Origin: Heteronotia binoei
Taxonomy: Eukaryota
Length of the DNA stretch: 64,000 nucleotides
NCBI RefSeq assembly: GCF_032191835.1
Contig: NC_083237.1
Location: 44,826,001-44,890,000 of the forward strand
Reading direction: 5' to 3'
Position 1 is the first letter of the stretch. Every line of letters begins with the position of its first letter. This document shows, piece by piece, positions 1-64,000 of this stretch. The position numbers and the translations under genes are program-made. A model generated the notes under the pieces. It was not told the DNA's origin. It saw only the letters and a program-made list of their open reading frames with translations, and did no database searches.

Positions 1-344
1 ATCTTTTCCTGTCTCCATGCAATCCTAAACAGTTAAACCTTTCGAAGCCTTTAATGGACTTAGATGGGGCGGGGTGTAATCTCTCCTAAGGATTGCATTG
101 CCAAGAGACCCCACTTCATTTTAAGAAATCACCCTCCAATCCAGCCAGATGGAAACCTTGCAGTGGTCATTTATTAGAGGACTTCATACTTTCTCTTTCT
201 ATCTTGGGTAAGTGTGCAACAAGGTAGGCTTTTGCATGGGTGCAGATTGACTACACAAAACCGTTTCAGCAAAAGAACAAAGAATCAACTTTACTTGTAT
301 AAGCAGCCATTGGTTACACACATATATTTGCCATCAAACTGCAA

Positions 345-520
345 AAGACTTACAGCAATCCCAGCAAAGGGCTTTTCAAGGTAAGTGAGAAGCAGAGGTG
401 ATTTGTCACTGCCTTCCTCTGTAAAGTCTTCCTTACTAGTCCCCCTTCTGTAAAGTCTTCCTTACTAGTCCCCCTTCCAAAAACTGACCCTTGCTTAGCT
501 TCTGAGATCTGACAAGATTG
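345..520 (-). mobile_element. 5S-derived SINE (5S-Sauria-like), partial
   Basis: Reverse complement has a 5S-like head (agatctcagaagctaagcaagggtc) and a Sauria/RTE-type tail; contains a small internal tandem duplication of ctgtaaagtcttccttactagtccccctt. Confidence 0.6.
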
Positions 521-564
521 GTCTATAACATACCTCCAATCCCTCCCTCCAGTCACTGGTTTTG

Positions 565-735
565 TGTGTGTGAAGTGCCATCAAGTCACAGCAGACTTAT
601 AGTAACCCCAGCAAGGGGCTTTCAAGGTAAGAGAGAAGCAGAGGCGGTTTGCCATTGCCTTCCTCTGCAGAGTCTTCCTTGGTGGTCTCCTTTCCAAGTA
701 TTGACCTTGCTTAGCTTCTGAGATCTGAGGAGATC
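565..735 (-). mobile_element. 5S-derived SINE (5S-Sauria-like)
   Basis: Second copy of the same family; rc gatctcctcagatctcagaagctaagcaaggtcaatacttggaaaggagaccaccaaggaagac. Confidence 0.65.
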
Positions 736-741
736 AAAGAC

Positions 742-950
742 CAGGGGTGGCCAAACTGTGGCTCTTTCACAGATTGTGGGCTCTTGAAGTCCCTGCCACC
801 CCATCGGCCACCTTGGAGAAGGCATGTCTCTTTAAATCACTTCTCCAAGCAAAGCCAGCCAGCAGCTTGGAGAATGCATTTAAAGTTGCTTTCTTTTCAC
901 CTCTCCCTCCTCTGTGTGGCTCTTACATTAAGTAAGTTTGGTCACCCCTG
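742..950. mobile_element. hAT-type MITE
   Basis: TIRs CAGGGGTGGCCAAAC / GTTTGGTCACCCCTG; TSD is degenerate. Confidence 0.65.
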
Positions 951-2589
951 AACCAGACCATGTTGCCTAGTGCCTTCCCTTTAATCAATGGCTACAAAAA
1001 GGAAAAACATAGCTGAGCAAAAACTAACTACCAACAGAGAAGGAAAGAAAAATAGAACAATCAAATCCATATGATGGTGAATTTTAGTTAGGCAGAATAC
1101 TCTTTAAAGTTTCCAGATTTCTTGTTCAGGCCGTATTCACATTCTGTCTCTCCCTTCCATTTTGCTGGACTCCTTCTTTGAGCCTCCAGAAGAATTTCCA
1201 ATTGAACCTCCAGAAGATATTCCCATTTTATTGAGCAAGGATTCTCTCATGTTCTGTGGGTGGGTGGGTGGGATCAGGCACTCCCCCCACCCCATCATCA
1301 AGGGACACACAGTTTGCTTTGAGGTATTCCAGTAGCTGATCCCTAGTTTATTTGATCAAAAGGGAACAGCTTTACATACAGCTCTGGGAACTATTCAGAA
1401 TCAAATGCCTATTTGTTTACATATATTTTAAATTTTAGTAGGGCAGCTGTTGTGAGAAAACCTTTTAAAAAATCATCATGTGGCACATTACAAACTAACA
1501 GATTTATTATACTGCACATTTTTGTGAGTTAAAGCTCACTTTTTCAGATGCATTGCATGAAACATGCTTTACGTCATATATCCGAGGAAAGGAACTCTAG
1601 CCCACAACCTTCCTGCCACAGTAATAGGCCACATTTCCACATCCTTTAAGTATAAGAGGTACACTCATTTTCCTACAATGGTCACCATCCAATAAGGATA
1701 AGTTTTGTTTATGCCTGCTGATTTTAAGCGTGCCTAATTCTGTGCTGGACGGTGGCCAGCCCATTTACCCAATCAGCACCTAACTCTTACACATGCCATT
1801 TGACAGAGTTCCCATATAGCTGGCAGAATACCAGTTTTCTTGCTTTAAAGTGGGAGTCTAACAAATTTGCTAGTACTTACAGAATTTTGAAACTTTTGAA
1901 CATTATCATACTTGGGAGCTGCAAGATGACATGCTCAGAAAAATATTCCGGCATGTGGTATCTAAATGCAAAAATCTGTGTTTTCTTAAGTGCCAAGGAT
2001 ATCTGTTTTAATAGGCCCTGGCAGCCAATGGATTTCATGAAAGTGCCTTGCCAATCTTTGCTTTATTATCAGAGATCTTTCCTCAAAGCAGGGCCCTAGC
2101 ACAAGAGGAAGGAGAACAGGTACAATTTACTGGATTCCAGGAGGTGTTTAGTCCAGACGGCCAGTCCACAGCCATGATATGGTGCATTTATATTATTTCA
2201 GGAGTGCAACAGAAATGTTTATTTCATGACTAATGAGATTACAAGTATAGATGAGAATTGTTATGAGTGTAGGGGTAAGGTGTTACAAGTTTATACAAGG
2301 GTCAGAAAAATGTTTCTTACGCATCCCCCCCCCCCCCCTGAGATAAGCTATAGCACCCTTGTTCCATACCAAATATATGAAAGGGAAACACTATAAAAAG
2401 TACAGCTATAGCCTAATGCTTTACAAGACATTGGGACATTATTATTCACCACATATTTCCATAGTGCTGCAAGAGGGTTGTGCTATTGAGAAATTGGTTT
2501 TTATTGTGTTTTTATGATTTTTACTGCATTCAAATTTTCACTGTATTTCACAGGTGTTTAATTGGCTTTGTGGATTAGAAGAGTAGGTG

Positions 2590-2805
2590 CTCATACCCAG
2601 CTTTTCTCTACCAGAATGAATCTCAAAGCAGCTTACAATCACCTTCCTTCCTCTCCCCACAAGAGGCATCTTGTGGGGCAGATGGGATTGAGAGAGTTTT
2701 GCAAGGACTGTGACAGACCCAAGGTCACCCAGCAGACTTCATGTGGAGGAGTGGGGAATCAAAGCCAGTTTTCCAGATTAGTGTCTGCCTCTTAACCACT
2801 ATAAT
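2590..2805 (-). mobile_element. Squam3-like tRNA-derived SINE, short form
   Basis: gacccaaggtcacccagcagacttcatgtggaggagtggggaatcaa...ttaaccacta is the rc of the family head seen in many other copies in the window. Confidence 0.7.
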
Positions 2806-3560
2806 ATTCCAGCTATTGTGCTGTAAACCAATTTTAGGACTTTTTAAAAAGTTGGAAGGCGGTTTAATTTGTGGCAATGAAATATGTAAAGTCTCACTAC
2901 ACAGGGATTTTTAAGGTTCCACAAAATTCATGCTTATTTTTGCCGCCACATAACAACATAGCTATCCCTTTCCACTGTTTGAAAGAGGAATGGCCCAGTT
3001 ATCTGCTTCATCTCAGCTGAAATATTTTGGGTGGCACTCTCATTTGGCAAATTGTCCATGATTTAAATTATTGTTAGAAAGCATTGTTATGGCTTGAATT
3101 TTCTGCCTCATGTCCTGAAGGGTCTTGGAGTGATTTAAACACGGACTCGGACAGCAGAGAGGGGCTATGACCAGAGAGAATCAGCTCAACAGGTAGAGGA
3201 TTAGCTGGACCAAGGTTCTGAATGAATTTCTGGCATTTTTTGAAGATTGCGGATGGATGCTCAACACTTGTGAAAGTCTGTTACATGTCATTTTAGTTAT
3301 CTGCTAGAGAATACTATGATGAAATAAGTGCCACCTCACATTGATCTTTTCAAGTGATCATACTAGTTTGCACCTAATACAAACCTAATTCAATATATTT
3401 CTGCAGATGCTTCTACAACACAGATATCCATATATGACCGGTTGTGATGAGCTTTGAAAGTGTGTCTTAAAGATATAAAACATTTGTAATTCTTTTTTTG
3501 AATGGCAGAATTTTATCTTTACTCTCATTCGTATTTGAAGGGGTATCTGTTTATTTGAGA

Positions 3561-3857
3561 AGAGTCCCATGGCTCAGAGTGTTAAAGCTGCAGTACTGCA
3601 GTCCTAAGCTCTGCTCACGACCTGAGTTCAATCCCAGCGGAAGCTGGTTCAGGTAGCAGGCTCCAGGTTGACTCAGCCTTCCATCCTTCTGAGGTCGGTA
3701 AAATGAGTACCCCACCTGCTGGGGGGAAAGTGTAGATGACTGGGGAAGGCAATGGCAAACCACCCCATAAAAAGTCTGCCGTGAAAACGTTGTGAAAGCA
3801 ACGTCACCCCAGTTAGAAACAACTGGTGCTTGCACAGGGGATCTTTCCTTCCTTTCC
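3561..3857 (+). mobile_element. Sauria SINE
   Basis: Core ggttgactcagccttccatccttctgaggtcggtaaaatgagtaccc and tail ggggaaggcaatggcaaaccaccc...ggtgcttgcacagggg. Confidence 0.85.
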
Positions 3858-4609
3858 TGTTTATTTGAAGTATGTACTACCCACTCACCCATCCTGTGGG
3901 ATCTTGACGTGGGCTCACAAAAAAAGAATTAATTGGTTGACTGAGGTGATTCGATTCACCAGCAGAGGCCAAAATGTCAAATATTCACTTGCCAAGATGT
4001 TCTGTAAACTCCACAGCCAGTTGCTATGATTACTATTCAAGATGTCTTAGTAGTTGCCAACTGAAGTCAGAAATTCTCTTCTCCTGACTCATTCTTTTAT
4101 TTTCCTCTCCGTTCTTTGTGGAGATAGTTGGTCTTGTCCTGAAAGACACTGTTGGGTGGCACACAGCTGTACCTAATCAAATTCTTTTGAGGTAACTTGG
4201 GTAGACTTTTGATCCAGGTCAGAAGTGACGCTGGGCTATTCAAGCTATTTTTCTCACCAAAAGCAAGATAAACCCATTGATAGGCTCCCACTGACCATTT
4301 CTGCAGATGGAAGAGAGGGCCATTTTCACTCTCAAGATCTCTGAATTCCCTCTCATGCTGTTCCTCCAGAAGCAGCATTTGGGGGACTATAGTGGGAAGG
4401 CAGACATGCCTCCATCAGCAGTAATCTGGAGCAAGATCCAAGCCAGTATTCATTATCGACTGGGTCCACATTATGTCCATGGCTTCCTGCAGCTGAGAGT
4501 GAGCCTAATACTGACAATGCACTGGCACATACTCTGGCCCTGGTCTGAAGGCATGTCTGTACTGCAGCATACTGTGGAGTGTCCTTTGAATAGAGCTACC
4601 ATCATCTAG

Positions 4610-4785
4610 GTAGGGCTTGAAGATCTCCTGGAATTACAATCGATCACCAGATTATACAGACCAGGTCCCTGGAGAGAATGGCTTAATTGGAGGGTGAAAT
4701 TTATGGCAACTGAGGTCCCTTCTCCTCCCCAAATCTGCCCTTCCCAGACTCCAGGAATTTACCAGCTCACAGTTGGCAATCCTAT
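4610..4785. mobile_element. hAT-type MITE (TAGGGTTGCCA-TIR family), degraded
   Basis: gagaatggcttaattggagggtg...cagttggcaatccta; similar to many other copies in the window. Confidence 0.55.
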
Positions 4786-5054
4786 TGAGGAAGATGCTCA
4801 TAAGTCTCAGAGATTTCCAGCACACACATTCTCTGCAACTATTTGAAGCCTGTGGTGGACATATGGTCAGACTACTTTGGGATTGGGAAGAAACTTTCCC
4901 TTAGGTCATGGTGATCCCAAGAATTCCCCCCTAGTTTGTATGTGTTACATTTTTAAGTGCTTTTGGGGAATTGTGGTGTGGATCATGCAGATGGATTGAG
5001 AGATACTGGTGGTGGTGGGATGGCTCTGCTGAACCGCTGAAGGTTGGACTAGAT

Positions 5055-5653
5055 CAGGGGTGTCGAACTCATTTGTTATGAGGGCCGGATCTGACATAAA
5101 TAAGACCTTGTTGGGCTGGGCCATATCAGGCCTAACATGGCCTGGCCATGTGTGTAAATATTTCACATTAGGTAGCAGAGATATAAACTTTATAAAGAAC
5201 ACAGACAAAGACCTTAAAAATGCTTTTTAAAAAACACCTTAAAACATGCTTAAAACATTAGCACTCACTGGTCTTAAACGTACTTTCTTTATATCTCTCC
5301 CACTGGATCCAGCGAACTGCGCAAAGGAAGCTGTGGCTCTTTCCTTCCTTCCCCAGGAAACCGGGGAGGGGGGTGGAGCTTCAGCCAATGGAAGGCTTGG
5401 CTCAGTAGCTCTGCTGTGTGATTGAGAGAGCCTGGCAAAGCAAGCTCTGCCTTCCCCCCCTTCCTTTCCAAGGGAGGAGCCTCAGCCAATTGCAAAAACA
5501 GAGGTTTTGCTCTGTAGCTGCTGTGCAACTGAGCAAGCCTTGCAAAGCAAGCTCTTAAGCAGAAGGAAGTGAGAGAGAGGGAAAAGGAAGCAGATGGCAG
5601 CCAGTTGGTTGGGGGCCTGATTTGGCCCATGGGCCGCATGTTTGACACCCCTG
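5055..5653. mobile_element. hAT (Charlie-like) non-autonomous transposon inserted in a CR1 3' end
   Basis: TIRs CAGGGGTGTCGAAC / GTTTGACACCCCTG; perfect 8-bp TSD gactagat (5047-5054, 5654-5661). Confidence 0.9.
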
Positions 5654-6589
5654 GACTAGATGGCCTTTAGGTTCTTTCTTTCTTTATTAACCTGAACCAA
5701 GAGGCAGTGTACAGAAATATGGCCTGCTTTGCTTTCTAGAAAGTGCTTTTCATGAACCTCTTTGTGAAGAACATCCAGGTTTTTGTGTATACATAGCTGC
5801 TTCAAAAGAAAACATGAGGGATGCCCCCCTTTGAAAGCTTTTTAGCCCTGAATCCAATAAGCATTGTTTCTCCCCTCCCCACCAAACAATGAAAACATTT
5901 GCAGGGAAATGAAGAGGAGGCAAGGAATATATCTTTCTCTCTTAGATATTTTCCTGGGTAACTAGAGAAGGCTATCTTTGTTAATTACTGATGTCTCTGT
6001 CCCTCTTTGAGGCAGACAAGGCCGCCTATTCATGGCAACAAAAGCCAGAGGAGAGACAGGTCTGGGATTTGTGCTGCCTGTCGGCCCACCGTTTGATGTG
6101 AGGTGCTGAAAAGAGGCAGCTGGCTTTGTTTTCATGAAAAAGGCAGGCCAGGGTTCCAGCACCCAACCCAGATGAAGGATGCTGGGGAAGTTCTGGTTTC
6201 AGCAAATGTGAGGAAAAGATTAGTCCTTAATAATGCTGGGTAAAAGCAATCTCAGGCCCAAAGCAACAATGTTTTGAGACTTTCCACTACATCAATGGTT
6301 TCATAAGTACATACACATTGCCTTTCTGGGTCAGACCCCGGCCTATCTAATCCATTATTCTGTTTACAAGAACAGGCACTTGTACAGTTCACAGACTCTC
6401 AGAGGTGGTGATGGCCTTCCCCAAAAGCATACGGTAATCCGAGGCATAATGTCTCTTGAACAAGGGTAACCATACATGGGTGACCAAAAAAGGGTGACAA
6501 GAGCCCTTGAAAAAGGACAAAAGAGGGTAGGATTTGCACAAATTCTGCAAATGCTAATTTACATTTATAAATGCAATTTTCGCTCCAAC

Positions 6590-7010
6590 CTGGATGACCC
6601 AGGCTAGCCTGATCTAGTCAGATCTTAGAAACTACATATGAATATATGAAGCTGCCTTATACTGAATCAGACCCTTGGTCCATCAAAGTCAGTATTGTCT
6701 TCTCAGACTGGCAGTGGCTCTCCAGAGTCTCAAGCTGAGGTTTTTCACACCTATTTGCCTGGACCCTTTTTTGGAGATGCCAGGGATTGAACCTGGGACC
6801 TTCTGCTTACCAAGCAGATGCTCTACCACTGAGCCACCGTCCCTCCCCAACTAAGGAGGGTTTGCCCTGGTTAGTATTTGGATGGGAGACCACCAAGAAA
6901 GCCTACAGTTGTTACAAGGAAAGCAAACCACATCTGAACATCTCTTGCCTTTAAAACCCCAAGGGTCACCATAAATCTGGTGCAACTTGACAGCACTTTC
7001 CACCACTATG
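6590..7010 (+). mobile_element. 5S-derived SINE interrupted by a Squam2-like SINE
   Basis: gcctgatctagtcagatcttagaaacta...aactaaggagggtttgccctggttagtatttggatgggagaccaccaag; the two halves flank 6634-6848. Confidence 0.65.
6634..6848 (-). mobile_element. Squam2-like tRNA-derived SINE
   Basis: rc head gggagggacggtggctcagtggtagagcatctgcttggtaagcagaaggtcccaggttcaatccc (A and B boxes); tail ctgattcagtataaggcagcttcatat. Confidence 0.85.
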
Positions 7011-8756
7011 CAATTATATATTACTATAATTTTAAATATATGATTCAAGTCCAGTAGCACATTAAAGACCAACAAGGTTTCCAGACTTTAAGGCGCTACT
7101 GGTCCTTAATCTTGTTCTTCTATTGCAACCCAACAGGACTACCTACTCAAAAGAATTTAAATAGAAATACTACTCCCCACAGTACCACCTCTTTTTGCTG
7201 TCCAGGTGGTTAGCTGTTGAGAGTGCCCTTGAGTTTCCTTTCTTATAGCGCAACATCTCTAATTCACCCCAAACAGCCTGATTGGTCCAACAGCAGGCAG
7301 TGCTGGGTACCACTCAGGGATTGAGCCTTTAGAAACTGTTCTGCTGGTTTTATTGGACAAAAGGAAAACCCAGACATTTCAGAAGACAGGCCTCAATAAT
7401 AAATTATTATTATTACTTTAATTCTCTATCCCGCCCTCTCCACAGGGCGGCTAACAGGGTGGCTTATAAAGAGGACGGGAGGAAGGAAAGCTAATCACTC
7501 TACTCTGAACATGGAAGTTCCATCTAAGTATCGCTGCTAGTAGACATTCATAGTCCAATGCTTCATGAATTTTGGTAGTGCTATTTAAAAACCCTCAAGG
7601 TAGTTGCTATGTCACAATAAATTCATATGTTCTATGGAGGCCTAGATTCACCCCAATGTAAGATGCTGCTCTTAACCATGAACCAAAAGTGTGCCTAACA
7701 TGTGCTTCAGGGGAGTAGGTTCTAGCAAGAAGGGGTAAAGGAGTAAGGTTTAAAAGTTTAACAGTGGGAGCTAGCACTCCTGAGTTCTTTGGGATATAAT
7801 CTTTATTTTAAAATTTATTTTATTGTATTTATATCCCACCCTCCCCTGTTGGGCTCTGTAAACAGTTAGAGTCCAGTAGCACCTTAGAGAACAATAGAAT
7901 ATTCTGGGTATAAGCTTTTGAGAGTCAAAGCTGTCTTCACCAGATATTTGGGATGTGAAACCACACAAAATTAGTGGTGCTGAGGTCAAAGGATATACTG
8001 GTGGAGTCAGTGTGAAAGGGGGGGGGGCTAAATTCAGCAAGGTTAACTTGTTTAAATTTTTATTAAATACTGACTTGGGTCCAGCCAAATGTTTTGACCA
8101 AGTGCACACAACTTCCCTCCTTATTACAGACCCTGTGGCTTTTCTTTGTGCAGGTCCCCACCCCAATCTCCAGCAAAGCTTTATGGGTAGCCAAAAGGGT
8201 CTTGCAGTACTGGTTTTTAGCAGCGGAAAAGATGGCTCGATCCAACCCAGTGTTAACAATGTGCAAATTAAAAAAGGAACAAATAATTGTGGATGTCTTT
8301 ATATGTGTCTTTAAAACCACAGGTAATCACAGAACAGACAGCTCAGGTCTTACAAGACCCCAGCTGCAGAGATTAAGTATTTTCCAAATACCCTACCTGC
8401 AGTCATGGGCAAGAAGACTAGAAGCAGATAGGAAACAAGGAAGATTCTGTCTGTAGTTTTCCCTTGCCACTCCTTTAATGAAAGCAGTAGAAATTTACAT
8501 ATTTTAAAACATAAGCTGAACCTTCAGAGAAGGATCGAAATGGATAGCCTTATTAGTCCGTCTACAGCAGTAGAAAAGAGAAAGAAGTCCAGTCGCACCT
8601 TAAAGACTAACAAAATTCATGGTAGAGTATGAACTTCCATGGCGAGCAGTGACTCAAGAAAGCTCATACTCTATCACAACTTTTGTTAGTCTTTAGGGAA
8701 GGGACTTGGAATATCTCTGAGAGGGCATGGCCTTAGCTGTTCCACTTTTGGGTGGT

Positions 8757-8955
8757 AGGGCCATGGCTGGCTCAGACGTACAGCATCTGCGTTACATGCA
8801 GAAAGTCCCCAGCATCCAGTTAAAAAGATTAGGTAGTAGGTGATGTCAAAGAACTCTGCCACTGAGACCCTGACTGGCTGCTGCTGGTCAGAGTAGGCAA
8901 GACTGACCTTGACACGTCAACAGTCTGATCCAATATAAGGCAGATTCATGTATGT
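8757..8955 (+). mobile_element. Squam2-like SINE, diverged
   Basis: ggctcagacgtacagcatctgc...ctgatccaatataaggcagattcatg. Confidence 0.65.
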
Positions 8956-9214
8956 TGAGATAAGAAAATAAATTACTGGGTTAGTGCATGAAATGGTGGT
9001 GTGACTTATACACAGTGAGGATACTCTGTGATTTTCTCATTGTCAGTTCACTACCTTTGTTGAAAAATATAAGCCACTTTTTCTGGTATGCCAGCAACAT
9101 TTTGTACAAATCTTCCATCCAAAAACTAAGAACAAATCCAGATACATAGTTCAAAGCAGCATCCAAATTAGCCATCAAAGAGAACTATCCTGCTTACTTG
9201 AAGTGAATTCTTAT

Positions 9215-9300
9215 TTATTTATTTACTTATTTATTTTATTCCATTTGTATCCCGCCCTCTTCGCCAAGGTGCGCTCAGGGCGGCTCAGATAGACATGCAT
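9215..9300 (-). mobile_element. L2 LINE 3' tail fragment
   Basis: (ttta)n followed by tatcccgccct...ctcagggcggctc, the rc of the L2 3' stem-loop. Confidence 0.55.
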
Positions 9301-10735
9301 GTGCATGAGTAAATACAGTAATACATTAAAACCATAAACTATAGAATAATATAAAAACATAAAATATTTCGGCACTATAATCATTCTTGAAAATGCCAGC
9401 AGAAGTTGGAATGTCTTTTAGTGTTTGAAAGATCCATCTCTAGAGATTCTGAATTCTGAACAGCAGAGTAACAACGTTATTGAAGCTATTTCATGGCAAA
9501 GATTCCTTCACAGTCCTCTCTTGTTTCCCAGTTTTTCACATTAATGAAACATCAGGGGGATATGTTGAAGAGGAATAAATAAATTGGGAAGTAACCCTCC
9601 CCCCCCGCAATGATAGAAGCAGTGCCTGTAGCTTTAAAAAACAAATGCCCTCAGTGGCTATTGCTAGGCAACCACAACAGCACTGCCACCATTCAAGCCT
9701 CGGTTTCTGATAGTAAATGACATGATGGGCAGGGCCCTTTCCAGGGCTATTTTGGCCTTTGAGAGAGAACTTAACAGGGCCAGGCCAAGTAACAGCTGTG
9801 AGCAACTTATTACCACACAACTTCCATTACTTATCTAGGCCCAGCAGCTTGCTACTGCTCACCCACACAAAAGCCAGCGTATTATTATGGTCAGTTATAG
9901 ATTTGGATCTGAGAGACAGAGGTTCAGATCCTCACTCTACTGTGAAAGCTCCCTGGATGACTCTGGGCCAGTCATATGCTCTCAGCCTAAGCAACCTGTT
10001 GTGAAAATAAAGCAGAGGACAGAATTATGTAAATTGTTTTGAGCTCCCAATGGAGAGACAGGTGGACCTACAAATAAAGTAAATAAATATATAGCTGAAG
10101 ATGGGCCAGATAAAAGGTAGGTTGGTTCATGGGTGGGAAGGAGAAAAGGAAACAGGGAAAGCTAAGGATATGGGGACTGCCAGGATGAAAGAAATAGTGT
10201 GGGGAAAGGGATGCAGGGGAAAATAAGGTGCTCTTTCAAATCCTTGCAGGTTCCCCAGTGTATAACTTAGCTCAGTCCGGTAGGCAGGGCACCACACTAC
10301 TTGGCCAGGCTCTTCCCAGGAAGAGACTGCCAGAGGGAGAGAAAGAGGAAAAGCCGCAACAGGGGGAGCAGATAAAAGCAGGTTGGCTGATGGGCAGGAA
10401 GGAGAAAGGGAAACAGGAAAAGGAAAAAGGCTATGGGGACTTTCAGGGAAGGGAAAGATAAAACAGGGGGAGAGGGAAATGAGATAATCCTCAGAAGTCC
10501 TTGTGAGTCACATAATTATCTATTTTATTGATTCCATTTACACTTTTTCAAGGGGTGGAGGAAGGGAAGGCAAAACATATGGTTTTACAATATTTGAAGC
10601 AAAGCTTCTCAAGCTCTCTGCTTTACTGCGTCCAACCTGCATTCAATTGAAAACAAGTAGCTTTCAATCCCAGAGCAGAAGTTGTTATCACCAGGAAGCT
10701 TTAAACAAACCATTCAGTTCCTTCTCCGTCATCAA

Positions 10736-10980
10736 GAGCCAGTTTAGTGTAGTGGTTAAGAGTACACACTCTTATCTTGGAGAACCCAGTTTGATTCTCC
10801 ACTCCTCCACTTAGAGCTACTGGAACGGCCTTGGGTCAGTCGTAGCTCTCACAGAGTTGTCCCTGAAAGGGCATCTTCTGTGAGAGCTCTCTCAGTCCCA
10901 CCTACCACACAGGGTGTTTGTAAGGTAGATTCAGAGTGAAGGGTGGGATACAAATCCAATTCCTTCTCCTCCTCCTCCAT
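10736..10980 (+). mobile_element. Squam3-like SINE, long form
   Basis: gagccagtttagtgtagtggttaagag...gggtgggatacaaatccaa followed by a (cct)n tail. Confidence 0.8.
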
Positions 10981-11599
10981 TCCATCCTTGTAATACTGAG
11001 CAAATAAAACTGGTCTACCTTACACAATCGTTGTGATGTTGGCTAAAATAAATGCACTTTGTCATGCTTTAGGCACTTTGGGGTCTAAATGCTACATAAT
11101 TGCTAAATGGTACAGTGATTATGATATAATTATAAGCCAATGTTTACATTTCCCGTGTCTGGCTAGAATGTTCTTTCAGTCTGAAAAAACAGCCAGCTGC
11201 CTGTGGTTTCACAATGAAGGCCCTTCCATAAATTATGGCTGACAATGCCTGGATGACATATTGGTGGAAATGGGGACAATCTGTGAGAAGAGGGAGGAGG
11301 TGTTTGTTTTTACCTAGGTGTGTTTGTGACAGATTTAATGGATAGTCCACATGTGACAAGAGAGATGACTTTGGCACTTGATTTGAAATGAGGCAGCTTC
11401 CCCAGCTGATTTTTATTTTCTCTGGGCAGGCCCTTCCCTTTCCCCTCAAGCGTGACACTAACGGCACTGCTGAGCCTCTCGCTGTTTCCATGCTGGCGCG
11501 AATGGTTTTAATGAAAGCAAAAGAGGGCCAATTTCAAAATCAAAACGCACATGGCAGGCAGAAGGGAATAGAGAAAGGGGCATCTCTTGGGAAAGCAGC

Positions 11600-12760
11600 T
11601 CCCGACTGCACAGCGGTTTAAAACAACCCGACTCGCCTGCGCGTTCTTTCACGTGTTAACAGCATTCACAAGTGATGCCCGGAAAACGCTCTTTGTCGTC
11701 GTCCCCTCCCAATTCCCGCCCACCTTCCCCTCGGCGGGTCCTTTCGCTGCTGCTTCTTCCCCCTGGGCGAGGCGCGCAGGCGAGACATGAAGGAGGCCAT
11801 TCCTTTAGCTGCCACGCCGGGTGCCGCGAGGAGATCTCGTCTTAGGCAGCCCGGGGCAGGGGGCTTCCGAGCCGCCTCGCAGGCCTGGAGGGGAGACTGC
11901 CTTCGCGGGCTCGGCGCGTCTCCGGCGGCACGTGGCAGGCGGCTAGTCCGCATCGAGCCTCCCTCTCCACCCCCCGCCTCCCCTCCCGCCCTCCGTGCAG
12001 CAGCAGCAGCGGCAGCGGCAGAGGTGGGTCTCTGGCATCGCGTCCTCCTCCCAGCAAAGGCGTCGGCGGGTGTCAAGGAACCGGGCTCGGCCGGCGGGAC
12101 CTTTCCCAGAGTGACAGCGGCGGGGCGTGCGCGCTGGGCAGGCGGACGGCGAGGCTCAGGTAGGGCGCGATCGGGCCAGGCAGGCAAAAGGAAGAGAGGC
12201 GGGCGAGCGAGCACAGCAGCAGCCCCGACGGTCTCCCGCGCAGCGCCCCTCCGCCGGCTTCCTTGCGCGCCTTCCCGGCTCGCCGTCTCTTCGGTTCCTA
12301 CGTTTCCAAACCAGTTCCTCCGGTCCTTCTCCATCTGGGTCTTCCCCTTCTTGTCTGAGCCGTCCCGTCCCCTACTTCCCCTCTCCCCCCCCCCCCCCGC
12401 CTTCTTCCAGGTTTGGGAGCGGAGCCTCCAGCGACACTCGCTCTCTCCCCCCCTTCTACTCCAGCAGCCTTTGCGCTCGCTTGAACAGCAAAGCGGGGAA
12501 TGGGATCCCAGTAGAGAAGGTCCACTTTGGCGCGTGCAAACCTGAACGGGCGCCCGTCTGGCTGGAGGAGGAAGAAGAGGAAACCGCCCCCCTCCCATGC
12601 CAAAGGGCAAGAGCACGAACACCCCCCGCCGGGGCACTGCGAGGGCATCCTCAAGGTAGGAGATCTCGGGCTGGAAGAGGCTGCCCTCTTGGCTGATCTA
12701 GACCCGAAGCCCTATCCGGAGAACCCAGGCGGCCAGGCGTCGCCAAGCGCCCCCGCCCCC
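11600..12760. promoter_or_regulatory. CpG island, probable NTF4 promoter and first exon
   Basis: Very high GC and CpG density against a CpG-depleted background; E-box CACGTG at 11650-11655; GCA/GCG tract at 11997-12021; ends at a + strand splice donor. Confidence 0.75.
12400..12655 (+). other. NTF4: Candidate non-coding first exon of NTF4 (3' end defined, 5' end unknown)
   Basis: Donor CTCAAG|gtagga at 12655/12656; splicing to 30831 gives ATC CTC AAG|GTC (ILK|V), resembling the ILQ|V junction of NT-3; no other gene explains the island. Confidence 0.45.
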
Positions 12761-15404
12761 CCTCCCATTGCATTGCCTCAGTCCCCACTGCCCTTTTAAA
12801 GACCCCAGGAGTCCAGGCTCAAAGTATACCCACTCCTTGAACAACTTTCCCACCCCAGCCCACAGAACCCAGACTCCAGCAACACCCCCTCCCCAATGCC
12901 TTTGAGAATCCAGTCTCAAAGCATTCCACTCCAACTCTTGATGCCCCTTCCCAGTCCCAGAATTCAGTTGTCTAGGCTCCAATGCCTTTCCTCCTCATTT
13001 GGGATCTACTACAGCCAGGTAAAGGGGGGGGGGTGCAAGTGGGGGCACGGTCAAGGAAAATACCACCTTCTATACACACACAGAGATATCTGCCTACAAG
13101 GAGGGTTAGATGGAAACCAGCTGGTGAGAGATGAACGGAAAGGCGGAAATATCTCTGGCTTGTTCGCTCCTTTCGTCCTGCCTGGTTTGGATTATGGCTG
13201 GTGATGAAAAGCAGGACGCCTGGGTTCCTTGGACAGCAGGGCAATACCAATGGCAGAAAATTTGGAGCAAGGATTGCCCATCTTCAAACCCTGGTAGATC
13301 TCACCCCTTTTTATTGAATCTCATAATGTGCTGGCTCTGGTAATCAATAATGACTGATATGAAGGTCTTCAAAGCATAGGAAATGGAATTGCCATTCTGA
13401 CAACTCAGGAGACTCCCAGACTGCTAGGAGGGTCCAGTGGTTTAAAAACTGGTTTAATAGAGTCTGAGCCATCTGTTGTCCAATGCCCAGCAATGAGTAT
13501 TCTGGGAAAGGTGTGGGGTCTAAGTGCAGATACTGCTTGGGGGTCTCAAAGGTAGGAGCAATACCTCAAAGAGGATGCACATAATTCTCCATCCCTGTTT
13601 TATTTTCACAGCAACCCCGTGAAATAAGCATGGTTAAGCAAGAGCAACTGGCCCAAAGTCATCCAGTAAGCTTCCTATCAGTAGTGGGGATTTAAATGCA
13701 GGTCTCCAAAATTGCATCCCAACACACCAGCCATTACACTACAGAGCAAGTCTCTTGGCAGGGACTACCAGAATGGGTAGGAATCAAGCGTATTAAGTGG
13801 GAGTCAGAGATTGCAAGTTTTAAAGAATTAAAGACTCTTGGATATCCGAGATTCAGCTGCAAACCACAAAATCAAAGTCACAGTCAATCCAGTTGAATCT
13901 TTTTAATAGTATTAAATTGTAATTATTTTTGACACTTCATAAAATGGCGTGTTACGACAGCGTGTTACGACAGCTGAGCCTGTAGGTGCTGGATCATAGT
14001 CAGAGAAGACGCATAATGGAATGTGGTCTCACATAAATCAATTGGTCCCATTTCCCCCATTTTTCTCTCTCTTTTTTTAAGCAAAAGGATTTGTACCTTT
14101 GGCATGCACACTAAGTATTTTGGCATGCACAATACATATACTGCCCCCCTTCATGCCTAATACAAAAGTAATAGTGCACAGCTGGAAAAAGATGCAGACG
14201 CTTCTTGGATACCCAAGGATGGTGGGATTATGCCCTCCACTTTCCATAAATTGCACCAGGATAGGCACTGAAATGCCAAGACTTTTGGATCTAGTTCTAG
14301 TGGCTTCAACTGCAATCCTAAAGAAATTTACTAGGGATTAAGTCCTACTGAACTCAATGGTATTCACTTTTGACAGCACAAGCTCAAGAGTGTCTGCACT
14401 GTTACTCTACAGAGCGAGAGAGGGGGCAGATTATTTCAGTTCTACAATTTAATCCTAATTGTGTGTACTAAAAAATAAATCCCACTGAATTCCGTGAGAT
14501 TTGCTCTTTAGCAAGGGTGTTTAGGATTACTGCCCTAGTTTAGATTAGAGCAAGGGAGAAGAATACCTGGATTCTCTCTTGTACGTACCCAAACTCCTAG
14601 GTTCCCTGGAAAAGGTCAGCTCCTATTTTAGCCAGAGATTCTTGAGTTCTGGGATCCCAATATTGAGCCTTTTGTCACAGGGTAGTCTTCAGTTCTGAAT
14701 TACTGTGCCTCCCCGCCCCCTCCCTTTCATTCTCCCCTTTCTGTTTCTTGGGGCAGCAATAACACTGAGGCATCTGCTTTGACTTCAGGGTAAATTCAAA
14801 GCAATTTGATTGACACAGCAAGGCATTCAAGTGTTGCTAAAGCAGATGGAGAAGCCAGATCCCTCCCTTTACAGCATGAGTGAGGAATGGGGGCAGGTGT
14901 TACTGCAATGTGGAGATCCCAGATCCTGTGGATTGTGGCTAGACTACAGGATTCTCTGGTGGAAGGTTTTGAGCAGCAGCAGCCAAGGTTTGCTGTGCAG
15001 TCAGTATTTCTGAATTATGGGAGAAGAGAGGTCTCCTGGGTTCAAGCAGAGGTAGAAAGCTTACGGCAAAGAAAGCCTGCTTCACTGATATTATAATTAG
15101 GTGCTGAACTCTGAAGCGCCAATTGTCCTTGGCACAGAATTTGGCATCCTCAGAACCTTGGTTTTAATTCTATAAACAAAAGTGAATTTCTAGCTCTCAT
15201 GAAAACAAGACTTGAAACTGAAAGAGGCAGTGGTTCTTTGAATACCTTTCCCCCCCTTCATATGAAATATTATTTACTGGCTCCATAAACCTAGTCTGCC
15301 TCACTCTCATATCCTCTCCTGTCCCCCATTCAATGTACTTGGAAACTATTGATCCTATGAAGCAGACTCAACTATCATGGTTTTTTTTTGGGGGGGGGGG
15401 TGTA

Positions 15405-15650
15405 TTTGCATGTATGTGTGCATGTGTGTGCGCATTTGAAAGTCATAGTGACTTCTGGTGATTGACCCCTACTGGGGGCCTGGAGGATATTCAGAGGCTG
15501 AATAAAGCCTGCCCCTGCCCTCCCGGCTCTGGTATTCCAAGGAGGTCTCCCATCTAAGTACTTGCCAGAGTCAACCCTGCTTAGCTTCCAAGATCTGACG
15601 AGATTGGGCTTGCCTGGGCTATCCAGGTCAGGGCGCAGACACAGCTCTTG
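15405..15650 (-). mobile_element. 5S-derived SINE
   Basis: aggtctcccatctaagtacttgcc...ccctgcttagcttccaagatctgacgagatt is the rc of a 5S-like head. Confidence 0.65.
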
Positions 15651-17465
15651 TTGACTCTTGAAAGCAATGATGGAACTATTGTACTATTATGTGCTAACAG
15701 TGTCCTCCCTGCCAAGAAGCTCAGGATAGTATAATGCAGGGTTTTTTCTCCCTTGAAATCCACATTTTGAGCCCTACAACAACCCTGCGAGGTAAGTCAG
15801 ACAGAGAGGACAAACTCTTCCAGTGAGATTGAGTCGGAATTTGATCCTGTGGTCTGCTGGTCCTAGTCCAAGCTTCTGACCTCTAGGCAACACTGGCCTT
15901 TGTGAGAAAGGAACCAGAGCTGACTGTACAGCAGCAGCGTGGGGTTCCTTTCATGCAGCCGAAGGGCTTTTGTTTGTTTTGTCAACATTGGAGACAGAAT
16001 TTGCACAGCCCAGGTGTTGCTGTCGGTGGGGAGCCAGATCCGTCCCTGACAGGACCCATCAGAGGAGAGGAAGAACTGCAGGCCAGAACTGTGGGCATCT
16101 TCCACAAAAGGCGCCACAGTTTCCTGCCTCCCTGCTCGGCGTCATGGCTGGGTGGCGGCAGGTCAGAGCCTGCCCGGTGCTAAGCTACGCATACCTCCTC
16201 GGAGCAGGGGCTGGTTCCCTTGTGCATTCTGAATGCCTGCGAGCTCCACACAGCGGCACCCACAACCCCCACTCTCTCACCTGGGAGGGAAGCAAGGTCA
16301 TGGACGCTGGGCATTGTGGGAAAAAGTTGGCTTATGCAAATAGCCTAAGGGTCAGGCTTAACTCTCTTAGAATTGTTTGCTTAGCCACTAGGCACCACTC
16401 CCCTCCCAGAGAACCCAGGCGTCCAGGCCTCGCCCTGTTCTAAGCCACAGAACACAAGATCCTAGGGTCCTTTCCCTTATGGACACACACAACAACACAG
16501 TACACTCTTCCCATGGAGAACCCAGAGACCTAGTTCCTTGCTTTTCTGTTTTTTTGCTCTTGGAGACCCATAGACTCTTCCTTTTTTCCAGCAAGCTACC
16601 TGCTTGATTGGAGAAGTGAAGATGGCCCCCTCTACTGCCAGTCCATTGCACCTCAGACTTTTCTTGTCCCCTCCCCCTTTTATTCTGCCCATTAGGCAAC
16701 ACTATTCTCCTGAAGGCCCAAATCTGGAAGGAGAGGCGATCTCAATGCAAAAAAAATCCTCCCCAGCCTGATTCCGTGCCCCCTTCCTCCGCAGTCTCAC
16801 CCAGCTCTTCATGGGGAGGGAGATACTTATTTTCCCTGTCTTTCCCCCATCCTATTTCCCCTTCCCCATTTTTTTTTAAAAAGACTGCAGAGTTTTGGTG
16901 TAGTGAAATAGGTAGAGGATGGGTTTTAGCTCCACCTAGATTGTCTGGGGAGATGGAAGTAAGGAAAGGGGGATTTTGGAGCAACAACGTCAGTGTCAGT
17001 TTCAAAGACGAGAGGATTAGCCGCCCTTCCAACCCCATCCCCCATGTGGCAGTCCTCCCCAGATGCTGCTACATCTGGATCCCATTCCCTTGGCTCCAGT
17101 CAGCAGCTGCAGGATCTGCAGGCATCACCTGATGTTTCCCAGCTGCCCCTGGGGTAAAACGAGGAATTACTGAGCAAAGAGGTGTTCCCTAAATCTCTTT
17201 GGAAAAGTGTCTGCATGTGTATAAAGGTAGGGATTACCTGCAGTTCTAGGGAGTGCATCAAACGCTACTCCTTCAAGCGTTTTCAGTCTCACTGGGCTGC
17301 AATTTCCAGAGAAGGATGAAGTTTTAGATCCCCTTCCAGATCCCTGCCATGTGAGAAATATTATGAGAGCAATACAGGAGATTCAGTTATCCACACCTTC
17401 TGCCAGCCTGTCCAGAAGTTAAAGGGGCAGCTTTAAGAAAAGGAAGATCTACAGACAAGAGATAG

Positions 17466-17670
17466 CCGGTGTAGTGGTTAGGATGGCAGACTGGGTTCTG
17501 GAAGACCCAGGTTCAAATCCCCACTCCACAATGCAAGATTGCCAGGTGACCTTGGGCCTGCTCTCTCTCTGGGCCTAATCTCTCACAGGGTTGGTAAGAG
17601 GATACAATGGAGGAGAGAAGAATAATATACATCACCCCAGGCTCACTGAAGGAAGAGTGGGTTTTGAAAA
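17466..17670 (+). mobile_element. Squam3/MIR-like SINE, short form
   Basis: gtgtagtggttaggatggcagactgg...ccaggttcaaatccccact...gtgaccttgggc. Confidence 0.6.
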
Positions 17671-18364
17671 TGTACTAAATAGATACGTAAGAGAAGTGCC
17701 CTGACTTGGATAGTCTAGGCCAGCCTGATCTCGTCAGATTTTGGAAGTAAGTCATCTGTGACTTTGACAGCAAAGAAAGAGAGAGAGAGATGGCCAAAGA
17801 GTTCTAGCGGATTTCTTAACTGATAGTTTCAAATATTAAACATATCACTTCTCTGAGTTGATTCTTCCTCTTCCTCAGATATTCACAAAAACTCTTCTCC
17901 CTTTTATGGCATTCCCATGTTGTCTTGGTATGCTGTCATGCTCAAGGGTTTGATTGAGGAACGCGTACTAGAGCAGTCTTCCTCATAGGGTGGATCTACA
18001 CAACCCAGGTTCTGGGCTTTCACCGAGATCTTATTTTGGGATCTGTGATGAGGGCCATTGGCTTAGTTCTGTTTCATTTTATTTATTCATACCCCACTTT
18101 TCTTCCCAGTAGGCACCAAAAGCAGCTTACACCTTCTACCCATCTCCATTTTGTCTTAACAACCACACCGTGAGGCTAGTTAGACTGAGAAAGTAACTGG
18201 CCCAAGGTCACCCCCACTAGCTTCAATGACAGATTGAGGATTTGAACCTGTAGCTTTTTCTTAGGGATGCCAATTTCCAGGTGGGACCTGGGGATCCCAT
18301 GGAATTACAGTTCATCTCCAGACTACTGAGATCAGTTCCTCTGACAAAAATGGATGCTCTGGAG

Positions 18365-18858
18365 CAGTGGCTCCCAACCTTTTTGGCACCAGGGACTGGT
18401 TTCATAGAAGACAATTTTTCCATAGGCCGGGGGGGGGGGGGGGGGCAGCGCTGTTTTTTTGCCACCCCAGGCTGCCCCACCCTACCTGCTTCCCATCCCT
18501 ACCCCCATGGGGGTATTTAAATTGGGCGAAGACTGAGGCTGTTTCTGCTGCCTCCCCACTAGGTGGCAGAAGGCCAATCTGCCTCCCCTTCCCATTTAAA
18601 GACCCCCACCGGTCAGCTGACTGGGTGCTGGGTTGGCGGAAGGGGCAGTGGGGTTGCTCTGGCCCGCTCTGAGACTGGCTTCTTGCCTTGGAGTAAGGCC
18701 GCACTGCCTCTTTTGTCCACCAGGGTCCTGGGTGGGCAGGGGAGGTGTGGAGCCTCTGCCTTGCTTCATGGCCCGATTGTTAGGAAGCCAGTGGATTGTT
18801 GGTGAGGCTGGTTAGGAAGCCAGTGGCTGGTCTGCGGCCCGGTGGCTGGGGACCCTTG
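18365..18858. mobile_element. hAT (Charlie-like) element nested in a TAGGGTTGCC-family MITE (about 18262-18965)
   Basis: Ends CAGTGGCTCCCAACC / GGCTGGGGACCCTTG; perfect 8-bp TSD ctctggag (18357-18364, 18859-18866). Confidence 0.85.
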
Positions 18859-20574
18859 CTCTGGAGGATGGACTCTATAGTGCTGTACCACACTGAGGTC
18901 TCTGTCCTCCCCCGGCTTCATCCCTAAATTTCCAGCAGTTTCCCAACCTGGATCTGGCAACCCTACAGCTCCCCACCTCCCACCGGTGGCCCAGAGGGAC
19001 CCGGCAACCCTATGTCTTCAAGATAGTGGAATTTACTTGTGGATCACATTGGTATTTGCACCAGCAAGTTTTTTTAAATAGTTTTTATGGAGTGGGGTTT
19101 GGGAAGTCAGTGGCTCTCAAGTGATTGGTATCCAAACAGAAACAGGGGGTCCTGCTTTCTACTATTTACATGTTCCAGAGAAAATAAATTAGATCTCTGA
19201 GTGAGCCCTAGGATGCCAGTATAATTTTGTGTTCACATCTGTGGTTCATACTGGACTGCATTACATCTGTATAGGTTTGACTGTGATTCATGTCTGTCCC
19301 GGAAAGAGATGTTGTACTGCCAGTATTGGGTTATGGTTAGACTGTTGGGCTTAGGAGTGGGAGCAAGGACCACAGAACCAACTGTTGTCTCTCACTAGAA
19401 GTTTTATGTCTGGAGCTCCCACTACTTTGAAGCATCAAACAGAGTGAACGGCAGCAATCAAGGGCTCTTGGGTTCAGTCCACTGAGAGTTTTGATTTCAT
19501 TTTCCTTCTCCAGATCCCATGACTGACATCAAGCCCTGCACTCAGCTCTACATACCCTGACAGCTTTCCATTTCCTACAGTGCAATCCTTGGTCAACAGT
19601 GGGAAACGTGCCATCTGAGAAAGGATCTGTTCTCCTCGCTCATACCAGGGAGAAATGAGAATGCGGCTTGATGTTTGCAGAGACTCTCATGAGTCCAACT
19701 ATTCAGGCACATGAACCGCAAGCAGGTACCAGTGCCTGGTAGAAACTGGGCAGCAGACAGAAAGCACCAAGAAGACTCCACTCTTCCTAGTCTGGCTTGC
19801 ATCAGGAAGCATCCAAGCAAGCCTCTAGGCTGCAGGGTCATGAGTGAAGGCCAGGATCTGCTTAGCTGTGGCCAAAGGAAACACTAAAACCACAGGTAAC
19901 CTCCCACTTCCGATATCTGAAGGGCTAACAGTTTCACTGGGGCATAAGTTTTCATGGCCTAGAACCCACTTTGTCAGATGCATGAATTAGAAACCTCACC
20001 CAGCAGAAATATATTTAAAACTGATGCAAAAACCTGAACTCATCACCTAGTACTTGATCCCTTGGAGATGCTGGGGAATGAACCTGGGACCTTGGGCATG
20101 CCAAGCCCCCTCCTCAAATTTTGAAGAGTAGGTTAACAGGCAATGGAAAAGCAACAGGTATTTTTGTATTACTCTTTGATACTCAGAAGTGTATGGAATA
20201 AACACAGTGACCATTCTTAACTGCTGAAATTGTTGGGAACACAAATTACTTAGTTATAATGAGCAATTGACACCTGCAGAGGCTGAGAGGCATCTGTCCT
20301 GCTAACTAGGTTAATACAATGAAGTAATTGATACACTCTTATTCAGCAGTCTCTAGTTGGACCCTCTCTCTCAAACAGAATTGTGACTTTCAGGTTAGCA
20401 ACACAAATAATGAACTTGTGCAACTCTATTCTGCAGGATGTAGTCATGGCCATTACCTTAGGTGGCTTTAGAAGTGGACAAGTGGGCAACTCACAAGGGC
20501 TTGGACGGCATCTCATTTCCCCATCCCCCACCGTTTCCACTTTCTCTTCCCTGAAAGTCCGCATGGACTTTCTC

Positions 20575-20690
20575 CCCATGGCAGTCTTTAAGAAATTACT
20601 GGACAAACGCTTGTCAGGGATGCTCGAGGCTGATCCTGCATTGAGCAGAGGGTTGGACTAGATGGCCCCTTCCAACTCTGTGATTCTGTT
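20575..20690 (+). mobile_element. CR1 LINE 3' end
   Basis: ctggacaaacgcttgtcagggatgct...gggttggactagatggcc...ttccaactctgtgattctg. Confidence 0.8.
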
Positions 20691-20799
20691 ATTCATTTCC
20701 CACTTTCTTTTCTCCTTCTCACACACCAACCAACCTACCTTTATCTGCCCCTCAGTCTTCAGCTTCCCCTCCCCCCCAGCAGTCTCTACGTGACAAACA

Positions 20800-20990
20800 C
20801 ACATGAACACAAAGTTGCCTTATACTAAATCAGACCAGCAGTCCATCAACTTCAGTATTGCCTACTCAGACTGGCAACAGTTATCCAGGGTCACACAAGC
20901 TAGTACCTGGTCCTTTTATCTGGAGATGCTAGGGACTGAACCTGGGACCTTCTGCATCCTAAGCAAAGCCTCTACAACTGAGCCACAGCC
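20800..20990 (-). mobile_element. Squam2-like SINE
   Basis: ttgccttatactaaatcagacc...gaacctgggaccttctgc...ctctacaactgagccac. Confidence 0.7.
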
Positions 20991-22362
20991 TCTCTTCCTA
21001 AACTATAAACAAATTTTGACCCAGTTGCACAGTGTTCCACAGTGGGGAACCTGCAAAGATTTGCAGGGGGCACCTTATTTCCCCCTGTATCCCCTTCCCA
21101 CACTATTTTCTCTCCTTCCTGCTGGTAACCTCCAAATCCTAGCTTTCCCTAATTTCTTCTTTTCTTTCCACGTACCAACCAACCTATCTTTTAAATCCGC
21201 ACCCCCCCCCCCAAAAAATTTCATTTACACTCTGACTTCATCCACAGTCAAAGCAGCTTATAACATTCTCCTTTCCTCCATTTTATCTTCACAACAACCC
21301 TGTAAAGTAAGTTAGGCTGATAGTACGTAACTGGCCCCAAATCACTCGGCAAGTTTCTATGGTAGGGTGGGGATTCAAACTTGGGTCTCCCACAACCTAG
21401 TTTGAAACTCTACCACACTAGTTTTCATGAGGTGGTTGCTACTAAACAGTAGCAAGTGGATAGGACTGGGTAAGTGATGGAGCTTGTGTGGTATAAAGTC
21501 ACCCAGTGATTGCTGCTGGGACTGGCCCTGTTAAGTCTTCCATCAAAACCCAAAACTGCCATAGAAAGGGCCCTGTCTCCTCTCCCTGCCCTTTTCTGAT
21601 AGAAACCAAACCTGGAAGGCCAGCAATGCTATTGTGGTTACCTAGCAACTGCCACAGAGGACATCTGTTTCTTAAAGCTGCATGTGCTCCATATATAATT
21701 TTTATCTGCCCCAGGTTTTGTTAAAAGATTTCAGATCTTTCTGCAAACCTGGGCTTTCCTCAAGTTCAGAAAAATATCTGGCTCATCTGTCCATTATTCC
21801 AATCACCTACTTTATGTATCCACAGACTTGGCCACTGTTGAGAATTAGATATATTGATTAGACACATTCATGGGGGAAAGGCCTACCAATATGAGCTCTG
21901 TGGCCTGATCCAGCAGGGCTCTTTGCACATTGGTTCTGCTTTGCAGGGCTGAGCAGATTTCAGGCTTGTATGATCTACTTTTTTGAAGAACAGTTTTCCA
22001 GGGTCCACCAACCACAGCTGCTCATAAAACAGCTGCTCAGGGGCAGAAACTGGTGAGTCAAGAGGTGGAACACACAGAGAACACTCACTTCCTCAAGGTG
22101 CATAACTACTGCTTGTGCATACAAGTTCCTTACTGCCATGAAGTATCATCAACACATGATAATGGGTCATTGTGGGTCATCCTAAAGCAATGCAAACTTA
22201 CAACGTTATCACAAGCATAAACCAGCTAAGAGTGCCTGCAGTGCAGATTAATTCAAGCAGATGAACTGCAGACATCAAATATGGATATATAAACATACAT
22301 ATACATGTAGCATATCATTAAGGAGCATAAGCAAGAGGAGACTGTCTAGATGGCATATACTC

Positions 22363-23126
22363 CATACCATACCATACCATACCAAACCTTTAATGGCATA
22401 ATAGATTCAGATAAAAATACACAGAATATAAAAATTTAAACATTGGAGATAAAATCAAAATAAAACCGAGCTTACAGATACATTCAAACATGGTCAGAAT
22501 TAAATTTAAGGATGTCAGCCAGAAATTTTGCCACAGCCTCACTAACCACCCCCTCAGTATCACTCAATAAATAATAACAGGGTGGCAGAATAGACAAATC
22601 TGGAGAAAAAGAAAGCTTGCCAAATAAATCTTTACGGAGGTTATGGTAAAAAGAACAATCAAGCAATATATGCTGGATTGAGTCAGGGGTATTCGCTCCA
22701 CAGGAGCAAAGTCTGTCGGCTAAAGGGACTCGCTGATATCTCCCTTGTAAAACTTTGGAGGGAAACGCGTTTAGTCTGGCCAACATAAATGCCCTGCGAT
22801 GACTTGGAGTGGTTAGGTCTGATAGATAATTGGGCATTTTGCCACAAAAAGCATAAAGACCTAAGGAAGCTGGAGAGCAAGTATAAGGGAGAGTTGGCCG
22901 TAATTTCGTTTCCTCCAATTCCCACAGTCTCAGTTTAATACATCTGAAGATATATGACTCTTCAGAGGTAGAAAAATCATCTACCTCTAACCCCAATTGA
23001 TTGAGTTTAGACAGAAGCACTGCTGTCCAGGACGAAATATATGGGTCTCTTTTCATACAATCAAGAAGGCTGTTGGGATCTGTTCTAAAATGAATTTTGA
23101 GCCAGAATTTAAACACTCATTTTTTT
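22363..23126 (-). mobile_element. 5'-truncated non-LTR retrotransposon (RTE-X-like), ORF2 C-terminus
   Basis: Uninterrupted 210-codon ORF (22484-23116) with motif GRY..VP..DRLCSC....DSIQHILLDCSFY..LR; attaaa then (TATGG)4 tail; possible 7-bp TSD tatactc (22356-22362, 23127-23133). Clade assignment is from recalled motif only. Confidence 0.75.
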
Positions 23127-24475
23127 TATACTCATTTTAAAGAGGGAGAAGAAGAGGAACACTGACATTGAGAGTAATGTCAAGAACCATCAGTGAATCC
23201 ATGGCAGCATAGCAGATAACTCAAGGAAACAAGCCCAGCCACAAATAAGTCATACATACTTCATTATATAATCAAAGAATTTAACCTCTGGAAAACATTT
23301 TAGATAACATTACCTATTTTACAAACATGACATATCGAGGGTTAGCAAGATGTGACAAGACCAATTGGTGATTAAGACCTCTCTCTTTTAAGCTTTTTAA
23401 CAACTGCTTTGAAAATCAGGAAGGGTCATGGGGGAATTAACCCTTTCCTCCTATGCCTCTTCAACAATTTAAATCACCCTTTTGAAACTACTATTAGTTC
23501 TTAAAAGAGGGGAGTAGACAGGGACCTGACCCTTTCCCAATAGCAGCTGGTATTCATTGGGACTGAGAGCAATGGGGTCAACGGTAGACAGAGCCAATAA
23601 TTCTGGTTTTGTCCCCAGCCTCCTCCCTAGCAGTGAAACTGAAAATGACAATGGCAAAAACTTAATTGCAAGTGCCAACATAAAGCTATTTCTTGAAATA
23701 ACAAGGAACTCCCAATGCAAGAAAGAGATGCTTCCACAATTCCCCCTTTTCTAACTCCCTACTCAATACACTAATCAGATGAATAAGCTTTATGAGAGCT
23801 GCAGTTTTCCGTATGATCCACTAGTTCACAGCCTCATTTTTCACACTGCAAAGAGGTTTTTGGCCACAGGTAGAAATCAAAGGCCACCAAGAAAGGATCA
23901 ACTCCATGCAACCAGCCCAAACTAGACAAAGGTGTGGGTTTCCAGGGAAAAAACCACAATATATTCAGGAGCTCTAGCCCCTTTGTCTTCAGGAATTAAG
24001 CATTTTCCAGAAGTTTGTCTAACAAAATGGTGTAATGCTATCTACGGTTGCCAACCTCCAGGTGGTGGCTGGAGTATACCTGGGATTACAGAGATCAGTT
24101 CACCTGGAGAAAATGCCTTCCACTGAAGTCCCTCCCTTCTCCAAACCGTGCCTCCTCAGGCTGCACCCCTAAAATCTCCAGGTATTTTTCATCACAGAGT
24201 TGGCAACCCTATTGATCAGAAGCCAGGCCTATTATGTTCAGCAGGATTCAATCTCAAGCAAATTTCAAAGGGTAGCCATGTAGGTCTACAGTAGAACACA
24301 TCACCACCTTGAGACCAACAAAATGTCAGGGTTTAAATTTTTGAGAGCTGCCTGAAGGTTTCTTGGAGTAACAAAATTTATGGTGGGGAGCTCCTTTACC
24401 CCTGTTTATAACATGAGTTGACTTCCAGGACCCTTCATTTTCTTCTTGAATTCCCCAGAGCCAGGGGAAAAAGTC

Positions 24476-25172
24476 AAAAAGGCAATATTGTTTTTTCTCC
24501 ACACGTACTAAGTTGGTACTGCAGCCAATGCTTCCTCTAAGCTGTGGGGTCTTGTGAGCAAAAATTCTACTTCATGAGCTACTGGCATTAAAGTTATGAA
24601 TTATGGCATAAAAATTAGTTTGCTCTGAGGCCATTTTTCATGAACTAAGACAAAAATGTGTGAGCCAGAGCCTAAAAAACTGGGCTAGTCACACTAGCTC
24701 AGCTTAGAGGGAACACTGATTACAGCAGAGTTTCACTATGAGGTACATACCTGTGAACTGAATCCTCTTGTGCAGGTTCTTCCCTCTGACTAGTAGACAA
24801 TGGCTGCCTTCCACATCTGAAAATCTAAAAAAGGCAATATTGGTTTTTCTCCACAAATACTAAGCGATAAGCTGGTATTGCAGCCAATGCTTCCTCTAAC
24901 CTGTGAGCAAAAATTCTACTTAATGAGCTACTGGCATAAAAGGTATAAGCTATGGCATAAATTAGTTTGTTCTGAGGACATTTCTCCTGTGCTAGGACAA
25001 AAATGTGTGAGCCAGAGGCTAAAAAACTGTGAGCTAGCTCACATTAACTCAGCTTAGAGGGAACACTGATTACAGCAAAGTTTCACTATGAGGTACATAC
25101 CTGTGAACTGAATCCTCTTGTGCTGGCTTTTCCCTCTTACTAGCAGAAAATAGCCACCTTCCACATCTGAAA
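24476..25172. repeat. Tandem duplication, 2 x ~350 bp, each unit holding a CAGTGTTCCCTCTAA-TIR MITE plus unique flank
   Basis: Units start aaaaaggcaatattg at about 24476 and 24827; shared unique flank gtttcactatgaggtacatacctgtgaactgaatcctcttgtgc. Confidence 0.9.
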
Positions 25173-26721
25173 GAGCAAGGCTAAATATTCCTGAGGGGAA
25201 TGGGCACCTGTAAGAATAACACCCTGGCTTCATTCTGTGGTCTAGGCCTTATTCTGGAAGATGGGTCTGTGAGGAAGCTTTACAGAACCAACAGTTCATT
25301 GGTTTTTTGGCAGCCATAACTATTCGCCATCTCAAAAAGTCCCTGATTGGTTGATTTGTTTCCTGCACCTCCCTTTTAATCGGGAAAGAAAAAAAGATTG
25401 GCCATCCTGAGCAATCGAGTGATCCATTGCCCAATCACGGAATCAGAGGGAATCATAAGGTCAGCTCCTTCAGGAACAGATGGGCCTGGTTTAAAAGGGA
25501 AGAAAACCCCTCAGTTTGCATCCAATTAAATAAAAACAAGGCAGTCTTTTCTGGGACTGGCTGGGGAGGACATTGAGCCAGGTTGGACTGGTCTGGTCTT
25601 AGCCTGTTAGTTAATGGGGCTCTGTCCCATTTGCCCTAATGGGCCAGCCTCCATTTGCCCATACACTTATATTTCTTTTACACAGAAAACTGCTGCTTTA
25701 GAGGAACAATGCAAATTGTTAACAAGACATGAAAAGCAAGGGCTAACCGTGCAAGACAGCAACTCTTCTTCTAGCTTCAAAGCCGTAGCATGGGCTAATA
25801 ATTAGTTTAAACACAAACATAAGATATGCTAATTATGCTTCCCTTGCATCCCATCTGTGTCAAGGCTGTGTGGCTAATCTCAAGGACAATCAGTGATTCC
25901 ATGGGGGGGGGGGTGTACAAAACATGTGCAGAACAGAGAACTTATGAAAGTGAGCCAAGCCACAGACTACAGACCAAGTCATGCATATGCTGTCGTGCAG
26001 AGACCTCCTCTTTCATAAAGCATATATATAACAGCACACATAAGGCACACAAAACCAACACCCCTGCCCTGGGCAGCCAAGATATACACAGAAAGGGCAT
26101 ATTACAACTAATTTGCTCTCTCACACTCCTCTCTTTCTCTCTCTCACTTAAAGGAACAAAACACAAGTCTCTTATACAAAAGGCACATACAGCCATACAC
26201 ACACAAAAACCCAAGAATCTGAACAGTGATGAACCTGTTGCAAAGCCTCTTTATCCCAGTCTGGTATAGCAGTACTAGGATCTGGAGTGCTGGTTTCAAA
26301 TCCCCACACTGTCACAAAAACTTACTGGGTGATCTTGGGCCAGTCAGTCTCAGCCTAGCCTACCTCGGAGCAGTTGTTGAGAGGATAAAATGGAGATAGA
26401 ATGATTTGGTAATGCACTTTAGTTCCCCACTGGGGAGAAAAGCAGGGTATAAATTTTTCAACAAATAGTCATGCAGTCTGCCAGTTCTTTCAATCTATGC
26501 CACCTTTCAGCAAAAAAAATTCCGAAAGCTGCATGCAGTATACACACGCACACATTCTCTCCCCCCCCCCCAATCAATTAAATCATCATCTAGATGGAAA
26601 TTATATTTTCTGTAGACTCTGACCCAGTGATGCACCAGTCCCTCTCCCCCAAAGCTGATGTTTTATAAGTGGCTCTAATTGGCAGATCCCAGTTAAAAAA
26701 TAAAGTGGATCACACACTTCT

Positions 26722-27498
26722 GAGAGCCAGTTTGGTGTAGTGGTTAAGGGCGCGGACTCAATCTGGGATAGGGTTGCCAAGTCCAATCCAAGAAATATCT
26801 GGGGACTTTGGGGGTGGAGCCAGAAGACATGAGGGGTGGGGCCAAGATCGAGGCTGTGACAAGCATAATTGAACTTCAAAGCGAGTTCTGGCCATCACAT
26901 TTAAAGGGACGGCACATCTTTTCAATTCCTTCCTTCCATAGGAAATAATGAAGGATAGGGGCACCTTCTTTTGGGGCTCATAGAATTGGACTCCCTGGTC
27001 CAATCTTTTTGAAACTTAGGGGGTATTTTGGGAAGAGGCACTAGATGCTATACTGAAAATTTCGTGCATCTACCGCAAGAAACAGCCCTCCCAGAGCTCC
27101 AGATACCCGTGGGTCAATTCTCCATGATTTTCTATGGGAATAAATCTCCATAGGGAATAATAGAGTTCCCAGCAGAAATTTCCCAGCAGAAATTTCTGAC
27201 AACCCTGAAACGGGGGGAGGGCCTCCAAACCGGGGGATCCCCTGCCCCCACCTGGGGATTGGCAACCCTAATCTGGGAGAACCAGGTTTGATTCCCCACT
27301 CCTCCACTTGCAGCTGCTGGAATGGCCTTGGGTCAGCCATAGCTATCACAGAGCTTGTCCTTGAAAGGGCAGCTTCTGAGAGAGCCTCTCAGCCCCACCT
27401 ACCTCCCAGGGAGTTTGTTGGGGAGGAAGATAAAGGAGATTGTGAGCTGCTCTGAGAATCTTGAGTGGAGGGTGAAATATAAATCCAATATCTTCTTT
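26722..27498 (+). mobile_element. Squam3-like SINE split by a hAT insertion
   Basis: Head gagagccagtttggtgtagtggttaag (26722-26768) resumes at 27271 atctgggagaaccaggtttgattcccc and runs to the tail aaatccaatatcttct. Confidence 0.85.
26769..27270. mobile_element. hAT non-autonomous transposon, 502 bp
   Basis: Perfect 12-bp TIR TAGGGTTGCCAA / TTGGCAACCCTA; perfect 8-bp TSD atctggga. Confidence 0.92.
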
Positions 27499-29964
27499 TC
27501 CGGACCTGGATCCACCTCAGATTGAGAATTTTTCCCCCTGCCCCTATCTTCATCAGTCAGACGAGAATAATTCCACTGTGCACCAAACCAGGTTCAGTTA
27601 GAAGCATTACTATTTTCAGCTTCTATTGATGAGGCCTATTGTAATGTGAGTTTAGCCAGCTCTTAAGTAAGCAAGAAGGCAGAAAAACAGGCACCTGTCC
27701 ATCTTACTTGGATTTGACAGCTCAGCTTCACACATTACAGAGTACACAGGTTGGGTCTGGAGTCCCCACCATTTATCAGACGTCCACCAACCCAACTCAT
27801 TTCACATGCAGTATCAGGGAACTACCATTCCCAAAGACTATGGGGCCAGACTTGGCTCATGAGTGTGGTACAAAAGGAGAAGGGGGTTCATCTTCCCTCT
27901 CATGCCATTTTCCCCATGGGGAAGGCAACTGTTTGGTCTGCCCTTCTACCCCTTTGCCAAACTCATGAGCTCTATCTGGAGCTGCAGCGAGTCAGATCAC
28001 AGGAACCCTGACCCAGTTTGTCTCACAGGTATGATCTAGTTGACCTCTCAGGAAATAAACTGAAAGCCCTGGAGCCTGTCCGCACACACACACACACTCC
28101 AGAACTGGTAAGGTACGTTTCCAATAATGTATTCCAGCCAGCAGCCTCCCTGCTGCACTTGGGGTCAGTGGAAGTTTCCGAACAATGTTCAAAGGAGCCC
28201 CAAACACAGTGTGCTGCTGTAATCTAATCTGGGTGTGATTGGAGAACCGATAGCCGTAGACAGATCTTGATTTTCCTGGAAAAGGTGCAGCTGGCAAAGT
28301 TGGCTAAAGGCGGGGCATATCACAGATGAGACCCAAGATTTCATCTGGAAACACAGGCCGAATTGTACCTCCAGGAAGCAAACTTACTCTGTCAAGGAAA
28401 AGGTAACTGTTTTTAGAAGGCACTGATGTGAGGGCCGATTTCAACATTGCAAAGCTCACAAGTTCAGTCCAGGTGTTCTTCCCTCTGTCCTTGAGTATAA
28501 CAATTGCATGTGAGTTCCTCAATTCCTCTGTGCGTAGTGGCTGATTCAGACCATGGTTCCTGAAGAAGGGACGTCAGACTTCTCCTCTCTCTACCATTTT
28601 CCTGACCTGAAACAATTTGTCCTGTTGGGAAACCCACTAGTTTTCATGTTGGTTTCCCTCATCGGCCAAATAGTGCTCCCCGGACTATTGCAGGGGTTCC
28701 CAGCCTTTTTGAACCTGAGGGCACCTTTAGAATTCTGATGCAGCAGGATGGGCACAGCCACAAGTAGCTGTTGTGGGAGGTGGAGGCAGACACAAAAGGG
28801 CTGCTTTAGTCAAGATCCTTGTACTGTGTGGGCAACTGCTGCCAAAATAACACCTTAAAAATTCATATAGCTGATCAGACCTCCAGTAAACAGAAACCTT
28901 GCTGGGCAAAACCCTCACCTGGACCTGCCCACTTTCTAAAAACGTGGCGGGCACCAGAAAAGTGTTGGCAGGCGTAATGGCACCCATGGGCAGCATGTTG
29001 AGGGCCTCTGGTGGGGGACACTGATTCCCCTTCTGACATGCATGCTGCAGTCACTGCATGCAGGGAGATTTTGGAACTGTTACAAAGGCCATAGGGCTGA
29101 GAGTCTTGGGATCACAGACACAAACCTACTCTGTATTGAGAAGATCAGCCCCCCACAATTAGCAATCAGTGGGATGTCAATCTGGACAGAGTCTCACCCA
29201 TAAACAAACCGCCACCACTGCTTGATACCTCAAAAACTATGCCACCAGTACTGTCACCTTAAGAACCAGCAAGATGCCACCGTCTATGATGTGTATAGCA
29301 GCCTGACCCTGTGGAAGCTAGGGAAAGAAAGGAGGTATCATCCCCAAAGAAAAGTGTGTTTTTTTATATATGAAAGGAGGGGGGAAGAATGCTGTACTGA
29401 TTAGGCAGGAGTGTTCTCCAGTCCACCAAAACCCATTCTGGGCAAAACTCTATAGTCTGAGGCTGGTTTTACCAAAGAGTTTCCCTCAAAAACCAGAGTG
29501 TTGCCTCCCAATGTGCCTATGTCACTTCCAGTGATACGAGGACACTGCATGAGGACATTGCATGAGACATTCCAGCTCCTGAAATGTCCTGCCCCACTGT
29601 CATCTTTGAGGGAACTGGCAACCCTAACCACAATCCAGTTGATAGTCAGCAGATGTTATTTCCACCATTACATTAGAAATGGGGTCCCCTACCCTGTTGA
29701 GTCTAAGCAGTTTTTTTTTTGGATTCCTGAAGAGCGGGCACAAGCACAAAATGGCTGCCATGTGGCCAATCACGAAATGTTGGGCAGGCAGTTACAAGCC
29801 AAACATCTTCCTATCCCTGCTTTTGACAGAGAGATACAGACACAGAAATGATGCCTCTTGGGCTCTACTCAACCACTTCCTCCAGTGAGGTGAAGAAAAG
29901 CCAGAACTGGCTCTTTGCTTTCAGGAACAATTGTTTTGGGGAATAAGGATGTGGGTGCCAGGAG

Positions 29965-30158
29965 CAGTGTTCCCTCTAGACTAAGTTAGTGTGAGCTAGC
30001 TCACAGTTTTTTAGCTTCTGGCTCACTCGTTTTTGTCTTAGCTCAGGAAAAATGGCCCCAGAACAAACTAATGTATGCAGTAGCTGACAACCGTAATGCT
30101 AGTAGCTCATGAAGTAGAATTTTTGCTCGCAAGACACCACAGCTTAGAGGGAGTATTG
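29965..30158. mobile_element. hAT MITE (CAGTGTTCCCTCTA-TIR family)
   Basis: TIRs CAGTGTTCCCTCTA / TAGAGGGAGTATTG; perfect 8-bp TSD gccaggag. Confidence 0.88.
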
Positions 30159-30851
30159 GCCAGGAGACAGACTGGCAGGCGCCATGTTGGGGATCGCTGT
30201 GGTAAAGGTAGGTTTCAGCTCTGCCTGACAGACTGAGGTCACTGCTTACTCATCATCATATCGGAACTATATTAATGCAGTCTTACTTAGCATAGTTTAC
30301 TGTGAACAACTGGAGATGGGTGTGCTGTACTTCTCTGCATTCTGGGTCAACCCTCATTGGCTAGCTAGGGATGTGGAAAGCTAGGGATATTGTTGCTGAG
30401 GACAGAGCTTCTATTTTAGTATTCTAGTCTATCACAGGAACATTTCCATAATTCTAAGCATTGTGAAGGTTGACCTTGGACTGACAACTTTGACAGTTTC
30501 CTTGGATGGAGCCCCAGAGATAGGGAATAATGAAGGGGGAAAGATAAATATGGGAGGAAAGTTAATCGAAGAAATAGCCACCTCAGAAAGTGACCCATAA
30601 AGCTGTACATGTGCCATAGAGCACTTTTCAGTTCCTCTCCTGCCTCCAGCATGAACATAGGAAAAACCAAAAAGCAATTTCCAATGCATTTGTTTGTTTT
30701 CTGCCACTGATTGAAAGCCTCACAAGAAGGTTGATTTATACAATCTCATTTCAGCCTTCCTGAATGTATGAGTGGCTTTGTCCTGTCGCTTTACACTTCC
30801 CTAGACATGTTTCTTTTTCTTCTCGTCCAGGTCTCCGCCGCACAGGGAGTG

Positions 30852-31466
30852 ATGCTTATTCTGTTCCATGTCATGATCACCCCACTGCTCTGTGTCACCT
30901 GCACTGCACCCCTTCCCAATAACAGTGCCCTCCCCAACACTACTGAGGCCCTCTGGGCTGAGACCCCTCTTGGGGACTGGGACCTCTTCTCTCCCCGCGT
31001 CACGCTTTCTAACCACCAGCCGATTGACCCCCCGTTGCTTTTTCTCATGGAAGACTCTGGCACCCACCCGGGGCAGGCTGCTAACAGGACACTGAAGTTG
31101 AAACGGTCACTGGAGGGGACCATACGGCGAGGGGAGATGTCAGTGTGCGACAGCGTCAACGTCTGGGTGACAGACAAACGGACGGCGGTGGACATTCGTG
31201 GCAAAACTGTGACGGTGCTTTCAGAGGTCCAGACGCTGACGGGGCCGCTCAAGCAATATTTCTTTGAGACCAAGTGTAACCCTGCGGGGGGCACGGTGAG
31301 CGGCTGTCGTGGCGTGGATCGACGCCACTGGATCTCTGAGTGCAAGGCTAAACAGTCATATGTGAGGGCGCTCACTATGGATTCCGACAAGATTGTGGCC
31401 TGGCGCTGGATCCGAATCGACACCTCCTGTGTCTGCACTCTGCTCACTCGCACTGGCCGGACGTAG
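30852..31466 (+). CDS. NTF4: Neurotrophin-4 prepro-protein, single coding exon, 204 aa
   Basis: Signal peptide [20 protein letters not shown]; pro motif [13 protein letters not shown]; NRT sequon then KLKR cleavage site; mature [23 protein letters not shown]...KQYFFETKC...[22 protein letters not shown]...[21 protein letters not shown] with six Cys, close to recalled amphibian NT-4; acceptor ttctcgtccag at 30830; synteny with LHB. Confidence 0.96.
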
Positions 31467-33519
31467 GGAAGTGGGGGAAAGGGGTGTTGTCCATGTTTTC
31501 TCATTGGCACAGCAGTGGATGGTGTTCAGCTATGGATTGGCATAGTCCCTAAGCCCAACATCATCTCTAAATGGCCAAGGGGACATGCACGGCATTCCCA
31601 CTGTCCAGGAAGATGGGGGTGCAGTCCCTGCTCATAGACAGGTTCCCATGTGTTGGCTCACAGGTCCTCCAGCCAAGGTTGGATTCCACAGTATCACTAT
31701 ACCTGTAGAGCACAGCCCATTGGCTGACTGCCTTCATCCCAAGATTGGAGAAGTGAATGTTCTGCACTGCTGGAAAGTGACCCTGGAAGATTTGTTGGAC
31801 CAGATGGGGAAAGGGGAAAAAAAATCTATTTGGGAGAATGCCACAAAGATAAACAGAATTCTTGAGTGACTAATGATCAAATGGGCACTTGTGGTCGCTT
31901 CATGTGACCAGGGCATTGTTGACTTGGAGGGAACTCTTGGTTTAGACCACCTTTTCCTGCAAAACCTTCCTTTTTGGCCTTGGACTGCACGGTGGACTTC
32001 AGTGCATCTGTCTGTAGGTATGGGCTGTTCCATCTGCTGTTTTCTGAACTCTGAACCCCTTGGTAAATCTTTCTGTCGCTACCTATCCACCAAGGTTCCC
32101 CTGTATGTGATAGAAAGTTCTGGGGCATATTGTTGAGTGCAAATGACCTGCCAGCCATGCCTGCTAAGCCCCACAATTGCCATAGGCACCATTGCTACAT
32201 AGTGTGCCCCTACAGCATAGCCACCATTCCCTTTTGGCTGTGGTTTGGAGGGAAGCCCAGGGGTCTGGGAAACTGATCTACTGTTACCAATATTGCCATT
32301 CTGGAACTCCTGATGCCTTCCAAAGGAATCCCAGAGTTCTGGGAACCCCATTTAGAAAACCACTGTGCTCGATCTGAGTTACCTCTGGAATCCCATCCCA
32401 CCCCCTCGCTTTCTTCCCCTCTCTTCATATTTATTACCTCCCCTTCCCTGCCCTCCGGCTGTGTCTGAACCCACGCTGCCATTTTAATTGTTAACTTATT
32501 TGTGTACCTCACTCTTTGCAAGAAATAATTTCTCGGGAAAGAAACATGGTGGGGGGAGGATGAAAAGAATGAGAAGCATGCCTGCTACTTCACACGGGGT
32601 GTCTTGAACGATGCACACGCTTTGGCGAATGTGGCAGATGGAGTGCCTTGGGAATGAAAGTCATGCTACCACAAGCTCGCTAATGTCTCCCCGTCCCAAC
32701 AAGTTGCATTCTGCATACATGGAGAAATATCACCATCATCCTACGGCTCTGTGATAAGCCCACCAACCCACCCCGCCTCACTAAATGACAGAGAGAAAGA
32801 CCCCCAGCCTGCCTCTCTGCCTGGAATTCAAAAAGGGAAAATGTCCATGACTGACACCCAATGGGAAGAAGTGAAATTGCAAGACCCTTTCTTGAAAGGG
32901 GCTGCCGTTTCAGAGTGATGCTACAGGCCAAACTACACTATAGGATGCTGTTAAAGTCTGCACATAGTGCAAGGGAGGCCTTCTCTTGAGCCTCTCAGTG
33001 GGGAATTACTTGCATAACTTTGGAACTGCAAGTGGAGTTGTCAACCTGCTCCCAAACATAATTGGATAGCTTTGGCTGTGAGATGACTGGCTTGGACTTA
33101 GGTTGCCAGGTCTGTGCTGGAAAATACCTGAAGACTTTGGGGGTGGATCCTGAAGAGGGTGGGGTTTGGAGAGGGGAAGGGCCTCAGGAGGGTACAGCGC
33201 CATAGAGTCCACCCTTCAAAGCAGCCATTCTCTCCAGGGGAGCTGTTCTCTACTAGCAAGAGATCAGCTGTAAAAGCAGGGGATTTCCAGTCTGCACCTG
33301 GAGGCTGAGAACCCTCAGCTTGGTAAGCAGCAAGAGAGTTAGACTGGAGTCTAAGAGCACCTTAGTGACTAACAAGATTTTCAGGGTAGTAGCTTTTGAG
33401 AGTCAAAGTTCCCTTTGTCAGACACAGTTTGAAAGCTTAAAACTCTTGTTGGTGTCTAAGGCCCTCCTGGACTCCAGGCTAGCTGTTTTACTGCAGACAA
33501 CACAGCTACCCTCTGAAAT

Positions 33520-33799
33520 GATGATATTGGATTTATATCCCACTCTATACTCTGAATCTCAGAGTCTCAGAGCAGTCACAATCTTCTTTACCTTCTTCCC
33601 ACCCCCCACAGCAGACACCCTGTGAGGTAGATGGGGCTCAGAGAGCTCTTATAACAGCTGCCCGTTCAAGGACAACTCCTGCGAGAGCTATGGTTGATCC
33701 AAGGCCATTTCAGCAGCTGCAAGTGGAGGAGTGGGGAATCAGACCTGGTTCTCCCAGATAAGAGTCCGTGCACTTAACCACTACACCAAATTGGCTTTC
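33520..33799 (-). mobile_element. Squam3-like SINE, long form
   Basis: atattggatttatatccc...ggttctcccagataagagtccgtgcacttaaccactacaccaaattggctttc. Confidence 0.85.
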
Positions 33800-34199
33800 A
33801 AACAAGCAAGAGATTGTTACATGATGCAAGATTTCTGTGTGGAAGCAGGCAATTTGTTTCCTTTAAAGGGCTACAAGCCCATTTAAATAAATACGGACAA
33901 TGGTTCTGGTCAGTATCACGTCACTCTGCTTAACAGAATTTGAAGCCATCCTCCAATTTCCAATGAAGGAAAGAGCTAATTTAAGCTGGAGGAAGCTTTA
34001 GGAGAGAGGTTGTGGCTGAGTGGTAACACATCTGCTTGGTATGCAGAAGGTCCCTGGTTCAATCCCCGACACCTCCAGTTAAATTAGGGTTGCCAACCGT
34101 CAATTGGTGAACGGAAATCTCCTGGGATGACAGCTGATCTCCAGGTGACAGATGCCAGTTCCTCGTGAGAAAATGGCTACTTTGGAAGGTGTATTCTAG

Positions 34200-35467
34200 A
34201 ATAATAATAATAAAATTTTATTTATATCCCGCCCTGAGCCGCCGAAGCGGGCTCAGGGCGGCTAACAACATTTTCATAAAATTATACAGAGTTTAAAATC
34301 GCATTAGCTTTAAAGCGTTCCCGTTAACCAAGTACTATACAGATTTCCAGGTGCTAATTCCATTTATAGATGATAATAGCGAAAGTCACCCAACAGCGGT
34401 CTCTCAGCCAGCAAAGGCCATCCTGAAAAGGCCCTGCGGAACTGGTCAAGGCACCGCAGGGCTCGCACTTCTTCCGGGAGCTGGTTCCATAGGTGTGGAG
34501 CTGCGATGGAGAAGGCCCGTATACGAGTGTTTTGAAGTTTGGCCTCCTTTGGTCCAGGGATAGTCAGCTGGTTCTTCCCTGCTGACCTCAGTGCCCTCTG
34601 GGGTTCGTATGGGGAGAGACGGTCCCTCAGGTAGGCAGGTCCTCGGCCATATAGGGCTTTAAAGGTAATAACCAGCACTTTGTAACGAACCCAGTAGGTA
34701 ACTGGCAACCAGGGCAGCTCGCATAGCCCCGGCTGTATGTGCTCCCACTTCGGGAGCTCTAATATCAGCCTAGCCGCCGCGTTCTGCACCAGCTGCAACC
34801 TCCGGGTTCGGCACAGAGGCAGCCCCATGTAGAGGGCATTACAGTAATCCAATCTTGAGGTGACCATTGCATGGATCACTGTTGCTAGGTCCTGGCGCTC
34901 CAGGAAGGGAGCCAACTGCTTTGCCCGCTTCAGGTGGAAAAACGCCGACTTGGCAGTGGCTGCTATCTGAGCCTCCATTGATAGTGAAGGCTCCAATAGG
35001 ACTCCCAAGCTCTTGACCCGGTGCGCCGCTTTCAGAGGCACACCGTCAAAAACTGGGAGAGGGATTTCCCTCCCCAGGGCGCTGCGACCCACACAAAGGA
35101 CCTCTGTCTTTGTCGGGTTCAGCTTCAGCCCACTCAGCCTAAGCCAAGTTGCCACAGCCTGCAATGCCAGGTCCAAATTCCCTGGAACGCAGTCAGGCCG
35201 GCCGTCCATTAGCAGATAGAGCTGGGTGTCGTCTGCATATTGGTGACACCCAAGCCCATACCTCCGGGCAATCTGGGCAAGGGGGCGCATATAGATATTA
35301 AATAGCGTCAGGGAGAGAACTGCTCCCTGCGGCACCCCACAATCAAGTGTGTGCTTCTGGGACAGCTCACCCCCGATTGCCACCCTTTGTCCCCAACCCT
35401 TGAGGAAGGAGGAAAGCCATTGTAGGGCTAGCCCCCCAACCCCTATGTCGGCAAGGCGGCGGGTCAT
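34200..35467 (-). mobile_element. 5'-truncated L2 LINE (RT C-half and 3' tail) inserted into a TAGGGTTGCC MITE
   Basis: ORF 34364-35476 has GVPQGAVLS, YADDTQLY, LNPTKTE, SRLDYCNALY, LQLVQNAAARL, HI..L.WLP, RAFS.AAP.LWN.LP; 3' hairpin gccctgagccgccgaagcgggctcagggc and (TTA)n tail; MITE halves at about 34083-34199 and 35470-35560. Confidence 0.93.
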
Positions 35468-35614
35468 TATGAACATTATGGTCCCTCCCCTCCATAAACC
35501 CCACCATCCTCAGACTCCTCTGGCAAAATCTTAACGAAATTCCCAGCCTGGAACCCCAAGTTAAATGGATCAGGTAGATGGGGAGGTGAAAGGCCTCAGC
35601 CTGAAACCCTAGAT

Positions 35615-35752
35615 CAAGGGTGGCCAACGGTAGCTCTCCAAATGTTTTTTTTGCCTACAACTCCCATCAGCCCCAGCCATTGGCCATGCTGGCTGGGGCT
35701 GATGGGAGTTGTAGGCAAAAAACATCTGGAGAGCTACCGTTGGCCACCCCTG
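35615..35752. mobile_element. Palindromic hAT MITE, 138 bp
   Basis: Almost fully self-complementary; TIR CA(A/G)GGGTGGCCAACGG; perfect TSD ccctagat. Confidence 0.92.
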
Positions 35753-38129
35753 CCCTAGATAGCTGCTGCTACTTGGGAGCAGACCAGTGATACTCAGTGA
35801 TTTTAGGAACCACAGCTGGCTCTTTGACATGTTCCCCCTGTGGCTCATCTGAACACCATTCTCCAGCATGGCACCTGCTCCATGGTCCAGGAAAACCAGA
35901 CTGTGGCACAGTATGGGTTGTGTTTGGCTGCTGGTTCTCACTTATGACCAAGAGAGGTTCTAAGCATGCTGTTCTAACCCCACCCCCCACCGCGTTTCTT
36001 GCAACACTTGAGTTCAACTTGAAGGGAAGGAACATAAGGACGCGTTTATCTTTTAACATCCAGCCTAATAAAGAGTTCTGGAGAACTTGAAAGCGTGTGC
36101 GCTGTGTTGTGTCTTAAGGCTGACTTGGAAGCCCTTCCCTTTGCTTCAGTGACACAAGGGCAGGCTAAGTTTCCACAGGGATAGGGAGAGGCCCTACTCA
36201 GGGGTCCTCTGGTTGTCAAAAAGGTCGTTTTTTGCGTTTAATATGAACAATTATATCTTTTCTCTGTGTTTGATGGCTTGGTGGAAATGGCATACAGTAG
36301 TCACATGGCTCTTCAGGTGGATGGTCACTGCACATGGGTCTCTCTGTGAGCCATGGAATTTGGGGTGCCAACTCTGAACTGGGAGCTATCTGGAGACTTT
36401 GGAGGTGGAGTCTGGGCAGGGCGGGTACAATGCCATACAGTCTACCCTCCAAAGCAGCCATTTTCTCCAGGGGAAATGATCTCTGTAATCTGGAGATTAG
36501 CTGTAATTCCAGGAGATGTCCAGGCCCTACCTGGAGGTTCACAGCCCTAAGTACCGCTGGAGAAGACCCTACAGACCTGCAGGCTAGTCCCAAGGAATAT
36601 CAACAAGTCTACGCCGGAGAACTCAAAAGATGTACAATACAGGTAACAGATGGAGCCGGTCACTTAAAAAGGTATTATATAGTGGGTTCTATGCATGAAG
36701 GAGTCACCAGTTGAGTGATAACAAGCTCTTTAATAGACGTGGCATAGTATAAGGCTACATTACAAAACTGGGGCTGGGGCCAACAGGCCAAACTTATCTC
36801 TGGGTTCCCATGCAAGCACATTATTGGATCATTCAAACCGGTGGGGCTTGTGATTGGTCTAGAGCTGCAGAGATTTGGATCCTGCGGCCCTTTGTTCTCT
36901 AGTCTCCAAGCTCAGACTGTATGACTCCAATGAGCCAGGCAGGAACACCCAAAGTCTTCACTTGAGTCCACATACATAACAGTGAGCCAAGCTGCAAAGG
37001 ATAAGTGGTACACATCTGCAATCCCCCAGAGACATGAGAGAAATAGTTATTCCTATAAACGTAAGAGACACACAAAGCTGCCTCCCCTCCCAAGAATATA
37101 GATCTAGGTGGGTAGCCGTGTTGATCTGAAGCAACAGAATAAAGTTAGAGTCCTTTAAGGCCAACAAGTTTTATTCAAGGTATAAGCTTCCATGTGTACC
37201 CACACACTTCTTCAGATACAATGAAATGGGAGAAAACCATTCAAACTTATAGAGAGGGTTGGCAGGGGGATGGGGACAAATGAGCATATAACATGATGTA
37301 GGCATTTTGAGACAAAGCACTTGGCTTATTGTCCCTGCTTTGTCTCAAAATGTCTACATCATGTTATATTCTAATTTGGGATTTTTCTCCCAACCCTATC
37401 TATAAATTTGAACGGTTTTCTCCCATTTCTTTGTACCTGAAAGCCTGCGTGTACACACGAAAGCCTAGACTTGAAATCCAACGTATACTGCACATCGGTG
37501 GCACGTGGTGGGTAAACAGATCTTTCTGCAAACCTGGGGGGCTCCCCAGCTTTGCAAAAAAATCTGAACCCTTTTTAAAAAATCTTGGAGGGGGGGTGAA
37601 ATTTCCCTCAAAGTAAAAACTGCCGCTAGCGCATGCGCAGATAGCCGACCTACCTCCTTGGTGGCTGACCTCCCCGCAGCCTACTGGATGGTTTAGAGGC
37701 CACCGCTAGGTCCTTCCCACAGGCTTCAGGAAACCACACAAGCTGCTGCGGCCACCGCAACACCGGGGTCCCTCCCGTGACCAACAGGACTCCCCAGAAG
37801 CCCCCGCTGCCAGGTCCCTGCCGCAGTCTCCCTGAGGCACCGCTTCCCTCACCCCTTCCTTGGACTAATGCCCTGAAAGGGAAGGGAGGGGAGGAGGCAT
37901 CTCACCCTGTCCCCTCACCTGTGGCTGGAGAAGAGGAAGCAAGTAAGGGAGGAAATACCCCCTTCCCACAAGTTTCTTGTGGGTCTTCCATTTGTACAGG
38001 CAGAATACAACAACAGCTCTTTCATCCAGTGGGTACATAGGGCACGTATACATATATACTACACACAAATAGGAAGAGTTGCATCAGTGCTTAGTTCTCA
38101 TGGCCATTCATACCCAGGGAAACGCTGAT

Positions 38130-38322
38130 TGCCACTTTGGGAGTCAAAAAGCAATTTTTCTCCAGGCCAGTTTGACCAGGGATCCTGGAGGGGTTTTTGC
38201 CATCTTTTGAGCATGGAGCAAGGGTCACTGGGGGTGTGGCGGGGAGGTATTTGTGGATTTCCTGCACTGTGCTGGGAGTTGGATTAGATTACCCTGGAGG
38301 TCCTTTCCAACTCTATGATTCT
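38130..38322 (+). mobile_element. CR1 LINE 3' end
   Basis: ggatttcctgcactgtgctgggagttggattagattaccctggaggtcctttccaactctatgattcta. Confidence 0.8.
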
Positions 38323-38924
38323 ACATCCTTCGTGTCTCTCAGATGTGTGCACACATACATAGGATACATGGGATAACCTGCACCGTGGTGAATCTACTCT
38401 GCCCCATCCCAATTCTCATGCAGCCAGCTGACATGCTTGCTGGAGGAATTTTGCAGGAATCCCTCACCTGGTCCGTGGCAACCACTCCAGCCCTGCTCCA
38501 AAAACAGGAACACTGTAGCTACCACCACCTGCACATGCCCCAGGCAGACCTGAAACAAATGTTGGGTCCTCATTGTAGGCACAAAAGTTGCCACTGCCCA
38601 CAGCTGTGCGGCTAGTCTTTGGGAGAGTTGGGAAGATGGAGGCAGGAAGCATGCACAAGGGAGGGGGAGTTGCAAGGGGTGCTGGAGGTCTTAGGAATTA
38701 CCACTGGTCAGTCACAGCCCAAGGGTGTTTGGCCCGATGCTGCCGTCTCTGAATAGTCTTCAGTTGCTCCAGAAAGATTGGAACCAGATGGTTGTGAGGG
38801 AGCAGACTACACATTACTGAGTGATAAATGCATCTTTTTTATCTTCTGTGAAATCTGTAGAGTGGAACCGTATGGTTGTACTTCAGCTAAACCGCTTCAG
38901 TAGCCCCAGGGTCACTGCAATTGG

Positions 38925-39125
38925 ACTGTGGCTCAGTGGCAGAGCATCTGCTTGGCATGCAGAAGGTCCCAGGTTCAATCCCCAGCATCTCCACTTAAAA
39001 AGACCAGGGAGTAGTTGATGTGAAAGACTTTGGCCTGAAACCCTGTAGAGCATCTGCCAGTCTGAGTAGACAATACTGATCCTGATGGACCTAGTTCAGT
39101 ATAAGGCAACTTCCTGTATGTTCAA
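38925..39125 (+). mobile_element. Squam2-like SINE
   Basis: gtggctcagtggcagagcatctgcttggcatgcagaaggtcccaggttcaatccccagc...cagtataaggcaacttcc. Confidence 0.8.
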
Positions 39126-39821
39126 GGGGCTGCAGTGCCAGAAACCCCCTTGTCTGTCTACCAACCCCGTTAGATACTTCTTGAATCCTGCCAAGGCCCC
39201 TTCTGTGTGCTATGCTTCCAGCTCGAGATACACTCAGCAATGACAAGGGGGCATTCCAAAGCCCAAAGTGTCATAGAGACGTTGACGCATAGAGCACTGA
39301 CCTCTTGGTTGCTGTATCACTGACCAGTTTTCCTGACCAAAGGTGGTTTGCACTGAGAGCACAGTGAATATATCTCTGGGAGGAAAGAAAAGGGAGAGAA
39401 GAGTGCAAGAGAAAGAACAGATCCAGACAGACAGAAGGTAAAAACACATGGGTTTTAAAATAAGGAAAATGTGGTCCCATGTTGCTGATTGGGGTTAAAG
39501 GTAGCTTAGTCTAGAAAGGTTGAAGATCTACCATTGGGAAACAGGGCACTGTTGGATTGTTTACTGTGATTTTCCAAATGCAGGAGGGCTCTTCACAAGT
39601 TCCTGTCTGAGAAGCATGAATGTGCATTGGAGGGGGAGAGATGGACTCGATGGCTCATGGCTCTCACCCATATACATTCTGTAGAACAGGTGTACATGCA
39701 TAGGATTTGTCTGGATGATCGGACACCATGGTAAATGTAGTCCCAATTTTGTGTGCATAATTGATATGTATGAAGACTCTGGTTTGCAAGTTATATGCAT
39801 AAAAGGGTGGGGACAACATCT

Positions 39822-40297
39822 AATCTGGAAAACCAGGTTTGATTCCCCAGTCCTCCACTTGCAGCCAGCTGGGTGACCTTGGGTCAGTCGCAGTTCTCTC
39901 AGGGCTGGTTTGGTGTAGTGGTTAAGTGTGTGGACTCTAATCTGGGAGAACCAGGTTTGATTCCCCAGTCCTCCACTTGCAGCTTCTGGAATGGCCTTGG
40001 GTTAACCATAGCTATTGTAAGAGTTGTCCTTGAAAGGGCAGCTGCTGTGAGAGTCCTCTCAGTCCCACCCATCTCACAGGGTGTCTGTTGTGGGGGGAGA
40101 AGATATAGGAGATTGTAAACCGCTCTGAGTCTCTGATACAGAGAGAGAAGGGCGGGGTAAAAATCTGCAGTTGTCTTCTTCTCTCAGCCCCACCTACCTC
40201 ACAGGGTGTCTGCTATGGGGAGGGGAAGGGAAGGTGATTGTAAGCCCCTCTGAGACTCCAAGTGAAGGGTGGGATATAAATCCAACTCTTCTTTTTC
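39822..40297 (+). mobile_element. Nested Squam3-like SINEs (long form 39903-40178 inside a short form)
   Basis: The short form is interrupted at ttctctcag, which is duplicated (39894-39902, 40179-40187) around a full long-form copy. Confidence 0.82.
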
Positions 40298-40489
40298 ATC
40301 TGGCCCCCTTCTGTACATGTTCATGTTCTCTCCTCAGATAAATAAAACAGTTCAGTGGCAAATTAAAGACTAACAAAATGTATTCCAGCACAAACTTCTA
40401 TAAATAAATTTTGTCTGTCTTTAAGGTGTCTCAAGATGCCGATTTTGCTGCTAGACTAACCAGGCTTTTTTGCCACCAAAAAAGCTGAC

Positions 40490-40670
40490 ATGGTGATCCC
40501 GTAGGGTTTTCGTGCCAAGAGATGAAGGGAGGTGGTTTGCCATTACCTGCCTCTGCATAGCAACCCTGGACTTCCTTGGTGGTCTCCAAATACTGACCAG
40601 GACCAACTCTGCTTAGTTTCCGAGATCTGATGAAATCAAACTAGGTTGGGCTAACCAGGTCAGGGCTACT
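40490..40670 (-). mobile_element. 5S-derived SINE
   Basis: ggtttgccattacctgcc...cttccttggtggtctcc...tgcttagtttccgagatctgatga. Confidence 0.6.
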
Positions 40671-41023
40671 CATCTGGAATTACCTCCCCAGACAGGAACT
40701 TGTGAACTTTCCTAGTTTGTCTTCTGTTCTGAGCCTTCTAAGAGACCTGCTTGTAGTGTCTGGTGTCAGGGAGACATTTGAGCAGCTACTGGTTTTTGTA
40801 TAGCCTCTTCTTCCCAGAAGACCTGATACCTGGTCCACTCAGCACCCCTCTTATCTACACATATCTGCCAGTAGAGTTGCCAGCTCTGGGTCGGAAAATA
40901 CCTGGAGAATTTGGGGGTGGAGCCAGGAGAGGGCAGGGTTTGGGGAGGGGAGGGACTTCAACATGGTACAGTGCCATAGAATCCACCCCTCAAAGCAGCC
41001 ATTTTCTCCAGGGGAAAATATAA

Positions 41024-41236
41024 ACGGTGGCTCAGTAGTAGAGCATCTGCTTGGTAAGCAGAAGGTCCCAGGTTCAATCCCCGGCATCTCCAACTAAAAA
41101 GAGTCCAGGCAAGTAGGCATGAAAAACCTCAGCTTGAGACCCTGGAGAGCCACTGCCAGTCTGAGTAGACGATACTGACTCTGATGGACCGAGGGTCTGA
41201 TTCAGTAGAAGGCAGCTTCACAGGTTCATAGGTTCA
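41024..41236 (+). mobile_element. Squam2-like SINE
   Basis: acggtggctcagtagtagagcatctgcttggtaagcagaaggtcccaggttcaatcccc...ctgattcagtagaaggcagcttca. Confidence 0.85.
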
Positions 41237-41838
41237 CCGATCAACACTACGATTCACACAATGTGTGTACATGCGTATCATTTAGTGCAAGTATAAGACA
41301 AAATAATAAAATAAAGGAATGCTAGGAAAATGCTCTCCCCCAATCAATTCACTACAACATTTCCACATAGGTAACAGCCTTAACACAGTCCATAACTCAG
41401 TGATGTAGGGTGGAATCCTTAGTAGTTCTGCTCATGATGTTGTGCTGGAGAGAATAAGGAACCATATAGAAAGGAGTCCTCACGGTTTCGCTTACTCAGT
41501 TCTTTGTCAGCCTCTTCTCTCACCGTTTCATGGAGCCACAGTAACTTTGTTCGAAACACGGATCAACGCATGCTCTAAAACTCTGCTGCCGACTCTCTGA
41601 GCTTTACAGCATGTGTTGATTCATGTTGGAAACAAAGTGGAAGCTGGCCCAGGGCCCCTAAAGGCATGGGGGCCCATAGGCCAGTGCCTACTTGGCTTAA
41701 TTGTTAAACCGGCTCTGCCTCTATACCTTGTGGCTAGCCATGGATGGACAGTCCTGTGCTTTACAACACACAAATGACTTGGGTCTGATGTTTTGCACTT
41801 TCTGGGTCTTGTTTCTTTCTCTCACCGCACAGGCAGGG

Positions 41839-42363
41839 ATGCTGATTCTGTTCCACGCTGTGATCTCCCCACTGCTCTGTGCCATTCATGCTGTCCCCCT
41901 TGGCCAGGAGAATGCTGTCATCAACACTACCGAGATCACGGAGATGGTCCTCTTCTCCGCACGGGTTGTCCTTTCCCCCCAGGAGCTCTCAGCCCCCCCC
42001 TTGGTCGACAGCCCCAGTGCCCTTGATGAGTGGTCAGTGTGCAGGAGCGTCAGTACATGGGTGGCGGACAAACGAACAGCGGTGGACATCGCTGGCAGAA
42101 ATGTAACAGTGCTTCCTACAGTCCAAACTTCTGCTGGCGTGCTCAAGCAGTATTTTTATGAGACCAAGTGTCAACCTGCTTGGGCCACCGACATGAGAGG
42201 TTGCTTGGGGGTGGACTCACGCCACTGGATCTCCAGGTGCAAGACAAAACAGTCATTTGTGAGGGCCCTCACTCAGGATTCTGAAGAACGGGTGCACTGG
42301 CGCTGGATCCACATCGACACATCTTGCGTCTGTTCCCTGTTCAACCGCACTGGCCAGACGTAG
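41839..42363 (+). CDS. NTF4-like neurotrophin paralog, 174 aa, no dibasic pro-cleavage site
   Basis: Signal peptide [18 protein letters not shown]; [12 protein letters not shown] pro motif; six knot Cys; 73/107 identical to the upstream NTF4 from Cys1 onward (manual alignment); polypyrimidine acceptor ctcaccgcacag at 41832; open frame to TAG. Confidence 0.9.
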
Positions 42364-42573
42364 AGAGGAAGAGAAAGGGGGCAGCGGTCTTCCTGGCTCA
42401 TTAAGGCCCCCCAAGAGAGAACTATCAAGAATATAAATAAGCATGTTCTATATAGATATATATTGATAATAAGTTTAGTTTTTTGTAAAATCAGATAGCT
42501 GTTTATGTATGATCTAGATGATCACAGATGTTTGCAATTGTATATCTATTAGATGATTGTACAAGATTGCAGT

Positions 42574-42739
42574 TAGGGTTGTATTGGAAAACACTTGGAG
42601 ACTTGGGGGGGGGGATATTGGAGAGGTGGGGTTTGGGGAGGGGTCTCAGCACAGTACAATGCCATAGAGTCCACCCTTCAAAACAGCCATTTTCTCCAGA
42701 GGGATATTTCCAGGCCCCACCTGGAGGCTGGCAACCCTA
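42574..42739. mobile_element. hAT MITE (TAGGGTTG-TIR family)
   Basis: TAGGGTTG...GCAACCCTA with perfect TSD attgcagt. Confidence 0.85.
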
Positions 42740-43639
42740 ATTGCAGTTTATGCTTTATGTTTGTGTTTCTGTTAACTGAAATTTTAGAAAAAGAAAAAAA
42801 AAGTGTGTGGATGAGGGGCAGATTAAAAATTCAAAAGCATGCGACTTGATTTTCAGTGTCCTGAATGATTTCCATCGCTTGGTAACTATAGAAAGCAAGA
42901 GGCTTGGATTGGACATTAGAACCAGACTGCACGCACTCCTTCACGTCAGGCCAGGCTCCAGCCCCGAACTAAAACAAAACAAAAAGAGCCGGCAGTTGAC
43001 CAGGGCCTTTAGAAACGAAAGCGTTCTCTGTCCTTGACTGCCATCTAACGGCTGGAAGAGAAATAGCAAGTCCTTAATTGAAAAGAGTTGCATTTTGGAC
43101 TTGTTTTAATTTTTAAAGAGCTACAATGCTAAATATGGACTTCCGTGCAAAAAATGGGAAAGCTCCTACCTATAACTAAAAATCTTTAAGGAAAAAATAT
43201 TTAAATCAGATTCACGCATGGGCATGGGAGAGTACTATTTATTTCTAGGGGCATGAAGAGCAGGGTCATTGTTTTCTTTTTTTGTTTTTTTAAATGATTG
43301 ATTATAGTACACACTGTTTTTTTTAAATGCACACACTCTTCAGAATAAGAGGGAAATAATATTTCACTGGTGGTGCTTGAAAGGAGATACTGTCACAGAT
43401 GCTATTTGATAGGTATGCACGTGACTTAACTATTTGCAGCTGTTGGCTGAAACACTGCAGAACTTTTTAAAACCACCATGGCCCTAGCCTTCCATCTCCA
43501 AGAAAAGGAGAATCACAGTGGCCTACCTTATAGAGCTGTTGTTCAAAGACCACCGTACAGGCGTCTGAACAGCCACAGCCCTTGCACAAAACCCAGGCCG
43601 CCTCCCCATTGTCCAAACCCGCCTGGGCCCCCTGCAGCA

Positions 43640-43827
43640 ATTGTCGGCGACAATCCGGGAGGCCTGGCTGGCTCACAAAGGCCGGATAGAACGCCCGGCT
43701 CCTCAGCGTTCCATCTCCATAGCAACGCTTGTCACTAACGTTCTACTCGCCCCGCCCCTCGCCGGGCTCCCGCGGCAACGACTCTTCCCCGAGCCCCGCA
43801 CGCCATGTCCCAAATGCAGAGCGGGCC
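43640..43827 (+). promoter_or_regulatory. SAXO3 CpG-island promoter with RFX X-box-like sites and GC box
   Basis: ATCTCCATAGCAAC (43713-43726), GCTCCCGCGGCAAC (43766-43779), CCCCGCCCC (43750-43758); CpG-rich to about 44420. Confidence 0.6.
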
Positions 43828-43983
43828 ATGGCGGGCACGTTCGCCGCCTTCCCCTTCGGCTGGGAGGCAGACTCTGGGCTGCTGGTGCCCAGCCGGGGCC
43901 GCAGGCAAGACTGGACGCTGACCAGCAGCGGCGTGGGGCTGGATTATGCCTGCCCGTTGCCCTTCCCACCCCCTTTGGCGCGA
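43828..43983 (+). CDS. SAXO3: SAXO3-like gene, coding exon 1 of 5 (52 aa, MAGTF...LTSSGV...PFPPPLAR)
   Basis: Strong Kozak gggccATGG; donor CGA|gtgagc; matches recalled SAXO3 N-terminus (MAG...W.LTSSGV...PFPPP); lies between NTF4 and LHB as in human. Confidence 0.78.
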
Positions 43984-44203
43984 GTGAGCAAAGCAAACTC
44001 ACACCCGGGGCGCTCACTCCCTCTGCCGGGTCTGGTTTGGTGCACTGGCACCGGGTTTGGTTGGGTGGGTTGGGATAGTCTGGACGCTGAGGTCTTAGCA
44101 AGGGGCACGGGCGCTGGAGCACCCGGGCTGGGTTCAGTTTGGATCCATGCACTTCTCTTTCTTTCCCCTGATGGCCCTTCTTCTCGCTGCTCCTCCTCCC
44201 CAG

Positions 44204-44392
44204 TCGACGATCCATGAGCCGCTGCCCCCGGCCTCGGAGAAAGTATGGCGAGACATGGTCATTCCGCGGCTGGCGACCACGACGCAACTGACCCACTGCC
44301 TAAAGACCCACGGGGGGCCTCTGGCTCAGCTGCGCCACCCTGTGGCCGCCCTGCACTGGACCGTTCACTACAATAAAGACTTACGAGAGAAG
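44204..44392 (+). CDS. SAXO3: SAXO3-like exon 2 (63 aa, STIHEPLPPA...KTHGGP...KDLREK)
   Basis: Acceptor tcctcctccccag, donor AAG|gtaggc, phase 0/0. Confidence 0.82.
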
Positions 44393-44463
44393 GTAGGCGC
44401 GCGGGGGTGGAGTGCCTCTGGGCCAAAGAGGGAGAGGGGCGGTAGCGGAGACTTTGGGGGCTG

Positions 44464-44757
44464 CAACCGTGGCGCAGAGTGTTAAAACTGTAGTACTGCA
44501 GTCCTAAGCTCTGCTCACGACCTGAATTCGATCCGCGGTGGAAGCTGGGTTTTCAGGTAGCTGGCTCCAGGTTGACTCAGCCTTCCATCCTTCCGAGGTC
44601 GGTGAAATGAGTACCCAGCTTGCTGGGGGGGAAGTGTAGATGACTGGGGAAGGCAATGCCAAACCACCGCGTTAAAAAGTCTGCCATGAAAACTTGTGAA
44701 AGCAACGTCACCCCAGAGTCGAAAACGACTGGTGCTTGCACAGGGAACCTTTCCTTT
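44464..44757 (+). mobile_element. Sauria SINE (SAXO3 intron 2)
   Basis: ggttgactcagccttccatccttccgaggtcggtgaaatgagtacccag core. Confidence 0.88.
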
Positions 44758-44866
44758 GCTGGCCTTGGCAAGCCGGCTAAGAGGACGGTAGCTCTGTTGC
44801 CTGCTCTCTCCGACCCTTTCCCTGGCTGTGACCTTTTCCCATGATCTCCCACCTTCTCCTCCACAG

Positions 44867-45028
44867 CTGAAGCGGAGGCCATGGAGGTTCCCGCTGACCA
44901 TGGGTAACCAGAAGAGTGAGATGAGGGATTGCTACCCTGGCTGGCCTAATCTGCCGCACTACCCCACCTTCCACGCTGGACCTCAACCCTTTGGGCTGGC
45001 TGCTCATCATACAGAGGGAGCATCCAAG
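44867..45028 (+). CDS. SAXO3: SAXO3-like exon 3 (54 aa, LKRRPWRFPL...GPQP...HHTEGASK)
   Basis: Acceptor ccttctcctccacag, donor AAG|gtgagt, phase 0/0. Confidence 0.82.
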
Positions 45029-45125
45029 GTGAGTGGCTCATAGGAGTTGCCAGCTCCAGGTTGGGGGAAACAGAGCTTTGCGGGGTGTGGGGGGAGAGGA
45101 GCCTGAGGAGGGGCTTAAATGGGCA

Positions 45126-45411
45126 GAAGAAGAAGATGATGAAGATATTGGAGTTATATCCCGCTCTCCACTCCGAAGAGTCTCAGAGCGGCTCACAATC
45201 TCCTTTCCCTTCCTCCCCACAACAGACACCCTGTGAGGTGGGTGGGGCTGGAGAGGGCTCTCACAGCAGCTCCCCTTTCAAGGACAACCTCTGCCAGAGC
45301 TATGGCTGACCCAAGGCCATTCTAGCAGGTGCAAGTGGAGGAGTGGGGAATCAAACCAGGTTCTCCCAGATAAGAATCCGCACACTTAACCACTACACCA
45401 AACTGGCTCTC
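45126..45411 (-). mobile_element. Squam3-like SINE, long form, inserted in a MITE (about 45040-45530)
   Basis: (gaa)n tail...ttaaccactacaccaaactggctctc. Confidence 0.85.
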
Positions 45412-46056
45412 CGAAGTCCACCTCCCAAAGCAGCCATTTTCTCCAGGGGAGACTGATCTCCGTCACCTGGAGATCAGTTGCAATAGTGGAAGAGATCTCC
45501 AGCCACCACCTGGAGGTTGGTAACAACCCTAGACTGGCTTATATGCCAAGGGCCCTAATGCCTCGTTTGGTCAAATTTGCCCTTTCACATACCTTCCCCT
45601 GGAGTTCTCTTCTGTTTTAGATTAGCAGAGTCTTCCCAGGTAAGTTTTTTGAAGCTGTGTTGAACTTTGATTGGGGAGACCTGTGTTCAAATCCCCACCA
45701 AGTCATAAGCCTTACTAGTTGACTTTGAACCCAGCAGTGGCTCAGACCCTGCCTTGCTGGGCAGGTTTTACCAATTCCCCCCTTATGCTGAAGACCCCTG
45801 ATGGGGCATAGTTTTGGTGGGGCTGCAGTAGAAGGGGGCAGTTAAAAATTAACTTCTGCAGGTGCTGTTCTGCTTTTACGAAATAGCAATGCTACTTCAC
45901 AAGGTTGTTGTGAGGATCAAAGGAGGAGGAGGAGAAGCCTCCTTGGAGCAAGGAAGGGGATAAAAGTTAAACAGGTCAAGCCCATATTGGGACAAATGAT
46001 TTTTCAGAACTCTTTTTAAGCCTGGGGTATAGTTGTGCATGCATATGCAATGTTAT

Positions 46057-46227
46057 CCTCCACTTGCAGCTGCTGGAATGGCCTCGGGTTAGCCATAGCT
46101 ATCTCAGGAGTTGTCCTTGAAAGGGCAGCTGCTCTCAGCCCCACCCACCTCACAGGGTGTCTGTTCTGGGGGGAGAAGATTTAGGAGATTGTAAGCCGCT
46201 CTGAGTCTCTGATTAAGTCTTCTTCTT
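46057..46227 (+). mobile_element. Squam3-like SINE, 5'-truncated
   Basis: cctccacttgcagctgctggaatggcc...gtaagccgctctgagtctctga. Confidence 0.75.
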
Positions 46228-46480
46228 GAAAGCCCAACCCGCACAAGTGCAAAATGGACTCCTGTTCTTTGCACTGGGATTGACATGGTCCTTTCCACAT
46301 TGCACTTCCCTTTTTTATAGCATTCCTTTCTTTTTATTTTTCTGCCCCGACATACCAAGAAGTCATCTGCGTGTGCTCGGAAGGTGGGATGGGGTGGGCC
46401 ACTTCAGCCAATTGTTCTGCAGGGAAGGGAGGGATGGCTTCCAGGCTTCGTCCTCCAGTTGTGCCCTTGACCCCTTACAG

Positions 46481-46608
46481 TCCGTCGTGCCCAGCACCAG
46501 GAATGAAGAGCTGGCAGGAACGCCCTTCTACGTCCGCGACAACGCTGTCCTGCGGCTCAATGAGCCTTACATGTCCATCACCACCCAGGATTTCCATCCC
46601 TTCACACA
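46481..46608 (+). CDS. SAXO3: SAXO3-like exon 4 (SVVPSTRNEELAGTPFYVRD...ITTQDFHPFT)
   Basis: Acceptor ccccttacag, donor CA|gtatgt, phase 0/2; T..DF motif typical of SAXO Mn-type repeats. Confidence 0.82.
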
Positions 46609-46726
46609 GTATGTGGCAATCGGTTGCTATCTTCTGCCTATCACCCATGATCTGTTGTCTGTACCCTTTGGGATCCTGCTCCTTATTAGAAACTCTGACT
46701 TTTAATGCTGCCTTCCTTATGCCTTA

Positions 46727-47025
46727 AGAGCTCCGTGGCACAGAGGGGTAAAGCTGCAGTACTGCAGTCCGAGCTCTCTGCTCACGACCTGTGTTTAATC
46801 CCAGCGGAAGCTGGGTTCAGGTAGCCGGCTCAAGGTTGACTCAGCCTTTCATCCTTCCGAGGTCGGTCAAATGAGGACCCAGCTTGCTGGGGGGGAAGTG
46901 TAGATGACTGGGGAAGGCAATGGCAAACCGTAAAAAAAAAGTCTGCCATGAAAGCGTCATTATGCAGCATCACCCCAGAGTCGGAAACGAATGGTGCTTG
47001 CACAGGGGACTACCTTTACTTCTTT
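46727..47025 (+). mobile_element. Sauria SINE (SAXO3 intron 4)
   Basis: Family core; flanking ttatgcctt is duplicated as a probable TSD. Confidence 0.88.
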
Positions 47026-47234
47026 ATGCCTTGCCAGGGTCTGCATGCATTTGTTTTTCAGGGTGACAGGCCATTAGATGAAGCTATTATTCTTTTAACA
47101 TTTTCATTAATTGATCTGGTTTCTGTTGACATATATTTTGCCCTCGTGAGATTTTAACTAGTCATTGCTTAAAGGGTTTCAAGCTTAACTTTCTCCTCCT
47201 AGGGATTAGATGCTTTTTTTTTTAAAGGGAGATT

Positions 47235-47620
47235 CACAGAATCACAGAGTTGGATGGGGCCCTACAGGCCATCTAGTCCAACCTCTTGCTTCAATGCAAG
47301 ATCAGCCTAGAGCATCCCTGACAAGTGTTTGCTCAGCTGCCGCTTAAAGACTGCCAGTGAGCTCACCAGCCCCCAGGGAGCTGATTCCACTGTTGAACAA
47401 GTATGGTAAAAATGTTTTACCTAATATTCAGCCAGTACCTTCCCGTCCGTAATTTAAACCCATTATTGCGAGTCCTCTCCTCTGCTGCCAACAGGAACAG
47501 CTCCCTGCCCTCCTCTAAGTGACAGCTTTTCAAAAATTTAGAGAGAGTAACCATGTCCCCCCCCTCAACCTCCTCTTCTCCAGGCCATTCCTAAGTCCCT
47601 CAGCCTTTCCTCAAAGGGCT
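47235..47620 (-). mobile_element. CR1 LINE 3' fragment
   Basis: cacagaatcacagagttggatgggg...ggccatctagtccaacc...ctaatattcagcc...cctcctcttctccagg. Confidence 0.85.
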
Positions 47621-47778
47621 TAACACAGACATTCTTAACACTCCTTAAACACTGCCCCTAGAATCACATTCTGTGTTCTTTTTTCCAACACAGCAGGATA
47701 AGCGTACTTCCTCTTCTACAAAAACCACGAGTGCTGCTTTTTACCACGTGTGTGTGTTCTTTCCCTGTCCCTACACAG

Positions 47779-48139
47779 GAAGCAACTACAAGGTTACGCC
47801 CGAAAGGATGATTCGAAACAGAACCCAGAGGGCCGGGATATTTATCCTCTGATCCGGGTGCCTGGGCCGATGCGGGACGTCAGCCAGTTCCACCTTGCCA
47901 CCCGGGTGCCTCGCCTGGTTCCCAGCACAGCCCCTGTGCCCTACCGGGGCTTTCGCAGCCTGGCACAGGAGTCCTACCAACTGCCCAATGACCACCGGCG
48001 CACGTGGGACCGTTTCTGCCCGGTGGAGAGGCCACCAACCGTCTCCTACAAGGTGCCCGTGGTGGAGATCCTGTGCATACCAGGCATGTACGAGACGGAG
48101 TATAAGTGCTATGGAAGCAGCAAACCGGTGCCCGTATAA
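47779..48139 (+). CDS. SAXO3: SAXO3-like exon 5, terminal (GYARKD...SLAQESY...DRFCP...YETEYKCYGSSKPVPV*)
   Basis: Acceptor ccctgtccctacacag completes the phase-2 codon CA|G; spliced CDS 996 nt = 331 aa. Confidence 0.82.
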
Positions 48140-48420
48140 GATCTGGGCATAGCAGTTCCATAACAGTTTCAATCCCTGTCCTTCCTGCGAACAGAAAAAA
48201 ATATATAATTTTCTGGAGATGTTCATTTTAATGAAACTATTCTACTCTTCTACCTGGTATTTAGAACCATTTGGTGGGGGGCACATCTTGGGCTACTCCA
48301 GATTAAAAATGAGCTGGTTTGGGGATGGATTTTTTTGTGTGTGGGGGGGGAAAGCTGTGGTGAGTTAATATGTATTTTTGACTTCCAGAAGAGGTAATCG
48401 GAGAAAACGCAAAAGAATGG

Positions 48421-48426
48421 AATAAA
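48421..48426 (+). terminator. Probable SAXO3 polyadenylation signal
   Basis: First AATAAA downstream of the stop codon (282 nt). Confidence 0.55.
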
Positions 48427-48535
48427 CAAACTGAAGTGAATTCTTGTGGAGGGAAGAATATTAGCTTCAGAATTCCAGTGGTTCAAGACAGCTTGCCACA
48501 GTGCAAGAAATTTGTTGAGCTGTACGTCTGACTTA

Positions 48536-48813
48536 CTGTTTGGTGTAGTGGTTAAGTGTGCGGACTTTTAACTGGGAGAACCAGGTTTGATTCCCCACTC
48601 CTCCACTTGCACCTGCTGGAATGGCCTTGGGTTAGCCATAGCTATCGCAGGAGTTGTCCTTGAAAGGGCAGTTGCTGTGAGAGCCCTCTCAGCCCCACCC
48701 ACCTCACAGGGTGTCTGTTGTGGGGGGGAAAAGATATAGGAAATTGTAAGATGCTCTGAGTCTCTGATTCAGAGAGAAGGGCGGGGTATAAATCTGCAGT
48801 TGTCGTCTTCTTC
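48536..48813 (+). mobile_element. Squam3-like SINE, long form
   Basis: tttggtgtagtggttaagtgtgcggac...gggcggggtataaatctgcagttgtcgtcttcttc. Confidence 0.85.
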
Positions 48814-48821
48814 ATTTAGGG

Positions 48822-50608
48822 CAGGGGTCCCCAACCCCCAGGCCGCAGACCACTACTGGTCCGTGGTCTGTTGGCAACCGGGCCGCAGCCTCGCCGCCCC
48901 TCCTGTGGCACCTCCAGTTTTACGATTTTAAGGCCAGGGAAGGGGCGACGTGCCACCTTCCCTGGCTCTTTAAAGGCCGACAACCCCCCCCCCCCTCCGA
49001 TCAGCAGTGAAAACCCTCGTAGCAACAGTGGGCAACCCACCGAAGAAGCGCTGCCGCCCTTGTCTCCTCTCCGCTTCCTTCCTGGGTGTGGAGGGGAGGA
49101 GACAAGGGCGGCGCTGCTTCTTCAGCGGGTTGCCTGCTGCTGCTATGAAGGTTTTCGCTGCCGATCGATGGGGGGGGAGGGGGGCAGGGTTTGTCGACCT
49201 TTAAAGAGCCTGGGAAGCTGGAGCTTCGCCCAGCCCCATTGCCAGGATTTGAAGAATTGGGGGCCCCTGATTTTTTTCAGGGGGCACAGAGTGGTCCCCA
49301 ACCTCCATGGCCTTCTCTCCTATCACCACTGAGGAGGAAAGCTGCCAGCTCACTGCCATACAGCCTCCCCCCTCCCCACAGCTGCCCCAAAGTGATCCCT
49401 TTCCACCCCTCTTCCAACAGCTCTGGTGGGGAGCCACTCAGAGGTTGAGATATGTGCTGCATGGTCTCCTGCCCTTACCTGTAGCATGATCCAGCTAGGC
49501 AAGCGCTGCGGGACAAGGGAGGTGGGGGGTGGAAGGCGCCACCAAGTCGTAACTGATTTCTGGGACTACAAGACCTCCAATTCGGATTTCTTCCTGTAGG
49601 AGGGCGAGCCGAGGCTGCCCAAGTGCAGCTCCCACCCTAGCTTGGGTGGCCAGCGAGACCAGGCTAGAAAGCCCCTGCAGGCGAACATCATCTCTCCACT
49701 GATCCCCAGCCCTGTACTGCAGCCGGGACCTTCACTTGTCTGCAATGGAGCCATCCACCCCCTACCCCTGCTGCCCCACTTGAGGGCCAGAACGGCCTCT
49801 TCTTGCAGGCACCCTCTAGCCCACCATCAGCCCAACTTAACTTTCAGTCCTGGGGTGCCCCCTTGTTTCTGCTTGCTGAGGGGTCAGATTTCTTCCAGCC
49901 CCTAAGCAAGCAGAAGCAAGGTAGAGCTTAACTTTCAGTCCGAGGCTCCGAAAGTGCCCCCTTGTTTCTGCTTGCTGAGGGGTCAGATTTCTTCCAGCCC
50001 CTAAGCAAGCAGAAGCAAGGTAGAGCTTAACTTTCAGTCCGAGGCTCTGAAAGTGCCCCGTTGTTTCTGCTTGCTGAGGGGTCAGAGATTTCTTCCAGCC
50101 CCTAAGGAAGCAGAAGCAACATGGAAGGTAAGTTTCAGTCCTGGGCTCCGAAAGTGCTCCGTTGTTTCTGCTTCCTGAGGGGTCAGAGAATTCTTCCAGC
50201 CCCTAAACAAGCAGAAGCAACGGTGTATGATGACGACGGCAGAATAGAGAAGGATGCAGTCAAGACACTGGAGGCTGGTTAGGGGCCCCAAGTCAGGGGG
50301 CCCTGCCTAGCAGTCGGGGCTGTGCCCCAGAGGCCCCCTCGTAGCTACGGGCCTGGCTTCGCCCCTTCCCGGGCCTTAAAATCGTAAAACCGGAGGGTGC
50401 TGGAGGCGCCGTGAGGCTGCGGAGGGGGGTGGCAGGGGGCGAGGCTGTGCAATGGAATGGTGAGACTGCAGGAGGGGCAGTGAGGCTGTGCAGGGGCGGG
50501 GCATGAGGCTGCATGGTGGGGGGGGGCGGCGAGGTTGCGTGGCTGCAAGGCCAAATTCAGTGCCCTCACCCTGCTGGTCCCCAGTGTCGCAAAGGTTGGG
50601 GACCACTG
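48822..50608. mobile_element. 1.79-kb non-autonomous hAT element, GC-rich, with an internal hairpin minisatellite
   Basis: TIRs CAGGGGTCCCCAACC / GGTTGGGGACCACTG (14/15); perfect TSD atttaggg (48814-48821, 50609-50616); inverted subterminal ttttacgattttaaggcc motifs; no transposase ORF seen. Confidence 0.88.
49838..50220. repeat. Tandem array, 4 x ~99 bp, each unit with an internal inverted repeat
   Basis: tttcagtcc anchor recurs with spacings of about 91, 99 and 101 bp; unit contains ttgtttctgcttgctgagggg...cccctaagcaagcagaagcaa. Confidence 0.92.
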
Positions 50609-51229
50609 ATTTAGGGGACTTAATTGTGCTCCATATACAGGAGCTCTATGGAAGCAGCCAGTCTGAACACAACACATAGCACCTTCTCCAATGACACCAG
50701 TCATCCTTTTCAGTTGCCTCAAAACCTGGCTTTAGCAATGAAACAGCTTTGGCTAACTCTCTATTCTGAATGATTGGGGATGGGGGGAAGAAATGTGTCC
50801 CTGTTCTCATGGACCTCTCATACGGTTTCCAGGTCCCCCTGGCCACTGGGAGGGGGGAGCCTTCGATTCTATCAGCTATGGTTTCCTTCTAGGTTCTAGT
50901 CCATGGTTCTGATCCAGAAGATGGTGTTAAGAGAAGGCTGGTCTTGCTCAGAGCCTGAGGCAATCCTACAAAGTTTCATTCCATCTTCTATTTCTGTTTA
51001 ACGTCTACATGAAACTGCATATGAGTATCATCTATATGCACATACTAGCTAGCACTATCATCTATACGCACATACCAGCTACATGAAACTGCAAATGAGT
51101 ATCATCTAAACGCACATACCAGCTAGCTCTTCCTGCACTTATGATTGAATCCGAAAGAGAATCCATTTAATGGTGCTGGAATCCATTTTGGGCTGTATGA
51201 GGGCAAGCAAACAGAAACTCTTTCCTAAC

Positions 51230-51600
51230 AAGATGGAGATGATGCATGGGATAGAGGAGATAAAGTACTTTTCTCACTTTCTCACAATACAAGATCTTAT
51301 GGTCACTTCATGAAATTAATGAGCGGTAGGCTTAGAACAGATAAAACAACTATTAACACATAGAATTTACTGCCACGGGAACTGGTGGTAGCTATAAGCA
51401 AAGACAGCTTCAAGAGGGGATTAGATAAACATATGGAGCAGAGATCCATCAGTGGCTATTGGGGAGGCAACAATAGGAGGGCTTCTGGAGTTCTGGCCCC
51501 ACTGATGGGTCTCCTGAGGGCACCTGGATTTTGGCCACTGTGTGACACAAGAGTGGATGGGCTACTGGCCTGATCCAACATGGCTTCTCTTATGTTTATG
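51230..51600 (+). mobile_element. CR1-type LINE 3' fragment
   Basis: gacagcttcaagaggggattagataaacatatggagcagagatccatcagtggctatt...ggcctgatccaacatggcttctcttatgtttatgt. Confidence 0.75.
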
Positions 51601-52799
51601 TTTGCGATGGGGGTCAGCCGAGGGACTGGGACAATTCAGAGTCACCCTGTGAATTACTACTACAAAAGAAGTGTTTCCGCTCAACCTCCATTGACTTCCA
51701 GTTGGTTACTGAGCCCAATTGGCAGGGTTGACCTTTAATGCCAAAAAGGGCTCAGGGGTGAGAGTTGGGCCATGTAGCTGGCCAGGCTGTGCTTTGGGTT
51801 CTGCCACATTCAGAACTTCAATAGGCAGTGATTTGTGACAAGGTCTTTTCAGTGACAGCACCAGGGCCGCTTCACCTGGGTTATATATCCAATTCCTCCC
51901 TGTTAGCTTTACAAAGCCCTTTTTGTCAGGCATTTGAGCTAGATTGATGGTGTGGTGGATATTTTCTTGGTGCTTCAAACAGTTTTTAACTTTTTACTCT
52001 CAATGTTGTATAATAGAGGGTGGATAAGGTAGTTTGTTCTGCTTTTTACTGAGAACTTGGTTTTTATTTGCTGTATTATTTCCTGTTCTGTTTGGCCATT
52101 TAAAAATGTTTGTTATTATTGCTGTTTTGAGTTTTCATCAATAGCTTTCCAGAGAGTACCTTTGAAAGAAGGGCTCTACCTTTTTTTAAACAAATAGCAG
52201 GATCTGCACTACTGCTTGCCAGATAACGTGCAAAACAGAGCAAATACCTACTATTTTGAGACAATTATTACACAGTTTTAGTCTATTCTTCCTGAAGTCA
52301 CTAAGCATAGCATAGCAGACTGTTTCCCCATCTTCTCTACACATTGACACACTAAGGGCTGAAAGACAGGAACTTCCTGGCAGAGTACAGATTAGAACCC
52401 AGTTCAGTGCTCCAGCTGTTATTCCCCAGCCACACTCCGCTCGCTTTCTGTTTATAGCAAGCAGTAGCTGTGCTGTTTGTGATGGGCCCAGGCTTGTTTC
52501 AGGAACAGCAGGCGCAGCAGCTAGAGTGGGAGGGAAGCCACAAGGGCAGGAAGGGATTTCTCACCTAGGTGAGCAATCCCTCCCTGCCTTCAAAGCATCC
52601 TGCTAGATACAGGCAGGAGCCATGGCCTTGGATAAGAGATGGAAAGGATGCAAGGCCTGCAGAAAACCTGTCAGTCTCATATCCTGAGGGTAGGATGGAG
52701 GGCAGAGAGGAAGGTCATGTATGCTACTCTTATCTGCTGGAGAAAGGGTGTAATAGATATAGCCTGTAATACATACAGTGAGAGAAACAGCGAACATAT

Positions 52800-53335
52800 A
52801 TGTATGCACTAAAAATGGATATGAAACGATCCCGATTCATACACAAATTGTGCTGATTTATGGTTCGTTTTGAATCAGTTCAGACCCTGGTGATTTGTTT
52901 GCTTCATTTTTGCAGTTCTGTTTCCCAGACAGCCTGGCACTGATTCAATCAATTCCTAGGCAATACTGGAGGTGGACTTCTGGGAGCCCTAGAAACACCT
53001 ATAATAGTTATCCATGGCTTGATTGGCAGCTCTGGGAAGCAATCATGGAGCTCCCATTCTATGGGAGCAGACAGCTGCTTTCACTTTGTAGCATGAAGAA
53101 AAGAAGACTTAGCTCTCAGAGCTGAAGCTGAGTTTTCCTGAGGGCACCTGCTTTGGGATGGGGTATAACTCGCACTTTCCAAATTCAATCTTTGGCAATC
53201 ATTGAAGGCTGGTGGAGGACAGCCTACTGAAAATTCCCAGAGAGTTTTACATCTCCCGAACCAACAAACCACAAACTGGTTCGGACAACCAGACTAACCA
53301 TGAATCACCCTTTCCCCGGTTCGTGCCCATCCCTA
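52800..53335. mobile_element. Degraded hAT-like element (TAGGGATGGGCACG-type end)
   Basis: Right end ggttcgtgcccatcccta; left end degenerate. Confidence 0.4.
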
Positions 53336-53764
53336 GTGTGAACAGTTGGATGCTGCTCTTGGCTAGCAGAAGATCAAGTTCTCCTTCAGCCGTAAAACTC
53401 AAAGAGTGACTATAGGTCAGTTGCTCCCCTCCAAGTAGGGTTGCCTGTTCTGGGTTAGGAAATCCCTGGAGATTTGGGGGAGGGACCTCAAGTAGGGCAT
53501 AATACCATGGAGTCTACTTTTCAAAGGAGCCATTTTCTCCAAGGGACCAATTCTTTGCAACCTAGAGACTAGTTGCAACTGAAGAAGTGAGCAGTGACTC
53601 ACAAAAGTTCATACTCTAACACAACTTTTGTTAGTCTTTAAGGTGTCACTGGACTCTTGGCTCTTTTCTTCTGCAACAGCTACTTTAGCAGGAGGGAATC
53701 TAACCTGGATGCTTACATGTTTATTCAACATATGAGCTTTTATGTGCATGTATATTTCCATGTA

Positions 53765-54170
53765 CAATTCTCTGTCCTGGCCCCTACCTGGTGGAACAAG
53801 CTACTATTGGAGATTAGGGCCCTGCAGGGACTGCTGCAGTTCTGTAGGGCCTGTAAGACAGAGCTGTTCCACCAGGCATTCAACTGAGGTGGTGGACATT
53901 GTGTTATTCTGCGGCCTCCCTGTTGCAGGGGCCATGATGAAATAACTCTGTCAACCCATTTATCTTATACCAGCTGGGGGATGTATGGGAGGAGTGGAGG
54001 TAAATGACATCACTGACTGCAGAATTGATGTTTGTTTTTAGATTGTTATATTGCTTTTAGATTGTATATTGTTTTATTATATATATCTGATCTTAACCTT
54101 GTATTATTGACTGTTATCTGCTCACAGCCCATTTGGGAAAGGGCGGGTTATAAATTGAAAATAATAAACA
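53765..54170 (+). mobile_element. L2 LINE 3' fragment
   Basis: ctgtcctggcccctacctggtggaacaagct...ttctgtagggcctgtaagacagagctgttccaccaggc...gggcgggttataaat. Confidence 0.8.
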
Positions 54171-54220
54171 AACTTCAATGTTCTTAGAGGTGCCACTGAA
54201 CTCTTAAAATTGTTCTACTG

Positions 54221-54358
54221 CAGGGGTGGCCAACGGTAGTTCTCCAGATATTTTTTGCCTACAACTCCCATCAACCACAGCCATTGGCCATGCTGGCTGG
54301 GGCTGGTGGGAGTTGTAGGCAAAAAAAGAATCTGGAGAGCTACCGTTGGCCACCCCTG
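54221..54358. mobile_element. Palindromic hAT MITE (same family as 35615-35752)
   Basis: TIR CAGGGGTGGCCAACGG; perfect TSD ttctactg. Confidence 0.92.
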
Positions 54359-54540
54359 TTCTACTGCTTCAGACCAACACAGCTGCCCACCTGGACCTAT
54401 CTGGATGCCTAAAGCTAGGATTCCAGGGAGAATGAAATTGGTTGCAGGAAGTGATGGTTGGGAGCACAGAGCCATGCACTGTTAGGAGAAAAAAAATGCT
54501 GGTAGCTGGCCGTAGATGAAACAGCCTGAGTGACAAGATA

Positions 54541-54620
54541 TGCCCCCTCCTTTGCTTGACCTTGGGACTACCATTGGTTCAACGATGGGAGGGGATAGCC
54601 AGGTCTTCACGCTATAAAAA
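54541..54620 (+). promoter_or_regulatory. LHB proximal promoter: SF-1 (NR5A1) gonadotrope element and TATA box
   Basis: TGACCTTG at 54557-54564, TATAAAAA at 54613-54620, Egr-like TGCCCCCTCC at 54541-54550; TATA is 55 nt upstream of the ATG. Confidence 0.72.
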
Positions 54621-54667
54621 GCCTGCAAGGCAGAGATGATATGAAGCAGCCCAGAGCAGCCACCGCT

Positions 54668-54682
54668 ATGAAGCTCATACAG
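54668..54682 (+). CDS. LHB: Luteinizing hormone beta, exon 1 (MKLIQ)
   Basis: ATG AAG CTC ATA CAG|gtatgt; same 15-nt coding length as recalled mammalian LHB exon 1; directly downstream of TATA and SF-1 site; in phase with exon 2. Confidence 0.8.
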
Positions 54683-54838
54683 GTATGTGCAACGAAAGGG
54701 GAAATCCAGAAGCAGAAATGAGCGGGTATTGGGGAGGCTAGTTTAACAGGAAAAGCCTGGAACTCAGAGATACCTCTTTTTCTTTCTCAATGCAAGATGA
54801 CAAACGTCTACCAGGCCCGCAATACTGTTTCCTACTTA

Positions 54839-55107
54839 GGAGAGCCAGTTTGGTGTAGTGGATAAGTGCGTGGACTCTTATCTGGGAGAACCGGGCTTGA
54901 TTCCCCACTCCTCCACTTGCACCTGCTAGCATGGGTCAGCCACAGCTCCGGCAGAGGTTGTCCTTGAAAGGGCAGCTGCTGTGAGAGCCCTCTCCAGCCC
55001 CACCCACCTCACAGGGTGTCTGTTGTGGGGGAGGAAGGTAAAGGAGATTGTGAGCCGCTCTGAGACTCTTCGGAGTGGAGGGCGGGATATAAATCCAATA
55101 TCTTCTT
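54839..55107 (+). mobile_element. Squam3-like SINE, full length (LHB intron 1)
   Basis: gagagccagtttggtgtagtggataagtgcgtggac...gggcgggatataaatccaatatcttct. Confidence 0.88.
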
Positions 55108-55184
55108 AATATCTATACCTGCAGCTTACTTAACAAAAAGTATCCCACAGTACCTATTACTAGTTCACTAGCTTCGCATAACAC

Positions 55185-55484
55185 AGTCCCGTGGCACAGA
55201 GTGGTAAAGCTGCAGTGCTGCAGTCCGAGCTCTCTGCTCATGGCCTGAGTTCGATCCTGGCAAAAGCTGGGTTCAGGTAGCTGGCTCAAGATTGACTCAG
55301 CCTTCCATCCTTCTGAGGTTGGTGAAATGAGTACCCAGCTTGCTGGGGGGAAAGTGTGGATGACTGGGGAGGGCAATGGCAAACCACCTGGTAAAAAGTC
55401 TGCCATGAAAACATCGTGATGCGACGTCACCCCGGAGTCAGAAATGACTGGTGCTTGCACAGGGGTCTACTTTTCCTTTCCTTT
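55185..55484 (+). mobile_element. Sauria SINE (LHB intron 1)
   Basis: Family core gattgactcagccttccatccttctgaggttggtgaaatgagtacccag. Confidence 0.88.
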
Positions 55485-56559
55485 AGCTTAGCATAATTAA
55501 TAGTCTTCTCTGCTTTTCCCCATTACACCTGAACTTGACGTAATTATATTCTGCTTCCTGTGTTCCAAACCTCCTACACATAGTGTAAGTATTTACACAT
55601 AACATTTGAAGAAGCACTTGTGCTAGGGTAAACCGTTTAAGCCTTTTTAAAAGAGACAATACTTTTTGTTTTCATTCCAATAGCGTTAACTGGAATAAAT
55701 GTGGTGTATAACTTGGGGGCCAAGCTATATACAAGGATCAGAGAAATCAACACTCCCAATTAATTTAGCTTCGAGAAGAAGTGTGAGCAGGACAAAGAAG
55801 AGATACGTATTAGGGCCCTGGTGTGATCACACCACCCCTGAGCCAAGTGCTGTTTTTTCCCCTCACTTTTGAGAATGCATGCCTAGGGCCTGAGCTGTAA
55901 CTTACGTGAAGAATGGAATGCTTCCCAGTTGCATGAAGGGGCACAAGAGAACAGCTTGACTGTCATATACAAAAGGGGGAAGATGTAGACAAAACTTCAT
56001 TAGTTCAGCACACGCCACATGGGGGGCGGGGGGTGGTTATAATTTTTCTCATGCTGAACACCATAAGAGTAGAGCAGCTCAGCATGAGTACTGTACCTTA
56101 ATTCTCCCCTAAGAAGCAACAGGTTTTCCGATTATACAGCCTTAAAATTCATTCATGAGACCCTCCTTAAATAAAATGTTAGGTTGATTGGCTGTGTGCT
56201 CTATTGTCTTCCTAATTAATGTTCTTACATGCACTAGCCCAAACTCTGGAGGTATGTTTACTTCTTGCTTGGATAGAAGATACCTTGTACATTAAAGGAC
56301 TAGATGTTTTAAAATGAACCTGAAAGGAGAATACCTGCAGTACCCTCTTTATGGCTTCGACCTTGCTGCAGCAATGAATAAATTGATGCTGCCGTCGCTG
56401 CTCAGCCTACCCTCAAAATGGCAACTCTGAAGCCACTTCCACACTGCTTTGGCTTTCCTATTGCAGCACTATTTCCAGAACATCAACACATAATAATGCA
56501 CTATTATGCCTCTTTATTTAATATACTCTCTAAGCCTGCTCTGATTTTTTTTTGGGGGG

Positions 56560-57030
56560 GGGGTATTTTTTAATGTGCATATGTGAATGCGTTTGTGCAC
56601 CTGGAAGTCATGGCAACCTCTCGTAACTGCCCCCTACTGGGGGGCCTGGAGGATATTCAGAGAGGTAAAGCCTGCCCCTGTCCTCCTGACTGCTGGTATT
56701 TCAAAAAGGTCTCCCATCCAAGTTATTGCCAGAATCCACCCTTCTTGGCCTTTGAGATCTGACAAAATGGGGTTTGCCTGAACTATCCCATTCAGGGCAA
56801 ACCTGCTCTGATCTTTGTGAGAAGATCACAGCCCGAGTGTGTTATCATGTCTGCAAAGTACCACTAAGTTGCAGCTAACTTGTGGTGACCCTGAAGGATT
56901 TTCAAGACAAACAGAGGTGTTTTGCCATTGCTGGCTTCTGCGTCATGACCCTGGACTTCCTTGGTGGTCTCCCATCCTTAGCGCTAACCAATGCTGACCG
57001 TGTTCAGCTTCCTAGACTAGACTAGCCTGA
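56560..57030 (-). mobile_element. Two adjacent 5S-derived SINE copies
   Basis: aggtctcccatccaagttattgcc... and ccttggtggtctcccatcc... are both rc of 5S-like heads. Confidence 0.55.
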
Positions 57031-57051
57031 GCCACAGTGCTATTAACAGTG

Positions 57052-57247
57052 ATCATGGAATCATAGAATTGGAAGGGACCTCCCTCCAGGATCATTTAGT
57101 CCAACCCCCTGCACAATACAGGAAATTCACAAATACCTCCCCCCTCACAGGATCAGAATTGCTGTCAGATCTAGCATCTGTTTAAAACCTCCAAGGAAGG
57201 CGAGCCCACCACCACCCGAAGAAACCTGTTCCACTGAGGAACTGCTC
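57052..57247 (-). mobile_element. CR1 LINE 3' fragment
   Basis: atcatagaattggaagggacctcc...atttagtccaaccccctgcac. Confidence 0.8.
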
Positions 57248-57467
57248 TATCGGTGATAGCTTTCTAAGAGCCTTGGAAAAGTCCTCAGGTGGCATGACAG
57301 GAGAGTGAAATGCAGGGGAAATGGTGTCTGAAAGAGGAAAGCATGCAAAAACTCCTGTGGGGAAGCCCTGTTGTCAGTGGCTGCTCATGGGGTCTGCAGC
57401 CGCAGCAGCAATGAACACAGAACAGAGATTCTACACTGCCTAAGCCAGAATTTGACAGACCCCTTAC

Positions 57468-57661
57468 CAATGTTCCCTCTCAGCTGCAGAGTCTTGTGAG
57501 CAAAAGTTCTAGTTTGTGAGCTACTAGCATTAAAGTTGTGAGCTACTGCATAAATTATTGTGCTCAGGGATCATTCTTCCTGAGCTAAGACAAAAATGTG
57601 TGAGCTGGAGGCCAAAAATCTGTGAGCTAACTCACACTAACTCAACTTAGATGGAACATTG
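57468..57661. mobile_element. hAT MITE (CAATGTTCCCTCT-TIR family)
   Basis: caatgttccctctcagctg...cttagatggaacattg; TSD matches at 6/8. Confidence 0.8.
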
Positions 57662-58043
57662 CCCATAACTCATTAAGAACAGGGGTGCATTCAGAAAGCA
57701 GCTGCAGTGGCAGACACCAAAAGCTGCAAGCATCCTTGCGAATGTCCCAACAGGTTAAAACCAAATGATCACTCCCTTTAAGGCATAGCGTAGGCCATGC
57801 ATGCATGCCTCTGTCTCTATCGCCATCTGATCGCTCAACTCCAATATGTCAGAACATTCAGTCACTACACACACCCCCACACCAAAGGCAAGCACATCAC
57901 CACACCAGCTACTAGTATCAAGCTGTTGCTGTGTACAAGCAGATGGATGACACGGCAGGCCTACTCAGAGCATCAGGAATTAATCTTTCCGCTTGCATCT
58001 TTGATAGCTCTCAGCTTCTCAACTCTCCCCTGCATTTGTCTAG

Positions 58044-58229
58044 GAAAAGAAGCCCTTGGCGGTGGTGATCTTACTCATGGTGGCCAGCCACTGTGCTGGC
58101 CGCAGGAGCAATCCTGTCAGGAGCCCGTCCTGCCGCCCCATCAATGCCACCATTGCCGCCGAGAAGGACAACTGCCCTGTCTGCACAACCATCACTACCT
58201 CCATCTGCGGTGGCTACTGTGAGACAAGG
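58044..58229 (+). CDS. LHB: LHB exon 2 (signal peptide remainder; [18 protein letters not shown]...CGGYCETR)
   Basis: Acceptor tgcatttgtctag, donor AGG|gtgcgt, phase 0/0; single N-A-T sequon as in LH-beta; CGGYC variant of CAGYC. Confidence 0.94.
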
Positions 58230-58377
58230 GTGCGTGTAAAATGGCAGGGTGGGAGGGGCTCCATACGGTGGTGTGTGGACTAGACAGAGCTCAACCTTAA
58301 ATCTTTCCTTAGCATTAGACTTACCGGGAGTGGACCTGAAAAGAGCTTTATAGGCACCTAGCCACTTGCCTCTAGAG

Positions 58378-58468
58378 CAGGGGTGGACAACGGTAGTTCT
58401 CCATGCTGGCTGAGGCTGATGGGAGTTATAGAAAAAAACCTCTGGAGAGCTACTGTTGGCCACCCCTG
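58378..58468. mobile_element. Internally deleted palindromic hAT MITE (LHB intron 2)
   Basis: Same TIR family; perfect TSD ctctagag. Confidence 0.88.
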
Positions 58469-58586
58469 CTCTAGAGCACAAGAGCCACTTTTGGGGAGAA
58501 GACAAAAGATGTACCAATCCAGGAGCACCCACAACTCTCAGTCTGACATTTTAGCTCTAAACCCACCATTCAGAAATGCCACACTG

Positions 58587-58803
58587 AACATATGGACACA
58601 TGAAGCTACCTTATACCGAGTCAGACCCTCGGTCCATCAAAGTCAGTATTGTCTTCTCAGACTGGCAGCGGCTCTCCAGGGTCTCAAGCTGAGGTTTTTC
58701 ACACCTATTTGCCTGGACCCTTTTTTGGAGATGCCAGGGATTGAACCTGGGACCTTCTGCTTCCCAAGCAGATGCTCTACCACTGAGCCACCGTCCCTCC
58801 CCC
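58587..58803 (-). mobile_element. Squam2-like SINE (LHB intron 2)
   Basis: Highly similar to 6634-6848. Confidence 0.88.
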
Positions 58804-59208
58804 CGACTGACAAGAGAACGCTGCATGCCTTGTGTGATGCCAACAGTTCCATACTCCTCACCACCTGCTGGCAGGTGACCAAGCATTCTATTGTTTATGG
58901 AGGGGGGGGGAGGAAACAGACCTTTGGTCTCAGGGGACGGGAATCACCTGTGCCTTTGTCCTAGACGAAAGGTACACTTTTTGATCTTGTAGTGCCAGCT
59001 TGTGTCTGGCTGGAGTGAAAATAAAAATAAATGGAATTCAATTATAAATGCCAGCATGGGTAAGAGGCTGATGCAGATATGTGGGCCCTGACCAAAGGTT
59101 GGCAATGGAGGGGCTTTACTCTTTTTAAACTGCTTTTTTGGCCAGGAATGCGCATGAGTGAGAGCTAGTCTTGCTGAGCCCTCCATTCCAAACCCTTGTC
59201 CTTTACAG

Positions 59209-59439
59209 GCGAAAGTGTTAGACGTCTTCTTGCCCTTCATCCAAAGAGCCTGCACTTACAAGGAGGTACGCTACGAGACCGTGCGCCTGCCTGGATGCCC
59301 AACGGGAGTGGACCCTTCCTTCTCCTACCCCGTGGCCCTCAGCTGCCACTGTGACCTCTGCAAGGTGGACTCCAGTGACTGCACCGTTCAGAGCATCGGG
59401 CCCGATTTCTGCATGAACCGACGCCCCTCCCTCCAGTGA
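59209..59439 (+). CDS. LHB: LHB exon 3, terminal ([39 protein letters not shown]...C)
   Basis: Acceptor ccttgtcctttacag; completes 12 Cys; total 143 aa. Confidence 0.95.
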
Positions 59440-59459
59440 AAAGGGTGGGGGAAGTGACC

Positions 59460-59465
59460 AATAAA
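59460..59465 (+). terminator. LHB polyadenylation signal
   Basis: AATAAA about 20 nt after the stop; LHB genes have very short 3' UTRs. Confidence 0.75.
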
Positions 59466-60669
59466 TGCCTTCAGGACCAGAAAGAGTGTGTGGCTCTCTA
59501 AAAGGGGGAGGTGGAGTCAATGAATGCAGCATCTTGGCTTCAAGCATCCTTTTGGACTGCTTCTCCACCCCCTTTGCTTTCCTCCACATCCCCTTCTACT
59601 TTCCACAGACAGCCCCAACTCCAGCCCTCTCCTGTTCACTAGAACTAATGCACCACTTAAAGTTTCAATTTCCACTCACCACGGATCTAGATTTCTGTTT
59701 TATGAGAACCTCCTTTTTGAAACAAAACAATGTTTAACTTAGCTAAATCAACCTGCCACTTGAAAATCAGCTTGGATGTTCTGTGTACATGCTGCATTTT
59801 TCCTTGGGGAGGGTTTTTTTAAAAAACAAAACAAAACAGAACAAGGCTAGGGACACAGGATTGTACTGGGCGCCAGCAGGGATATAAGGGCCATAAAAAA
59901 TGAAGATGGAGAAGGCTGGTTCCTAAAACAGGCTTTAGTTCACTGCCAATTTTTGAGCCTTAAAAGGGGGGGAAGCCCCAATCTTCCCTCATTCTTCTCC
60001 AGCTTACAGTCTCCTTCCAGCCCCACAGTCCCCATAAGGTCAAGGTTGCAAGACCACGCTAGTGCTCCTGGCAGAGAATGCCAGAAGTCTCTCTTCTTCC
60101 TTGCTGCTCTCAAATTCTCAGATCCTTACAGACAACGAGGGCCTAATGACACATTACATTTCCCCTCAGTCTCCGCAATCAGACAGGTGTTGCATGCACT
60201 GTGCTGGGTGTTAAATTTCCAGATCTGGAGGGCCCTAGTTCAATGGAGACCTCAGGGACAGGGTGCTTAGGCCTCCTCCCATAATTCCATTTCCTGGAAA
60301 TGGCCCCAGTTGGCGCCACTAGGGGCTCCACGCATGAAGATAGGGCATATCTGAGTATCGCCAATGGGGCAAGCAGCAGTCCCCTCCCAGGGCCATTTCA
60401 GGGCAGGAACACAGTGAGAAGGCAAGGCATAAGCCTCTTCTCTCCCTGCTTGCTGCAGTCCCAAATCCAGATCAAGCCTTCAAGGGCTTCGACATTAAAA
60501 CTTTCTCAGCATGAAACTTGCTGGGGACCTAGGGAAAACAAAAAGCACGCTCTGTAATCCTAACCTCATTACATTGCTTACTGGATGTCCCATCCTGTTG
60601 AATGTATTGACTGACAGTGTATATTCCACCTTGAGCCTCAGCAAGAAAGAAGGATCATGAGTAATACAT

Positions 60670-60948
60670 TCTGTTGTCATACAGTGGCCAAAAAAACGAG
60701 GTGCCACCAGGAGGTTCATCAGTGGGGCCAGGACACTAGAAGCCCTCCCACTGTGCCTCCCCAAGCACCAAGAATACAGAGCATCGCTTGCCCCAGACAG
60801 AGAGTTCCAACAATTGGCTGTGGCTAATAGCCACTGATGGAGCTCTGCTCCATATGTTTATCCAATTCTCTCTTGAAGCTGTCTATGCTTATACCCGCCA
60901 CCACCTCCTGTGGCAGTGAATTCCATGTGTTAATCACCTTTGGGTGAT
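60670..60948 (-). mobile_element. CR1-type LINE fragment
   Basis: rc of the family at 51230-51600 (gctaatagccactgatggagctctgctccatatgtttatccaat...). Confidence 0.75.
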
Positions 60949-61308
60949 TAATACATACTTCCAGACCTCCTGGTGAAGGAGCAATTAGGAGGCCAGCCTG
61001 AGAATTGGAGTGGGCCTCAGGTTAAGACCCTGATTTCCTTTCCTCCTTGCCGGCAAGTGCCACAGAGCCTAGAGTTCCAAGAGGGGCAAAAGAAAAGGCA
61101 GAGCAGCTCTGCATGATTCCTGCAGGCCGGTACCTCTCTCAAGAAAGACCAACATAGAGTGCAAGAAGAAAAATAATATTTGCCAACAAGAAAGAAATAT
61201 TACACATGAGAAGCAGGCCTGAGGGTCTCCCAACACAGAAGTACCCCCACCTCCTGAGAGCAGAAATAGTTTCAGCTCTTGGTGACCCTGGAGCAAGATT
61301 CCCAACCG

Positions 61309-61418
61309 TCAGATGAGGTCCATGAGGATGTCATCCTCCATGACGCTTGGGGCTGGAACCTGCTGCAAGCCTTGCTGGGATACAGGTCCCCGAGGACCGG
61401 CGTTCATCAGCATCTGAC
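61309..61418 (-). CDS. MED25: Mediator subunit 25, last coding exon ([13 protein letters not shown]...[13 protein letters not shown])
   Basis: Diagnostic C-terminus [10 protein letters not shown]; acceptor tcccctccccag. Confidence 0.95.
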
Positions 61419-61570
61419 CTGGGGAGGGGATACAGCAGGTTGAAAGGGCACATGTGGGGACAATCTCTGGGACAGGGAAGCTTTTCAAGCCGAGATCCCC
61501 TGCCCAGCTTCTGTCTCTGGAGTGGGGGGAACAACTGCCTTTGCAAAAATGTGTCAAGCCACCACGGTAC

Positions 61571-61778
61571 CTTGCAATGGTGCCCGGGGTGCCATCTGTG
61601 CAGGCCACTGTTGTCCGGGGGCTTGGTGCATGAGGGGCTGTCCGGGGAGCTGGAGTTGCTGCTGTCCAGGAGGCTGGTGCCCCAGAGGTTGCCCCATGGG
61701 CTGATGCGGCAACATTCCTGGAGAACCCTGCTGGAGGTGGTGGAGGGGTGGCTGAGACTGAGGAACTCCAGGTTGGGG
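61571..61778 (-). CDS. MED25: MED25 penultimate exon ([16 protein letters not shown]...[13 protein letters not shown])
   Basis: Acceptor ttttcctatgtctgcag, donor G|gtaccg; phase 1 joins the last exon as G|GT. Confidence 0.92.
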
Positions 61779-62364
61779 CTGCAGACATAGGAAAAGCACA
61801 GGACGGAAGATTAGACAAGCTGGGTTTCATTGTGCAAGCTCACTCCCGACAGGAAGGAAAGGCAGAACCCGAAGGAGGTTAAGGGTTTCCCCCCCAAAAG
61901 TTAACAGGGTTATGTAAATTGCTTCACTTTTCCTGGGAAGGAGTCTTTCCTGCCCCAGTTTCAAGGTGTACTTCAAATTGGAAACCCCCAACACTGCTGC
62001 TGATAAGCTCTCAAATGTTTTCCCCTCTCCAAGTTAGCTTACACACATACATTCCTCCTGTTTGTTGCTTTTGCCTTCAAGTCATAGCTGACTTATGGTG
62101 ATCCAGCAGGGTTTTGTTAGGATTTACAAGCTGACAGCACATCAGGTAATGTGGTTGGTTCGTGAGGATGCTAATTTGCATCTCTGAGCATTCTTTTTCA
62201 GTTGTGAGCCAACTGCTTCTCTTCTTCTGTTTTACGCTGTACCATTCTGTACATTAGTTATCACTCTGCAAATCAGTTCTCCAGTAAAGTTTAACTTGCT
62301 GTTTTACACAGAGTGTTGGGTGACTTATATAATATGTTTCTGAGAACATAAGAATTTAACAACG

Positions 62365-62520
62365 ATGTTTTCTAACAACAAGGTTTTCAAGGCAAGAGAT
62401 GTGGTTTGCCGCATCACACCCCTGGCATTCCTTTGGAGTACAAATACTATCCAGGGTTGACCCTGCTTAGTTTCCAAGACCTGCTGAAACTGGGCTAGCC
62501 TAGGCTATTCCTTTTATAAC
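62365..62520 (-). mobile_element. 5S-derived SINE fragment
   Basis: ggttttcaaggcaagagatgtggtttgcc...ccctgcttagtttccaagacc. Confidence 0.5.
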
Positions 62521-63551
62521 AGGGCTTTCCCCTGCTCCCGCCATCGAATGGAGGAACCCCTGTCTCTCTGCCCATGTGACCCTGAAGCTTTGGATTCTGG
62601 TTCCTTCCCTTTCTAGCAGGCTGAGAATGACAAAAGAATGTCTTCTAAAATGCGGTGGCAACGGTTTTAATATGTTTTAGCCATCTTCCAGGGCACTTTT
62701 CTGAGCAGAAATGGGGCTCAAGCCACTCCAACTGTATCTGTCTTTCCCCAAGGACATTCTGTCTTCACTTGAGAATTCTTTGGCCTTGATGAGCCCCCAT
62801 TGTGGGGAAAGACAGAATCGCAAATGGACTAACAAAATTAAAAGATTCTGTGTAGGCTGCACCTGGTGATGGCACAGGAGCTTTCCGTTTGCCTTGTTCT
62901 CCTAAAAAGAACAGGAAGGACCAGAAACTATGGTTGGGAGGAGCAATGGCTCTACTCCACCGCCAGAAAGGAGGCAATGATTGACATGGCCCTGCCGCTG
63001 GAGTGGATCAGTTCCCAGTGCCTTCCTCCACAGAAGCAAGAGAAGCTACTCCTTGCCCAGCACTCCTCAGAGAGGGAAGGCTTCTGGGGCATCCACCACT
63101 CCAGAAGAAGGTTTTACCTCTTTGCCCGTTGATCTGGGAATTGTGCCAGGAGTGATCACAACAGGCTCTGTACCATTTCTGACATTGAGCATATCCCTAC
63201 ATTATGAGTCTCACCCAAACAGATCACACAGACAAAGTGATCATCCGTCTCGGGCATTTTTGAACCGCAATTGGTACATTTTTTAAAAACCAAGCATATT
63301 TATTCTCATGGGTTTTCTTTGACAGAAGATCTTAAGAGACAAGGCGAAGAGATGTAATTCCGTCGGTGGCAAAAAGAAAACTGAGGTGGGGTGTGGAGCC
63401 CCTCCCCTGGAGTGCTTCACCGTTTGGGCGGGAAACAGTTCGATTGGCTCCAGCTGGGAGGGGCTCCTCCCACTTTTATGTTACTAGACTGGAGATAAAA
63501 GTTTCTAGAAGCTGGCCTGTGTCAGGAGAGAGGAGTCATCATGATGCTTAC

Positions 63552-63725
63552 TGGCTGCTGGCTCAGGAGGAGACTGCGAAGCTGAGGGTTGGCTCCGGGG
63601 TTCTGGGGCCGAAGCATAGCACCTCCTTGGGTGGCCTGCGGCCCAGGTTGTGGGGGACCTGGTGCTTGCTGGGGCTGACTGGTGGGTGGAGCAGCTTGCT
63701 GGGGTTGCTGCATTCTAATTGGCAT
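63552..63725 (-). CDS. MED25: MED25 third-last exon (MPIRMQQP...NPGANPQLRSLLLSQQP); upstream exons lie outside the window
   Basis: PGANPQLRSLLL motif of MED25; acceptor ttttctcgacccag, donor CCA|gtaagc, phase 0/0. Confidence 0.92.
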
Positions 63726-64000
63726 CTGGGTCGAGAAAAAAGAAAAGACACAAAGATGTACATACGCATGCCCAGGGTTTCTGGATTTCAAACATCCCTT
63801 TGTCCTGCTCTCAGATTGGAGGGCGCTGCAACAAAGCCCTGGGCAGAGATTGACTAGCGAAGACAAATGAGCTGCCACATGGTCCCCTATGCATTAGATA
63901 AGAACCCACCACTTGTTATCCGGTGCAATCAGGCATATGCATGGCTCGCCCAGCAGCTTTTGAAACAGGCCAATTACAAAAGGGTGTTTAATCAGGGTCT

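What the first reader, a model, noticed from the sequence alone, without database searches (positions are those of the whole stretch)
41839..42363. Second NTF4-derived neurotrophin that has deleted its pro-domain cleavage site (candidate obligate pro-neurotrophin)
Seen: 10.4 kb downstream of an intact NTF4 lies a second, same-strand neurotrophin ORF (174 vs 204 aa). It has its own splice acceptor and signal peptide, the LFS.RV.LS..PPL pro motif, six knot cysteines and about 68% identity (73/107) from Cys1. The 32-aa NTF4 segment [32 protein letters not shown] is replaced by 8 aa (VDSPSALD). This removes the NRT sequon, the KLKR site and the RR site, leaving no dibasic site between signal peptide and Cys1. 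The three net indels (-21, -72, +3 nt) all keep frame and there is no stop, although flanking DNA similarity is almost gone. Established: neurotrophins are matured at this site by furin/PCs, and uncleaved proNGF/proBDNF signal through p75NTR-sortilin with effects opposite to mature Trk ligands; tetrapods are described as having four neurotrophins. Inference: this may be a selected, lineage-specific fifth neurotrophin that is secreted only in pro-form, or a heterodimerising modulator of NT-4/BDNF.
Basis: partly seen in the sequence, partly recalled or inferred. Interest (0 to 1): 0.92.

Follow-up and report, generated by a model that had tools for sequence, protein, structure and literature searches.

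The report
Lizard fifth neurotrophin without furin site
Next to its normal neurotrophin-4 gene, this gecko carries a second, intact copy with no protease cutting site; the copy is about as old as the lizards, so it is a natural "uncleavable" nerve growth factor that nobody appears to have studied.

Summary
A 174-aa neurotrophin ORF (41839-42363, +) lies 10.4 kb downstream of an intact NTF4. It keeps six knot cysteines and is 73/107 identical to NTF4 from Cys1. No basic processing site lies between the signal peptide and Cys1.

The "gecko-specific" reading is wrong. The same short-pro-region gene sits in the same slot (NTF4, paralogue, next gene) in geckos, skinks, a cordylid, lacertids and anguimorphs. 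It is a broken pseudogene in Pogona, untraceable in Sceloporus and absent in alligator. The tree places the duplication on the squamate stem.

Selection maintains it, but loosely. Omega is 0.30 in the knot domain (p about 6e-22 against 1), versus 0.02 for NTF4. It is 0.66 in the leftover pro-region.

The ancestral deletion removed more than the KSKR site. It also took the N-terminal Arg-Gly that is near-invariant in 180 other neurotrophins; that Arg is the one that pairs with TrkB Asp298. All six geckos have also lost the conserved-patch Arg (NGF R103).

My best reading is a secreted, glycosylated dimer that convertases cannot mature and that is a poor classical TrkB agonist. p75NTR-biased or modulatory action is inference only. 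Evidence for transcription is indirect. Papers do not describe the gene; databases auto-name it "BDNF-like".

The parts
30852..31466 (+). Canonical NTF4 coding exon (204 aa). It has the KLKR convertase site and the RRGEMSVC mature N-terminus. This is the parent copy.
   Evidence: It is 94% identical to a gecko NT-4 and sits in the squamate NT-4 clade. Omega is 0.10 overall and 0.021 in the mature domain.
41831..41832 (+). Splice-acceptor AG preceding the paralogue's coding exon. The polypyrimidine tract plus cacag|g is conserved with NTF4 and among gekkonids.
   Evidence: RefSeq models in Eublepharis, Hemicordylus and Elgaria splice a short upstream exon into the homologous acceptor. Use of this acceptor in this species was not shown.
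41839..42363 (+). Complete ORF of the NTF4 paralogue (174 aa plus stop).
41839..41892 (+). Predicted signal peptide (about residues 1-18, [18 protein letters not shown]), homologous to the NT-4 signal peptide.
   Evidence: Alignment with NT-4. Modelled as a helix at residues 3-16. The cleavage point is inferred, not computed.
41893..42039 (+). Retained N-terminal extension (residues 19-67). It is the front half of the NT-4 pro-peptide, with the N29-T-T sequon (41923-41931) and the conserved pro-box S-x-R-V-x-L-S..E...P.L. It contains no basic processing site.
   Evidence: Omega is 0.66. In the AF2 model residues 19-38 have pLDDT below 50, while the 41-50 block averages pLDDT 94 with a strand at 43-46.
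42001..42036 (+). Deletion scar (residues 55-66, [12 protein letters not shown]). It replaces the NT-4 segment that carries the NRT sequon, the KLKR site and the mature tail up to RRG.
   Evidence: The Arg and Gly just upstream of Cys1 are near-invariant in 180 other neurotrophins (R 1.00, G 0.98) and are absent from all 14 paralogues scored.
42040..42360 (+). Cystine-knot (mature-type) neurotrophin domain, Cys68 to Thr174.
   Evidence: Pfam NGF. Six cysteines are invariant. The top fold matches are BDNF, NT-4 and NT-3, with TM-score up to 0.89 by target. Omega is 0.30.
42310..42312 (+). His158 codon, at the position of the family-invariant Arg (NGF Arg103, motif I-R-I-D).
   Evidence: The Arg is replaced in 9 of 14 paralogues, including all six geckos. 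The role of NGF Arg103 is described in PMC9497175.
42205..42207 (+). Leu123 codon, at the position of the near-invariant Arg of G-C-R-G (0.99). The Arg-to-Leu change occurs only in the four gekkonids.
   Evidence: The residue lies in the predicted dimer interface, residues 122-127.

Best explanation
**What it is.** This is a functional squamate-wide tandem paralogue of NTF4, in effect a fifth neurotrophin gene of lizards. The duplication happened on the squamate stem, after the split from turtles and crocodilians. One ancestral in-frame deletion of about 24 codons then fused the front half of the pro-peptide to a point about five residues before Cys1. That removed three things: the pro-domain N-glycan site, the KSKR convertase site and the mature N-terminal tail ending in Arg-Arg-Gly.

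**Shown.**
- The ORF is intact in 15 squamate sequences, ten of them from named species and the rest unnamed (this window and four Logan contigs).
- Gene order is conserved.
- Purifying selection acts mainly on the knot domain.
- Basic processing sites are absent in 13 of 15 sequences.
- Two Trk-contact arginines are lost.
- The fold is a neurotrophin fold, and a canonical homodimer is predicted.

**Inferred.**
- After signal-peptide removal the protein is secreted as an N-glycosylated protomer of about 155 aa. It dimerises like other neurotrophins but cannot be matured by furin-type convertases, so it permanently carries an N-terminal extension of about 48 residues.
- It lacks the tail Arg that pairs with TrkB Asp298. 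In geckos it also lacks the conserved-patch Arg. It is therefore unlikely to be a conventional high-affinity TrkB agonist.
- It more likely acts as a Trk-weak ligand (p75NTR-biased or a partial agonist) or as a modulator.
- The short conserved pro-box probably survives because it helps the knot domain fold.

**My odds.** Real selected gene, about 0.9. Not processed by convertases, about 0.75. Weak or non-canonical Trk ligand, about 0.45.
For: **Distribution and synteny.**
- Orthologues with the same short pro-region occur in Gekko kuhli, Eublepharis, Euleptes and two unnamed gecko contigs. They also occur in Tiliqua, Lerista, Hemicordylus, Podarcis, Lacerta, Elgaria and Varanus.
- The order NTF4, paralogue, next gene on one strand was read from the annotated loci of Eublepharis, G. 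kuhli, Lacerta and Elgaria; the Hemicordylus and Tiliqua loci show the first two genes in that order.
- In alligator, NTF4 is followed after 1.2 kb by the next gene, with no second copy.

**Phylogeny.** The paralogue clade has 100/99 support and is nested in a squamate NT-4 clade with 100/98 support.

**Selection.**
- Omega is 0.41 overall (p 3e-20), 0.30 in the knot domain (p 6e-22) and 0.66 in the extension (p 0.03).
- For geckos alone the knot domain gives 0.38 (p 1e-7).
- A two-ratio test gives NT-4 0.022 against paralogue 0.33 (p 2e-27).
- M1a puts 51% of codons at omega 0.13.

**Loss elsewhere as a contrast.** The Pogona copy has a stop, frame changes, a lost Cys and an insertion of about 370 nt.

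**Processing sites.** There is no RxxR or dibasic motif before Cys1 in 13 of 15 sequences.

**Receptor-contact residues.**
- Arg62 and Gly63 are lost in 14 of 14 paralogues. Arg158 is lost in 9 of 14, including all the geckos.
- Published roles: NT-4 Arg11 pairs with TrkB Asp298, and this N-terminal site confers specificity (PMC13732090). NGF Arg103 stacks on TrkA Phe327 (PMC9497175).

**Structure.**
- AF2 gives mean pLDDT 79.8. The best PDB matches are BDNF, NT-4 and NT-3.
- The homodimer scored 0.70 against a best control of 0.00. That mark was reached by 21 of 30 proteins solved as homodimers and 0 of 23 solved as monomers. The three runs agree in at least 71% of contacts, and partner pLDDT is at least 65.

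**Transcription (indirect).**
- Four RNA runs from two studies hold 33-75% of the CDS words.
- The 525 nt just upstream are held at 0.06 and 0.22, and are not listed for the other two runs.
Against: - Splicing, tissue and expression level in this species are unknown, and RNA libraries can carry genomic DNA.
- **Upstream exon unclear.** The exon seen in Eublepharis has no conserved GT donor at the homologous spot in the two gekkonids.
- **The gene is dispensable in some lineages.** It is a pseudogene in Pogona and untraceable in Sceloporus. No snake copy was found.
- **Constraint is loose.** About half the codons evolve near neutrality.
- **One exception on processing.** One unnamed paralogue (P0131) has Lys-Arg five residues before Cys1, so processing is not excluded everywhere.
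- **Non-convertase cleavage was not tested.** Examples are an S1P-like R-V-V-L|S site in geckos, plasmin or MMPs.
- **Receptor inferences are indirect.** They rest on residue identity only.
- **The dimer pass may reflect model memory** of solved neurotrophin dimers.
Confidence: 0.6

Rival explanations
1. It is a conventional TrkB agonist. The extension is either harmless or is removed by a non-convertase protease, for example S1P/SKI-1 at R-V-V-L|S, or extracellular plasmin or MMP. The gene would then be a redundant or tissue-specialised second NT-4.
For: The knot domain, Trp74 (the site-3 Trp in PMC13732090), the Q-Y-F-x-E-T core and the dimer interface are all conserved. Geckos and Podarcis carry R-V-[VITSA]-L-S in the pro-box. 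P0131 has a Lys-Arg near Cys1.
Against: The N-terminal Arg that pairs with TrkB Asp298 is missing in all paralogues. The NGF-R103-equivalent Arg is replaced in all the geckos. The P4 Arg of the S1P-like motif is absent in skinks, the cordylid, Lacerta, Elgaria and Varanus, so that cleavage cannot be the conserved mechanism. Knot-domain omega is 15 times that of NT-4.
Confidence: 0.2
2. It is a heterodimerising modulator or dominant negative. It would pair with NT-4 or BDNF in co-expressing cells and yield dimers with one defective receptor face.
For: The canonical dimer interface is retained and a dimer is predicted. Neurotrophin heterodimers exist as solved structures (1bnd, 1b8m). Receptor-contact arginines are lost while the core is kept. 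The paralogue lies 10 kb from NTF4 on the same strand.
Against: No co-expression data exist. Only the homodimer was modelled. The gekkonid Arg-to-Leu change lies in the interface itself and could equally disfavour heterodimers. Loss in iguanians, with NT-4 unchanged, argues against an essential partnership.
Confidence: 0.15
3. It is a true obligate pro-neurotrophin. The retained pro-sequence would engage sortilin or SorCS2 together with p75NTR, to signal death or pruning as proNGF and proBDNF do.
For: There is no convertase site. The conserved pro-box is retained and modelled with high confidence. Trk determinants are lost. One of the two basic residues of the loop I recall as p75-binding in NT-4 (Arg34, Arg36) is kept in 12 of 14 paralogues (position 87).
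Against: Only about 48 residues of pro-sequence remain, and they are barely constrained (omega 0.66, p 0.03; not significant in geckos alone). A specific receptor-binding module would be expected to be more constrained. NT-4 is listed as constitutive-pathway cargo, unlike BDNF (PMC12627180). Gekkonids have also replaced the Arg of G-C-R-G and the first loop Arg, and have gained an N-R-T sequon in the C-terminal tail. From memory, those regions contact p75NTR.
Confidence: 0.15
4. It is a slowly decaying duplicate with no function, or an assembly or annotation artefact.
For: Omega is raised and about half the codons are near neutral. The gene has been lost in iguanians.
Against: The ORF is intact with six cysteines in the 15 paralogue sequences (ten named species), which span roughly the age of crown squamates. 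Omega is below 1 at p about 1e-20. The Pogona copy shows what real decay looks like. The gene is present in independent assemblies.
Confidence: 0.03

Closest known systems
Neurotrophin-4/5 (NTF4), the parent gene 10 kb upstream
   Same: It descends from NTF4 and sits inside the squamate NT-4 clade. It shares the signal peptide, splice acceptor, pro-box, six-cysteine knot and fold.
   Different: It has no KSKR site, no NRT sequon and no RRGE tail. In geckos the I-R-I-D Arg is His, Tyr or Gln. Knot-domain omega is 0.30-0.33 against 0.02 for NT-4. An N-V-T sequon has been gained in the first hairpin in 9 of 15 sequences.
Uncleaved proNGF / proBDNF (pro-neurotrophins acting on p75NTR with sortilin or SorCS2)
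   Same: It would be secreted with pro-sequence still attached to the knot domain.
   Different: proNGF and proBDNF are cleavable precursors with pro-domains of about 100 aa or more. Here the site is genetically absent, only about 48 residues remain, those residues are nearly unconstrained, and the mature N-terminal tail has gone too. Receptor binding was not tested.
Furin-resistant proNGF / proBDNF mutants used in the laboratory (from my own knowledge)
   Same: The basic cleavage motif is eliminated, so the precursor form persists.
   Different: Those are engineered point mutants that keep the full pro-domain and mature tail. This is a natural deletion variant that has been maintained since the squamate stem.
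Lineage-specific extra neurotrophins: teleost NT-6/NT-7 and duplicated elapid venom NGF
   Same: They are extra family members made by duplication in one vertebrate lineage, with faster evolution than the parent. For elapid NGF see PMC3843689.
   Different: They derive from NGF and, as far as I know, keep a convertase site and a normal mature N-terminus. The present gene derives from NTF4 and lacks both.

Membership tests
Neurotrophin / NGF family (PF00243) | NGF-domain profile match above the curated threshold | tested here: met
   150.5 bits against a cut-off of 27, E 2e-44.
Neurotrophin / NGF family (PF00243) | Six cysteines of the cystine knot in conserved register | tested here: met
   All six are invariant in the paralogues and in 180 other neurotrophins.
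Neurotrophin / NGF family (PF00243) | Neurotrophin fold | tested here: met
   The AF2 model matches BDNF, NT-4, NT-3 and NGF chains at E about 1e-12, with TM-score by target of 0.77-0.89.
Neurotrophin / NGF family (PF00243) | Parallel homodimer through the central beta-strands | tested here: inconclusive
   The prediction passes (0.70 against a best control of 0.00; that mark was reached by 21 of 30 proteins solved as homodimers and 0 of 23 solved as monomers; runs agree in at least 71% of contacts; pLDDT at least 65). Solved relatives exist, so the pass may be model memory.
Neurotrophin / NGF family (PF00243) | Synthesis as a pre-pro-protein matured at a basic (furin/PC) site upstream of the knot domain | tested here: not met
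   No RxxR, KxKR or dibasic motif lies before Cys1 in the window protein or in 13 of 15 paralogues. All NT-4 sequences checked have one.
Neurotrophin / NGF family (PF00243) | Mature N-terminal R-G-E-x-S-V-C tail (Trk site 1) | tested here: not met
   Arg and Gly are near-invariant in 180 others (R 1.00, G 0.98) and absent in 14 of 14 paralogues. The role of this Arg is described in PMC13732090.
Neurotrophin / NGF family (PF00243) | Conserved-patch Arg (NGF Arg103) | tested here: not met
   It is His158 here and is replaced in all six geckos, but kept in 5 of 14 paralogues.
Neurotrophin / NGF family (PF00243) | Binding to Trk and p75NTR receptors | not testable with these tools
This needs wet assays.
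NTF4 orthologue | One-to-one descent and position with tetrapod NTF4 | tested here: not met
   The true orthologue is the upstream ORF. This one is a paralogue clade (100/99) within squamate NT-4.
Pro-neurotrophin ligands (proNGF / proBDNF type) | A long pro-domain that binds sortilin or SorCS2, attached to a p75NTR-competent knot domain | tested here: inconclusive
   Only about 48 residues are retained, with omega 0.66. Binding cannot be tested here.
Pseudogene | Stops or frameshifts, with omega not different from 1 | tested here: not met
   The ORF is intact in 15 squamate sequences (ten named species), and omega is 0.41 at p 3e-20. The Pogona copy does meet this definition.

The most novel reading that the evidence does not exclude
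Most lizards outside the iguanians (geckos, skinks, cordylids, lacertids, anguimorphs) carry an unrecognised fifth neurotrophin that convertases cannot mature and that has shed its Trk-specific contacts. It would act as a natural Trk-silent, p75NTR-selective (or receptor-modulating) ligand. That would be an experiment of about 200 million years showing what a permanently 'pro-like' neurotrophin does in vivo.
Probability: 0.25. Interest if true: 0.8.

Novelty: new variant of a known kind. Interest (0 to 1): 0.65.

Why it matters
Textbooks give tetrapods four neurotrophins, each made as a precursor that furin-type proteases cut. Whether the uncut forms are physiological ligands is a long-running debate, argued mostly from engineered cleavage-resistant mutants.

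Here evolution has made and kept such a molecule across most lizard lineages. Iguanians provide natural knock-outs, and geckos show further loss of Trk-contact residues.

The gene offers three things:
- a testable natural ligand for separating p75NTR from Trk signalling;
- a comparative system (geckos versus skinks and lacertids versus iguanians) for how a growth factor changes receptor usage after duplication;
- a correction to genome annotations that currently call it "BDNF-like".

If it turns out to be only a weak, redundant NT-4, it is still a newly recognised member of a heavily studied family.

Tried and rejected
- **Read laying.** There is therefore no read-level evidence on splicing, strand or tissue.
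- **Logan contigs L003 and L004.** I checked them as possible transcripts. They run colinear with genomic DNA through the acceptor, so they say nothing about splicing.
- **Upstream exon.** I looked for the homologue of the Eublepharis exon 1 (ATG plus two codons, then GT). The region is conserved in the window near 38.6-38.7 kb, but the GT donor is not. The 5' exon remains undefined.
- **S1P-like R-x-V-L|S site as an alternative processing site.** The P4 Arg is absent in most non-gecko paralogues, so I rejected it as a conserved mechanism.
- **Positive selection.** M2a against M1a was not significant (2dlnL 5.3, p 0.07).
- **Codon-model bug.** My first codon-model runs had a branch-indexing bug. 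The corrected run gives almost the same values, and it is the one cited.
- **Flanking ORFs.** Pfam scans of ten flanking ORFs found only a LINE reverse-transcriptase fragment.
- **Literature.** Four searches for a described squamate NT-4 duplicate found nothing. A search for published p75NTR contact residues also found nothing usable, so my p75 statements rest on memory and are marked as such.
- **Earlier notes of this scan.** They held nothing on this locus.
- **Euleptes look-up.** One genomic look-up did not run because the service was busy.

Full report
**1. Observation**

The window holds two same-strand neurotrophin ORFs.
- The upstream one (ATG 30852, stop 31464-31466, 204 aa) is a typical NT-4.
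- The downstream one (41839-42363, 174 aa) starts 10,373 nt after the first ends.

Both match Pfam NGF. They are 51% identical overall. The alignment has a 7-aa gap, a 24-aa gap over the processing region and a 1-aa insertion. From Cys1 they are 73/107 identical.

Both exons are preceded by the same polypyrimidine tract and cacag|g acceptor.

Between Met1 and Cys68 the second protein has no RxxR, no KxKR and no dibasic pair. It keeps one N-x-T sequon at residue 29 and six knot cysteines.

**2. It is not gecko-specific**

A protein search found full-length relatives with the same short pro-region in Gekko kuhli, Eublepharis, Euleptes and two unnamed gecko contigs.

Fetching the NTF4 loci of a cordylid and a skink unexpectedly showed a second NGF-family gene downstream of NTF4 there too.

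A profile search and an exhaustive HMMER scan then added Lerista, Podarcis, Lacerta, Elgaria, Varanus and two unnamed contigs.

| Species | State at the NTF4 locus |
|---|---|
| Eublepharis, G. kuhli, Lacerta, Elgaria | NTF4, paralogue, unnamed next gene (about 330 aa in three; a 393-aa model cut by the locus end in Elgaria), all on one strand |
| Hemicordylus, Tiliqua | NTF4 then paralogue on one strand; next gene lies beyond the fetched flank |
| Alligator | NTF4 followed after 1.2 kb by the next gene; no second copy detectable |
| Sceloporus | No trace between the two flanking genes |
| Pogona | Clear wreck of the paralogue |

The Pogona remnant reads as follows. The short pro-region is followed directly by V-C-D-A and then a stop. 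The next piece is in another frame and has lost Cys2. An insertion of about 370 nt follows, and then a third frame.

No snake copy appeared in either search. That is absence of evidence only.

**3. Phylogeny**

I built a maximum-likelihood tree of 53 neurotrophins.
- The 14 paralogues form one clade (100/99).
- That clade is nested with squamate NT-4 (100/98), apart from turtle, crocodilian, mammal and amphibian NT-4.
- Long branches tend to be drawn outward, so this inward placement is conservative.

With Gekkota and four other major lineages carrying the gene, the duplication belongs on the squamate (possibly lepidosaur) stem. That is roughly 200 million years ago by my general knowledge of squamate dates. 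Tuatara could not be checked.

All copies share the same deletion within two or three residues, and so does the Pogona wreck. A single ancestral event is the parsimonious reading.

**4. Selection**

I made codon alignments of eight paralogues and seven NT-4 genes and analysed them with my own GY94-type likelihood code. The corrected run is.

| Region | Paralogue omega | p against omega = 1 | NT-4 omega |
|---|---|---|---|
| Whole ORF | 0.41 | 3e-20 | 0.10 |
| Knot domain | 0.30 | 6e-22 | 0.021 |
| N-terminal extension / pro-region | 0.66 | 0.03 | 0.195 |
| Knot domain, geckos only | 0.38 | 1e-7 | not computed |

- A joint two-ratio model strongly prefers different rates: 0.022 for NT-4 against 0.33 for the paralogue (p 2e-27).
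- Pairwise NG86 values agree.
- Site models put 51% of codons at omega 0.13 and the rest near 1. The signal for positive selection is not significant (p 0.07).

The gene is therefore maintained, but far more loosely than its parent. The leftover pro-sequence is barely constrained apart from a short box (S-P-x-V-x-[LF]-S...E-P...P).

**5. What the deletion did to the protein**

The deletion did not merely remove the convertase site. I aligned the paralogues against 180 other NT-4, BDNF and NT-3 sequences.
- The Arg and Gly immediately before E-x-S-V-C are near-invariant in the family (R 1.00, G 0.98). Both are missing from all 14 paralogues scored.
- A 2026 TrkB-BDNF structure paper states that this Arg (NT-4 Arg11 in 1HCF, BDNF Arg134) pairs with TrkB Asp298. 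It also states that this N-terminal site confers Trk specificity, and that D298R/H299E abolishes binding (PMC13732090).
- The family-invariant Arg of I-R-I-D is NGF Arg103, which stacks on TrkA Phe327 in the conserved patch (PMC9497175). It is His here and is replaced in all six geckos and three other paralogues.
- The four gekkonids have three further changes. They replace the near-invariant Arg of G-C-R-G with Leu, they replace the Asp after Cys1, and they gain an N-R-T sequon in the C-terminal tail.
- Nine of 15 paralogues have gained an N-V-T sequon in the first hairpin.
- In contrast, all cysteines, Trp74, the Q-Y-F-x-E-T strand and the V-x-A-x-T strand are kept.

**6. Structure**

- An AF2 model built on a 42-sequence alignment has mean pLDDT 79.8. 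The knot domain is above 90. Residues 19-38 are disordered. The pro-box block 41-50 has pLDDT 94 and forms a short strand.
- The best PDB matches are BDNF, NT-4 (including the TrkB-d5 complex) and NT-3. The closest by sequence are 1b8m and 1bnd.
- The secreted form (residues 19-174) was predicted as a homodimer.
  - It scored 0.70 against a best control of 0.00. That mark was reached by 21 of 30 proteins solved as pairs of one chain and 0 of 23 solved as single chains.
  - The three runs agree in at least 71% of contacts, and partner pLDDT is at least 65.
  - The interface (63-68, 107-109, 122-132, 137-142, 156, 161-169) is the canonical one.
  - Because neurotrophin dimers are solved, the pass may be model memory. 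It shows likeness, not binding.

**7. Expression**

I worked beside those places and sent none of their letters to search tools afterwards.

Three lines of indirect evidence remain.
- Four RNA runs from two studies hold 33-75% of the sampled words of the CDS.
- The 525 nt just upstream of the acceptor are held at only 0.06 and 0.22 in two of those runs, and are not listed for the other two. That is the pattern expected of an exon boundary, although DNA carry-over is not excluded.
- RefSeq models in Eublepharis, Hemicordylus, Elgaria and Varanus join a small upstream exon to the homologous acceptor, and Varanus has two isoforms. This suggests transcript support there. That is my inference from how such models are usually built.

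**8. Mechanism**

Shown:
- a selected, secretory-type cystine-knot neurotrophin with no convertase site;
- loss of Trk site 1, and in geckos also of the conserved-patch Arg.

Inferred:
- secretion as a glycosylated dimer that permanently carries a tail of about 48 residues;
- weak or altered Trk engagement;
- action through p75NTR, as a partial agonist or antagonist, or through heterodimers.

The near-neutral evolution of the tail argues against its being a dedicated sortilin-type binding module. The conserved pro-box more plausibly serves folding. Rivals and odds are given in their own sections.

**9. Novelty**

Four literature searches found no description of a squamate NT-4 duplicate. The one paper on squamate neurotrophin evolution deals with NGF (PMC3843689). 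Databases carry the gene only under automatic names, "brain-derived neurotrophic factor-like" and "neurotrophin-4-like".

It is a new variant of a known kind. By descent and fold it is a neurotrophin. It fails three features that otherwise define how the family is made and how it meets Trk receptors.

Noticed in passing
L010:15247-15917 (Pogona vitticeps, about 5 kb downstream of NTF4): A pseudogenised copy of the paralogue. The short pro-region is fused to V-C-D-A and followed by a stop. The next segment is in another frame and has lost Cys2. An insertion of about 370 nt follows, and then a third frame. This looks like a natural knock-out in an agamid.
   Followed up: yes
L007:10616-19380 (Sceloporus undulatus): No recognisable remnant of the paralogue lies between NTF4 and the next gene. 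This would be a second, more complete loss in an iguanian.
   Followed up: partly
P0131 (unnamed Logan contig): This is one of only two paralogues with any dibasic pair before Cys1, and the only one with it near Cys1 (Lys-Arg five residues upstream, S-V-A-K-R|W-F-P-V-C; Varanus has Arg-Lys much further upstream). It may have regained or retained processing. The species is unknown, and it sits weakly near the skinks in the tree.
   Followed up: partly
window 42040-42360; P0002-P0004: Gekkonid-only changes at positions that are otherwise family-invariant: Asp to Arg or Asn after Cys1, Arg to Leu in G-C-R-G, Glu to Arg in I-S-E-C, and a new N-R-T sequon in the C-terminal tail. Eublepharis and Euleptes lack them.
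   Followed up: partly
P0135 (Elgaria), P0142 and P0151 (lacertids), P0122 (Hemicordylus): These paralogues have C-terminal extensions beyond the usual R-T-G-R-T end. Elgaria has two extra cysteines after the knot.
   Followed up: no
window 34364-35476 (-): A 370-aa ORF with a reverse-transcriptase domain (Pfam RVT_1, 2.5e-17). It is a LINE fragment in the spacer between the two neurotrophin genes.
   Followed up: partly
window 38323-39820 and about 38600-38700: A non-coding block 72-80% identical to G. kuhli and Eublepharis. It includes the homologue of the Eublepharis first exon (ATG plus two codons), but the GT donor is not conserved in the two gekkonids. It is a candidate promoter or first exon of the paralogue.
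   Followed up: partly
L009 (Alligator mississippiensis): The gene order is NTF4, an unnamed 340-aa gene, a Cys_knot gene (probably LHB), then MED25 on the other strand. The gene of about 330 aa with no Pfam domain flanks the neurotrophin locus in Eublepharis, G. kuhli, Lacerta and Sceloporus among the squamates examined (Elgaria has a 393-aa model in that position).
   Followed up: no
window 31080-31145; squamate NT-4 proteins: Squamate NT-4 uses K-[SL]-K-R rather than the R-x-x-R seen in the crocodilian, turtle, frog and mammal NT-4 checked here.
   Followed up: no
I did not examine them further and did not send them to any search.
   Followed up: no
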